Position numbers and translations under genes: made by a program. 64,000 nucleotides of DNA from Heteronotia binoei (Eukaryota). The stretch's first letter is position 1, and each line of letters starts with the position of its first letter. The notes beneath the pieces are model-generated. The model was given only the letters and a program-made list of their open reading frames with translations. It had not been told where the DNA came from and did not search any database. The stretch covers positions 176,576,001 through 176,640,000 of the forward strand of contig NC_083243.1 in assembly GCF_032191835.1 (NCBI RefSeq), in the 5' to 3' direction. This document shows, one piece after another, positions 1 through 64,000 of the stretch.

Positions 1-519
1 CTCTGCACTGGCTTCCAATAATATACCGGGTCCGGTACAAGGTGCTGGTCATTACCTTTAAAGCCCTATATGGCCTGGGACCTGCCTACCTGAAGGACCG
101 TCTCTCCCCACACGTTCCCCAGAGAGTACTGAGGTCTGGGACGCAAAACCTTCTCACCATCCCCGGGCCCAAAGAAGTCCGTCTCAAGACAACCAGAGAC
201 AGGGCCTTTTCTACAATGGCCCCCACATGGTGGAACCAGCTGCCGGAAGAGGTGAGGGCCCTGCGGGATCTTACTCAGTTCCGCAGGGCCTGTAAGACAA
301 GCCTCTTCTGGCTAGCCTACGCCTGACTAGATTAATGTAGCTTATCAGACTTTAGTGAAATATACGGTATAGTTTTAATGTTAAGATTTTAAGGTTTTTA
401 AATGTTTTGACTTTTTAATTGTAACAATTTTGCACTTTGTTTATTGTTTTATCGTTTGTTGTGAGCCGCCCTGAGCCATTTTATGGGAAGGGCGGGATAT
501 AAGTCATAGAATGAATGAA

Positions 520-574
<55 letters not shown>
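1..574 (+). mobile_element. L2-clade LINE 3' end (RT C-terminus, 3'UTR and (AAAT)n tail)
   Basis: ORF 42-326 (HWLP..KVLVITFKALYGLGPAYLKDRL..APTWWNQLP) is a typical L2 ORF2 C-terminus. Terminal motif gagccgccctgag...gggcgggatataa is followed by a tetranucleotide tail. Confidence 0.85.
509..574. repeat. (GAAT)/(AAAT)n microsatellite (L2 tail)
   Basis: About 16 direct tetramer copies visible. Confidence 0.95.
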
Positions 575-1224
575 GTGGATAGAGGCTCTGAGAATTCTCT
601 TAGAGATCTCTAGGCTCCTCACAATTTCTTCAGAAAGACGGAACAAGTAAATCAGCTTTACACTTGTGAGGTACTATCCCAAAAGAGGTGTGTCAGATTC
701 ATACGTTACTGTTAACTGTGCACAGGTAAAGACCGTTTTATTTTGGTTAGGCTTACAGAATTGCTTAAAAGAACACTGGCTGAGTCTAAATTGTTAATGT
801 TACTTTTTAGCCAATTCTGTTCAGTTGTTGACTGTTCATTGTTTTAACGATTCAGTTTTCTTTTCTTTGGTTGTGTGTGGGTGCGTCCGCGCCTGGAAGC
901 CATGGCGACTTCTGGCGACTGACCCCTACTGGGCGCCTGGAGGATATTCAGAGAGGTGGCTGAATAAAGCCTGCCCTCACCTCCCATCTCTGATATTCAA
1001 AGCAGGTCTCCCACCCAAGTACTCGCCAGAGCTGATCCTGCTTAGCTACCGAGATCTGACAAGATCAGGCTTGTCCGAGTTACCCAGGTCAGGACTTGAT
1101 GGTTCAGTTTTGATTGTCAGATTTTAGAATCAAAGATTTCAGGTTTTCATGGCTGGCAACATCATTAGGGTTTGTAGAATCTTTCGGGCTCAAGTGCCGT
1201 GTTCTACTGGAGAGAGTTTTTCTT

Positions 1225-1265
1225 CCAGACGTTTCGTTCTCAGCTGCGGAGAATATCCTCAGTGG
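1225..1265 (-). ncRNA. Minimal type I hammerhead ribozyme motif (left arm; sense to NHEJ1 pre-mRNA)
   Basis: Minus strand: CCA-CTGAGGA-T-ATTCTC-cgcagct-GAGAAC-GAAA-CGTC-TGG. Core intact; A.C mismatch at the base of stem II. Confidence 0.6.
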
Positions 1266-1436
1266 CGTTGCAGCCGGAGCAGGCTCTCTGACCTTCTTGG
1301 CTGCTGTGCATTGAGTGAGGCCAGGGCTGCTCTCAACACACCCCCTCCAGCCTAGAAATAGCAGCTCTCCAGCAGCCCTGGCCTCACTCAATGCACAGCA
1401 GCCAAGAAGGTCAGAGCGCCTGCTCCGGCTGCAACG

Positions 1437-1477
1437 CCACTGAGGAAGTTCTCCGCAGCTGAGAATGAAACGTCTGG
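1437..1477 (+). ncRNA. Minimal type I hammerhead ribozyme motif (right arm)
   Basis: CCA(1437-39)-CTGAGGA(1440-46)-A-GTTCTC-cgcagct-GAGAAT-GAAA(1467-70)-CGTC-TGG(1475-77). Predicted cut after C1474. Confidence 0.65.
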
Positions 1478-2076
1478 AAGAAAAACTCTCTCCAGTAGAA
1501 CACGGCACTTGAGCCCAAAAGATTCTACAAACCCTAAAGATTTTAAAATGTTTTGATTTTAGACTGTTTGCAACCTGCTTTGCAGACCTATGAACCCAAG
1601 AGAAAATAAGATGTACATATAGTAACAAAAATAATTAAAATATGCTCTGAGTTCTCACTTAGATTCCATGCTTATTCAACCTCTAGGACACAATCATCCA
1701 AGCTTAATGTCAACCAAAGCTTTAACTTTGCACACAATAACTCATTTAGTTTACTCATCACATCATAAGACATATTGCCCAGTTCCCTGCTAAATGAACC
1801 ATGCTGGCCTATAATTAACCACAACCACGTTCACTGCAGTTCAGTGTTTACTGGTATCAATACTAAACAAATACTGCTACATAAAAAGACAACAATTGGA
1901 AGGGAAAAGCAAAGGCTGGGAGAAATAAAGTACCCCATTTTTTTTACAACCCGTTATAATGAGAAGCACCAACCAACTAGAGTTCACAATAGCCTGCATT
2001 ATTTTGTGCCAGAATCAGAGAAGCAGACCTTTTGTCCAACACGTGCATACCAAATAAGAACAATAAGTTCTCCTAC

Positions 2077-2135
2077 CTTGTCCTCAAATCTCTGCAGAAA
2101 GGATTCTTCCTTGAAAGGTTCTGTTTTCAGACGTT
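2077..2135 (-). CDS. NHEJ1: XLF/Cernunnos coding exon 4 (59 nt; E-RLKTEPFKEESFLQRFEDK)
   Basis: ttgcag acceptor and AAG/gtagga donor. Matches human RLKTEPFEENSFLEQF; phase 1 to 0. Confidence 0.93.
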
Positions 2136-2582
2136 CTGCAAGGGAAGCGACAAGACGACTGACGTGAGCAAGGCTCTGATTTGGGCAGAGGCGCAAGCTT
2201 CCTCCCAGGGTTCTTGTTCTGACCCTACCCATGCCACGCTGATAGCTGAATCCTTGACACAATGACAAAAAGCCTACCTCCAAGAACCTTCCCAGCAAAG
2301 GAGTGATTGATGAACTCCTGAAGATTAGCCAGCCACTCACCCAAGTCAAGCCCACAAAGTACTAGATCACAGTTCCCCAGTCACAGGTACTGTCCAGGGT
2401 TGCTATCAGTAACCATAAGGGCATGGCACAACACAAAATCCATTGCATATAACAAATCCAATGCACATAGTGTTAAACCTGGCTCCTAAGAGACTAGTGT
2501 TCAAGTTCCAATTGCTGACTCCCTGAGTGGTCTGAGAAACCCACTTCCAGCCCAATCTCTGTGTCACATATAGGACAACCTA

Positions 2583-3180
2583 TACCGTTGTCACCTGCAA
2601 TTCCTTGAGCGCTTTCATCAGCGCTGCCTTCACACCATCCTCAACATCCACTGGAGTGACTTTGTGACCAACACTGAAGTCCTCAAGAGGGCGGAGGTTA
2701 CAAGCATCGAGGCACTGCTGTTGAAGACGCAGCTGCGCTGGGCAGGGCATATTTCTAGGATGGAAAACCACCGCCTTCCCAAGATTGCTCTGTATGGCGA
2801 ACTTTCCACCAGCCATCGAAATAGAGGGGCACCAAAGAAGAGGTACAAGGACTCCTTGAAGAAATCCCTTGGCACCTGTCGCATCAACCATCACCAGTGG
2901 TCTGACCTAGCCTCAGATCGCAAAGCATGGAGGCACACCATCCACCAGGCTGTCTCTTCCTTTGAGAACGCACGCATAGCTGGTCTTGAGGACAAAAGGA
3001 GATTGAGGAAGAATCGCACTGCTACAGCACCAACCCCAAATCAGACTTTTCCCTGCAGCCGCTGTGGCCGGACCTGCCTGCCCCGCATTGGTCCTGTCAG
3101 CCACCAGCGAGCCTGCAGCAGACGTGGACTACTGCACCCTTCTTAAATCTTCATTCGCGAAGCCAAGCCGAGAGAGAGAC
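2583..3180 (+). mobile_element. 5'-truncated RTE-clade LINE with 11-bp TSD
   Basis: ORF LERFHQRCL..QLRWAGHISRMENHRLPKIALYGEL..CSRCGRTC is an RTE C-terminus. TSD aggacaaccta at 2572-2582 and 3181-3191. Confidence 0.9.
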
Positions 3181-3892
3181 AGGACAACCTACTACACTGG
3201 ACTGCTGTGAGGAGGTAACAGCTGTTTCTTGTCCTGTTACACAAATCACTACAATTAAACTTCCAAGAAGTGAAAAAAAATTTTTTTCACCCAGCTGCTG
3301 GGCACAGGCACTATAAATCCAGTGGTCCCACCCAGGATGACTGAGGACAACTGAATCACCATGGCATGTTTATCCCTTCTGAGAAAGAACAGCTTGTACA
3401 TGAGAGCAATCCCCTGTCGATATAGTTCAGGAATACCTGGCTCCGCTTGGGTTTGTCACTTCACACCAAAACAGAACTGGACTAAGAGAAGTGACATAAC
3501 AGACGCGTACCACTACTTTAATGTTTTCAGCGATCAATAATGGAAATCAGTGTGCACATAGATTTGTCTGGAGAAGCAATGCCTCTTGATTGTGGAGGGA
3601 AGGATATTAGATTTTGTCCCCAAGAATCGTTAAGAACGGAAACTAGAAGTCTGAACCATATTTCCCTGACCAAAAACAAAGACACCCCAAAGAAGCAACT
3701 TAGCTAGAAGAGTATAACCCTGAAAATGTATAAACGACAGGGAATCCGACACAGGCCCTCTGCTTACAAGTTAGTTTATTGATTCTTATCCCTTACCAGA
3801 CAGTCTCAAATGGAAGCCAGTGATGATCATGTAATTCCATTTGACAGTCAGCAGCTACTTACAGGTCTATACAGACAACAAACGGGAACAGC

Positions 3893-4497
3893 AAGAAGAA
3901 GAAGATATTGGATTTATATCCCGCCCTCCACTCCGAAGAGTCTCAGAGCGGTTCACAATCTCCTTTACCTTCCTCCCCCACAACAGACACCCTGTGAGGT
4001 GGGTGGGGCTGGAGAGGGCTCTCACAGCAGCTGCTCTTTCAAGGACAGAGGCTCAGAGCGGCCTACAATCTCCTTTCCCTTCCTCCCCCACAACAGACAC
4101 CCTGTGAGGTGGGTGGGGCTGGAAAGGGCTCTCACAGCAGCTGCCTTTTCAAGGACAGAGACTCAGAGCGGCCTACAATCTCCTTTCCCTTCCTCCCCCA
4201 CAACAGACACCCTGTGAGGTAGAAGAAGATATTGGATTTATATCCCACCCTCCACTCCGAAGAGTCTCAAAGCGGTTCACAATCTCCTTTCCCTTCCTCC
4301 CCCACAACAGACACCCTGTGAGGTGGGTGGGGCTGGAGAGGGCTCTCACAGCAGCTGCCCTTTCAAGGACAACCTCTGCCAGAGATATGGCCGACTCAAG
4401 GCCATCCCAGCAGCTGCAAGTGGAGGAGTGGGGAATCAAACCCGGTTCTCCCAGATAAGAGTCCGCACACTTCACCACTACACCAAACTGGCTCTCC
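3893..4497 (-). mobile_element. Squam3-like tRNA SINE with internal 110-bp tandem units and a duplicated tail
   Basis: Head GGTGTAGTGGT..GGTTTGATTCC with L2-like tail and (TCT)n. Unit starts at 3957/4067/4177; tail restarts at 4221. Confidence 0.85.
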
Positions 4498-5232
4498 TGC
4501 ATCTGCTCAAGGAGACTGGGCAGACAGCTCAAGGAGACTGCAACCAGCATCTGCTCAAGGATACTGGGCAGGACACAGGCTGTACCAGCTGAGAAGCCCT
4601 AGGAGACTTTCCACACTAATGGGTTAGGGAAGGGAGGTATCCCACAGAACCATATCATAGCTATTCTTTGTGGATGAGATGAAGACAGGGTGGCTATGAC
4701 TCTCCTAGGAACGCTGCTTTCAGAGAACTAAACCCTGATCCCAGCATCGCTGACATACCCAGTTCCTACCTGAATGGCCTGGACCTTTCTATTCTCTGGG
4801 CCGTAGCAGCCGGGAGTGACACCCACCAGACATCGCTACTATTGCACATCCACAAGTAGCAAACATACGGGCTTGGCTGCAATGCTGGGAGGGGTAAGTC
4901 AAAGGAACCCACAATTGTTCTTCCTCCACCTAAGAAAGAACAGCCCGACTCCGCTCAGGTTCCTTTACTAACCGACACAGTGCCAGCCTCCTGGATCCCA
5001 GCCACACATTCAGAGAAAAGGGTGGACTTTGGCTGTCCTCCGTGGATTTCAGCTACTGGTCAGTGTCCAGCTTTTTCCATCCTTAGGGCACTGACCCCAA
5101 AGCTTCTAGTAACTGGTTTGCAGCCGCTGCAAAGACACAGCTGGGTAATGGCCAAAAGCTGCCACGCTGAGCAAGGGAGGAAGGAAGTCTGCGTTCCAAA
5201 GCAGTCCGGAGTGCAGGTAGCACCCTCCTCAC

Positions 5233-5371
5233 CTCGACTTAAAGCAGCCCCGCTCTCCTGGTAGTCTTCAATCTCGGCGTCCTTCCGGAGCAGCAAGGAT
5301 GCCAACTCCTGCACCTGACTCTGCAATGCCAGGCTCATCGCCATCAGGGGTCGCACGAGGTGGCGGGATAT
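5233..5371 (-). CDS. NHEJ1: XLF coding exon 3 (139 nt; [46 protein letters not shown])
   Basis: taacag acceptor and G/gtgagg donor. Matches human [24 protein letters not shown]. Confidence 0.95.
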
Positions 5372-5434
5372 CTGTTACAGGGCACAGAGGCGAGAGCAAC
5401 AGTTACGCAGCGACAGGGGGAGGTCCAGTGCAAA

Positions 5435-5537
5435 CGGTGCATTCTCACTGCACTACACCATGCACTTTGCAACTGAATTTCTACTGTGTAAGAAATCCAT
5501 TATGTAGTGGATTATGTAGTGCAGTGTGAACGCACCC
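5435..5537. mobile_element. Short palindromic MITE (Harbinger-like TIR)
   Basis: ggtgcattctcactgcactac ... gtagtgcagtgtgaacgcaccc terminal inverted repeats. Confidence 0.55.
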
Positions 5538-5814
5538 AGCGATAACCTAAACCAGGTTCAAGGATGCTTGAAGAGCCAGTAAAGCCATGTACTTCTTCAA
5601 CTGGAAGCATGAGGGAAGGGTGGAGTCTGATAACCTGGCAAAGGCATACTGCAGGTGGGAAGATGTATTTCTGTTATGCATCATCTCAGTCAGGACTATA
5701 CTGGCCCTCAGTTTACAAGTGGAGCTGCCTGCCTTTCTGTTGTCTGCCAGCAGAGGTCTCAGTAGCAAGATGATGAATGAACTATTTCAAAAATCAGGAG
5801 CTGCAAGGTTATCA

Positions 5815-6144
5815 TATGAACATATGAATCAGACCCTCGGTCCATCAAAGTCAGTATTGTCTACTCAGACTGGCAGCGGCTCTCCAGGGCCTCAAGCTGA
5901 GGTTTTTCACACCTATTTGCCTGGACCCTTTTTTGGAGATGCCAGGGATTGAACCTGGGACCTTCTGCTTCCCAAGCAGATGCTCTACCAATGAGCCACC
6001 GTCCCTCCCCTGCTCTCCAGGGTCTCAAGCTGAGGTTTCTCACACCTATTTGCCTGGACCCTTTTTTGGAGATGCTGGGGATTGAACCTGGGACCTTCTG
6101 CTTCCCAAGCAGATGTTCTATCCACTGAGCCATCGTCCCTCCCC
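5815..6144 (-). mobile_element. tRNA-headed SINE, two-head form (133-bp period)
   Basis: Two tandem GGGGAGGGA.GGTGGCTCA..GGTTCAATCC heads, then the tail ending catatgttcatatg. Confidence 0.85.
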
Positions 6145-7228
6145 TATCACTTTAATCAGGCCTGAAAATAAAAAGAGCCCTGCTGGATCAGACCAGTAGT
6201 CTTTTTTCTTATCTAAAATTAAGGGCTACTTGCATATAAGACAGAGATCTCAAAGGGATATACCTTATCAGGGGTCGTTTTGTAGGGGAAAAGGTGGTGG
6301 AGTTCATTCAGGGATTGTTATACAGCTGCACCTACTATTCAATGGACAAGGTGGGAAGGAGGAGGTGGAACTGTCAGAAAGGTTCAGGAGCTGTGCTCCT
6401 GTGAGCTCCCACTGAATTCAAAGCCTGTACCTTATACATATATCAATAACTTTCCTAGGCAACTTCCTCCCCCATGAGCCATGACAACAATAGATGGAGA
6501 TGCTGCGTAGTTTGCTCTGTAGTAGCAAAAAGCCTGGCTTATCTGGTACTTTCGCACACACAACAACGCGCTTTCAATCCATTTTCAATACACTTTGCAA
6601 CTGGATTTTACCCTGTGAAACAACAAAATCCATTTAGAGATTATCACTAAAGTATACTGAAAGTGCTTTATTCGATGTGTGTGAAAGTGTTCAGGAAGCT
6701 ACTGGTACATGCACCAGAGTAAGTTAGCACCCATGCTATATTTGACATCTATGGGGAAATGCCACATAACGCACATGCAAGAACTAAAGTATAAACCCAT
6801 CAACTCCAAAATTCTAGTGTCTTTTTAAAGGGACCCTAACCCCAGAGTACTGCCTTATTGCAAAAAAAAACCAAAACCTTCAGGCTTTGCACAGCTGTAA
6901 CTTTAAAAGTGTGTGTGTGTGTGTGTGTATAATGCCAGCAATAATTGAACTCAGTAACACACCAAATAATTACAAGCCAAAGAAGAATATCACCTGGGTA
7001 TGCAGTGCCCCCTGCTGCACACATGGCAAAACTGCAACCAATTAATCAAAACTTCAAGTTGAATAGCATCATCCTTGTATCTAGACTAAAACTGTCCTTA
7101 GACATTGGAGAGTTCACATAGAGTCGAATGTGGTGAGTATCAGTTATGCATTTCTGATTGCCAGATATATTAAGCAAGGAGGCAAGCAAAATTAATGCAG
7201 AACAAGAGAAAGGCAATCAGCAACAGAT

Positions 7229-9110
7229 TAAACAAATCACCCAGTGCTTGTAGAGCAAAAGTTAGGAAAGCTAAAGCTTAAGCTGGCCAAAGATGCTAAA
7301 AACAACAAAAAAGGGTTCTATTCATGTTCAGAGTAAGAAAAAGAGCAAGGACATGGTAGGCCCATTGCGAGGGCAAGAAAGTGAGATTGCAACAGGTAAT
7401 GAAGAGAGGGCGGAACTGCTCGATTCCTACTTTTTCTCAGTCTTCTCTTCTGAGGGAAACGGTGCTCAACACGGCAAAAACAGAACATACAAGGAGGGTA
7501 TGAAGTTCCAACCTAGGATCAGCATAGGGGTAGTACATAAACACCTGGTTTCTTTAAATGAAACGAAGTCCTCAGGGCCAGATGAATTGCATCCAAGGGT
7601 TCTAAAAGAGCTTGCAGATACAATTTCGGAGGCTCTGGCTATTATTTTTGAGAATTCTTAGAGAACAGGAGAGGTGCCGGAAGATTGGAGGCGGGCAAAT
7701 GTTGTCCCCATCTTCAAGAAGGGGAAAAAAGATGATCCGTATAACTACCGACCCATCTGCAACGTCTATACCTGGAAAAGTTTTAGAACAAATCATCAAA
7801 CAGTCGGTCCTGGAACATTTAGAAACAATGGATGTGATTACTAAGAGCCAGCATGGTTTTCTCAAGAACAAGTCATGTCAGACTAACCTGATCTCTTTTT
7901 TTTAAGAAAGTGACTACCTTGCTGGATCAGGGGAATGCTGTAGACATCGTTCATCTTGATTTCTGTAAGGCTTTTGATAAGGTTCCACATACTATCCTTG
8001 TTGACAAGTTGGTAAAATGTGGTTTGGATCGTGTTAGTGTTAGGTGGATCTTTAACTGGTTGACAGATCGCACCCAAAGAGTGCTTGTGAATGGTTCCTC
8101 ATCCTCTTGGAGAGGAGTTACAAGTGGAGTGCCTCAACGATCTGTCCAAGGGCCTGTTTTGTTCAACATCTTTATAAATGATTTAGATGAAGGAATAGAG
8201 GGAATACTTATCAAATTTGCAGATGATACTAAATTGGGAGGGGTTGCAAACACAGAAGAAGACAGAAACAGGATACAGGATGACCATGACAGGCTGGAAA
8301 ACTGGGCTAAAATCAATAAAATGAATTTCAACAGGGATAAAAGTAAAGTTCTGCATTTAGGTAGGAAAAATCCAATGCATGGTTATAGGATGGGGGAGAC
8401 TTGTCTTAGCAGTAGTACGTGCGAAAACGATCTAGGGGTCTTAGTGGATCATACCCTGAACATGAGTCAACAGTGTGATGCGGTGGCTAAAAAGGCAAAT
8501 GCAATTTTGAGCTGTATCAACAGAAGAATAGTGTCCAGATCATGTGATGTGATGCTATCGCTTTACTCTGCTCTGGTAAGACCTCACTTGGAGTATTGTG
8601 TTCAGTTTTGGGCACCACATTTTAAGAAGCAGGAACAAGCGGGAACGGGTCCAGAGGAGGGCGATGAAGATGCTGAGGGGTCTGGAGACCAAGTCCTATG
8701 AAGAAAGGTTGAAGGAGCTGGGCATGTTTAGCCTGGAGAGGAAGCGGCTGAGAGGTGATATGATCACCATCTTCAAGTACTTGAAGGGCTGTCATATACA
8801 GAATGGTGTGGAATTGTTTTCTGTGGCCTCAGAAGGTAGGACCAGAACCAATGGGTTGAAATTAAATCAAAAGAGTTTCTGGCTCAACATTAGGAAGAAC
8901 TTCCTGACCATCAGAGCAATTCCTAGGTGAAACAGGCTTCCTCGGGAGGTGGTGGGCTCTCCTTCCTTGGAGGTTTTTAAACAGAGGCTAGATGGCCATC
9001 TGACAGCAATGAAGATCCTGTGAATTTAGGGGGAGGTGTTTGTGAGTTCCCTGCATTGTGCAGGGGGTTGGACTAGATGACTCTAGACTGGTCCCTTCCA
9101 ACTCTATGAT
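7229..9110 (+). mobile_element. CR1 LINE fragment (ORF2 RT region to 3' end), frameshifted
   Basis: ORFs with [57 protein letters not shown]. Tail gtcccttccaactctatgat. Confidence 0.95.
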
Positions 9111-9779
9111 AAAAAGAAAAGGAAAAAGGAAAAACAGGGAAAGAGCACATGCCATCAAGAGGGATCAAAACAAACTTTCAAAACATGCAATTTCCTATTT
9201 ACTAATATAATGTCAAATCAAGCTCTTGTTATTTTATTCACATAGGGAAAAGCTAGTAAGAGATTTTGTTTGGTTAGCTAAACCTCCTAAAAATTCTTCT
9301 AAAGTGCTTACACAACCAGTGAAGGTCTACTGAATCTGAAATTATACCAGGATAGCAGATTATCTGATCTCAAGGAATGAATTTTAATTGGTAAGGAAAC
9401 GGCCTACAAAAAGACAATGGTTCTTGAAGATCTGGGACATAATTGTAATGGACAAGATAGCAAGCACCATCCAGCAATCTGAAGTTCTAGAAAGCGGAAA
9501 TGATAATAATACGTTTGTAGAAAAGTATAAGGTGAAATCTTTATGAAGTCTCGGACTTTCTTTGTTGACTGTGGTGAATGTCAGCCATGCACTTCCTCAT
9601 TGTCAAAGGCATTAAACAACCAGGCAGGCAAAATTGATGCAGAAGAAGGGGTAACTAATCTGAAACATTGAAAGAGCATATGCATCAAGAGGGATCAAAG
9701 CAACCTTAAAAACAGGCAATTTCCAAATCTGAAGGCAGTATCAAGGTGTTCAGCTAATCACCCATAATTAGTACATAGA

Positions 9780-10079
9780 GGAGAGCCCCGTGGCGCAGAG
9801 TGGTGAAGCTGCAGTACTGCAGTCGGAGCCCTCTGCTCACGACCTGAGTTCAATCCCAGAAGAAGCTGGTTCAAGAAGCCGGCTCCAGGTTGACTCAGCC
9901 TTCCATCCTTCCGAGGTCGGTAAAATGAGTACCCAGCTTGCTGGAGGGAAAGTGTAGATGACTGGGGAAGGCAATGGCAAACCACCCTGTAAAAAGTCTG
10001 CCGTGAAAACGTTGTGGCAGCAACGTCACCCCAGAGTCGAAAACGAACGGTGCTTGCACAGGTGACTACCTTTACCTTT
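9780..10079 (+). mobile_element. Sauria-SINE-like element with 12-bp TSD
   Basis: tRNA-like head, core gttgactcagccttccatccttccgaggtcggtaaaatgagtacccag, tail acctttaccttt. TSD ttagtacataga at 9768-9779 and 10080-10091. Confidence 0.85.
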
Positions 10080-10392
10080 TTAGTACATAGAAGGTTAACA
10101 AATCCAGTGCATCTGCCAATCAGCAGACACATAAAGTTCAAAGAATGGCTATGAAGAGAATGGTCAGCCTTCAGATCTTAGCTGATCACTAGGGCTGCTT
10201 CCATTATCCATGAGCGTAGCAGGCCTGTGCTTAGAACACTGTCAGTCCCTGGTAGATTCACCCAAACATTCTATCTGCTGTCAACCAAATATAATGATTA
10301 TCCCTGGCCCGGGAAATCCATCCAATAAACTGTAATGCCAATGAAGAATCAAACATCCCTTCTTCCTGGCCCAGCATCTTTGCCCAACTCAC

Positions 10393-10602
10393 CATCTCAG
10401 CAGGCGCGACGGAGCAGCAGAAATCCCAGTAGAAAGGCAGCCCTGAGAACTCACTCTTCACATGAAGAGTCAGTGTGCTTGGGCTGAGCTCGCAGGAGAA
10501 AGACGTGGAACTGGTTGGCTGCCCTTCCAAAAGGGGACACATCAGACTGCGCAGGCGGTTCAAGAAGGAGGATGCATGAGCAGTCAGTCGCTTGTTTAGA
10601 TC
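10393..10602 (-). CDS. NHEJ1: XLF coding exon 2 (210 nt; DLNKRLTAH..KSEFSGLPFYWDFCC..AEM)
   Basis: cccccag acceptor and ATG/gtgagt donor. Matches human ELNKRLTA..SELSGLPFYWNFHC. Confidence 0.96.
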
Positions 10603-10773
10603 CTGGGGGAGGCAAAAAATCAGGCAGGAAGGGCAGGGAGAAATAATCCCCCCCCCCCCCAAAGACTGAGCAACGTATGTGTATCCATCCTAAGATCCTA
10701 GAAAACACACTAAAGGTATTCTGGCAAGACTTCTGAACATTTTTGTTAATATAACACACATTCATTTCCAATT

Positions 10774-11249
10774 GAACATATGAACATATGAAGCTGCCTT
10801 ATACTGAATCAGTCCATCAAAGTCAGTATTGTCTTCTTAGACTGGCAGCAGCTCTCCAGGGTCTCAAGCTGAGGTTTTTCACACCTATTTGCCTGGACCC
10901 TTTTTTGGAAATGCCAGGGATTGAACCTGGGACCTTCTGCTTCCCAAGCAGATGCTCTACCACTGAGCCACCATCCCTCCCCTGCTCTCCAGGGTCTCAA
11001 GCTGAGGTTTTTCACACCTATTTGCCTGGACCCTTTTTTTGGAGATGCCAGGGATTGAACCTGGGACCTTCTGCTTCCCAAGCAGATGCTCTACCACTAA
11101 GCCACCATCCCTCCCCTGCTCTCCAGGGTCTCAAGCTGAGGTTTTTCACACCTATTTGCCTGGACCCTTTTTTGGAGATGCCAGGAATTGAACCTGGGAC
11201 CTTCTGCTTCCCAAGCAGATGCTCTACCACTGAGCCACCGTCCCTCCCC
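10774..11249 (-). mobile_element. tRNA-headed SINE, three-head form
   Basis: Unit starts at 10851/10984/11118 (133-134 bp); single tail. Confidence 0.88.
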
Positions 11250-11794
11250 AATTAATTTATTTAAAGTGACATCCCAAGGATAAAAAACAGTTTATAAAAA
11301 GAAAGAAAACTAATATATGTACAGACTGTATATATTCTCAAATGGAAAGAACTGTCCGAACACTTAAAATACAATGGCATGTACCTGGGAACATGCAATA
11401 CATTCTTTGGTAAGCACAATCATTTTTCTAATAATTACTGATTAGAATTTGGTAGTGTACATTATTAATGGGTATGGATTATAACAAGTGCTGATTAACC
11501 ATACAGCTCCCTCACCCAGACACTGGTCACATTCTATGCCAATACATTTAAAAAAAAAAAAATGCTAGCAGGAGTAAAGGAAGCTTTTACTAATAGTTGG
11601 AGGCTATCCCTTAAAAAAGAGAGCACCTAAGTTGCAGACCTGCAGTATGCCTACAGAACAGGGAAACTGCCGATCAAGAATTCCTTTTCTCAATAGAACT
11701 GTCGTGTCAGTATTTTATTTTAAGCTTGAACTAACAGGGCAGCTGCTGAGGTAGGTACAAGCACGTGTGTATTGTGTAACTATTCTTTACTCAC

Positions 11795-11980
11795 CTTTGA
11801 CCGCTGTTGTATGATCTGAGTGTCTGTCCTTTCATACCACATGTGGTGGAGGTCACAGAGGAGCAAGGCATAGCCAGCATCTCCAAAATAAGCCTTGGCC
11901 AGCAGTGTGGACTCAGCAAAGCAAACGGAAGCCCAGGGTTGCAGAAGGAGTCTTGTTTCCATGTCCTCACTGTACTCCAT
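11795..11980 (-). CDS. NHEJ1: XLF first coding exon (MEYSEDMETRLLLQPW..QQRSK)
   Basis: ttgcag acceptor 1 nt before the ATG; AAG/gtgagt donor. Matches human MEELEQGLLMQPWAW..GYALL..SQRAK. Confidence 0.95.
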
Positions 11981-12500
11981 TCTGCAATGATGATTACATT
12001 CATTTCCACTTGACCGATTTAAGCATACCATTCTTATTTGTATAGTAAACGAACTGAACTCATTCCTACAGATCAGTGAGCTGCAAACACAGAGCCCAAA
12101 AAGCATATGATATGCCAACAAAGGAAGTATCTGTTTAAATGAAATCAGGATTTTTTTTTAACGCAACAGTCTCTTTATTATCATTGTTGAGGTTTGCACC
12201 ACAGAGCTATCGATTCAAAAAGCCTCACTCATAATGTGCTGTTAATTTTCAGTGATCCACATTCACTGCCAAGTCTCTGCACTGAAATGCAAACAAGGCA
12301 CCAGTTTGCTTTTATGAATGAACAGGTGATGTCAATTATATAGCCCTGGGAATCAAGAGTAATTTAAGAGATTACAAAATTATTACTAGGTCGCTAACCC
12401 CTTACTAAACACAAAGATGCCCTTGGGCTATTTTGGGGCCATCTCAAAATCCTTGTACTCTCATTAAGTGGCCAGCTTGACAATCAGCTCCAAATATTCA

Positions 12501-13154
12501 TAGGCTTCCCAACCCTCCCGCCCTGGCGGGGGACCCCAGGATTTCCACCCTCTTCCCCCGCTCCCCAAAAAAAGGGAAGCGGGGGGAGGGGAAATGGCAC
12601 TGGGGAGCATGGCGAGCCACCCCATCCTGGAGCGGGCAAGGCCACCGCTCCGCGCCGCTGCCGCCCCCTCCCACTGCAGCTGCTCCTCCGAGATGGGCCC
12701 AGGCTGAGCCCATCTCGGAGGAGCAGCCAAGAGGCAGCAGCAGCGCAGGCAAAACCAGAGAAGGGGAGGGCGGAGACAGGCCAGGAGCATGGTAAGCCGC
12801 GAATCCGGGCCCTTCTAGGACCCGGACTCGTGGCTTGCCACGCCCCCGGCTCACCTCCCCCCCTCCAATTCCACCCCAGAGGCAGAGCGGGCGAGGCCGC
12901 CGCGCCGCTGCCGCCCCCCCCCCACCTCAGCTGCTCCTCCGAGATGGGCTCAACCTGAGCCCATCTCGGAGGAGCAGCCACGGCGAGCAGAGAAGAGGCG
13001 GCAGCTGCGCAGCAGCATTGCCCGCTCCGAGACGGGGCGGCTCGCCACGCTCCCCGGCGCCGTTTCCCCCCCTCCCCCCTAGCTCCACCCCAGTGTCTCC
13101 TGGCTCCACCCCCAAAGTCCCCAGATATTTTTGGGATTGGACTTGGCAACCCTA
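12501..13154 (-). mobile_element. Non-autonomous hAT element with GC/CpG-rich interior and two 23-bp hairpins
   Basis: TIRs taggcttcccaa / ttggcaacccta. Perfect 8-bp TSD aatattca at 12493-12500 and 13155-13162. Confidence 0.88.
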
Positions 13155-13501
13155 AATATTCACCACATATGAAAAACACGATATGTACAAGTAAGACAAA
13201 TGCTTCATTTCCCAATCAATGCAGGTGCACCTTGAATAATATAAAACTATCTGAAAGCAGCAACGAATAGAAATATAACTTGCTCTGATCGTGCAGGTTA
13301 TTAAAGAGCTTCTTCACCACAAACTTCGTCTGCCTACTGTGAGCAAAAAGTCTCATGCAGAAGTCCTGCTGATAACTCCGTCTTAGAACTTGTCACTGCA
13401 TATAGAAGAACAAGCCATACTGAAAAAGAATCTTGACTTCTGCAAAGGAAAGCCCTGCCTCAACAATATCTTGGAGATCTCTGAGAATGTGGAAATGTAA
13501 A

Positions 13502-14066
13502 TGTCATGATCCTGGGCCTAGTGAGGCCTGCAGGCTCCAGAGAAGCCTGCCTAGGAGTTACAAAAAAGCCAACTTTTCCCAAGATCCCTTCTGTCCCTCT
13601 GATTGAGTGGCAAGGTTTTAGATGGAAACTGGCCCAGAGAGTGGTGGGGCCTGGGAGGAGAAGATAAAAGGGCCAAGCCCAGGCAGGGTGTGCTCTTTTC
13701 CTGGAAGGCTGAGCTGGAGGCAGGCTGTAGCCAAGAGAGCTTGCAGCAGGGGAAAGTTCCCTTACCCAAGGGGGTGAATGTTGGTTATTAGAGTAGAGAC
13801 TATATAGCTAAATGCATCAGGGCTTTTGTTCATTTGCACCAACCTTTACTGTATATATATTTCACTGTTTTACCCACATTATTTGAGCACTGTAAATAAA
13901 ATGTCATTGTTATACTCTGTGGTTCCTCACGTCTCCTTGGTCACAGTTAAGACGTATTTATTAATAAGGAAGACAAGGGTGGTTGGGTGCTCTGTGCCCT
14001 CCATATAGACCCTTACCAGAGTGGTGGCAGCCAGTAGAAGGCCCTGCTAGGCCCGGCTGCATGACA
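13502..14066 (+). mobile_element. Solo LTR (565 bp)
   Basis: tgtcatg...catgaca termini; 5-bp TSD gtaaa at 13497-13501 and 14067-14071; internal tatatata and aataaa. Confidence 0.8.
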
Positions 14067-14373
14067 GTAAACAAGAATGCGAAAGGAGACATTGTGTACT
14101 TGGAACTTCTAAGTGTTTTGACAGTGTTACCTCCCTCACCAAGGACTCCCAAGAAAACTTAACAGAAAACAGATCCTCTCATGGATTAGTAATTAGTTAA
14201 AAAATAAAAACTGGGCTGTAGAACAGGGGTCCCTAACTTTTTGGAGCCTATGGCTACTTTTGGAATTCTAACACTGGATGGCAGGTGCAACCACAAAATG
14301 GCTGCCACAGGACACAAGGCCTTATGCAACCCCAGAAGGAAGTCCAAGTGATGGGAAGAAGAGAAAAATGAAA

Positions 14374-16477
14374 TGTCAAATAGATTCCTGACTTGTCTTG
14401 CTGACAACTTTCTTTTCCAGAAAGTGAAGAAGGAAACAAGGGGATCTGCTACCTTGGATTTGATTCTCACCAACAAGGAAGAATTGATTGAAGAAGTGGA
14501 AATAGTGGGCGCCCTGGGCAGTAGTGACCATGTGATTTTGGAATTTACAGTCTTAGGAAAGGGAAAAGCTAAACATAGTCAGACGTAGGTTGGACTTCAG
14601 AAAGGCAAACTTTGATAAACTTAGAACTATGCTGGGTAAAATCCTGAGGTCAGAAATACTTAGGAGGAAGGGGGTTCAGGAGGGGTGGGAGTTTCTTAAA
14701 GCGAAATACTGAAAGCGCAATAACAGACGATTCCTATGAGAAGAAAAAATGGAAAAAGCCTAAAGAAGCCGAAGTGGCTCCATAAAGCTCTCTAAAGACT
14801 TGAGAAATAAAAGACTCCTTTAGGAATTGGAAGGAGGGCCTTATAACCAAGGATGAATATAAACAAATCACCAGTGCTTGTAGAGAAAAAGTTAGGAAAG
14901 CTAAAGTTCAGTATGAGCTTAGGCTAACCAAAGATGCTAAAAACAACAAAAAGGGTTCTTTTCATGTTCAGAGTGAGAAAAAGAGCAAGGACATGGTAGG
15001 CCCATTGCAAGGGCAAGAAAGTGAAATTGTAACAGGTAATGAAGAGAGGGCGGAACTGCTCAATTCCTACTTTTTCTCAGTCTTCTCTTCTGAGGGAAAC
15101 GGTGCTCAACATGGTAAAAACAGAACATACAAGGAGGGTATGAAGTTCCAACCTAGAATCAGCATAAACACCTAGTTTCTTTAAATGAAACTAAGTCCTC
15201 AGGGTCAGATGAATTGCATCCAAGAGTTCTAAAAGAGCTTGGGGATGCAATTTCTGTGCCTTTGGCTATTATTTTGGAGAATTCTTGGAGAACAGAAGAG
15301 GTGCCAGAAGACTGGAGGTGGACGAATGTTCTCCCCATCTTCAAGAAGGGGAAAAAAGACGATCCGGGTAACTACCAACCCGTCAGCTTGACGTCTATAC
15401 CTGGAAAAGTTTTAGAACAAATCATCAAACAGTCGGTCCTGGAACATTTAGAAACAATGGATGTGATTACTAAGAGCCAGCATGGTTTTCTCAAGAACAA
15501 GTCATGTCAGACTAACCTGATCTCTTTTTTTGAGGAAGTGACTACCTTGCTGGATCAGGGGAATGCTGTAGACGTCGTTTATCTTGATTTCAGTAAGTCT
15601 TTTGATAAGGTTCCACATACTATCCTTATTGACAAGTTGGTAAAATGTGGTTTGGATCCTGTTACCGTTAGGTGGATCTGTAACTGGTTGACAGATCGCA
15701 TCCAAAGTGTGCTTGTGAATGGTTCCTCATCGTCTTGGAGAGGAGTGACAAGTGGAGTGCCTCAAGGATCTGTCCTGGGGCCTGTTTTGTTCAACATCTT
15801 TATAAATGATTTAGATGAAGGAATAGAGGGAATGCTTATCATTTAGTATCATGATACTAAATTGGGAGGGGTTGCAAACACATAAGAAGACAGAAACAGG
15901 ATGCAGGATGACCTTGACAGGCTGGAAAACTGGGCTAAAATCAATAAAATGAATTTCAACAGGGATAAATGTAAAGTTCTGCATTTAGGTAGGAAAAATC
16001 CAGTGCATGGTTATAGGATGGGGGAGACTTGTCTTAGCAGTAGTATGTGCGAAAAGGATCTAGGGGTCTTAGTGGATCATACGCTGAACATGAGTCAACA
16101 GTGTGATACGGTAGCTAAAAAGGCAAATTCAATTTTGGGCTATATCAACAGAAGCATCGTGTCCAGATCATGTGATGTGATGGTATTGCTTTACTCTGCT
16201 CTCGTAGGACCTCACCTGGAGTATTGTGTTCATTTTGGAGTACTACATTTTAAGAAGGATATAGACAAGCTAGAACGGGTCCAGTGGAGGGCGATGAAGA
16301 TGATGAGGGGTCTGGAGACCAAGTCCTATGAAGAAAGGTTGAAGGAGCTGGGGATGTTTAGCTTGGAGAGGAGGTGGCTGAGAGGTGATAGGATCACCAT
16401 CTTCAATTACTTGAAGGGCTGTCATATAGAGGATAGTGTGGAATTGCTTTCTGTGGCCCCAGAAGGTAGGACCAGAA
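14374..16477 (+). mobile_element. CR1 LINE fragment, same subfamily as 7229-9110
   Basis: ORFs 14373, 15214 and 15901 encode endonuclease-end and RT motifs; long near-identity to the 7.2-9.1 kb copy. Confidence 0.95.
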
Positions 16478-16747
16478 GTTGCAGTGTTCGAAATTAAAAC
16501 TGTGGGGTGCCACAGGAAACCGTTATTAGAACTGCTTCTGTTTAATTTGTTTACAAGTGATCTAGAATCAGATATAAAAGGGTCACATCTGTACATAAAC
16601 ACCAAATTCTTTAGGATAGTGAAAGACAAAGCAGACAAGAGTCCCAAAAGTATCTCTCTGAACCGAGTGGAAGAAAAATGATATTCAATGTGAAGTATTC
16701 CATATTAAGGCACCCCGCACCCAAGCCACACATATACACTGAGAGGT

Positions 16748-16934
16748 TAGGCTTGCCAGCTCCAGATTGGGAAAGCCTGAGGATGGCAGGGTATGGGAAG
16801 GGGACAGGTGTATAATGCCACAGAGTTTGCCTTCCAAAGCAGCTATTTTCTCCAGGTGAACTGATCTCTTTTGCCTGGAGATCAGTTATAATTTCAGGAG
16901 ATCTCCAGCCACTAGCTGGAGGCTGGCAACCCTA
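16748..16934 (+). mobile_element. ~190-bp hAT-type MITE (TAGGGTTGCCA-type TIR, short family)
   Basis: taggcttgccagc ... gctggcaacccta. Related copies near 26.9, 28.0, 56.3 and 63.5 kb. Confidence 0.7.
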
Positions 16935-17532
16935 GACAAGGTCCAAACTGACAAGTGAGTAATGACAAAAGCAATCTTGGGGTTGTAGTACACAGTTCAA
17001 TAAAAACACCTCCTCAATGTGGCACAGTAGTGAAAATGGCAAATTCTATGCTAGGAATTGCAAGGAGAGAGATTGAAAATAAAACATCTTGAGAGGAGAG
17101 TTCTAGTAGTGAATTCTCTGCCAAACAGAGGAGTGCAGAAAAGTAGCTTCTTCCGGAAGATGACTGAAGTGTCGGGGAGGATGAAGAAAAGGGAGGAGCA
17201 TAACACCCTTTAAATTAGGTTCGAGAAGCAATTGGCATGCACAGGACTCCAGCTGCCTAGGGCAAGAAAGGGAAATTGCCAAGGAACATAGAATCTGCAC
17301 TGAAGGAAAATGGTTGGTGAACCGTCTGGAGAATAAAAGGGGGGGAGGGGTGAAGAAGGGCAGGCTAGAGCAGAACTTTCCTCCCCTCCGTCTTCCTTAA
17401 AGTTTTGAACAAAGCCCGACGATATTTTTTAAAGGATGATCTGGCAACAGCCTCTGTTCTTTGAAACAGCATGACCTGCACTGGTTTCTGAATACTGCAT
17501 ATGGAGCGTTTAAGCCCATGAATGCTGGCAAC

Positions 17533-17726
17533 CAGCGTCCCCTATAAGCTGAGTTAGCATGAGCTAGCTCACAGATTTTTAGCCTCTAGCGCACACATTT
17601 TTATCTTAGCTCAGGAAGGATAACTCCAGAGCACACTAATTTATGCAGTAGCTCACAACTTTAATGCCATTTGTTCACAAAGTAGAATTTCTGCTCACAA
17701 GACTCTGCAGCTTAGAGGGAACATTG
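17533..17726. mobile_element. hAT MITE
   Basis: TIR cagcgtcccctataagctg / cagcttagagggaacattg; TSD ctggcaac/ctggcaat (7/8). Confidence 0.75.
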
Positions 17727-17840
17727 CTGGCAATTTGAGGCTATACTACAGCCTACTACAGGTAAAACAAGAGATACCAACTCACCTTTCTTTCATCTCA
17801 AGGTAAACAAGAAAGAGCTGTAATAATCTAATACGTCTGT

Positions 17841-18028
17841 TGTTGTAGATGCTCCGGGCTGTGTGGCGGTGCCGTTTTGCCAGCAACTGTGACTGGCATC
17901 CTCAGAGATGTAACCCAGAAAACTGTTTTCTGGGTTACACCTCTGAGGATGCCAGTCACAGTTGCTGGCAAAACGTCAGGTCTCACAATGCCAAGACCAC
18001 AGCCACACAGCCCGGAAAATCTACAATA
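17841..18028. mobile_element. Second Penelope-like palindrome with degenerate hammerhead cores
   Basis: Hairpin centred on t17924; 54-bp arms 17870-17978 with 2 mismatches, then an outer arm after an indel. Plus strand CCT-CTGAGGA-T-GCCAG..CTGGC-AAAA-CGTC-AGG (17940-17980). Confidence 0.7.
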
Positions 18029-18103
18029 ATAAATGGACTCAGGCTGTGAAAGCCTTCGACAACATAATCTAATGCACCTTTACTTGGAAGCAAGTTCCTC
18101 TGA

Positions 18104-18661
18104 TAGGGCTGCCAAGTCCAATTCAAGAAATATCTGGGGACTTGGGGGTGGAGCCAGGAGACTTTGGGGGTGGAGCCAGGAGACATTGGGGGTGGAGCCA
18201 GGAGCAAGGTTGTGACAAGCACAATTGAACTCCAAAGGGAGTTCTGGCCATCACATTTCAAGGGACTGAACACCTTTTAAATGCCTTCCTTCCATAGGAA
18301 ATAATGAAGGATAGGGGCACCTTCTTTTGCGGCACATAGAATTGCACCTTCTTTTGCGGCACATAGAATTGGACCCCCTGGTCCGATCTTTTTGAAACTC
18401 GGAGGGTATTTTGAGGAGAGGCACCAGATGCTACGCTGCAAATTTGGGGCCTCTACCTCAAAAAACAGCCCCCCCCCCGAGCCCCAGATACTCGCTGATC
18501 CATTCTCCATTATTTCCTATGGGAATACATCCCCATAGGGAATAATAAAGTTCCCAGCAGATATTTCCCTCCCCTGCCCTGGCTTTCTAATGACCCTGAA
18601 GAGGGGGGAGGGCCTCCAACCCGGGGGATCCCCTGCCCCCACCTGGGGATTGGCAACCCTA
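18104..18661 (+). mobile_element. hAT non-autonomous element, family A (~500-560 bp, TAGGGTTGCCAA TIR)
   Basis: TIRs present; TSD tcctctga/tccactga (7/8). Confidence 0.88.
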
Positions 18662-18669
18662 TCCACTGA

Positions 18670-19480
18670 GCACAATTCGGGGTCTTCTGCGCACCCCGAG
18701 TTTCAGCAAGGTGAAGTCACCAGAAAATGAGGGGGATATAGGAGAGGGCGGAGAACCCGTCCGGACCACAGAGAGACTCGACGCAAATGCCGACCGCGCG
18801 TTGTGCAAGCTGCACCACTCCGAGGTGGAGAAGAACAAGGAGGGCCGAGCCTGTCCTACCGCTTTAGAAGTTCACACCGCTTTTCGAGCGTGGCCGAGGG
18901 TGACCCAGCTTTGAATTACACACGCACGGCCAAAGGAAACGTTTCCATCCAGGGAGACTACAACTCCCAGAACGCTATTCTCACTTCTAAAGCATGCCGG
19001 GAATTGTAGTAATCGGGGTATAAAAGTGAAATTGAAGCCCGGGAGAGAATGTCTGCGTTTCTCAAGGAACCGGGGATGTCTGGAATGTTGGTGAGAATTG
19101 TTATTCGTCGTCCGTCTTGCTGCGCATCCCCACATTGTGTGTATGCACAGAAGACGTCGGTGAACAACAGTTACAGGTAAGTGCAACACTGTTGTTGTTT
19201 TTTTTCCTTTCGTTCCGACCTATCCTTACGGTGAATTCTGGCTCCCGGGAAGGAACTCGACGCCACCTCGAGGAAGAGAAATGTTGGAAGAGGTTCGGCA
19301 GCTGCCGGAAACAGCCTCCCTCTGCCGCTTCCCAGAGGCGCTTGCTGAAGTTTTTTGGTACCCTTAGTAATAGCTTGTTCAGTCGCACAGTCGAGTCCGA
19401 CCCCCCCCCCCCTCCTCCTGACTTCCACTTTTGTGTTGTGAGCCGCCCTGGGCCGCTTTGGTGGGAAGGGCGGGATATAA
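18670..19480. promoter_or_regulatory. CpG-island promoter, probably of NHEJ1, with two inverted ZNF143/SBS motifs
   Basis: CpG-rich. ACTACAACTCCCAG at 18957-18970 (+) and ACTACAATTCCCGGCATGC at 18992-19010 (-); CCGGAA ETS core near 19305. Candidate minus-strand donors at 18858-59 and 19228-29; exon 1 not resolved. Confidence 0.65.
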
Positions 19481-19822
19481 GCTAAATGAAATGAAATCCT
19501 CCGAAGTCTGCTCAGATTCGTGTTTGTTACATCAGTAACGCTGTCCAGCTGTCCAAGTAATAGCTACATTACATTGAATCCATCCGCTGAGAAGCGTCCC
19601 TTGTATAGAAAATCTAGGACTACCATCAGTCCCTTTATAAAGCTATGGGTTGAGCCAGAGATACACACGACGTATACTTTTTTAAATACCCGTGACAGTA
19701 TATTGTTTAATGTTGAGAGATTCGTCGCACGCACAAATTTATACGTTCCTTGTGAAAAATTGGGTCTGGGTAAAAGTCGGATCTACACGGATCTTCGTGA
19801 ATTAATATGATTTCTTACATTG

Positions 19823-20637
19823 AAATGAAATAAAACCTGTAGATCCTGTCTTAGACTATAGGCAGGACTACAAAAATCATGCCTCCACGAATTCGTGGCG
19901 CCTCAGCAGTGCAAAAACAGAGTTCCAAAGCACGGATCCTCATGAAGTCATATGATTTTTATGGTGAAATGAAATGAAGCCACCATCATGTTGTAGATCC
20001 TCTCTAAGATTATAGGCAGCACCAGAAAAATCATGCCTCCACGAATCTGTGGCGCCACAGCACTGAAAAAACAGGTTTCCAAACCACGGATCCTCATGGA
20101 TCCTCATGATTTTTGCTTTGGGACACTCCAAGATCACCAGCCAATCACACATCATGTCCATGGGCAGATTTTGCACCACAGAAATCATGGATCCATGGCT
20201 TCGTGGCCCCACCAGGGACCAAAAACATGGTTATGAACCATGGATCCCCATGATTTCTGCTTTGGATCCCCCCAAGCCCTCCATCCAGTCACATATCATG
20301 TCCATGGGTAGAACTTGCACCACAGAAATCAGATCCACGGCTTCTTGGCAGCACCAGAGACCAAAAACTCAGTTTTGAACCACGGATCCTCATTATTTTT
20401 GCCTTGGATCCCCCCAAGCTCATCATTCAATCACATATCATGTCCATGGGAAGAGTTTGCACCACAGAAATGGATCCACGGCTTCGTGGTAGCGCCAGGG
20501 ACCAAAAACCTTTTTTGGACCACAGATCCTCATGGATCCACATGATTTCTGCTTTGGATCCCCCAAACCTCACTATCCAATCACATATCATGTCCATGGG
20601 TAGCGCTTGCACCACAGAAATCATAGATCCATGGCTT
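19823..20637. repeat. Degenerate ~141-155-bp tandem array
   Basis: catgtccatggg recurs at about 20154/20297/20438/20588. Related units with aaaaatcatgcctccacgaat at about 19872/20027. Confidence 0.8.
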
Positions 20638-20638
20638 T

Positions 20639-20980
20639 GAGCCAGTTTGATGTAGTGGTTAAGTGTGCGGACTCTTATCTGGGAGAACCGGGTTTGATTC
20701 CCAACTCCTCCACTTGCACCAGCTGGAATGGCCTTGGGTGAGCCATAGCCCTGGCAGAGGTTGTCCTTGAAAGGGCAGTTGCTGTGAGAGCCCTCTCCAG
20801 CCCCACCCACCTCACAGGGTGTCTGTTGTGGGGGAGGAAGGTAAAGGAGATTGTGAGCCGCTCTGAGACTCTGTCCTTGAAAGGGCAGCTGCGGGGAGAG
20901 CCCTCTCCAGCCCCACCCACCTCACAGGGTGTCTGTTGTGGGGGAGGAAGGTAAAGGAGATTGTGAGCCGCTCTGAGACA
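20639..20980 (+). mobile_element. Squam3-like SINE with two body units
   Basis: Head gagccagtttgatgtagtggttaag; body duplicated; no terminal tail. Confidence 0.85.
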
Positions 20981-21215
20981 CCGGGCATCCTACAGAAGCT
21001 GGTGATCATAGTCAGAACCCAATACCGCCAGACTGGATTGAGACAGCGCAAATAGTTTTAAATTGATAAGTGAATTATGTTTTTATATGTTTTATGGAAT
21101 TGATTGTTTTTATGATATTGTAAGCCGCCCTGAGTCCGCTTGCGGAGAGGGCGGGATATAAATGTAAAGTAATAAATAAATAAATAAATAAATAAATAAA
21201 ATAAAGGCGTGGGAG

Positions 21216-21472
21216 TGTCACGAGCCCAGTCACCCAGGCCCTGTAAAGATAGACGCTCTCGCATCAGTCACATTGAGACAAGATATTTCAGGAACTTGCT
21301 AAGCTACTGTGGATTTTTCGCACGCTAAGCAGAATATTGTACATGCTTCCTGTGAGAATCTTTGTGTTGCTATGTCTTAAGCTGAGACCTGAACCCTATA
21401 TAATAAAGGCCGCTTGCTTTGCAAGCGGAGCATTTTCTCCTCAACACGCGTGTTGTGTGGTTCATTCCAACA
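21216..21472 (+). mobile_element. Possible short solo LTR
   Basis: tgtcac...ccaaca termini; tatataataaa followed by a ccgcttgc-ttt-gcaagcgg hairpin; flanks ggag/agag (3/4). Confidence 0.4.
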
Positions 21473-21668
21473 AGAGCAGGAAGGGTTGCATCAGTGCTTA
21501 GTGCTCATGGCCCTTCCTTACATGCCACGGAAAAGCTGACTGACACTTTGGGGTCCGGAAGCAATTTTCTCCAGGTCAGGGATGCTGGAGATGTTTTGAG
21601 GTTTTGCTCTCTCTTTTTTTGCCATCTTCTGAGCATAGAGCAGGAGCAACTGGAGGTGGGGGAGGGAG

Positions 21669-22500
21669 GAGAACCGGTTTGGTGTAGTGGTTAAGTGTGC
21701 GGACTCTTATCTGGGAGAGCCGGGTTTGATTCCCCACTCCTCCACTTGCACCTGCTGGCATGGCCTTGGGTCAGCCATAGCTCTGGCAGAGGTTGTCCTT
21801 GAAAGGGCAGCTGCTGTGAGAGCCCTCTCCAGCCCCCCCCCACCTCACAGGGTGCCTGTTGTGGAGGAGGGAGATAAAGGAGATTGTAGGCCGCTCTGAG
21901 CCTCTGTCCTTGAAAGGGCAGCTGCTGTGAGAGCCCTCTCCAGCCCCACCCACCTCACAGGGTGTTTGTTGTGGGGGAGGAAGGTAAAGGAAATTGTAGG
22001 CCGCTCTGAGCCTCTGTCCTTGAAAGGGCAGCTGCTGTGAGAGCTCTCTCAGCCCCACCCACATCACAGGGTGTCTGTTGTGGGGGAGGAAGGTAAAGGA
22101 GATTGTGAGCCACTCTGAGCCTCTGTCTTTGAAAGGGCAGCTGCTGTGAGAGCCCTCTCCAGCCCCACCCACCTCACAGGGTGTCTGTTGTGGGGGAGGA
22201 AGGGAAAGGAGATTGTAGGCCGCTCTGAGCCTCTGTCCTTGAAAGGGCAGCTGCTGTGAGAGCCCTCTCCAGCCCCACCCACCTCACAGGGTGTCTGTTG
22301 TGGGGGAGGAAGGGAAAGGAGATTGTAGGCCGCTCTGAGCCTCTGTCCTTGAAAGGGCAGCTGCTGTGAGAGCCCTCTCAGCCCCACCCACCTCACAGGG
22401 TGTCTGTTGTGGGGGAGGAAGGTAAAGGAGATTGTGAGCCACTCTGAGACTCTTCGGAGTGGAGGGCGGGATATAAATCCAATATCTTAAATCTTCAATA
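21669..22500 (+). repeat. Squam3-like SINE expanded into six 110-bp units
   Basis: gtc(c/t)ttgaaagggcagc at 21795/21906/22016/22125/22235/22345; one head, one tail. Confidence 0.9.
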
Positions 22501-23505
22501 TCTTATCTAAATTTCCTGCATTATGTAGGGGGTTGGACTAGATGACCACGGAAGTCTGTTTCAACTCTATGATTATACATGTAATCTTTATTTAAGAAAA
22601 ATAAATTTGATGATATCGTTTATTGTTACATAGGCTTGTGCATTCTATAGTCCTCTCCTTTGTGATACAGTTTCCCTCTTTCCTGCTGCAGACCTTACAG
22701 CTGCAATACAGGCAATGTAGCAAACTCTGGCTGTTCATATAAAACTAAAAAAATGGAGTGTGATTGGATTTTGTATTAACACTTCATCAAGAAGTTGGCT
22801 TTCCCCTAGTATATACACACATAAGTACAAATGTAGCATGCAAAAGGAAGTTTAGTCCAGGGGCTGGATCCAGGCAATATTTTCTGCTAAAGGGTGTAAG
22901 TTTTGCCAGTTTTGGCTGCAGACCCCTGATTTACCCCTCATGTCATTTCTGAGGGTTCTCTACCCTCCAATAGCAGCATTTCAAGGAGATCAATGGGCTG
23001 CAGCAGTAGAGGAAGAGGCAGCAAACAGATTCCACTAACAGGAGTGCCTTCCATTAGCAGAAAACATAGCCTGGAACTGCAGGACTACAATGTAAGTTAG
23101 ATAAATTCTTCCCTCCCTTTATAGCTGAAGATAGCGGCATAAAGAGGACGGACATGCATGTAGAGAAAATAAACCAGATTCCTCCCCACCCCAGCTGCCC
23201 TGTCACATCCCAAGTACATTTAAGCTGCCCTGTAAGCTAGGTCTGCATACTACCTAGTAGTATGCTGTAGGTAAATTCACATAGGCAAAAATTAAATGGA
23301 AAGTGTTAACATATCAGAGAGGCAGAGAAAATGAGCGCCAAAGATGATGTTAATTGCACTTTTGTAGAAATGTCTTTGCAGAGACGCCGGGAGTGTGCTA
23401 GGAGTGCTAGTTCAGCTGTTTTTGAGCAGCCTGTTTTAAGTATTCTTCAAATCTGATTCCAGATTGTCTGACACAAACCTCCTTTGGAAAAAAAAATACC
23501 CATGC

Positions 23506-23888
23506 TCATACAATACTTGTATCTGAGCAAAGGGTCCTCTTGTTAGCTAATATAGTTACACATTTATGGTTCCCCAAATTCTCTTGTTTACTGTCTGCCT
23601 CCAGCTCCATGGTCTCAGGCTTCAGTAGCAGATCTGTGGTTTCCCCTGCTGAACAGTGCAGTTCTTCCAAGTGATAACTGTTCACAGCCTCCTCTTTTGT
23701 TTCTTCCAGGGGACAGAGAAAACAGAAAGGGAAGCCCTTGCACCATGAAGGTAACTGTTGCTTTCTCAAGACAAGGGGGAGCTTGCATCTTTGTGCAGAC
23801 TTTTCATTGTGTTGTTTCAGGAAATTATCTGCTGTTTCTGGTTTGCATGATACAAAGTGGCTGAGCAATCCACGCTCTTGCAGGGTAC
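23506..23888 (-). CDS. SLC23A3: SLC23A3 exon 12 (terminal; GTLQERGLL..TSIV*)
   Basis: cttttag acceptor, phase 1; GT.ERGL motif as in human; TGA at 23506-08. Confidence 0.88.
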
Positions 23889-24507
23889 CTAAAAGTAACC
23901 ACAAAACAACTTAAAAGATCAATGAGCTTTGAAATATTTATTGTGGGTGCTACTAAGTGTCTCCATCTTTCAGCAGCCTAGCCTATCCAGCCAGAACAGC
24001 TACTTAAGGTTTACAGATACAGACATACCCTTAGCACCAGGGAGCTATGAGAAAGCAGTCACCTGAGTAATGGGCAAACATCCCTTAAGAGATGTTATGA
24101 TGGTATGTTCTTATGAACTCTGGAAGCAGGGTAGCAGACAGAGCACCCCACTCCACTCCACACTGGCAGCAGAAAGATCCCAATCACCAGGCAAAAAAAG
24201 CTACTGTTGTAGCTAAGGCTGAGTCTGACTGATGAAATGCCTAATATTGTGATGAAGAAGCAGCTTCCTGGGGCATGCTTCTTGCTTCAGAAACTTGCCC
24301 TCCTCTGCCAGCACTATATCTGCCTTGTCTCATGAAGACTCCAGCCCTCGTCCCACAGATCTTGATTTCAGCAATCAAAACAAAACTGCTTTTCGTCACA
24401 GAATAATTATTTTGACTGAAAAGACTGTGTCACATTTTCAGATTTTCAGCACTCATGCTTACACTAAAAATCAACATTCTTCTGCCATTGAAGAGACTGG
24501 AGATTTT

Positions 24508-24795
24508 AGAAGATGAAGATATTGGATTTATATCCCGCCCTCCACTCCGAAGAGTCTCAGAGCGGCTCACAATCTCCTTTACCTTCCTCCCCCACAACAG
24601 ACACCCTGTGAGGTGGGTGGGGCTGGAGAGGACTCTCACAGCAGCTGCCCTTTCAAGGACAACCTCTGCCAGAGCTATGGCTGACCCAAGGCCATGCTAG
24701 CAGGTGCAAGTGGAGGTGCAAGTGGAGGAGTGGGGAATCAAACCCGGTTCTCCCAGATAAGAGTCCGCACACTTAACCACTACACCAAACTGGCT
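24508..24795 (-). mobile_element. Squam3-like SINE, monomer
   Basis: Full head-body-tail copy. Confidence 0.85.
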
Positions 24796-24898
24796 ACTTT
24801 TACAAGAAGTATATACTGCTGGAAGAGAAGGGAAAGTTAATGAAGCAAGAGGAGTTAAGCAGAACTATGAAGATGTAGTTGCCATGAATGCTTGAAGC

Positions 24899-25185
24899 CA
24901 GGAATAGCCAAATTGTGGCTCTTTCACATATATTGTGTGGCTCCTGAAGTTCCCACCACCCTGTCAGTCTTTAAATCACTTCTCCAAGCCAAGCCAGCCA
25001 GCGGCTTGGATAACGCATTTAAAGTTAAAGCTGCTTTCTTTCCACCACTCCCTCCCCTCATCTATTTGCCTTCCTGCCTGCCTTCCTTGTGGCTCTCAAA
25101 CATCTGATGTTCATGTCTTGCAGCTCTCAAACATCTGACATTTATTCTATGTGGCTCTTACATTAAGTAAGTTTGGCCACCCCTG
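24899..25185. mobile_element. hAT (Charlie-like) MITE
   Basis: caggaatagccaaa / tttggccacccctg termini; perfect TSD cttgaagc. Confidence 0.8.
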
Positions 25186-25319
25186 CTTGAAGCTGTCTCG
25201 GAGGAAGTCAGTGGCTGAAAATCTTTACTAACTTCCAGGTGCGGCCTGAAGTTCTCTCAGAATTGCAGGTGATCTCCAGAGCTGTTTCCCTAGAGACAGT
25301 GGCAATAACTGAGGATGGA

Positions 25320-25532
25320 ATTCATATGAAGCTGCCTTATACTGAATCAGACCCTCGGTCCATCAAAGTCAGTATTGTCTACTCAGACTGGCAGCGGCTC
25401 TCCAGGTTCTCAAGCTGAGGTTTTTCACACCTACTTGCCTGGACCCTTTTTTAGTTGGAGATGCCAGGGATTGAACCTGGGACCTTCTGCTTCCCAAGCA
25501 GATGCTCTACCACTGAGCCACCGTCCCTCTCC
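25320..25532 (-). mobile_element. tRNA-headed SINE, single-head form
   Basis: Same family as the 5815, 10774 and 62406 copies; one head. Confidence 0.85.
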
Positions 25533-26364
25533 AAATTCAGTGGAGCTTACTCCCAGGCAGGTATGCACAATTACGAGCTAATCAAAGAAATGGCTGTGCT
25601 GACCTCAGCTAATGCTTAGGTAAGTTATACTATCTGCATATAACAAAAAGGAACAAAGAGGACAAAGTAGTCTACAAACATAAGCAGATAGGAAAAGGGG
25701 AGGGAGAACCCCAGAGTGAGAAAAATATGACAAGAGATCTGTCTTTAATGGAAGGAAAGGTGGTTAGAAGTCCTAAAACAAATACAGATATACAATTCTG
25801 CTTCCATTCTCTCTTCCTGTCTGCTTTTCTAAATATTAATATTGCTGTTTGGAAAACTGGGATCTGTGTGTCACTAGATGCACTCAATTCCTTCTACTTC
25901 GCTTTCTCTAAGGACTTTTCCTTTGTTCTGTCTCATTGAGTTGGACCCAGTGAGGATTAAATAAGCAGATAAACAAATGCACCAGAAAAGCAGGCAACAT
26001 TCATCACATCTTGATGAGCTCCTTCTTCCCTCCTATAACACACTTAAAAACATTATTGGTTCCCTGTACTAAAATTGCCATCGTCACAATGGTAACGGCT
26101 GTTACTAATCAACCAAACTGAACTGTTCTTAAAGGATTCCCATTTGTGGCCATCACAAAAGGGCTTCCCATCACAATGTGATATCCACTGTTGTTGTGCT
26201 GTAAAAAAGGGCACTGTCTCTTCTTGTTACAGTCAGTCAAGCTTCTTAAGAACAATCAACAATGGAAACTTCACTAGTGCCAGGAAGCACTCATCTAGAG
26301 CTGAGCAGAGAGTGGTCAAAAATGCAAACAATCAGAATAAAGCAACCTGTTGCTTTCTCCTTAC

Positions 26365-26460
26365 CTGAGACTGTATTCTCTAAAAAGAAAGACAGGATTC
26401 CAGTTATAAATGCAGGAATCATCAGTAAAGAAAGGAGGAAGAGGTCTACTGGTACACACC
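26365..26460 (-). CDS. SLC23A3: SLC23A3 exon 11 (96 nt; CVPVDLFLLSLLMIPAFITGILSFFLENTVS)
   Basis: ctgcag acceptor and G/gtaagg donor; FFLENT motif. Confidence 0.92.
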
Positions 26461-27229
26461 CTGCAGAGAAAGCATCACAATTACCTCAGAAATGCTCTTG
26501 TCCAGTGCCTCCCATGCATTCCTCCAAGTCTTCAAAGTTACCTCACTGACCATGCAGTCCTATATAGCGTTACTGCAATCTAGCCACATTGATTTCAGTT
26601 AACAGAACTGCACTGTAAATACCTCAGATAGTAATTAATTGAAACTGGTATTGACCAAATAGTTCTGTTGAACACAGAAGGTAATTTAATCAAAATACTG
26701 AATATAGAAATTTTCCTTAATTTATAATTTACTTGTATTTAGAAGTTCTACCCTGCTTTTATTAACAAGATACTCAAGCCTTCTTATAATTATGTAATAG
26801 AAATCACATTGAAATTCTATAGAGCAGCAGAAATAAAACAGCAGAGATTAAAGAGAAAATATAATACAAGTAGAGCATAGGGATGCCAGCCTTTAGGTGA
26901 GACTTGGGGATCTCCTGGAATTACACCTTATCTCTAGACTGCAGAGATCAGTTCCACTGAAGAAAATTGATGTTTTGAAGGGTGGACTCTATGGCACTGT
27001 ACCTCACTGAATTCTCTGTCCTCCCCAGGCTCCACCCAAAAATCTCCAGGAGTTTTCTAAATCAGGACCTGGCAATTTGACACACACACCCCACCCCCCA
27101 CCGGCTGGTCAGGGGACCTGGCAATCCTAGTAGAGCACCAAATACACATAATATTAAAAATTGATCCAGGTTAAAATAAGTCATGGATCCAGGTAATAAA
27201 ACACAAGCGAGATAAAATTCTGTCAAAAT

Positions 27230-27739
27230 TTGGGTTGCCAATCCCCAGGTGGGGGCAGGGGATCCCCCAGTTTGAAAGCCCTCCTCCCACTTCAGGGTCA
27301 TCAGAAAGCAGGGGGAGGGGAGGAAAATGTCTGCTGGGAACTCTGTTATTCCCAATGGAGACTTATTCCCATAGAAAATAATGGATAATCGAATCACGAG
27401 TATCTGGGGCTCTGGCGGGGGCTGTTTTTTTGAGGTAGAGGCACCAAATTTTCAGTATAGCATCTAGTGCCTCTCCCCAAAATACCCCCCAAGTTTCAAA
27501 AAGATTGGACCAGGGGGTCCACATCTATAAGCCCCAAAAGAAGGTGCCCCTATTCTTCATTGTTTCTTATGGAAGGAAGGCATTGAAAAGGTGTGCCGTC
27601 CCTTTAAATGTGATGGCCAGAACTCCCTTTGGAGTTCAATTATGCTTGTCACACCCTTGCTCCTGGCTCCACCCCCAATGTCTCCTGGCTCCACCCACAA
27701 AGTCCCCAGGTATTTCTTGAATTGGACTTAGCAACCCTA
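27230..27739 (-). mobile_element. hAT family A copy
   Basis: Both TIRs present; degenerate TSD (tgtca..). Confidence 0.85.
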
Positions 27740-28120
27740 TGTCATATTGATGTTGGAGGATAAGCCTGGTTTTCATCTAACTATATCTAAAACTCTTATT
27801 GCCTGTATGACTGATCACCCTGGAGAGGGATTACTATTACAGGGAAGATACTGTTGTATGTAATTCCAGATCTATTCCCCAGATGGAGGCAGGATGTAGA
27901 ATAGAGTTTAATTTGCTTCCTCCCCCCTTTTTGCTGATCTTATGTTGAACTTATGGGAAAATATGGGAGTATACTATAGGTAGGGTTGCCAACTCCAGGT
28001 TGGGAAACATCTGTAGATTTGGGGGGTGGAGCCTGAGGTGGGCAGATTTGGGAGGACTATATTTGGATATAATGCCATAGAATCTACCTTCCACAGTGGA
28101 CATTTTCTACAGGTGAACTG

Positions 28121-29066
28121 GTCTGGGCGAGTGAGTGTCAACGTGATAAATAAGGTTCAAAGTGGCCAAGTGCAAAGTAATGCATACTGGGGCCAAAAAT
28201 CCTAACTATAAATACAAGCTGATGGGGTGTGAACTGGTGGAGACTGACCAAGAGAGAGATCTTGGGGTTGTGGTAGATAACTCAATGAAAATGTTGAGAT
28301 ACTATGCGATTGCAATAAAAAAAAGGCCAATGCTATGCTGGGAATTATTAGGAAGGGAATTGAAAACAAATCAGCCAGTATCATAATGCCCCTGTATAAA
28401 TCAATGGTGTGGCCTCATTTGGAGTACTGTGTACAATTCTGGTTACCACACCTCAAAAAAGAAATTATAACATTGGAAAAAGTCCAGAAAAGGGCAACTA
28501 GAATGATTAAAACGGTTGAAACACTTTCCCTATGATGAAAGGTTAAAGCTCTTGAGGCTCTTTAGCTTGGAGAAATGTCGACTGAGGGGTGAAATGATAG
28601 AGGTTTACAAGATTATGCATGGGACAGAGAAAGAAGTACTTTTCTCCTTTTCTCACAATACAAGAACTCATGGACACTCAATGAAATTGCTGAGCAGTTG
28701 GGTTAGAACAGTTAAAAGGAAGTACTTCTTCACCCAAAAGGTGATTAACACATGGAATTCACTGCCACAGGAGGTGGAGGTGGCTACAAGCATAGCTAGC
28801 TTCAAGAAGGAATTGGATAGATATATGGAGCAGAGGTCCATCAGTGGATATTAGCCACAGCGTATTGTTGGAACTCTCTGTCTGGGGCAAGTGATGCTCT
28901 GTATTCTTGGTGCTTGGGAGGGGCAACAGTGTGAGGGCTCCTGGTGTCCTGGCCCCACTGATGAACCTCCTGATGGCACTTGAGTTTTTTGGCCACTGTG
29001 TGACACAGAGTGTTGGACTGGATGGGCCATTGATTTGATCCAACATGGCTTCTCTTATGTTCTTAT
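28121..29066 (+). mobile_element. CR1 LINE 3' fragment (second subfamily), nested in a short hAT MITE
   Basis: KCKVMH, PHLEYCVQFW and RLRGEMIEVYK ORFs; tail cttctcttatgttcttat. MITE halves at about 27980-28120 and 29067-29133. Confidence 0.9.
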
Positions 29067-29648
29067 CTCTGTCACTTAGAGATCAGTGGTAGTAGTAGAT
29101 CTCCAGCCACCAGTTAGAAATTAGCAACCTTAACTATAGGTGAAGACACTGAATCAACTGTTTAAAAAAATACACCACAACTTCATTTCCATATAAATGC
29201 GGTTCAGTTTAGCTCTAACACTGCAATCATACACAGCATTGCTCCAGTCTGAATCCCTTGGTCTCAGTGGGCTTAGACTGCGCTCAGGGATAAAAGTAAG
29301 CCAGTACACAGTACTATTAAGTGGCTGAAACTGTACTTCATCAACCTCGCTGAGACAGACACAGTACTAGCAGGATTGACTAACTGATTGAAATATTTGA
29401 CATAAATTTACTGAGCATCTAAAAGTCAGTTGCAAGGAACAAAGTGAGGGCACAGTCCATGAAGTACTCTTTCAGAAAAGTCACTTTTGGAACCCGTTAT
29501 TCAAGCCTTAACCCATATGTTAACCCAACCGCCTTTTTACAGGTGTTCAGGATCTTGCAATAATTCCTTAACTGTACCCAGATTATGGCCTCTCAAGCTT
29601 TTGTTGTTCTCACAACCCTGAAAATGTAAAGTCTCCTGCCCTCAGCAC

Positions 29649-29816
29649 CTGTGGCCAGGGACTCTGGCGCAGCGAAGAGCCATTTCGGAACCAGCAGTCC
29701 CATGAACATGGTGAAGCCCACAATGAAGATGTTCCTTCCTGAGTCAATGTTCGTGTATTGGAAGTACGAGATGCCAGTGCCTACAGCCATGCTATATGAC
29801 ACACACAGCATTCCTC
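29649..29816 (-). CDS. SLC23A3: SLC23A3 exon 10 (168 nt; GMLCVSY..NIDSGRNIFIVGFTMFMGLLVPKW..LAT)
   Basis: cctcag acceptor, G/gtgctg donor; IDSGRNIFIVGF identical to human. Confidence 0.95.
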
Positions 29817-30097
29817 CTGAGGTAAAAAAGAGAAAAACAGCAACACTGACTTCAGAAGAAGACAACAAGCAATGGGGAGGAGAGGGAGGTGAAGCCATCT
29901 ACTGCTTTCAGCCAGCAAGTGCCACCTCATATGAGGCTGCCAGGGCTTGGAAAACTCCAGGTTTTCTTCCTTTGATCTGAAGCTGGCAGCCCTAGTCCAT
30001 TTCCCCAACATATACAGAAAAGAAGCTTGGTACTATGAGTTGCCTCAGACTGTGAGCAGGAAGACATAACAGAGGGAAGATTGCAAGCATTTGTTAC

Positions 30098-30203
30098 CAT
30101 GAACTGCCAGAGGAATGGTGGCAAGAAGTCCTGTCAGCCGAGGAGATAAGCCCAACAATATGCACGCCAGAGCACTAACCCACACTGAGCGGAATGAGGT
30201 AAC
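30098..30203 (-). CDS. SLC23A3: SLC23A3 exon 9 (106 nt; VTSFRSVWVSALACILLGLSPRLTGLLATIPLAVH)
   Basis: ttcag acceptor, G/gtaaca donor; LGLSPRL..TIP motif; absent from the ORF track. Confidence 0.93.
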
Positions 30204-30334
30204 CTGAATTTTTTAAAAAAATAATAATGGTCAGTGGTTGTGGCCTCCTTGAGGGAACCTGCATTGCCTGACATGAAACTTTCAAAGATCCATGGGAGGG
30301 CCATCTAATAAATTGCTGCCCCCAGGCTGTAGCC

Positions 30335-32185
30335 CCTAGGAGGCCAGGCTATAGCCATTCTACAGGCCTTCTGGAGAAAATAGAAGTTGTCAGACTGACT
30401 GAATATTAGATGACCTCTATGGTTAGGGACAGAGGGTGGCGTTTGTTGAGAGGGTCTCCCTGTGACATCCACTGGGATGTTGAGTGCCACAGGGAGAGAT
30501 CCTATCGCCAATGCTGCTTAACATCTACATGAGCCCCTCGCCCAATTGGTCTGGGCTGTCTGTCACCAGTAGGCTGATGGTACACCCAGCTCTATTTGTT
30601 GTTGGATGGCTGCCAGAGCGCAACCCCAGAGAATTTGGACAGGGTGTTAGAGGCCATGGCTGGGTGGCTACAGCAGAGTTGGTTGAAACTCAATCCAGCA
30701 AAGACGGAGGTCCTGTACCTGAACTGGGGGGGAGTTGAGTTAGGAATCAGGCTCCCTGATTTGGTTGGTGCACCGCTGGTGCTGCTACAGAAGGTGAGGA
30801 GCCTAGGTGTGATCCAGGATACATCACATCCACAGAGGCCCAGGTTACCACAGTTGCCAGGTTGGCCTTTTATCATCTTCTGCAGTTAAGGAACTGGTTC
30901 CCTATCTCTCTCACCAGGATTTGGCTACAGTGACCCATGCAATGGTCACTCACTTCTGGGATTGATTACTGTATAGGCTTCCCAATCCCCAGGTCCCAGC
31001 GGGGGATCCCCTGGTTTTACAGGCTTCCCCCCTCCCCCAGCCAGCTGGCCGGCGGGGGAAGCCCCACCCCCACAGCCATTATGCAGCTCCATTAACAATT
31101 CCCATAAGGAATGATGGGGAATTGATCCGCGATTATCGGGGGCTCTGGGGGGGCTGTTTTTTGAGGTAGAGGTGCCAAATTTTCAGTATAGCATCTAGTG
31201 CCTCTTCCCAAAATGCCCCCCAAGTTTCAAAAGTATTGGACCAGGGGGTCCAATTCTATGAGCCCCAAAAGAAGGTGCCCCTATCCTTCATTATGTTCTA
31301 TGGAAGGAAGGCATTTTAAAAGGTGTGCTGTCCCTTTAAATGTGATGGCCAGAACTCCCTTGGAGTTCAATTCTGCTTGTCACACCGGTACTCCTGGCCC
31401 CGCCCCCAATGTCTCCTGGCCCCACCCCCAAAGTCCCCAGATATTTCTTGAATTGGACTTGGCAACCCTATTACTGTAACTCATTTTAAGCAGGCTTATC
31501 TTTGAGGCTAATCCAGAAACTCCAGCTAGTGCAAAATGTGGTAGTGTTCCTGATGACTGCGATGTCTGTGTGGGGCGCATTTGGCTGGGGCTACACCAAT
31601 TGCACTGGCTACCGATTGAGTACTCGATCCATTTAAAGGTGCTGGTATTGACCTTTAAAGCCCTGTGGGGCCTGGGACTGACATATCAGAGGGACCACCT
31701 CTCCACATATATGCCCCGTAGAGCCTTGCACTAATTTGATGGTTGTTCCTGGTCCAAAGGCCATCCTCTTAGCCTTGACCAGGGTCAGGGCAGAGAAGGC
31801 CTTGGCCTGGTGAAACATGTTCCTATCTGAGATCAGGGCCCCGTGAGACCTCTTACAGTTTTGCAGGTCCTGTAAAATGGAACTGCTCCGCCAGGCCTTT
31901 GGGTGATGCAGCAAGTGCCCAACTATTTTGGGCTCCCTTGCTGAAGCTCTCCGTCTCTATATGGTTCAGATTAAGTAACGCCTCATAGTTTTGGGGCATG
32001 GCCTAGCTGTTCCAGTTACTTGAGATTATTGCATCTTCTGAGTTACAGTGCTACCTGCTTTTAGATTATTGTGCTTCTGTTTTAATTGTTTTAACTATGT
32101 AGCTATTATAACTGTTTAATGGTTTGTAAAACTGATGTTGTGATCTGCCCTGAGGAAGGTGGAATATAAGTAGAAATAAACAAAC
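30335..32185 (+). mobile_element. Decayed L2 LINE (RT region to tail), interrupted by a hAT element
   Basis: PQG.ILSPMLLNIYM, WLKLNPAKTEVL and HWLP..KVLVLTFKAL remnants. Confidence 0.8.
30974..31470 (-). mobile_element. hAT family A-related copy inside L2
   Basis: TIR taggcttcccaa / ttggcaacccta; perfect TSD ttactgta. Confidence 0.9.
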
Positions 32186-32377
32186 AAAAGAACACGTATC
32201 ATCCTGCCCTCTTTTATTACACCATAGGGATGATTTTATTATGAGGTTTTAATGTTTACAGTTTTAAGGTAGTTATTATAGTTGTTGTTATCCATCTTGA
32301 GGGGCCCAGACAGGCTAAAAGGCACTATAAAAATTACCTTGATAGAAATTAAAAACAAAACAAAAAAACAGGGCACA

Positions 32378-33078
32378 AGAAAAAGAAGATATTGGATTTA
32401 TATCCCGCCCTCCACTCCGAAGAGTCTCAGAGCGGCTCACAATCTCCTTTACCTTCCTCCCCCACAACAGACACTCTGTGAGGTGGGTGGGGCTGGAGAG
32501 GGCTCTCTCAGCAGCTGCCCTTTCAAGGACAGAGGCTCAGAGTGGCCTACAATCTCCTTTATCTCCCTCCCCCACAACAGACAACCTGTGAGGTGGGTGG
32601 GGTTGAGAACGCTCTCACAGCAACTGCCCATTCAAGGACAGAGGCTCAGAGCAGCCTACAATCTCCTTTCCCTTCCTCCCCCACAACAGACACCCTGTGA
32701 GATGGGTGGGGCTGGAGAGGGCTCAGAGCGGCCTACAATCTCCTTTATCTCCCTCCCCCACAACAGACACCGTGTGAGGAGGGTGGGGCTGGAGAGGGCT
32801 CTCACAGCAGCTGCCCTTTCAAGGACAGAGGCACAGAGCGGCCTACAATCTCCTTTCCCTTCCTCCCCCACAACAGACACCCTGTGAGGTGGGTGGGGCT
32901 GGAGAGGGCTCTCACAGCAGCTGCCCTTTCAAGGACAACCTCTGCCAGAGCTATGGCTGACCCAAGGCCATGCTAGCAGGTGCAAGTGGAGGAGTGGGGA
33001 ATCAAACCCAGTTCTCCCAGATAAGAGTCCACACACTTAACCACTACACCAAACTGGCTCTCCACACCAAACTGGCTC
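32378..33078 (-). repeat. Squam3-like SINE with five body units (one internally deleted)
   Basis: aatctcc unit starts at 32441/32551/32660/32737/32847. Confidence 0.88.
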
Positions 33079-34562
33079 TGTTTTAATTGTTTTAACTATG
33101 TAACTATTATAACTGTTCAATGGTTTTAAGAACTTGCTTCTGCTGTAATACAGACCTACCAAACTGGCTGTATTTCCCCCCATGTATATTCACCCCTCAG
33201 ATCCTTCTGGATTTCATAAGGTGACAAAGCAGGGAGTGCCCTGCTGAAGAAAACTGAGGGTGGGCAGGTAGAAGTCTAATTGCATTGCCAATGAGAGAAG
33301 TCATTTGTTCTCTTTAAAGACAGGCCTGGTTTTGCCCTCTCCTCAAACCCACTGGCCATGACACAGAGGCGACCTATGGATAGGTTTGGTCCAAAAGGCA
33401 GCTCTGGGATGATATCCCTCCCCAATGTAACCTACACTCCAAGACCTCTTTTTGTCTTCATTTACTATATAATTCAAAGAGGGGGAGCATTTCACTTACC
33501 AAAACAAACAGCAAAAGAAGCTACTGGTGCAGTGGGAAAGTAAGTAGTTTATTAATAATATGACCACATGGGATCGTCATGTTGTTAATAAATTCCTTGA
33601 TTTCTTACTGCACTGTCAGATTCTTTTGCTTCTGTTTTTTTCACTTGCTATGTTTCTCCACCCAGAGGCCACTTCTGGAACAGAAAGCTTGGGTTTGCCC
33701 TCAGAACAGTTCCAGGCTTTGGGGGAGCCCTGGGCAGAGAGTTCCCAGGGCACCTTCTTCTCCACCGTCAGGCTTGTGGCCTCCTTTCCTCCCACCCAAC
33801 TGTATGCCTCCTCACCTGTCTGTATGTCCTTTCTCTGCCTGCTTGCAAGCTTTCCCGATGCCTATGCTTATAGCTGCCTGACTACCTGCAGCCCTTTCCC
33901 CAGGGGCAATGGCAGTGTGTGCCTCTAGGAGCATCAGTCACTAGCAACAGAGTGAGTGGAATGAGCCCTGTCAGAAATCCTGGGCCCTGGTAGCTGCTCC
34001 AATTCAGGGTATGCCTCCTCTGCAGACCTGGGCCAGGCCAGCTGGCAATAGTTTGAATAGTGCTGTCAAATGCAACTGCCACATCCTTGTTCCTATGACT
34101 GACCATAAGAAGAAATGCTGCAGCTAAGTGGGGAGGAGGCTGCAAGGATAATGGGACACCCAGAACATCACCTAGTTACAGGCTGTGACCACCTCCCAGC
34201 TGGATAACAAGATCAAAAGCTTCAACTAGGTGAATGGGCTTGGCTGCATAGAATGTGCTTTGCATACACATGGTTTCATATTCAGTCTCTAGTATCCTCA
34301 GCAAAATTGGATTTCAAGTAACAAGGTCAGGAAAAAAAATCTCTGTCTGAAACCTTTAGTTTGGAGTAGACAACGCTTGACTAGATAAAGTAATGGCCTG
34401 ATTCTGGACAAGGCAATTTCATGTATTGGGCCTGAGACTATGGCAATCTCTGAAACTGGGGCTGAAATAAGTGCCTGTTATCCCTTGAGCACTATAGTGG
34501 ATCTTGTGAGAGATCTCTGTTTTCGCTTTACATCTGTCCATGACCCTCACCCATGCACATAC

Positions 34563-34816
34563 CTGAGTCAGACAGCTGGCACAAACATTGGGCATGCTAG
34601 ATGCTGTTCCAGACACCCCCCCCAGCACAGCAGACAGGAGACTGCCTAGGCCTTCAGCGCAGATCCCTCTGTTGCATGCATGCTGAGGTGCAGGTGGTTC
34701 CCTTAGAACTTTGCTACAAAGCAAATAGCAGCCTATAGAGTTAATACTTGCAGCAACACCCATTGCAGCACCTATGGCTACTGAAGGGGTACTAAGTAGA
34801 GGCCAGCCCTGTTCGC
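34563..34816 (-). CDS. SLC23A3: SLC23A3 exon 8 (254 nt; EQGWPLL..CNRGICAEGLGSLL..SSMPNVCASCLTQ)
   Basis: ctgcag acceptor and CAG/gtatgt donor; RG...EGLGS motif and NAT-motif region. Confidence 0.95.
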
Positions 34817-34905
34817 CTGCAGAAGGAAGGGAAGGAAAGATGAGAAACAAAGTCCAACCACCAGCCCCCCCACAAAGGGCAGAGTCTGGTTGGCCCTCAT
34901 ACTAC

Positions 34906-35053
34906 CTGGATAAGGCACCTGGAGCCATGGGGACTGCAGGGTGCTGTTGTTGAGGGTCAAATGATGCGTGGAAGGATGCAACACATCCCAAGGAATTGGG
35001 ATGGGATTCAGAATCCCACAAACAAGCCAGATTCCAGAGACTGGCAACAGAAC
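34906..35053 (-). CDS. SLC23A3: SLC23A3 exon 7 (148 nt; VLLPVSGIWLVCG..PWLQVPYP)
   Basis: cgacag acceptor, G/gtagta donor; matches human VLIPVACVW..PWIWLPHPG. Confidence 0.9.
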
Positions 35054-35320
35054 CTGTCGGAATACAAAGTAAAAGTGAGAAGCCACCTGCCCTTCCTATG
35101 TGCTGCTCGCCCCCAAGACTCTTTAGCCCCCTGCCCCCATTCTTCAGAATGTTACTCACTCTTTTTTAAATTACCATTTATCTTCACAGGTGTTTGGATG
35201 GAACTATATATGGAAACATATGGGTTTGATTTAGGACCAAAATTTAGGTGTGATTTAGGACCAAGCAGTATACGCTGGTGGGCTTTGGAGAAGAAGAGGG
35301 GCAGAAAGGATCCAGGAATT

Positions 35321-35813
35321 AAGAAGAAGAAGAAGATGATATTGGATTTATATCCCGCCCTCCACTCCAAAGAGTCTCAGAGCGGCTCACAATCTCCTTT
35401 ACCCTCCTCCCCCACAACAGACACCCTGTGAGGTAGATGAAGATATTGGATTTATATCCCGCCCTCCACTCCAAAGAGTCTCAGAGCGGCTCACAATCTC
35501 CTTTACCTTCCTCCCCCACAACAGACACCCTGTGAGGTAGATGAAGATATTGGATTTATATCCCGCCCTCCACTCCGAAGAGTCTCAGAGCGGCTCACAA
35601 TCTCCTTTACCTTCCTCCCCCACAACAGACACCCTGTGAGGTGGGTGGGGCTGAGAGGGCTCTCACAGCAGCTGCCCTTTCAAGGACAACCTCTGCCAGA
35701 GCTATGGCTGACCCAAGGCCATGCCAGCAGGTGCAAGTGGAGGAGTGGGGAATCAAACCCGGTTCTCCCAGATAAGAGTCCGCATACTTAACCACTACAC
35801 CAAACTGGCTCTC
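35321..35813 (-). repeat. Squam3-like SINE with triplicated 104-bp tail unit
   Basis: gatattggattt at 35338/35442/35546. Confidence 0.88.
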
Positions 35814-36448
35814 AAGCTACATTCCAGAGGTGACGTCTAAAGTAAATTTGTGCAATGCATAAAATGAGGAGAGGACACACACACCCCAATTTAATTATAA
35901 TATTTCCTCTCAAAGAACTGTAGTTTGGTTAGGATACAAAGAAGTAATTGTTGGGGATGCTTTTTGAGTTTGTTTGTTTTTTAAATATATAATTGACATA
36001 TCAACATACCAATATTATTGTATATTGTTGTCAATTACTGGTAAAAAAAACCCTCCACAAAGATTTCCATGGAGACTAGGAAAGGGAAATGCAGTGAAAC
36101 CCTCTATCTGGAAGCCCTGTTGCTGCTATGCAGCATCGAGAGCTACAGCTATAATGGGGTTTCACAGGAAAGTATCACTATGTGGAAAAGCCCTAAGTCT
36201 ATGGTATAAATATGCTGAGGAGCTTCATAGCATAGGAACAACCAGGCATCTCATGGTTCCTTCAGGTCATGCAGCCAGTCATCCTTGGAGCTTCCTGTTA
36301 TCTTAACGGTAAACTGCAAATGTATCTAACTCCTCAATTAGTATAAAAATCTGAAATATCTCTACGCTTAAAGTTGCATAGATCAGAGCAAGACAACAGG
36401 GCAATGGTGAAGAGGATGGAAACTGGACAGGGGTTCATTAATCCATAC

Positions 36449-36572
36449 CGAGAACATATGAAGATTTGGGCGACGTGATCTTATAGAGAGGCCCCCTGCC
36501 TGGCTCCACTGGCAGAGGGGCAATCGACAGGAAGCCAGGTGCTGTGATAGCAAAATACTCAGCAACACAAGT
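36449..36572 (-). CDS. SLC23A3: SLC23A3 exon 6 (124 nt; LVLLSILLSQHLASC..LHMFS)
   Basis: cttttag acceptor and TCG/gtatgg donor; SQHL.SC motif. Confidence 0.92.
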
Positions 36573-36627
36573 CTAAAAGAGATGGAGAGTGAGTGATATT
36601 CAGCATAGCAGTGCCATAGGTATAGGG

Positions 36628-36763
36628 CAGGGGTGGCCAACGGTAGCTCTCCAGATGTTTTTTGCCTACAACTCCCATCAGCCCCAGCCATTGGCCATGC
36701 TGGCTGGGACTGATGGGAGTTGTAGGCAAAAAACATCTGGAGAGCTACTGTTGACCACCCCTG
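36628..36763. mobile_element. Fully palindromic Charlie-like hAT MITE
   Basis: caggggtggccaa..ttgaccacccctg; perfect TSD gtataggg. End-truncated relative at about 58980-59097. Confidence 0.88.
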
Positions 36764-37470
36764 GTATAGGGCATTTCACTGTATACAGATATGCAAACAC
36801 TGACATCTGCCTTGTTGGAATTGCACAACACAAAGAATCAGAATAGATTTCCTCGTGTCAGCCAGTGTCTCTCCCGATACCATTCCCTACTCCATGCTAG
36901 GAAAGAAGAAAGGACCAGTGTATTTTGAAGATCCCCACTCCAGCACTAATATCATCACCGAAACAAATTAGAAAAACTAGCACAAATCTGAAAATGCAAA
37001 ATGCCAAAATTGAAGTCCTGCAAAAACTGGATGAAAATTAATTTCATGTCTCGTTATTTGAATATTGAAAAGAAATATGCATATTGGCAAACATTTTGAA
37101 TTATGGTTAATTTTCACAGGACAGAACTCAGTTTTTGAATTGCCAAAGCCCAAGTTTCATCCCCATAATGGTGATTCTTGTAGGTTCAAGACCATTTGTC
37201 TACATTAAAATTAGAACCTGACAGTTTCAGAACTTAGATGTTTATTCTGTTTTGAGTGTATCTAATTTTGCACTGTGGCACTAATATGCCCAGTTGTCTT
37301 AAAGTGCCTCCAGCTAGAAAACGCAGGGAGTAGAAAAAGCTGGAAGTCTTCACTCCATCCATGCTCACACTTCACTCCCTTGAGTGCCCTTTAAGGGGAT
37401 GCTGGGAAATGCCTATGGTATTGGAGGATCTTTTTTTAAAAGCTAGTAATAAGAGCTTTGAGGAACTTAC

Positions 37471-37652
37471 AGCATGGCTATCCCCCAGTTTTCAGAGCAG
37501 AGAAGAGCAGCAGGCCTGTATGCTGAAAGTCCAATGACAGCGAGGCTTGGAGCCAGAACCATTGGCCCACAATGCTTGGCAATCCAGCCACAGGCACCTG
37601 ACACTCCAAGTGCCATTTGCACTACAGCTGAGACCAACACAGCACCAGAGAC
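37471..37652 (-). CDS. SLC23A3: SLC23A3 exon 5 (182 nt; VSGAVLVSAVVQ..HCGPMVLAPSLAVIGLSAY..WGIAM)
   Basis: tcctag acceptor and gtaagt donor; HCGP.VLAPSL motif; absent from the ORF track in this frame. Confidence 0.95.
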
Positions 37653-37966
37653 CTAGGAGAAAAGAGGAGAAAATTACAAACCCTAATGTTTGCTTCCAAA
37701 GGCTGTTAGCTCCATTTTTAAGTCAGCAAGACAAATGGAGGGGGAGCTGTGACAAACTGGGGAAGACTGACAAAGAAACTGATAAAACATGCAAGGCAAG
37801 AGACTAGCAATTTCCTCCTCCCTTCACCACTGTATGATGGCAGCAATATATGTCACACCCCAATTACTATCACCAAGTTGACACCTCATTCTCAAAAGGA
37901 AACCAAGGTTTCATGTCTCTCCAGTGTTTTCCTTTCCCCCACAATCTGTCCATCGTAGCTACGAAC

Positions 37967-38040
37967 CTCACAGAGTAACCAGTCCCAGTTTCTTGTATTT
38001 TTGCAGTTTAGAACAGAGTATTCATTAAGGGCACCAGTGC
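37967..38040 (-). CDS. SLC23A3: SLC23A3 exon 4 (74 nt; TGALNEYSVLNCKNTRNWDWLLCE)
   Basis: ttccag acceptor, GAG/gttcgt donor. Length and phase close the frame; sequence is divergent from human. Confidence 0.75.
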
Positions 38041-38315
38041 CTGGAAGAGTGAGAAGAACAGACATGTATGAATTGGAGAGGGATGGAAATAAAAAAAGGA
38101 GGAAGAACACTGAAATCAGGCTAGCCTTAAGTTTACAAATGTTGAGAATAGGATCTGTCAAACATTAGGATGAAACGCAGTTATATGAAGCTTGCAGGGA
38201 TCCTAGAGAAAGCTGTAGAGGAGAGAAAGAAAGCAGAGGATCCAAGCCTGCATATGAGTTGCCAAGGGGGGGTTAAAACCAATCACATGTGGCACATGGT
38301 GATTTCCTCCTATCA

Positions 38316-40546
38316 CAGCCCAATCCAGACATAAGTGGTGGCCGGCCGTGGCTTAGCTGCCGCGCCGCTAGTAGACTTCCTGAGGACTTCGGCCCGCTGG
38401 GGCATGGGGAGGGGAGAGGCGTAGCTTGCCATAAGGGAGATGGTCGCCATGGCAACGCCGCTGGTGGAGACACAAGGGAGGCCGAGGCAGCCGGAGGGGA
38501 GGGCCATCCAACCCCCCCAACATTGGCCAGTCCTGGCACATGCGCTGCGGCTCATGACAGTCAGGGATGGGGAGAGATGGTCCCAGAGAGGCTGATAGCC
38601 ATCCCCAACCTGCCCCCAAACAGAGAACGGAGCCAATGATGGGCAGACCATCACAGGCAAAGGAGAGACGGGTCATCAACACGGGGAGGGAACAGGAGTG
38701 AGGCTGGGCATGCGTGCATGAGAAGCCTGGCTTGGTGGCGAGGTGGGGGTGGGGCCAAGACAGGCCCACACGGGACCACAGAGAAGCTGTCAATGCCCTC
38801 ACACCCTCCCGCTGTCAGAGACTCTGCCAATGGCAGGCAGACAAGCAGGAAGTGCCAAGTGCAGGAGTTCACTGTCATAGTCAGCGGCTGGAATGTGTGT
38901 CTGGGAGTGAGCAGCCCAGCAGCAGACACCCTCCCACCGAGAGACCCCGTGCTGCCCTGACGCCCCCTGCCATGTGCACAGAACACCTCCCCAGGTGGCC
39001 GCAGAACTCAGAGTGCGAGTGCATCAGCCGCAGAACTCTGAGTCCCCTTCATCACCCCCCCCCTTAGTGCCCTGCACACAACAGCCCTGTGGGGTCGGGT
39101 AGGCACTCCCCTCCCCATCCAGCCACGCGGGGGGCAGCGTGGTGGCTCATAGACTGTCCCTCCCCCAAAACCAAGTCTGCCCACCCTCCCAGGCATTCCC
39201 TCAGAGAGGCCACTGATGGGGAGGAGGGTTGCCCAGGGAACGTGCAGCAGATGCCAAGCAGGAGAGACAACAGAGGGCACAGCTCAGACTTTATTTTTCC
39301 AGAACAGAGTGCAACAGTCTCCCTGGCGTGCGCTGGGCAGTCTTGCTGTGGGTGGGGTTCCATTCCGAGCAGCGGGCAGAAACAGCTGAGGGGGTGGGGT
39401 GGTGGTGGAGCGACACACACGGAAGCCTCTGTGTTGAAGTCCCACCTGCAAAACGGAGATAGAGATCAAGAGCACCTGCAGGGGTGGCAGCTGGAAGAGC
39501 AGGCTGCGTTTCAGCTGGGCGCTCTCTTAAAGGGACAGTCTCTGACCCACCTCCCTGCAACAGGGCAGCTGCCACACACACACACACCGTGCCCTGCCAG
39601 GGTTTGGGAACACAGCAGAGGGCAGACCAAGGCGGCAGCACAGAGGACCGGGGTCAGCAAATACCCCCTGCTGAAGCCCACTACCTGATTCAAGTGCCAG
39701 AGATGCTCGCACACCGAGCGGTTGAGAGCGAGGGGAGGGGGAGGACCGGGGGGGCACAGTGGAACTTACCCAGCCATGGGTGACAGCCGCATGCAGAACC
39801 TCCAGGAGCCCGGAACCTGTGGAGACCTGGAAACAAGAGCAGTTAGCCCCAGGGGAGAGACCTCTCTCTCCCCCTTGCAAGTCAAAGACACTGTCAAAGC
39901 AACTGAGAGGTGCAAAACTCGTCACCAGCGTGCCTGCCTGACCCTCGCTCTAAGCCTGTATGGCCGGGAGCTCACCGGCAGAGCTTCCTGCCACGCGCTC
40001 CTCTCTCCAACAACTGAGTTGTGCGAGGCCAGAGTGGAAGTATTTCTAGGAGGAGGGAGACAACGATTGGGTTCTGGGGAGGGGACTCGTCAGCCCAAGG
40101 TGCGAGGGGATTGGCGAGGCAATCACACCGCTCCCTAAGGGGTTTGCGAGCTTCCATAGCAGCGGAGGTGACCTTTGTTTTTGGTTTCAACAAGTGCCTA
40201 TGGGCCACGCCACCATTTTTGCCAGTGTAAAGTTGTGCCTCTCGGGGGGGGGGGGGGTGTCCTGGGCCAAACTGCTCAGGAAGCCACCTAAGCCTGGCCA
40301 CGCTCCCAACTCCACCCCCTCCTCCGCCTGAATGCCACACTCCGCCTCACTTCTGCTCACGCTCGGGCGCAGCCCTCAGGCACTGCTGCCCTCAGGCGGA
40401 GCAGCGCTCGGGCGGCCCCCCACCCTTGTAACTCCCCTCCACTGTGGTGGTGCCAGTTGGACTTCAGTGCAAACCCTTTCTGCGCCCACGTAGCGGCTTG
40501 TCTGCTCCCAAAAGACTTTCCGCCCCCCCCCCCCCGGATTGTGCTG
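38316..40546. mobile_element. ~2.2-kb GC-rich insert bounded by short imperfect TIRs (possibly PIF/Harbinger-like)
   Basis: cagcccaatcc (38316-26) / ggattgtgctg (40536-46); flanks tca/tta; composition differs from the flanking intron. No recognisable transposase. Confidence 0.4.
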
Positions 40547-41057
40547 TTAATCACTTATGTGTAAAAAACCCTGAGTGAGTCAGAGAAGTATGAGAAGTTC
40601 AATGAAGGTGAATAAAAAGAAGTTTTCTGAGAACAGAGTAAAAAATCTCTGTTGCTTTCAGTTCTCTAGAGGCACATGGTTGGTTGCTGTTGGAAAAAGA
40701 ATGGTGAACTACACATACATTGTATTGATCCACTAGGGCAATTATATTTTATATTTTATGTTAGTTTTACATGTTGTAAGCCGCCCTGAGCCACCTGGTG
40801 GGAAGGGCGGGATATAAATCACAGATAAATAAAAATAAATAAATAAATTATTATACTGTTAGATCTTAGCCTGATCTAACAGGAAAGTTGCATGTAGTTT
40901 TGGAACATAAAATGCAAAAACAGTGACCACAGAAAGCTGTTTCTTCAGTGTGATATAAACCACTGCTGAATCCAAAACTCAAAGATGCATAAACAACTTT
41001 GGCAATCCTCATCCAATAATAATGACCTGTTGGGTATTATTTATAACCATAACTCAC

Positions 41058-41152
41058 TATTTCCTTTTGACTGACGAATGGGAGCCGTATGTTGGGTCAG
41101 AACCATGGCTGGGATAAGGAACTCAAAAGATGGCGCTTGAACCAATGGCAAC
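41058..41152 (-). CDS. SLC23A3: SLC23A3 exon 3 (95 nt; LPLVQAPSFEFLIPAMVLT..)
   Basis: ctgcag acceptor and A/gtgagt donor; RLPLVQAPS.EFLIPA as in human. Confidence 0.95.
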
Positions 41153-41330
41153 CTGCAGGGATGGCAATGAACAGATCAGGCTTCTGAAGGGATCCTTGGG
41201 GTTAAGAAATATTAAGAATTATTAGCCAGAAGCCAAACAGAAATAGGCATTTCCCAGGACCTAAACATCCCATCCTCACTCTGCTTAGCTTCTAAGAATA
41301 TGACCAGAGATTAGCCAAAAATCAGCTTAC

Positions 41331-41494
41331 CTAGTACCAAGTCCACATTGTAACGCTGTAGAGATGCCACAGGCAAAGAAGCTGCGGGCCAGAAGTTCAT
41401 TCCAACACTGAAAACCATCCAGCTTACTGGGAGGGAGCGTGGCTAGGAAGAGCAAGTGAAAGGTGCAGAGAAAGGAGGCCTGGACCAGGAGATG
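41331..41494 (-). CDS. SLC23A3: SLC23A3 exon 2 (164 nt; HLLVQASFLC..SFFACGISTALQCGLGT)
   Basis: cccag acceptor and AG/gtaagc donor; SFF.CG.ST.LQ motif. Confidence 0.94.
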
Positions 41495-41946
41495 CTGGGA
41501 AGGAACAAGGTGGAATGAGCCCTAGTCTGAACAGCAGTAAATATATAATGCCTAGATCCCTGCCTAGAAGCTGCTACCACACACCATGCCTGATGATATC
41601 TCTCAGCCCTCTCTCAGAGCCATAGCCTGATATAGAAACAGTAGCCCCAACACTCATGCCCTGACAATGCCTTTCAGGCAGACTCACAGCTTCACTCTTT
41701 CCCCATCCCTAGTGAAACACACTAAAGTGCAGTTCCTCCATCTCAACATGCAACTATCCTCATCCCACGTATAACCTTGACCTGTAACATGCAAATCAGG
41801 ACTGCTGCTGACCAAACAAGACTCCGGAACGAAATCCCTGAACTGCACACACACCCCGCACCACCAGAAACGATCATCTTTATGCGCCTCTTAGCAGGAC
41901 AGGATTTGTCTCTGCTAATGTGCCATCTCCCAAAAAGCCAACTTAC

Positions 41947-42030
41947 CTGCAATGCCAACAGGACACTCAGGGCCCAGGGAAGAGAGTTGGGTCCAGTGTA
42001 AGCATAGGGAAGGATGCTTTGGGTAGTCAT
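41947..42030 (-). CDS. SLC23A3: SLC23A3 first coding exon (MTTQSILPYAYTGPNSLPWALSVLLALQ)
   Basis: SLPW.LS.LLALQ/gtaagt. ATG choice rests on an upstream in-frame TAG at 42073-75; the true start may lie in a further exon. The 12 exons total 1878 nt in frame. Confidence 0.75.
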
Positions 42031-44726
42031 GTTGACCTCATTCACACGGGTTCTTTCCCCCTTTGTTCTGTACTATTTTCTGCCTGGAAAGTGGCCTAAC
42101 AATGAAGTATTCTCCAGCTCTACTTTTCCTATAGTCTCCTCCCTCCACTGACCATTTGGATCTGAACTTCCACCTTTGGCCCTTCTGGGAAACATTTGCT
42201 CAGCCCGTTAGCCATTAACTCAGCTTGGCCAGTAAGCAACCCCACTGTGCAGAGGGGTAGAAAGCATGACTGAGCAAGAGTAGAACCAGAGCAGCACTAG
42301 TTACATATACAAAACTTCTCTAGATTAAACCTGATGCGTCAAGCAGTAACTGCATCAGACCACACATAGTGACAATAAGTATCTTTTCCCCTTTGGTGCC
42401 TTTGTGCCTGAGCAGCACTGATGCAGTTTTTGTGGCCAGAAAAGGAAATGTGCATCGCCCACAGCCATAGAACACAACGGAAAGGTTCTATTTATTTCAT
42501 ATTACTGCTAGCACCACTGATTTAGCTTAAAATTGGCATGGGAAACAAGGCTCAGTCTTAGCCCATAGTCAGCACCAACCCAGATAGTCTTAAGTGGTGC
42601 TACATAACGAAGTGAGGGCCACTCTAGCTCTGGAAAGGATACCTGTCCATCAGCATTAGCCCCAAAGCTGTTCATCATGCACGGTTTGAAGGGAGAGACC
42701 ATTTGTTGTTGCAGGAAGTGCCATGAACTCTGTACTAAGGGCACATCTTCAAAGCTTCTTTCTATGACGCCTCAGTCAAAGAATCCACCTCGATTTCCTT
42801 CCAGCAGAGGGGAGGGAATGAGCAGGTGACTGAGTAAGAAAGTATATGGGCCTGACAAAGGACATGATGCAGAGGAAAGACAAAATATCCCTTTTTTTTG
42901 CTCCTCGATGATTATATTTCAGTCTTCAGTCACTTACCATTTGTGAGTTGCTGCTTCATAACTGGCTTATATTTGTTTCAGAATGTTGGGTTTTTAATGA
43001 TTTGGGTGAACGTTTTTTCTTAAAAGTGTTATTTTGTACAAATTTAATGATTTGTACTGTTATTGAATATTTTGGTGGCTGAATATATCGCAAATCACTC
43101 GTATCCTTAACAGATGCATTTTGGTGCTACTTGAAGAATTCTTTTATGTAAAAAAAACACATTACAGGTAAACTGCATTGTTAGCCACCCTGAGTCCATT
43201 TTGGAATGGGTGGGATATAAATCCAAAGCAAATAAATAAATAAAAAGCAATGATTACTCACTTTTGATTCTGCGGAGGTGGGTTGCTAAGTTACAGCTAT
43301 TGAATACACTGCATGAAAGCAGAGAATTCAGTCCCTTAAGAATCTCAATTAATTTAAAAATAATTGAAGGAGACCTGCACAAGTTTCAAATACATATATG
43401 GTACCAGAGGTCAAAAACTGCCTTGGGCAAAGATTAGTGTATAGACAACAGGATTGCTGTGAGCTGTTCCTGTAGTTTTCAAGCCATACCACGACTAGAA
43501 TCCCAAGTCATCCATATAGCCGTGTCATTCCTTGCCCAAGTGTTCCAATTCCTCAAATCTGAATGTTTCAGGAACATCAGAAGAATCAGTGTATGTGATA
43601 CTGCAGCTCTCCCCACTGTCACCACCAACGGAGCAGGAAGTGAAGGAAGACTCCGACACCTGAGCGCAGTGTAATAAAAAAAATCAAACAAACCCCAAAG
43701 AGGAACGTATCATCAGGAACTATTTTTATTAGAAGAGATCCCATCTACAAGAAGTGAAAAACTACAGCAAAAAAGTGCTAGCAAGATTATGGAGTAGAAA
43801 GTGTCTGCCACCTCTCCATCCCCCTCCACCCAAAGAATTAGATTGGGCAGTCAAGCGCTCCCAAAGCATCAGGCAGGGGTACCAAAGCACCAAAATTAAA
43901 CATGTAACTGGGTCTTCCCTCTTTCCTTCCCAATGCTGTGGTTGAAGAAAATCACAGCCTAGTCCTGCGTTGCTCTTAGGAATGGTTACCCAAGTAGGAA
44001 GCACTAGATCAGTGTTAGGGCAATAACAGTGAGTTTCCACATTATGCTAATGGTGTGATATAAATACAGCTATCCCTGGATAGCCTGAAGATGTAGAATC
44101 GCTGGCATTTGTCACTGTGAGAGGTAGTCACCACAGATCATTTCTTCCTAGCACCTCAAGAAAGCTATCTCACAAGCTAGGAGGCAATGCACGACTCCCA
44201 ATGCTAGCTATACTGTGCAGCAAATACAGCTATAGCCTGAAGGTGTAGGATTGCTGCCATTTGTCACCATAGGTCATTTCTTCCTACAACTTACCATACA
44301 AGCTCAAATGTGCAAACCCACCTTATGTTTTACCTAATAAGGGAAATTAGGCTTGCCAATGCGGGTTATTGGCTCAAATGAAGGATTATGACTGATCCAA
44401 GCCTCACTGTCTCGGTCTTCACCCTACCCCTAACTGTAGACTCCCAAAGTGGGATATATCCTTTCAGCAAACTCTTGGCGGCTCTTGAGCACAGCCACTA
44501 AATTGCTGAAAGAGAGTGGGTGCAGAAATCGTTTTGGCCTATAAACGAGAGCTGGTATCAAATAGACAGGAGACAGACTGGCAGGCCCCTGCCATTTCGT
44601 AGCCTCTCCCACCTTGCGTTTTTATACCCCTTCAAGTGCTCATAGCATTCTGTATCAAGGTGCCCCAGATCATAGCATTCTGTATCAAGGTGCCCAAGCC
44701 TAAACTCTAACCTGCTGCCTCCAACC

Positions 44727-45320
44727 CTAACTAGGGAACATGAAGGCCTTGATCCTTCCAAGCTCCAAGGCAGCCTGTGAGGGGCATTGCTGCAGTGCCA
44801 TGGGTTCAGGCCAGTCTTTGCAATTGTGGGGCACAGGAAGGTGCCAGCCCCAACACATGCAGCTAGTACAGTGGGCAGCAAGTCCGGAAGCAGTTGGCTG
44901 AGTAGAAGGGTTGTTGAAAGCGGTGTGATTGGCTGTCCCACATATGAGGCTGGACTGACTGCAGTGTGGACAAAATGAGTGATGGGTAGGAGCTGGTGGT
45001 GCAGAAGACAGAGCAGTGAGGACACTGCTCCAGATGTAGAGTGCTGTAGCCATGACACCGTTGTTCCCCTCGTGCTGCTGTTCACCATGCAAGGTCATAT
45101 TCTCTGTTTTGGTGGATGGAGAGTCATTAGGTAGCGCCAAGTTACAATCCAGATGCTGAACTGGAGATGGGAGAGGCAGGTAAGATGCCAGGGCAGGTCT
45201 ACCACTTGCCAATTCAGAAGGATCAGCCCTCTTCACATGTAGAGTATGGTGCACCACAGCAGCAGAGGCAAGGACAGCTGCAATACCTGTCAGGTACACC
45301 ACGCCAAGAATACAAGCCAG
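44727..45320 (-). CDS. CNPPD1: CNPPD1 exon 8 (terminal; LACILGVVYLTG..ELGRIKAFMFPS*)
   Basis: cccacag acceptor; C-terminus matches human MELARLKSFVFPG. Confidence 0.93.
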   Translation of the reverse strand: MACILGVVYLTGIAAVLASAAVVHHTLHVKRADPSELASGRPALASYLPLPSPVQHLDCNLALPNDSPSTKTENMTLHGEQQHEGNNGVMATALYIWSSVLTALSSAPPAPTHHSFCPHCSQSSLICGTANHTAFNNPSTQPTASGLAAHCTSCMCWGWHLPVPHNCKDWPEPMALQQCPSQAALELGRIKAFMFPS

Positions 45321-45380
45321 CTGTGGGAAGAAACGAGGCATGTGATCACACAGTGTGTCTTCTGATGCAAAAGGTTCCCT

Positions 45381-45517
45381 CATGGAGCACAGGTCCATCA
45401 GTGGCTATTAGCAACAGTGTATGTGTGTATATAACATTTTTTGCCACTGTGTGACACAGAGTGTTGGACTTGATGGGCCGTTGGCCTGATCCAACATGGC
45501 TTCTCTTATGTTCTTAT
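45381..45517 (+). mobile_element. CR1 3' tail fragment
   Basis: gagcacaggtccatcagtggctattagc..cttctcttatgttcttat, as at 28.8-29.07 kb. Confidence 0.8.
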
Positions 45518-46827
45518 CTGGAGATCAGGCAGGTGCCCATGCTGCTAAAAACCCCATTCAAACACTTCCCTCACTTTAGATCCACAGGCATGTTGTTTTA
45601 CTTGACACGTCACCTTCTATTAGGCCTCCCCCACCCCTGCACACTCTGGCAATCTTGGGATTTGATAGCCCTCCAGATCAACGTATCATAATTGTTGAAG
45701 CAGAGTACTTGGAGGCTACATTTTAGCTGTTTTATGCTGTTTTGTTCTTAGCTGTTTTTAATTGTTAATTTTCTGAGGGAATCCACCTTGAGTTTGCTTT
45801 GTGGGAAAAGCTGAAAATAAATTTTAAAAAATGGATGGAAGACATCAAAGGAATTAATTTCCACCCAAATCCCAACATTTCGCTCTACACTAGATAACGT
45901 GCTTGCCATGAGTCAGGTTGGGGTTTCCCTGACCTGACCCTGTTCCTTTCACAAAGGGGAGGCAGCTGCTGGAAGCTAAATTCCAAAGCATACCGCAATC
46001 TGATTCAGATCAGGACTGCAACAAGGGTGACAGCTTCTCTCCACCCTTCCCTTGACACTGTTTTCTTCACCTGAAAGAACTCACGGGGAGGGGGGGGGGA
46101 GACTGTCCCCCCTGTAGAGGCAAAACATGTTGTCTTGTTGGAACCTTACAGATGAATGGTTGGCAGTAGGAAGAAGGGCCTTTCCTAACAGTGCCACTAT
46201 ATTTATGGAATAACCTTCCAAGAGAAGTCTGTCAAGACTTGCTTTTTAATTTCTGAAGGCAGTTTAAAAAAAAGGGGGAGGGTTATATGAATAAATGCTA
46301 CCAGCTGTATGTTGGCCTTTGCATTACTGCAGCTGCTTTTTTCACTGTGTTTGATTTTGAGGGATGGGAAGAACCATGTAACCATCTCTGAGCTCCTCAT
46401 ACTTAGGGCAGGCTAAAAATGTGACAAATAGATTTTCAAAGAACTGTCTATACATTGTCGCTTGTTTTCATTTTTGTTTCGGAATAATAAACTGCTTTGG
46501 AGGCCTTGCGAGAAAAGCAATCTAGAAATTACATAAATCAATAAAACTGACCTTTATCAGACAATCATATACACACAAACTCACAGATGCATATCAGATC
46601 TAACAGGTTTTTTTTGTTTTAAATTTTAATTGTATTGGCTGAATTTGCTTGTTGGCCACCCTGAGTCCGCTTGCGGAGAGGGCGGGATAAAAGTTTAAAT
46701 AAATAAATAGGAATTCTCTCGCTCCCTCCTAACTATGACCGATCACTCCTCATCGCTGAGCATCCATTTGCTTACTATATCCTCCCCACCTCTCCCTTCA
46801 TGCAGGGCACAGCCTGCCTCATCTCAC

Positions 46828-46945
46828 CTTGGCTACCTGCTGATAGAACTGACCCAATGCCTGCTGCCACAGTGTTTGCTCCATTAAAACACACAGGTCA
46901 GTGTACGTGAACCAGCCACGCTGGATGCCCTGCTTCTCAGCCACA
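46828..46945 (-). CDS. CNPPD1: CNPPD1 exon 7 (118 nt; VAEKQGIQRGWFTYTDLCVLMEQ..VAK)
   Basis: ttgcag acceptor and AAG/gtgaga donor; RGW.TYTDLCVL motif. Confidence 0.95.
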
Positions 46946-47608
46946 CTGCAAGACAGAAGAGAAAGAGGAATTAAAGCTCAGAGGTCCAGGAGCTTCTCAT
47001 CACAGCCAATATATCCTAGCAGCAACTTCAACCACAAGCAGGATTTGTTCCCACAGGACAGAAATACCCATTCCTGACCCCATCTCCTTTGTCCCAGAAA
47101 CTTGGGAATATTGTACCAGACACAGCCCAGTAGAAATGACTCTTAATTAGGGTGCCAGCCCTTGAAATTTATTTACCAACATAATAAATACAAAACCAGC
47201 AGTCTGATTCTCTGGACAGGTGTTTTTTTTTTTTTTAAAGTCTCATGTTCTTCTTAAGTATTTGCCCCACCCATTCATGTGGTTGCTCTTTTTTTCAACT
47301 ACTCAATTCTCATGGCTGCTCCTTCTGAATCTTGAAAACTTCTCCTATTCTTTTAAGAACAAAGCAGAAGGACAGAGACGGAATGCTGCTCTCCGTTACG
47401 CTATGAAGCCGCATCTACTGCACAGTCTAGTTAAGGATCTGGCAATTCTGCCCAACCTCATTCCCGCTTAGAAATCTTTGGGTCAACCTATACTACTCTA
47501 AGATGGAACAGAGCTGCTCACGGAAGCCAGAAGGTAAAAAATATATCCTTATGTGTCAGGCTACAGAATGATGACATAATACCACCGCACAAAAAACAAG
47601 AGCACCTA

Positions 47609-47698
<90 letters not shown>

Positions 47699-48047
47699 TT
47701 ATCCCTTCGCTTGCAGGAAAGCAAGGCTTAAATCTTATTTTAATGGCACTTGCCCTGCAAGACGTCCCCTGCTGGAAAACTGGGGAAGGCAGGATAAAAC
47801 ATCCACATCGCCATGCTGATCATATCTTACAGAAAGAAGCCTCCTCAACTTTCAAGGAAATTCATTAGGGTAAGGTGTCTCCCCCCTAACTAGCAAGCTT
47901 TCAATCCCTCCCCCCAATTTGACATGTCAATAATAATGAACACTTAACAGCTAGGATTCTTGAAAATTTTACTATATATACACAGCATGGGCCAACTTTA
48001 AACCACTCTAAGATGGAATAGAGCTGCTCACAGGAGCCAGAAAGTAA

Positions 48048-48435
48048 AAGAAGAAGAAGAAGAAATTGGATTTATATTCCGCCCTCCACTCAAGAGTCTC
48101 AGAGCGGCTCACAATCTCCTTTCCCTTCCTCCCCCACAACAGACACCCTGTGAGGTGGGTGGGGCTGAGAGGACTCTCATAGCAGCTGCCCTTTCAAGGA
48201 CAACCTCTGCCAGAGCTATGGTTGACCCAAGGCCATCCCAGCAGGTGCAAGTGGAGGAGTGGGGAATCAAACCCAGTTCTCCCAGATAAGAGTCTGCCCT
48301 TTCAAGGACAACCTCTGCCAGAGCTATGGCTGACCCAAGGCCATTCCAGCAGCTGCAAGTGGAGGAGTGGGGGATCAAACCTGGTCCTCCCAGATAAGAG
48401 TCTGCACACTTAACCACTACACCAAACTGGCTCTC
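48048..48435 (-). mobile_element. Squam3-like SINE with duplicated 5' body segment
   Basis: gccctttcaaggacaacctctgcc..cagataagagtc occurs twice. Confidence 0.85.
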
Positions 48436-48546
48436 TCTAAAAAACAAGGGCCTTCTAAAAACAGCAATCCCTCTGGGCTCATCTGAACTTAAAACTGTAA
48501 CAGTGACCCAGTTCCCATCATATGGCACTTATGTAGGAAAGCTTAC

Positions 48547-48675
48547 AATGGCATGAAGGAAATTCATCTCCAGTGTGTTCATGGTCTGTACTTCCACCTT
48601 GCCCGCAGCACTCCACTCATCGTTAAAGACCTCTTCCTCTTCCCCTTCATCATACAAGTACTTACTGGCAACCAT
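48547..48675 (-). CDS. CNPPD1: CNPPD1 exon 5 (129 nt; MVASKYLYDEGEEEEVFNDEW..FLHAI)
   Basis: ttcag acceptor and gtaagc donor; near-identical to human. Confidence 0.97.
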
Positions 48676-49212
48676 CTGAAAGCAGTATAAGAGAACAGGT
48701 TTAAATTGCACGGACTGAGGGTTTGGGGCCAAATAAGTTTCCTTATAAAGATAAAGACGAAGGCAGTGTCCATCCAACCTGTAAGAATGGAGGAAAAACC
48801 CCACGCTCAAGATTATCACTCCCGTGCATCAGACCCATAAAGGAGAGGATCTGTAATGATGTCTGGATAGCCAGTGCGAATTCCACGCCCTCATATTAAC
48901 AGGTTAAACAAGGGAAATCCATTCACAAAATGATTAAAGAAATCAAGTAGCAGAGCAAAGGTCAGAAAGATAAAGGAGGTGATTCCAAGGCACTCAAAGC
49001 AGGAAATCCTGGGACATACAATCAAAGGAGAAAAAACGGGCTGGCATGGTCCATGTTTCCCTAGCATGAGGGCACATGTCCCACCAACAACAGTTTTTCT
49101 GCTGACAGATTCCAGAGAAGTTCCTGGAAGGAGAGATTCATAGTTTCTCCCAAAGGCTCTGCCCCTCTGCGTAAACCTGGACAGATCAGCTGATCTGGCC
49201 ATGAGCCAATCA

Positions 49213-49695
<483 letters not shown>

Positions 49696-50192
49696 TCATT
49701 GGTACCAGCCCGTAAGGCAGATAGTTTCAACCAGGGCTCACTGCAGAAATAGTCTAGGTCTTGAAAAAAAATTCATTCTGCACAACTGACTCAAGGCTTC
49801 CTTGGGACTATTCTGTGGAAGATCAGCCATTAGACTGTCAGGTGCTCGTTATACTGTAATTTGGCAGTTGTGCGGTGTCTAAACTAAACCCACAGTCAAG
49901 CGCTGTTCCTCACAAAAAGGAGTGAACACAAGCAAAGAAATATGGAAGTATTAGTGAGAATGGGCCAGCAAAGCAACACCGATGTGCTGCTCACAGCAGA
50001 TATGGGCAAGAAACTGTGCCGCCTGGACTTTGTAAGAACACAGATCCTTTGTGCAACTGGAAAAAATCTTAGGGTTATATTCACGCCATGATTACTAATG
50101 GAAGCCCATGTACTCCACATTTCACTCTCTGACCTGTCAATCACTGCCCTTGATCTGCATTCAGTTTATTTCACCTAGAAATTAGAACATCA

Positions 50193-50582
<390 letters not shown>

Positions 50583-51774
50583 CTAAGTTCTAGCACAAAC
50601 ACTCCAATGTATAGTGACCCCTCCAGTGATGAAGTTTTGCTTTCCTGCATATTGTGCCTTGCAGAGAAAGCATATTATTGAATTTGGGGCCTTGAAAGGC
50701 AGAGAGGCAATCACTCGTCCACAGATGCTCTGCCCATTTGGAATGCAGTGTTAAATGCTGTGAGGCTGTGCAGTGAGGATCTACAGCTGCCTATGAACTG
50801 GGAGTATTCAGAGCAAACTATTAACTCCCAGTAATCTAAATAAAGGTTAGTTCGCATAGAGTTTGTGATGTTGTGAAATGCAACTGGACATTTTGTCAAA
50901 GGGAGGAGTTTCTAACCCACCGTGTCCTTGCAAGGAGGATTTGATTCCCTTGTCCATGACTGGCATGTGGGTGTAGGCCATGTAGGTGGCTGCCTAGGGT
51001 GCAGCATGACCTATGGTGCACCACTAGGCACCCCCTCCCCACACGCTAGCTGGCGCAGCTCCGCCTCTTTCCCCTACCCAAGACTCAGGCAGAGGAAAGA
51101 GCCGGCTTGGTCTTGCTCCCAGGCTGCTTCCCCTACCAGGGAAGGCAGCCTGAGAGCCAGGCAGAGGCTCAGCTCCGCCTCTTTCCCCCACCAGGGATTG
51201 GGCGTACAAAAGAGATGGTGCCACGGCAACCCCCTCCCCACCATTTAAATACCCCCGCTGATCAGCTAATCTGTAAAGGTTTTTAAATGGAAGGGGGGAG
51301 GTAGATCAGCTGCTTCTGCCGCTTCTCTGCCTAGCAGGGAGGCGGCAGAAGCAGCCCCACCTCCCCCATCTTTTAAAGATGGGATGGGGTGGTGTGGGTG
51401 GGGCGGCGGCCTGGGGCAGCAAAAACCCCAGCACCGCCCCTGCCCTTGTCCCTAGACCTGGGAACAAATCCTCTTCTGATAGTTTGACTGAAACTGGGTT
51501 TGGTCTCTGACATACACAGTAGAACACACCAATAAAGACAACAGGCTACATTGAAAGGATTTTAAAAAGTGGTTCAGACGAAAGGCAAGAATAAGCAGGT
51601 GCAATGGAACAACAACATCTATCTGCCTACACACACAAACATTTGAGAAGGCACGCAGCAGGTAGGAAATGCAGCAAAGTGGTCCCTTGCCCATTATAGG
51701 TCCCAATGGTATTAGCAGGTTAGCAGACCATGCTTGAAAAACTTGTGCCAGATGTTTATAAGCTAACTTTGAAG

Positions 51775-52745
51775 CAGGGCCATAGCCAGAAAAAAAATTG
51801 GGGGGGGGGGGGGCAGGGGGAAAAATTTTAGGGGGAGGGGGCCCCGCTCTGGCGGCCCTCTCTCTCTCCGCTGCCGCTGCTTTGGTGGCCCCCAATTTCC
51901 CCACCGCTCCGTCAGCCTCCCCCTCCCTCCCACCCACCCACCCACCTACCTGGTAACGCACCTGCTCCCGGGGCTCTTTCAATAGGATTGCCAAGTCCAA
52001 TTCAAGAAATATCTGGGGACTTTGGGGGTGGAGCCAGGAGACTTTGGGGGTGGAGCCAGGAGACATTAGGGGAGGAGCCAAGATCAAGGCTGAGACAAGC
52101 ATAATTGAACTCCAAAGGGAGTTCTGGCCATCACATTTAAAGGGACGACACACCTTTTCAATTCCTTCCTTCCACAGGAAATAATGAAGGATAGGGGCAC
52201 CTGCTTTTAGGGCTCATAGAATTGGACCCCCTGGTCCAATCTTTTTGAAACTTGGGGGTTATTTTGGGGACAGGCACTAGATGCTATACTGAAAATTTGG
52301 TGCCTCTACCCCAAAAAACAGCCCCCCCCCCAGAGCCCCAGATACCCGCAGATCAATTCTCCATGATTTTCTATAGGAATAAATCTCCCTAGGGGACAAC
52401 AGAGTTCCCAGCAGACATTTCCCTCCCCTCCCCCCTCTTTCTGATGACCCTGAAGCGAGGGGGGGGAGGGCCTCCAAACCGGGGGATCCCCTGCCCCCAC
52501 CTGGGGATTGGCAACCCTATCTTTCAAGGAGGCCTCTCTCCTCCGCTTCAGCGCTGAACGTGCGACAGAGAAGCCGCGGGCCTCAGCGCTGCTTTTCCCG
52601 GGGAGGGGGCCTCTTTGAAAGAGCCCAGAGCCGAGAGATGGGGCCACGAGAGCAGCGGAGTGAGGGGGAGAGCAATGGAGGGGCCATATAGCTGGAAGGG
52701 GGGGTTGGGTGGAGGGGCTTAGCCCTCCCCATGGCTACGGGCCTG
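51775..52745. mobile_element. hAT family B element (CAGG(G/C)CC(A/G)TAGCCA TIR) hosting a family A insertion
   Basis: Perfect TSD ctttgaag at 51767-74 and 52746-53. Confidence 0.85.
51983..52519 (+). mobile_element. hAT family A copy nested in family B
   Basis: Perfect TSD tctttcaa. Confidence 0.9.
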
Positions 52746-53915
52746 CTTTGAAGGACACTGGACCACTGACCCCCCCCCCCCCCCAAAAAAAAACAAACCC
52801 AGTTTAAGTCAATCTAGAATGTGATCCAAAAGAAGTTTAATAAAGAATAGCAAGACTCCCCACTCCCATTGGAGAGTAGTTAAATCAGTTCACATTGATG
52901 TTCAGGGTGGATCTCAGGCTTTTCATCTTTGCTTGGGAACAGTAGAACTCTTTTAACACTTGGATGGTATATCAGGAGAGAGGCTATTGCTTTAAATTTA
53001 TGACAAGGCCAAATGCTGATGTTTAAACAGGTTGTTTGCTACAGAGATGATCGTCTCTCTTGACAGCATGACAGGTAACTAATCACAAGACAGGTATGAG
53101 CAGATGTACTAAATGCAACTTACAGTCAAAACTGAGATAATTTCATTGTTCACAAAACTCTAACATAAGGAAAAGTTCTCTTGGTACTTCACTCCTACAC
53201 TAGATTAGATTTCAACAACATATCCTAAACAGGGCTGACTCTGAAGACCTTCCAGATATTCCAATTTGTCCAAAATGCTGCAGCTAGACAAACTCCAATG
53301 CCAACAAGCTTTGATCTATAAAACTAAACAGTATGGACCTACAGTATCTGCCTGCTCTCATACAAGCCACTAATTCACTAAGATCCTCTTTGGAGGCTCA
53401 CTTCTCCCCCCCTTGCCCCATCTTCCTCTCCACCTTCTTTTTCCTTCCATCTCATTACACACATGCTTTCCCACACGACTCAACATTTCACCCCTGAAGT
53501 GATCTGAGACACCTCAACAGTCGGCTATGCTGACAAATGAGCAAAGCAGTGCCTATTGGAATCAAATGAGCAATGCTAAGCCTATTCGAATCGAGAAGAC
53601 ACACATAGCACATTAAATAAACAAATGTAAAGAACTTTTTAAAAGGCATATCAGGGCTACATGAAACAAAGAACAAGAGAGGGGGGCAGTTAAGGGCAAG
53701 AGAATCTCAGCACTAATCAAACTGTAAAAAAAAGTTTTAAAAAAACAGTTCTTACAGATTTTGCCAGTTGGTCTCCAATTAAAATGTATGTCATATACAT
53801 CTTATGTATAAATCATATACATTTTATGTATAAGGGTGATAAGTCAAAGGTAAAGGAGCTTTTCACGTTTGTCTATAAGCAGATGGCGCTCTTGTCCCTT
53901 CAGCCCTTCCAGTTA

Positions 53916-54143
<228 letters not shown>

Positions 54144-54985
54144 TCACTAATATTTAACTACATATTTTTTAAAAAAATACTAGTAATTAACTATCAAAAA
54201 GCAATAACAGGATCCCATTTTAGGAAATATATGTTAGGCATTCACACTACCCACTGAGGTCTGACGGAAAGCAACACCCCCCCACATTCACAGATCTCTG
54301 TACATCTGGAGAAGCAGGCCACTGGAACTGGTTTATATTTTCCATCTGACATGAATTTCCAGGGCCAGCACCCACCCCCCATTCTAGAATGCTGTGCAGC
54401 ACAATGCCGACAGCATGTCACAAGTGCTCATATTTCTAACTGAATAACCATAACGCAAAGATACACAAAAGAACACAACTCATCTAGGGAAAAACCAGCA
54501 AAGCAAACCAGACAGTGGGCATTGATGCTAACAACACAGAAAGGAGAAGTGGCCTTCAGGACCCCACCGGCTCCAGGGGCTAGCAGGCACCCACTTCTGA
54601 CCCAGAGAGGAAAGAGGAAATCAGATTCATGGCGATACAGAGCTTCATAACAAGCTCTTAACAGTCCAAGAGGAATCCATCATTCTCTTCTTTTTTCACA
54701 CTTTTCCAATGAGCTGCAGAGCACAACAGGGAGGAGAATCCATGTACAGCGTGAGTGCCAGTGCAATCCTAACGTAAATGAGCTTAAAAGGGGTGCATCA
54801 TGGCAGCCCTTTCCCCATCAGTTCAATCTCTATATACCACCCGTCTCCTTTAAACAACAACCCCTCGGAAGCCCCCTCCTTCAAGCTGTTTTAGAGAAAG
54901 GACTGAGCCCCAATTCAACAAATAAGCATGCCACATTCAGTCATCTAGAGTACAGGAATGTGACCGGCCTCCGGGCACTGCGATC

Positions 54986-55498
54986 TAGGGTTGCCAAGTC
55001 CAATTCAAGAAATATCTGGGGACTTTGGGGGTGGAGCCGGGAGACTTTGGGGGTGGAGCCAGGAGCAAGGTTGTGACAAGCACAACTGAACTCCAAAGGG
55101 AGTTCTGGCCATGACATTTCAAGGGACTGAACACCTTTTAAATGCCTTCCTTCCATAGGAAATAATGAAGGATAGGGGCACCTTCTTTTGCGGCACATAG
55201 AACTGGACCCCCTGATCCGATCTTTTTGAAACTTGGAGGCTATTTTGAGGAGAGGCACCAGATGCCACGCTGCACATTTGGGGCCTCTATCTCAAAAAAC
55301 AGCCCCACCCCCCAGAGCCCCAGATACTCGCGGATCCATTCTCCATTATTTCCTATGGGAATACATCCCCATAGGGAATAATAAAGTTCCCAGCAGACAT
55401 TTCCCTCCCCTCCCCCCGCTTTCTGATGACCCTGAAGCGGGGGGGAGGGCCTCCAAACCGGGGGATCCCCTGCCCCCACCTGGGGATTGGCAACCCAA
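54986..55498 (+). mobile_element. hAT family A copy in CNPPD1 intron 1
   Basis: Perfect TSD ctgcgatc at 54978-85 and 55499-506. Confidence 0.9.
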
Positions 55499-55649
55499 CT
55501 GCGATCCCTCCTGTTTAGCATATACATACGAGCACATGCACCTTGTAAGCTAATCAGGCTTCTGGAGTAACTATCAAGCCCCCATGTAGCCCCCTTCACC
55601 AATGAAGATCCATTAAGCTAAACGCATCAATATAAACCGAAAGACTACA

Positions 55650-56220
55650 AAGATTCCCTTTAGAATAGGTGGAGCGCGTCTCGGAAGAAACCAAGCGAAG
55701 CAAAGCAGACACTCGGCGCAGACGCTAGCAAGGCAAAAAAAAAGGAGAATCGTCCTTCAAGCCCTCTCTCCCTAGGGAGCCTAGCCGGCGCCCACCTCTG
55801 ACCCGGGAAGGGAAGAAGGAAGGCGGCTCACTGTGAACTCCTGGAACCCGCTCAAGGAAAAAGCGCCCTCCTCGTCCAAAAGAAGGCCGTCCAAGTCCAT
55901 CCCTGCGGTCCCACGAGGCGCGCCAAGGACCGCTGCCTCCCAACTACGCCGCGTTCGGAGCTAAGGATGCGCCTCTGCCGCTTCTGGCTGCCAACTGCTT
56001 TGGGGTAGGGCACTGCCCGGAGAGAGGACGACTCCTTCCCGGGCCTGGATGCTGCCGAGCAAAATGGAAGGCCCGACGCACCTCTTCCCTTCCCCTTCCT
56101 GGGACCGGCGAGGAGGCGGGTCTTTTTTGCTACCGCCTCTTCCAGCTGGCTGCACATAGAGAAGCGGGCTCTTTTGCGGATGAGTGGTTGGTGGTGCGTC
56201 ATTCCGTTCAGGCCAAATGC
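55650..56220 (-). promoter_or_regulatory. CpG island around CNPPD1 exon 1
   Basis: High CpG density spanning the start codon and its upstream region. Confidence 0.7.
55832..55900 (-). CDS. CNPPD1: CNPPD1 exon 1 (69 nt; [23 protein letters not shown])
   Basis: Matches human [23 protein letters not shown]; ACA/gtgagc donor. The 8 exons total 1278 nt in frame. Confidence 0.96.
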
Positions 56221-56523
56221 ATAGGCTGGAAGAATTGCTTTGGCTGGCAAAGAATGGACGGAAAGGTCCAGTGGCACCTTCAAGAGTAGCTAGGTTTGCC
56301 AGTTTCCAGGCAGAGCCTGAAGGTATCCTGCAATGACACCTGTTCTCTAGACTACAGAGATCAGTCCCCCCTTGATAAAAATGGCTGCTTTGGCGGGTGG
56401 ATTCTAGGGCATTATACTTGGTTGAGATGCCTCCCCTCCCCAAACACCTAAGTCCCTTGGCCTGGAATTTCCCAAGCTGTATTTGAAGGTATTACTAATA
56501 ACGTTTATTTCAATATGAGCTTG

Positions 56524-56885
56524 CTTCTTTGTGTGGAGGTGACCCTCCATTTGAACTTGTGAAAAGTCTACACAGGAATATGCAAGTATAGCCTTGTACA
56601 GATGAACTAAATATGCACATGAAAGCTCATGCCATACTAACAGTGCTATCCTAAACAGAATTACATCCTTCTAAACCCACTTATTTAAATGGGCTCTCAA
56701 GGTTGTAACTGCTTTGGTTGCGCTGTAAAGCACTCGGCCTCTGAGGTGTCACAAACACATAACAGATACATGCATCTGTACAAAGCTATGCTTGCATAGC
56801 AAAAGCATCTTCTTTGTGTCGTTAAGAGAGAAATACATGTGTTTCTAGGATGCTAACCTCCAGGTGGCAGCTGGGGATCTACTGG
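56524..56885. repeat. 362-bp local direct duplication, copy 1
   Basis: Aligns to 58442-58803 (offset 1918) with 6 substitutions by eye. Confidence 0.92.
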
Positions 56886-58441
56886 AATCTACTGAAGAAA
56901 AATCACAGGTTCTTGGGAAAGGAATTAAAAACCAGGCCTTCAGTAAGAGAACTTGCCTCAGCCATTTTAAAGAAATCCTGCACCAGAGGATTGCATACTT
57001 TGGTTTCTCTTCAGAGGATTGTAGTTGAGTAGAACAGGAGGTTGGAATGAAATGTTGGTCTTGTTTACACATGCGTTACTTGATTTCTCATCCCTTGATT
57101 TCTAGCTGTGAATATGCAAACCAATTCCAAATGAAAACAGTTCTGTTTGAGGGGATACAGAAGTTCCATTTGTGATAGCCCATTTATATATGCACTGTAC
57201 AACTTGATATCAAATGATAAATCATGCATGTGTGAGACAGCCCTTTGTGTAATCATGGCAAGAGAGTGGGTTTTCGTGTCTAAAACAGACATGTACAAGA
57301 TCTCTCTTTTATTCCATTGATTAGTTCCTAATTCGACTCCAGTCTCCACCCCAGAAATAGACAGACAGAGACCGCAGGTAGACAGACGCATTGAAAGGTG
57401 GAAAATAAACCTTTTGAGGGGATTTAGCTGACCCTTGGTTAAGAAGAGTACCAACAGAGAAGGAGCTTAATACAACTGCAAAAAAAAAAAAGGTTTTCCC
57501 AACTTAGTTTAGCTTGAAAGATGGCCTTCTACATTAACTTGACCATTCCGTCCACCTTGATGTGTGTCACAGTAATATCAAAACTAGACTGCTGCAATGC
57601 ACCTATTTAGGTCTCCCTTCAGAATCAACGTAGAGACTCCAGTTGGTGCAGAATGCTACTGATATTATCAGGAACTAGGTGGAGCTTGCATAGCACACCC
57701 ACTGAGCTCAGTTCAAGGTATTGGTTAACACAGACCTTGAATCCCACTGAGCTCAGTTCAAGCTATTGGCTAACACAGACCTTGAGCCCTTCATGGCTTT
57801 GGACCGTCATATCTGTAGGACATGTCCTATGTCCACCTATGTCTTGCAACGACAACTTTGCTCATCTGAGCAAGGCCTTCTGCAGGTGCCACCCTGCAGA
57901 TGAACAAAATTTACAACTGCCCATACATGTGCCTTCTCAGTAGTGGAATAGCCTGCCTAATGAGACCAGGAGAACTCACACTCTCCTGGCATTTTACAAA
58001 CTGTAAAACATAATTGTTCAAGAGAACATTTTTATTGTTTAACATGCAATGGTTAATAACTATGCTTTGTTTAGACGACAGCTCTGTTTCAAATTTCTGT
58101 GATTCTTAGTCCTGTTACGTTACTTGTTAGATGTATTATCATTGCTTGCATTCATTTATGTTGAGTAATCTGCCAGGAGTCTCAATAAAAAGGCAGACTT
58201 GAAATAATGTAAATAAATAAAAATATCCTGTCATCTCCACAGCTTATGGTGGCTATGTTTAGTATAAGCAATTAAGATGTTTTGCAGCAAGGCAAAATTA
58301 AAATATACCCATTTTTCCTTTAGGCACAAGTTCAAAGCCTTCCTCCAAATTCTCCATTGGAGGAAGAGCCACTCTAGTCGGAGGACAGCTCCTTAGCTTG
58401 GAGGAAGGCTACTTGGGGGATGATTGGCTCCACCCCAGGAC

Positions 58442-58803
58442 CTTCTTTGTGTGGAGGTGACTCTCCATTTGAACTTGTGAAAAGTCTACACAGGAATATG
58501 CAAGTATAGCCTTGTACAGATGAACTAAATATGCACACGAAAGCTCATGCCATACTAACAGTGCTATCCTAAACAGAATTACATCCTTCTAAACCCACTT
58601 ATTTAAATAGGCTCTCAAGGTTGTAACTGCTTTGGTTGCGCTGTAAAACACTTGGCCTCTGAGGTGTCACAAACACATAACAGATACATGCATCTGTACA
58701 AAGCTATGCTTGCATAGCAAAAGCATCTTCTTTGTGTCATTAAGAGAGAAATACATGTGTTTCTAGGATGCTAACCTCCAGGTGGCAGCTGGGGATCTAC
58801 TGG
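58442..58803. repeat. 362-bp local direct duplication, copy 2
   Basis: See copy 1. Confidence 0.92.
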
Positions 58804-59370
58804 GATCACAACTGATCTCCGGATGTGTTGTATATGTGATCTGAACTGTGGCTATTATATGGAGTTCTTGCCTGGCTCATTGGAGCCTGTAGGACTGAGC
58901 TTGGGGACTCAGGAACAGTAAGCAGCAGGATCCAAATCTGCTGCCCTGCTCCAATCACGAGCCCCTTGCTGGTTTAGAGTGACCAACGGTAGCTCTCCAG
59001 ATGTTTTTTGCCTACAACTCCCATCAGCCCCAGCCAGCATGGCCAATGGCCGGGGCTGATGGGAGTTGTAGGCAAAAAACATCTGGAGAGCTACCGCCTG
59101 CTAGTGCGGAAACTTTGAATGTATATATAGTTGGCCTCGTTCTCAGTCTTTTAGTGCAGCGCTATACTCTGCTGCATCTAATAAAATAGCTATAATCACT
59201 ACCACCTCGCCTCATCATTGTGTGCAACCCACTATATTATAGGATGACAAGAGATCAATTCCCCTAAAGAAAATGGCTGATTTGGTGGACGGACTCTGTG
59301 GCATTATACTCTGATGAGGTCCATCCCCTTTCCAAATCCTGCCCTCCCCAAGGCTCCACCCCCCAAATAA

Positions 59371-60130
59371 TTGCCAGGTCTGCCTTAGGAAATATCTGGG
59401 GACTTTGGGGGTAGAGCCAGGAGCCAGGTTATGACAAGTATGGTTAAACTCCAGAGGGAGTTCTGGTCCTTATATTTAAAGGGACTGAGCTCCTTTTAAA
59501 TGGCTTCCCTCCACTAGAAATAATGGAGGGTGGGGATGCCTTCTTTGGGGGCTCACACAATCGGAACCCCAGTCCGACGTTTTTGAAACTGAGTTTTGAT
59601 GTTGTTTTTAAGGAGAGGCATCAGATGTTATACTTAAAATATGGTGCTTCTACCTCAAAAAACAGCTCCCCCCCCCCAAGAGTTCCAGATACCCACAGAT
59701 CGATTCTCCCTTATATTCTATGAGGACTGGTCTCCATCAGGTATAATGGAATGCCCAGTGGACATTCAACCCCCCCCCCCTTCTGATAACTAGGCCCATA
59801 GCCAGAAAATTTTGGGTGCGTGGGGAAACCCAGGAGTTAAAATTTGGGGGGGGGCACTGTTGCTCTCTCCTGCTCTTGTGCACACTCTCACTCTCATTCT
59901 CTCTTTTGTGCTCTCTCTACCTCCCTTTTCTTCAGATCCTGTTGCTGGCTGCATGAATTAGAAGCATATTGGAGGCCCTCCAACGGAGGGGGCCTACAGA
60001 GGGAAGGTTTTATTTTTAAATAGAGTAGCCCAGCCTCACCATAGCTAGGGACCTGCTGATAACCCTGAAGTGGGGGGAAGGGCCTGCAAACCAGGGGATT
60101 CCCTGTTCTCAAGTGCAGATTGGCAACCTA
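59371..60130 (+). mobile_element. Older hAT family A copy split by a family B insertion
   Basis: Family A sequence stops at ttctgataac (59790) and resumes at ctgataaccctgaag (60056), ending ttggcaaccta. Confidence 0.75.
59791..60055. mobile_element. hAT family B element nested in family A
   Basis: taggcccatagccag left TIR, degenerate right TIR; perfect TSD ctgataac. Confidence 0.78.
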
Positions 60131-60351
60131 GGTGTGGGAATTGGCTTCAGGCCCATTATCTAAGTTCTACTTTAAAATTAAACATACAGCTTGTTTTGTA
60201 TCCTGCCACTCATACCACTGCACAGTGCATTACTAAGCAGAGGATTTAGAGTTGCCAACTCCCGTTTTGGGAGTTGATATTTGGAGGTGAAGCTTGGGGA
60301 GGCTAGGATTTGAAAGAGGAGAGAGACATGTGGGTTGTAATGCAGTATTCT

Positions 60352-60881
60352 TAGGGTTGCCAATCCCCAGCTGGGGGCAGGGGATCCCCCAGTTTGGAGG
60401 CCCCCCCCCCCGCTTCAGGGTCATCAGAAAGCGGGGGGAGGGGAGGTAAATGTCTGCTGGGAACTCTATTATTCCCTATGGAGATTTAGTCCCATAGAAA
60501 ATCATGGAGAATTGATCTGCAGGTATCCGGGGCTCGGGGGGGGGGCTGTTTTTTGGGGTAGAGGCACCAAATTTTCAGTATAGCATCTAGTGCCTCTCCC
60601 CAAAATATCCCCTACGTTTCAAACAGATTGGACCAGGGGGTCCAATTCTATGAGCCTCAAAAGAAGGTGCCCCTATCCATTATTTCCTATGGAAGGAAGG
60701 AATTGAAAAGATGTGCCGTCCCTTTAAATGTGATGGCCAGAACTCCCTTTGGAGTTCAATTATGCTTCTCACAGCCTTGATATTGGCTCCACCCCTAACA
60801 TATCCTGGCTCCACCCCCAAAGTCTCCTGGCTCCACCCCCAAAGTCCCCAGATATTTCTTGAATTGGATTTGGCAACCCTA
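60352..60881 (-). mobile_element. hAT family A copy
   Basis: TIRs present; TSD agtattct/agcattct (7/8). Confidence 0.88.
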
Positions 60882-61029
60882 AGCATTCTGCATTATTTTA
60901 ATACCACCACATACTTTCAGGGTTATTTTAGGGCTTCACTCTTACTTGGGGATTAGACTTTTAAAACACCGAATACAAGGGCATGTGCTTTTAAAAGAGG
61001 TTTCGTTAGCGCAGGCGCCCAACTGCTGC

Positions 61030-61519
61030 TAGGGTTGCCAAGTCCAATACAAGAAATATCTGGGGACTTTGGGGGTGGAGCCAGGAGCAAGGTTGTGACA
61101 AGCACAACTGAACTCCAAAGGGAGTTCTGGCCATGACATTTCAAGGGACTGGACACCTTTTAAATGCCTTCCTTCCATAGGAAATAATGAAGGATAGATA
61201 GCGGCACCTTCTTTTGCGGCACATAGAATTGGACCCCCTGGTCCGATCTTTTTGAAACTTGGAGGGTATTTTGAGGAGAGGCACCAGATGCCACGCTGCA
61301 AATTTGGGGCCTCTATCTCAAAAAACAGCCCCCCCCCCAGCCCCAGATACTCACAGATCCATTCTCCATGATTTTCTATGGGAATAAATCTCCATAGGGA
61401 ATAACAAAGTTCCCAGCAGATATTTCCCTCCCCTCCCCCCGCCAAGATGACCCTGAAGTGGGGGGGAGGGCCTCCAAACCGGGGGATCCCCTGCCCCCAC
61501 CTGGGGATTGGCAACCCTA
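61030..61519 (+). mobile_element. hAT family A copy abutting the RETREG2 promoter
   Basis: TIRs present; TSD actgctgc/actgccac (6/8). Confidence 0.88.
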
Positions 61520-61757
61520 ACTGCCACTCAAGCATACCAGAAATCTGACTCCAACGGCTATTCACTGCGCATGCTCTGAGGCGAAGCCCTGAAAGAACTG
61601 CGGGGCAAAGTGCCGAGTGGTTACGTCATTTCCCACGTGCTGGGGGGGGAAACCACGTGATTCGGCTTAACGCTCAGGTTAATGCGCGGCTTCTTCCGGT
61701 TACGGCTGTCAGGGCTCTTTTCTCCTCCTCCTCCTCCCCTAATCGCTGATTGAGGCG
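61520..61757 (+). promoter_or_regulatory. RETREG2 proximal promoter / 5'UTR (CpG island)
   Basis: TGCGCATGC 61566-74 (NRF1-like), TTACGTCA 61621-28, CACGTG 61634-39 and 61654-59, CTTCCGGT 61693-700 (ETS). Confidence 0.7.
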
Positions 61758-62011
61758 ATGGCGAGTGGCGGCGGTTCGGGTGTCGCGGCGATGAGGGAGG
61801 AGGAGGCGGTGCCCGGGCTCGGCGGCTGCGAGGTGGAAGCAGAGGAGGAAGAAGTGGAGGAGGAGGAGCAGGAGGTGTTGGCGTTGGCTGGCCAGCTGAA
61901 GCGGCGCCTGAGGGGCTGGGAGGCGTCGCTGGTCGCCGTGCAGCGGTTGCTGGTCTGGGAGAGGCCGCCGCAGAGCCTGGCCGGGGCTGTCGCACTCGGA
62001 GCTGCTCTGTG
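61758..62011 (+). CDS. RETREG2: Reticulophagy regulator 2 (FAM134A) exon 1
   Basis: MASGGG.. acidic stretch..RLRGWEASLVAVQRLLVWERP matches human; TG/gtgaga donor, phase 2; synteny with CNPPD1. Confidence 0.93.
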
Positions 62012-62405
62012 GTGAGAGGCGGCTGCAGCGGCGGCACAGGGGGTGTGTGGTCAAGCAGGGCTGAGTCTCGCGGCTCCTGGGGGGCGGGGAGTGGCAGGCC
62101 CCAATCTTGTGGTCAGGATTGGCAAGATCATGCATGGGATGGAGAAAGTAGAGAAAGAAGCGCTTTTCTCCCTTTCTCACAATGCAAGAAGTCGTGGGCA
62201 TGCCATGAGATTGCTGAGCAGCCGGGTTAGAACGGGCAAAAGGAGGTACTTCTTCACCCAAAGGGTGATCAACATGTGGAATTCACTGCCGCAGGAGGTG
62301 GCGGCGGCTACAAGCATAGCCAGCTTCAAGAGGGGGTTGGATAAAAATATGGAGCAGAGGTCCATCAGTGGCTATTAGCCACAGTGTGGGTGTATATGTG
62401 TATGT

Positions 62406-62860
62406 GGGGGAGGGACGGTGGCTCAGCGGTAGAGCATCTACTTGGGAAGCAGAAGGTCCCAGGTTCAATCCCTGGCATCTCCAAAAAAGGGTCCAGGCAA
62501 ATAGGTGTGAAAAACCTCCACTTGAGACCCTGGAGAGCAGGAGAGGGATGGTGGCTCAGTGGCAGAGCATCTGCTTGGGAAGTAGAAGGTCCCAGGTTCA
62601 ATCCCTGGCATCTCCAAAAAAGGGTCCAGGCAAATAGGTGTGAAAAACCTCAGCTTGAGACCCTGGAGAGCAGGGGAGGGATGGTGGCTCAGTGGCAGAG
62701 CATCTGCTTGGGAAGTAGAAGGTCCCAGGTTCAATCCCTGGCATCTCCAAAAAAGGGTCCAGGCAAATAGGTGTGAAAAACCTCAGCTTGAGACCCTGGA
62801 GAGCCGCTGCCAGTCTGAGAAGATAGTACTGACTTTGATGGACCAAGGGTCTGATTCAGT
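62406..62860 (+). mobile_element. tRNA-headed SINE, three-head form, nested in CR1
   Basis: Heads at about 62406/62540/62673; tail runs into the gap. Confidence 0.88.
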
Positions 62861-63024
62861 NNNNNNNNNNNNNNNNNNNNNNNNNNNNNNNNNNNNNNNN
62901 NNNNNNNNNNNNNNNNNNNNNNNNNNNNNNNNNNNNNNNNNNNNNNNNNNNNNNNNNNNNNNNNNNNNNNNNNNNNNNNNNNNNNNNNNNNNNNNNNNNN
63001 NNNNNNNNNNNNNNNNNNNNNNNN
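62861..63024. other. Assembly gap (164 N)
   Basis: Run of N. Confidence 1.
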
Positions 63025-63503
63025 ACAGAGTGTTGGACTGGATGGGCCAATGGCCTGATCCAACCTGGCTTCTCTTACGTTCTTATTGCAAAGGAGTCGG
63101 TCGTGATGGTGTTAATGCCTGGTGTGGCTTTTGTTAGCCAGCAGATTCTGCTATGATGGGAGGAAGCGTGCTGTAAAGAATCCAGGAGCGTCCAAGCTAC
63201 CGCAAATCCAATACTGACTCCTATTTATTTATTTACTGATGAAACTTTTGCCTTACTTAGGAATTTAAAACTGCATTGCTCTGTATGCATCCTTGAGTAT
63301 AATTGAAATGGGTTGGATTTGCAAGGAAACATCCATGATTATATAGAATATGTATGTATTTCCCTCAGATAGAAAGCAGGTTTCAGGAAACAAGGGGGAG
63401 GGGAAGGTTGCCAGCAAGTGATGTGAAATTGAACTTTGGGGAATGTTTCTGAGTAATAGATCAAGGCTAAGATTGCTGAACCAAATGCTTAAATTAGCTG
63501 CTT

Positions 63504-63704
63504 TAGAGATGCCAGCCTCCAGGTGGGACTTGGGGATCCCCTGGAATTATAGCTCATCTCCGGACAACAGAAATTGGTTCCCCTGGGGAAATGGATGCTT
63601 TGAAAGATGGACTCTATGGCAGTGTACCCTACTGAGATCCCTGTCCTCCCCAGACTCCACCCTCAAACCAACAGGAGTTTGCCAAGCTGGAGTTGGCAAC
63701 CCTA
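63504..63704 (-). mobile_element. Short hAT-type MITE (same family as 16748-16934)
   Basis: tagagatgccagcc ... gttggcaacccta termini. Confidence 0.7.
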
Positions 63705-64000
63705 TTTTCCCCACACACACTAGTGGCCAGGAGGGACCTGTCAACTCTAAGTTCTCTGGAGCTGTTGCATTTGAAACAAGAAATATCTGTTTGGGTACTG
63801 GCCTGGCTATGCCTTGTTTTGGAACAAGTAGTAGTCCTGTATAATGTTTATCACCCTTGATAAACAAGGGTAGCATACCTGGAGAGTTGTGTGCCACCCC
63901 CCCCCCCCCTCCAATTGTCGTCACAACAGTGCCAGGAGATTGGCAACCTTGAGTGGTAATAACTTGCCCATTCTGCCTAGTAGACTTCATGTCTGAGCAA

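Follow-up and report, generated by a model that had tools for sequence, protein, structure and literature searches.

Two truncated copies of a Penelope-like element form a hammerhead-bearing palindrome in an NHEJ1 intron of Heteronotia binoei

Residues 1129-1537 of a 64,000-nucleotide stretch of the Heteronotia binoei genome (contig NC_083243.1, positions 176,576,001 to 176,640,000; hereafter the window) are almost certainly one insertion, now dead, of a young and very abundant Penelope-like element (PLE) of the Penelope/Poseidon clade. In it, two 5'-truncated copies of the retroelement meet head to head, and a minimal hammerhead motif is found in each. The original prediction had described a Penelope-type palindrome with two mirror-image hammerhead cores. 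This identification is right, and the element is an ordinary one of an already known kind. Both motifs at the locus are relics, having lost the AUG as well as the G10.1-C11.1 pair. The significance of the locus goes little beyond annotation, although it provides a recipe for recognizing routine PLE 'hammerhead palindromes': a one-sided tail, a 10-12-bp target duplication and a 'spacer' that belongs to the longer arm.

Table 1. Positions in the window of the parts of the insertion and of the neighboring NHEJ1 exons
Feature	Position	Strand	Remarks
Left target-site duplication, AGATTTTAGA	1119-1128	.	9/10 match to AGATTTTAAA at 1538-1547
Left copy, 3'-terminal 203 nt, 5'-truncated	1129-1331	-	Same sense as NHEJ1; delimited by BLAST against 30 genomic loci and junction comparison
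37-nt tail past the ...ACAAACCCTAA end	1129-1165	-	Left copy only
Left minimal hammerhead	1225-1265	-	CCA / CUGAGGA / U / AUUCUC-loop-GAGAAC / GAAACGUC / UGG
Right copy, 3'-terminal 206 nt of the same retroelement	1332-1537	+	No tail; takes in the 39-nt 'spacer'
Right minimal hammerhead	1437-1477	+	CCA / CUGAGGA / A / GUUCUC-loop-GAGAAU / GAAACGUC / UGG
Right target-site duplication, AGATTTTAAA	1538-1547	.
NHEJ1 exon encoding ERLKTEPFKEESFLQRFEDK	2077-2135	-	AG acceptor, GT donor
NHEJ1 coiled-coil exon	5237-5374	-	Pfam XLF_CC, 57.5 bits, E 3.8e-12
NHEJ1 N-terminal exon	11768-11938	-	Pfam XLF positions 1-59, 40.2 bits, above the curated cut-off

Structure of the insertion

The inverted repeat that had been described, 167 nt long with five mismatches and a 39-nt gap, was confirmed in every figure by direct counting. 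Its arms lie at 1165-1331 and 1371-1537 and differ at exactly five positions (1185/1517, 1236/1466, 1254/1448, 1255/1447 and 1285/1417). A repeat finder extended the arms to 174 nt (1158-1331 and 1371-1544, 96% complementary, 39 nt between them). The arms given in the original prediction stand, but the insertion extends beyond 1165 and spans 1129-1537, with a tail at one end and flanking duplications. Neither do the 39 nt separate the arms as a spacer. Residues 1332-1370 are a further 5' extension of the right-hand copy, an assignment made because longer copies continue the family sequence 5' of the arm (...CACACCCCCTCCAGCCTAGAAATAGCAGCTCTCC). An empty target site would be expected to contain a single AGATTTTA[GA]A, and the duplication measures about 10 bp.

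The two copies would have arisen by dual priming. The GIY-YIG endonuclease of the element would make cuts in the two DNA strands at positions about 10 bp from each other, and each 3' end would prime reverse transcription on the element RNA. Priming at the downstream start site would give the copy with the 37-nt tail, and priming at the upstream one would give the copy ending in ...CCCTAA. After about 200 nt each, the two cDNAs would meet head to head, leaving two 5'-truncated copies with their 3' ends outward and a target duplication on either side. Each copy holds the pLTR segment with the minimal type I hammerhead motif of the family which, in the parent, overlaps the start codon of the open reading frame. 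We infer the dual-priming mechanism because Poseidon_Ac (PAc), the Poseidon PLE of Anolis carolinensis, cleaves and extends both strands and has two reverse transcription start sites (Frangieh et al., Mob DNA 2024, PMC11167929). The 37-nt tail agrees with the tail described for PLEs, which lies between two such sites (PMC11167929, PMC8557442).

Twin priming of LINE-1 likewise leaves two opposite cDNA segments in one insertion with one target duplication. However, the two LINE-1 parts are consecutive pieces of one copy, of which the 5' part is inverted, whereas here the same 3'-terminal segment is present twice. The enzymes differ as well: here it is a GIY-YIG endonuclease, by which the two strands are both cleaved and extended (PMC11167929).

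The family and its coding parent

The Poseidon-type family to which the insertion belongs is young and very abundant in the Heteronotia binoei genome. BLAST with the arm gave at least 2,649 first-look matches at 96-98% identity. The number of candidates falls toward the 5' end, from 2,649 to 612 to 165, as truncation predicts. The intact 35-nt hammerhead motif occurs in 7,120 exact copies, compared to none for the reversed control, so the expectation that the core would be conserved across copies is borne out. Many of these exact copies are arranged in minus/plus pairs 60-150 nt apart, with 15 pairs among the first 100 matches. Of 30 loci that were sampled, 17 have a minus/plus pair, and the inner points of truncation vary between them. 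Among 67 young copies, which were chosen by similarity to the window arm, the non-CpG divergence is 0.4% in the core compared to 1.4% elsewhere. The PLE family is thus both recent and very successful, the genome containing no fewer than 7,000 intact hammerhead motifs.

A palindrome this close to perfect, with the termini TAGGG...CCCTA, might also be read as a hAT-like DNA-transposon MITE with long terminal inverted repeats, the hammerhead strings being due to chance. Such an origin is extremely improbable. The target duplications in the family are 10-12 bp long and variable (loci L003, L005, L006, L008, L029 and L038), and the ends are asymmetric, with the tail at one end and absent from the other in all 14 cleanly resolved inverted pairs that were sampled. 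The inner ends form a truncation series of a 2.75-kb element coding for a reverse transcriptase and an endonuclease. Furthermore, 5'-truncated copies also occur singly, each flanked by a duplication of its own (e.g. L038), and the motif has as its homologue a hammerhead that has been studied by experiment. By the tests that the original prediction had named, the hAT MITE is refuted: the duplications are not 8 bp and a coding parent exists. A chance hammerhead motif was also considered and rejected. The Penelope-like origin is upheld by the parent, the 10-12-bp duplications of variable length, the variable 5' truncation and the one-sided tail of 30-40 nt. The tail, the duplications and the truncation are the published signature of PLEs (PMC8557442).

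The parent, which had been expected to combine a reverse transcriptase with a GIY-YIG domain, was found in the same genome at a locus designated L059. It has one pLTR at 3323-3499 and another at 6051-6255, and its open frame of 810 codons begins with the ATG at 3408. The pLTRs are direct copies of the window arm on both sides of the frame. The tail sequence joins the upstream pLTR to the body of the frame; in full elements it runs into the frame. The reverse transcriptase is recognized by Pfam RVT_1 (38.1 bits, cut-off 29.6), and the frame contains YVDD and FRKPTHTDRYL. A PDB sequence search with the same frame gave weak matches only, to group II intron-like reverse transcriptases. The Pfam GIY-YIG model did not match the frame at E<=10. 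The putative endonuclease region contains the motif GVYKIPCxCGAVYIGTT...EH and is 62% identical (E 1e-40, 90 amino acids) to the GIY-YIG region of the Poseidon_Ac open reading frame, and the assignment rests on this homology to PAc. The Poseidon_Ac text from the supplement of PMC11167929 was the sole PLE reference for comparison. The GIY-YIG activity of PAc itself was demonstrated by mutagenesis (PMC11167929).

In the parent, the ATG is spelled by A9, the bulged U and G10.1, and C17 of the hammerhead follows 26 nt beyond that codon. The 'extra base' of the original prediction and G10.1 are thus part of the start codon of the open reading frame, which had been overlooked. The ribozyme core incorporates the start codon of the element and, in some copies, its stop codon too, as it does in the biochemically studied element of Anolis.

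The hammerhead motifs

The full hammerhead layout that had been reported for each arm is present on both strands, as CTGAGGATATTCTCCGCAGCTGAGAACGAAACGTC on the minus strand (1228-1262) and as CTGAGGAAGTTCTCCGCAGCTGAGAATGAAACGTC on the plus strand (1440-1474). The pattern CTGANGA-N14-26-GAAACGTC has two matches in the window, compared to 0.00 expected from 100 shuffles. The core boxes of both arms are complete: C3-A9 (CUGANGA), G12-A14 with A15.1 (GAAA), U16.1 and a residue 17 other than G. Directly before C17, the palindrome ACGU occupies positions 15.2-16.2, from which a helix III is predicted to form in a dimer. The predicted cuts are after C1474 on the plus strand and after the C complementary to g1228 on the minus strand. 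In the family hammerhead, CUGAGGA and a single bulged U stand between a helix I of 3 bp and a helix II of 6 bp, and GAAA, the palindromic ACGU and C17 follow.

The two arms had also been reported to carry different changes in stem II, and these are real when set against the G10.1-C11.1 pair of the family majority, which is broken in both copies. In the left arm, G10.1 is replaced by A (1254), giving an A10.1.C11.1 mismatch and turning the start codon from ATG to ATA. In the right arm, C11.1 is replaced by U (1466), a CpG transition that leaves a G10.1.U11.1 wobble. The bulge base between residues 9 and 10.1 is U in the family and in the left arm, and A in the right arm (ATG to AAG).

Helices I and II are supported by covariation. 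Five of the nine pairs are changed on both sides in a second PLE family, located at 17841-18066. Across these two independent lineages, 95.5% of the helix I and II cells are paired, compared to 24-49% in shifted registers. The PAc sequence (PMC11167929, File S1), compared by eye, has a third version of helix II with the same 6 bp and 7-nt loop.

None of the Rfam hammerhead models (Hammerhead_1, Hammerhead_3, HH9, HH10 and II) matched the window at the gathering threshold, and none matched residues 1100-1600 (501 nt) at E<=10. Such a result is to be expected of a motif lacking an intramolecular helix III, since the models include the helix III hairpin. The matches that Rfam did return were spurious ones to miRNA precursors, caused by the long hairpin. 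Minimum free energy folding of 61-nt segments (the family majority and both arms, as monomer and dimer) gave no hammerhead fold and was treated as uninformative. In these folds the helix II strands pair preferentially in trans or with upstream sequence.

By its motif, the family is a member of the minimal hammerheads (min-HHR) of metazoan PLEs, and the two window copies are degraded members (Cervera and de la Pena, Mol Biol Evol 2014, PMC4209133). The published features of this class are the 9/10.1 bulge, the G10.1-C11.1 pair, the palindromic 15.2-16.2 and opposite-strand pairs 100-700 bp apart (PMC4209133). The likeness extends to the short helix I, the long helix II, the single unpaired base between 9 and 10.1 and, in the family majority, G10.1-C11.1. 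Helix III is likewise missing from the single motif, which has the palindromic ACGU for pairing in a dimer. The genome contains thousands of copies, mostly of truncated elements, and opposite-strand pairs at the published distances; occurrence in reptiles has been published as well (PMC4209133). There is no difference in kind, the window copies having point changes at 10.1, 11.1 and the bulge.

Type I hammerheads are also found in animal retrozymes, small non-autonomous tandem repeats that spread via circular RNA and are reported to derive from PLE sequences and to use the same type of hammerhead (PMC5680766; bioRxiv 10.64898/2026.07.22.740005). There is hardly any probability that the insertion is one of these, for it has no head-to-tail tandem or direct repeat and its motifs are on opposite strands. 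It is colinear with the 3'-terminal part of an autonomous element, and the RNA reads examined contain no back-splice or circular joints.

The insertion in the NHEJ1 gene

The insertion lies in the NHEJ1 intron that corresponds to the IHH-enhancer intron of human, as had been proposed. It starts 538 nt downstream of the donor of the exon at 2077-2135, which matches the human exon ending at c.588, and a hedgehog gene is located about 182 kb further on. The human counterpart intron carries the IHH enhancer variant c.588+18131 (PMC10425348). The gene is on the minus strand, and the left copy is therefore in the sense orientation, again in agreement with the original prediction. No C-terminal GLFS-type motif was found on the minus strand of residues 1-5240 of the window.

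The left motif has every core box and, being sense-oriented at this distance from the splice donor, could be imagined as a working intronic ribozyme that cuts the NHEJ1 pre-mRNA like HH9 and HH10, the amniote intronic hammerheads of Rfam. This is highly improbable. Like it, HH9 and HH10 have a type I core and are located in introns of protein-coding genes, but they are single-copy, ultraconserved and have their own helix III, whereas the window motif belongs to a repeat copy of recent origin, lacks helix III and any Rfam match, and has an antisense twin. The G10.1>A change breaks the most conserved pair of helix II. Helix III needs a second sense copy, and the NHEJ1 transcript has a single one. 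Transcription reaches the complementary arm before the sense arm, and the two are predicted to form a hairpin of -358.9 kcal/mol (z -36), with none of 100 shuffles as stable. The hammerhead of PAc, moreover, cleaves only in the presence of the element protein, and RNA-seq read ends were not found at its site (PMC11167929). Finally, the sense motif is one among thousands of neutral copies.

RNA reads were available from four runs, and about 6% of each of two raw-read runs was examined. Read depth in this sample is zero over both unique flanks (993-1116 and 1551-1800). Of the mapped reads, 64-84% continue into unlike sequence and are therefore assigned to other copies. At 1254, about 100% of the reads from other copies have the family base; at 1447 they have T (100%) and at 1466 C (about 90%). 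No pile-up of read ends was seen at 1474/1475 or 1228/1227 in these reads from the family.

Self-cleavage in the NHEJ1 pre-mRNA, which the original prediction had considered possible, thus finds no backing. Cleavage by the sense arm is unlikely because of the G10.1>A change, the hairpin of -359 kcal/mol, the protein dependence of the related ribozyme and the lack of both locus-specific coverage and an end pile-up in the reads. It is likewise barely credible that the sense motif cuts the host transcript with the aid of PLE protein made by active copies. In the NHEJ1 pre-mRNA, the arms would pair as a long, near-perfect hairpin and not fold as a ribozyme.

This hairpin, of about 170-200 bp and close to a splice donor, raises another reading, according to which the insertion matters as intronic long double-stranded RNA: the arms pair, ADAR edits them and splicing of the nearby exon is perhaps affected. 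Such a role would be a side effect, compatible with a dead PLE insertion, and is unlikely, if less so than the ribozyme. The unique flanks are uncovered in the reads, all base differences in the reads are explained by other family copies, and there are thousands of such pairs, among which that of the window is not marked out. The more specific claim that a double-stranded RNA of 170-200 bp in the NHEJ1 pre-mRNA is edited by ADAR or measurably alters NHEJ1 splicing in this species is rather improbable.

Comparison with the Anolis element

The closest studied relative of the dead insertion and its parent is PAc, and the two elements share the order pLTR, open reading frame, pLTR. In both, the start codon stands where helix II begins, and the cut site, a predicted one in the gecko family, follows 26 nt later (PMC11167929 for PAc). 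Alternative 3' ends are marked by a tail of 30-40 nt in both, the endonuclease regions are 62% identical over 90 amino acids, and the 3' parts of the pLTRs are visibly homologous (...AGCCCGAAAGA..ACAA..CCCT.. and CTCTACGGGGAG). The biochemistry is that of PAc, and the gecko family is known here from its sequence. The two are nevertheless separate families. Helix II has been fully replaced in a compensatory manner, being GUUCUC/GAGAAC here and GCCUGC/GUGGGC in PAc, and the tail sequences differ. In the gecko copies the ends fall some 92 and 128 nt past the ATG, compared to 111-118 nt reported for a PAc start site.

Structure of the insertion

The inverted repeat at the beginning of the window was correctly attributed to a Penelope-like retroelement (PLE) in the original prediction, and the tests proposed there confirm the identification. 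The anatomy of the element was derived from 30 genomic loci with 96-98% identity to the arm, sampled from at least 2,649 first-look candidates. The outer end, ...CTACAAACCCTAA, is common to all 30. In inverted pairs, one end extends 35-37 nt further (TGATGTTACCAGCCGTGAAAACCTGAAATCTTTGAT) and the opposite end has no extension. Direct duplications are found immediately outside the element ends. A hAT MITE, the alternative to a PLE, would be flanked by 8-bp duplications; those found are 10-12 bp long, and their length varies by locus.

A repeat search gave arms of 174 nt (1158-1331 and 1371-1544), 96% complementary and 39 nt apart. By our own count, the coordinates 1165-1537 comprise 167-nt arms with 5 mismatches, as predicted. 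The intervening 39 nt had been described as a spacer. The length is right, but this is not a spacer: in the genomic copies compared, the sequence separating the arms is one or both arms continued. The head-to-head junction has a position unique to each locus, with internal lengths of 22 to 1,107 nt.

Features of the insertion, related loci and NHEJ1 (window positions, except for L059, where they are local to the locus)
Feature	Position	Strand	Remark
Left duplication	1119-1128		AGATTTTAGA
Left copy	1129-1331	minus sense	includes 37-nt tail 1129-1165
Right copy	1332-1537	plus sense	
Right duplication	1538-1547		AGATTTTAAA
Target duplication, locus L003			ATTCAAGGCAGT
Target duplication, locus L008			AAAGCCAGTATA
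Target duplication, locus L029			GAAGCTCTGGCT
NHEJ1 exon, 59 nt	2077-2135	minus	encodes ERLKTEPFKEESFLQRFEDK; AG/GT splice sites
NHEJ1 XLF coiled-coil exon	5237-5374	minus	
NHEJ1 XLF head exon	11768-11938	minus	
L059 upstream arm copy, partial	3323-3499		
L059 open frame	ATG at 3408		810 codons
L059 downstream arm copy	6051-6255		

Published PLE hallmarks are strong 5' truncation, partial tandems giving pLTRs, hammerheads within the pLTRs, an adjoining inverted 5'-truncated copy and a 30-40-bp tail at one end only (Craig et al., PMC8557442). All were found in this family. The head-to-head double insertion with a single tail may be explained by the properties of Poseidon_Ac (PAc), the Poseidon PLE of Anolis carolinensis, because its protein cleaves and extends the two DNA strands (Frangieh et al., PMC11167929) and its reverse transcription has two internal start sites, the spacing of which corresponds to the tail (PMC11167929).

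The hammerhead motif

Each arm carries the full hammerhead layout that had been predicted, with CCA/TGG on either side. The minus strand of 1228-1262 reads CTGAGGA-T-ATTCTC-CGCAGCT-GAGAAC-GAAACGTC and the plus strand of 1440-1474 reads CTGAGGA-A-GTTCTC-CGCAGCT-GAGAAT-GAAACGTC. The pattern CTGANGA-N14-26-GAAACGTC matches twice in the window, compared to 0.00 matches expected from shuffles. The core is conserved across copies: a genome-wide count gave 7,120 intact copies of the 35-nt family motif (3,539 forward, 3,581 reverse) and none of its reversed control.

Metazoan minimal hammerheads have a long helix II, a short helix I, a single unpaired base between 9 and 10.1, a G10.1-C11.1 pair and a palindromic 15.2-16.2. 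They are present in thousands of copies per genome, reptiles included, with opposite-strand pairs 100-700 bp apart (Cervera and de la Pena, PMC4209133). Every feature of this description fits the family. The ribozyme motif is known from earlier publications, among them one on a close lizard relative.

The Rfam hammerhead models, a search proposed in the original prediction, did not match the window element, and free-energy folding did not recover the hammerhead fold. Both negatives are expected, because the motif lacks a helix III of its own. Covariation was examined between two PLE families, those of the insertions at 1129-1537 and 17841-18066, on a structure imposed from the hammerhead model. 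In these two lineages only, 95.5% of cells are paired, compared to 24-49% in shifted registers, and 5 of the 9 helix pairs, 4 of them in helix II, have changed on both sides. Compared by eye, PAc presents a third version of helix II with the same geometry of 6 bp and a 7-nt loop.

The insertion at 17841-18066 is a second head-to-head PLE pair with the same architecture, belonging to another Poseidon family. Its target duplication is ATAATCTAAT, its tail (...GTGAAAGCCTTCGACAACA) is closely similar to the Poseidon_Ac tail, and both arms have G12>A in the core (AAAAC, not GAAAC).

The parent element

The parent with reverse transcriptase and GIY-YIG endonuclease that the prediction called for was found. 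Longer copies, traced 5'-ward, lead into an open reading frame with the reverse-transcriptase motifs YVDDVF, LAFLDVLI and VFRKPTHTDRYL, followed in the same frame by a GIY-YIG-type motif (GVYKIPCSCGAVYIGTTQRS...EH). Candidate counts fall towards the 5' end from 2,649 to 612 and 165, as predicted from 5' truncation. Locus L059 has the complete arrangement, with a unit of about 2.75 kb. Its frame scores 38.1 bits against Pfam RVT_1 (cut-off 29.6). The Pfam search of this frame did not detect the endonuclease; compared with the Poseidon_Ac consensus ORF (PMC11167929, File S1), however, the endonuclease region shows 62% identity to its counterpart (E 1e-40). In the full unit, the 'tail' is the stretch after the pLTR that leads into the ORF body. 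A9, the bulge U and G10.1 make up the family ATG. Counted from the A of that codon, C17 is nucleotide 29, which places it 26 nt beyond the codon; the same arrangement is reported for PAc (PMC11167929).

In three 5'-truncated loci (L033:2553-2570, L039 and L042), the frame, read from the sequence, stays open for about 110 codons beyond the endonuclease. This extension is Q/N/P-rich and internally repetitive, and its UGA stop lies within the hammerhead CUGA box, 2 nt ahead of the next unit's AUG (A9-U-G10.1). The L059 frame ends earlier, directly after ...LQNTL. One PLE pair is present at both L005 (G000:C32:197898-201067) and L007 (C1:136813428-136816597), with identical flanks and 100% identity over the internal 871 nt; either the region underwent segmental duplication or an unplaced contig duplicates part of C1.

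Fate in the NHEJ1 pre-mRNA

The left arm departs from the family majority at 1214, 1254 and 1285, and the right arm at 1447, 1466, 1488 and 1517; 1214 and 1488 are mirror positions of one shared variant. The different stem II changes noticed originally are indeed present. On the left, 1254 is G10.1>A: an A.C mismatch results and the ATG becomes ATA. On the right, C11.1>U at 1466, a CpG transition, leaves a G.U pair, and at 1447 the bulge U is replaced by A (ATG to AAG). At 1254, 1447 and 1466, about 90-100% of RNA reads from other copies have the majority base; both window motifs are therefore degraded. The insertion at 1129-1537 is routine and decayed, and the element is of a known kind.

The left arm is sense to NHEJ1, as predicted, and the insertion starts 538 nt downstream of the donor of the 59-nt exon. 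It had been suggested that this copy could self-cleave in the pre-mRNA. Minus-strand RNA of 1129-1547 is predicted to form a near-perfect hairpin (-358.9 kcal/mol, z -36). Since the antisense arm precedes it in transcription, the sense hammerhead would be captured while emerging. Self-cleavage is very unlikely because of this capture, because G10.1 is mutated to A, because there is no second sense copy for helix III, and because the hammerhead of the relative PAc cleaves only with the element's protein (PMC11167929).

RNA data from two raw-read runs and two contig sets gave zero coverage of the unique sequence flanking the insertion. Reads on the element continue into unlike sequence and are therefore from other copies of the family; they show no pile-up of starts or ends anywhere on the element. 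The family is represented in the RNA libraries, and the reads are uninformative on the window locus.

Gene context

The 59-nt NHEJ1 exon is presumably the counterpart of the human exon ending at c.588. In humans, an IHH enhancer variant, c.588+18131, is in the intron after the exon that ends at c.588 (PMC10425348). Hedgehog signalling-domain exons (G000:C21:176381451-176394634, minus) are located about 182 kb past the window and share the strand of NHEJ1; judging by synteny, this gene is presumably IHH. Two other, near-identical hedgehog loci on C10 (19129602-19139114 and 19370937-19380453) are 240 kb apart and point to a duplicate in the assembly or to a recent segmental duplication.

Directly adjoining the insertion, 979-1096 (minus) is 5S-rRNA-like (Rfam 5S_rRNA 39.5 bits, just over the gathering score) and is probably a 5S-derived SINE. 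The neighboring 920-976 has very deep coverage with loose ends in one RNA run and is therefore another expressed repeat. Units at 5934-6139, 10906-11244 and 25456-25527 (all minus) and 62412-62749 (plus) are tRNA-like (Rfam tRNA 30-63 bits), with broken acceptor stems, in short tandem arrays spaced 133-134 bp. The arrays look like a tandem tRNA-derived SINE, and the first NHEJ1 coding exon is about 500 nt away from one of them.
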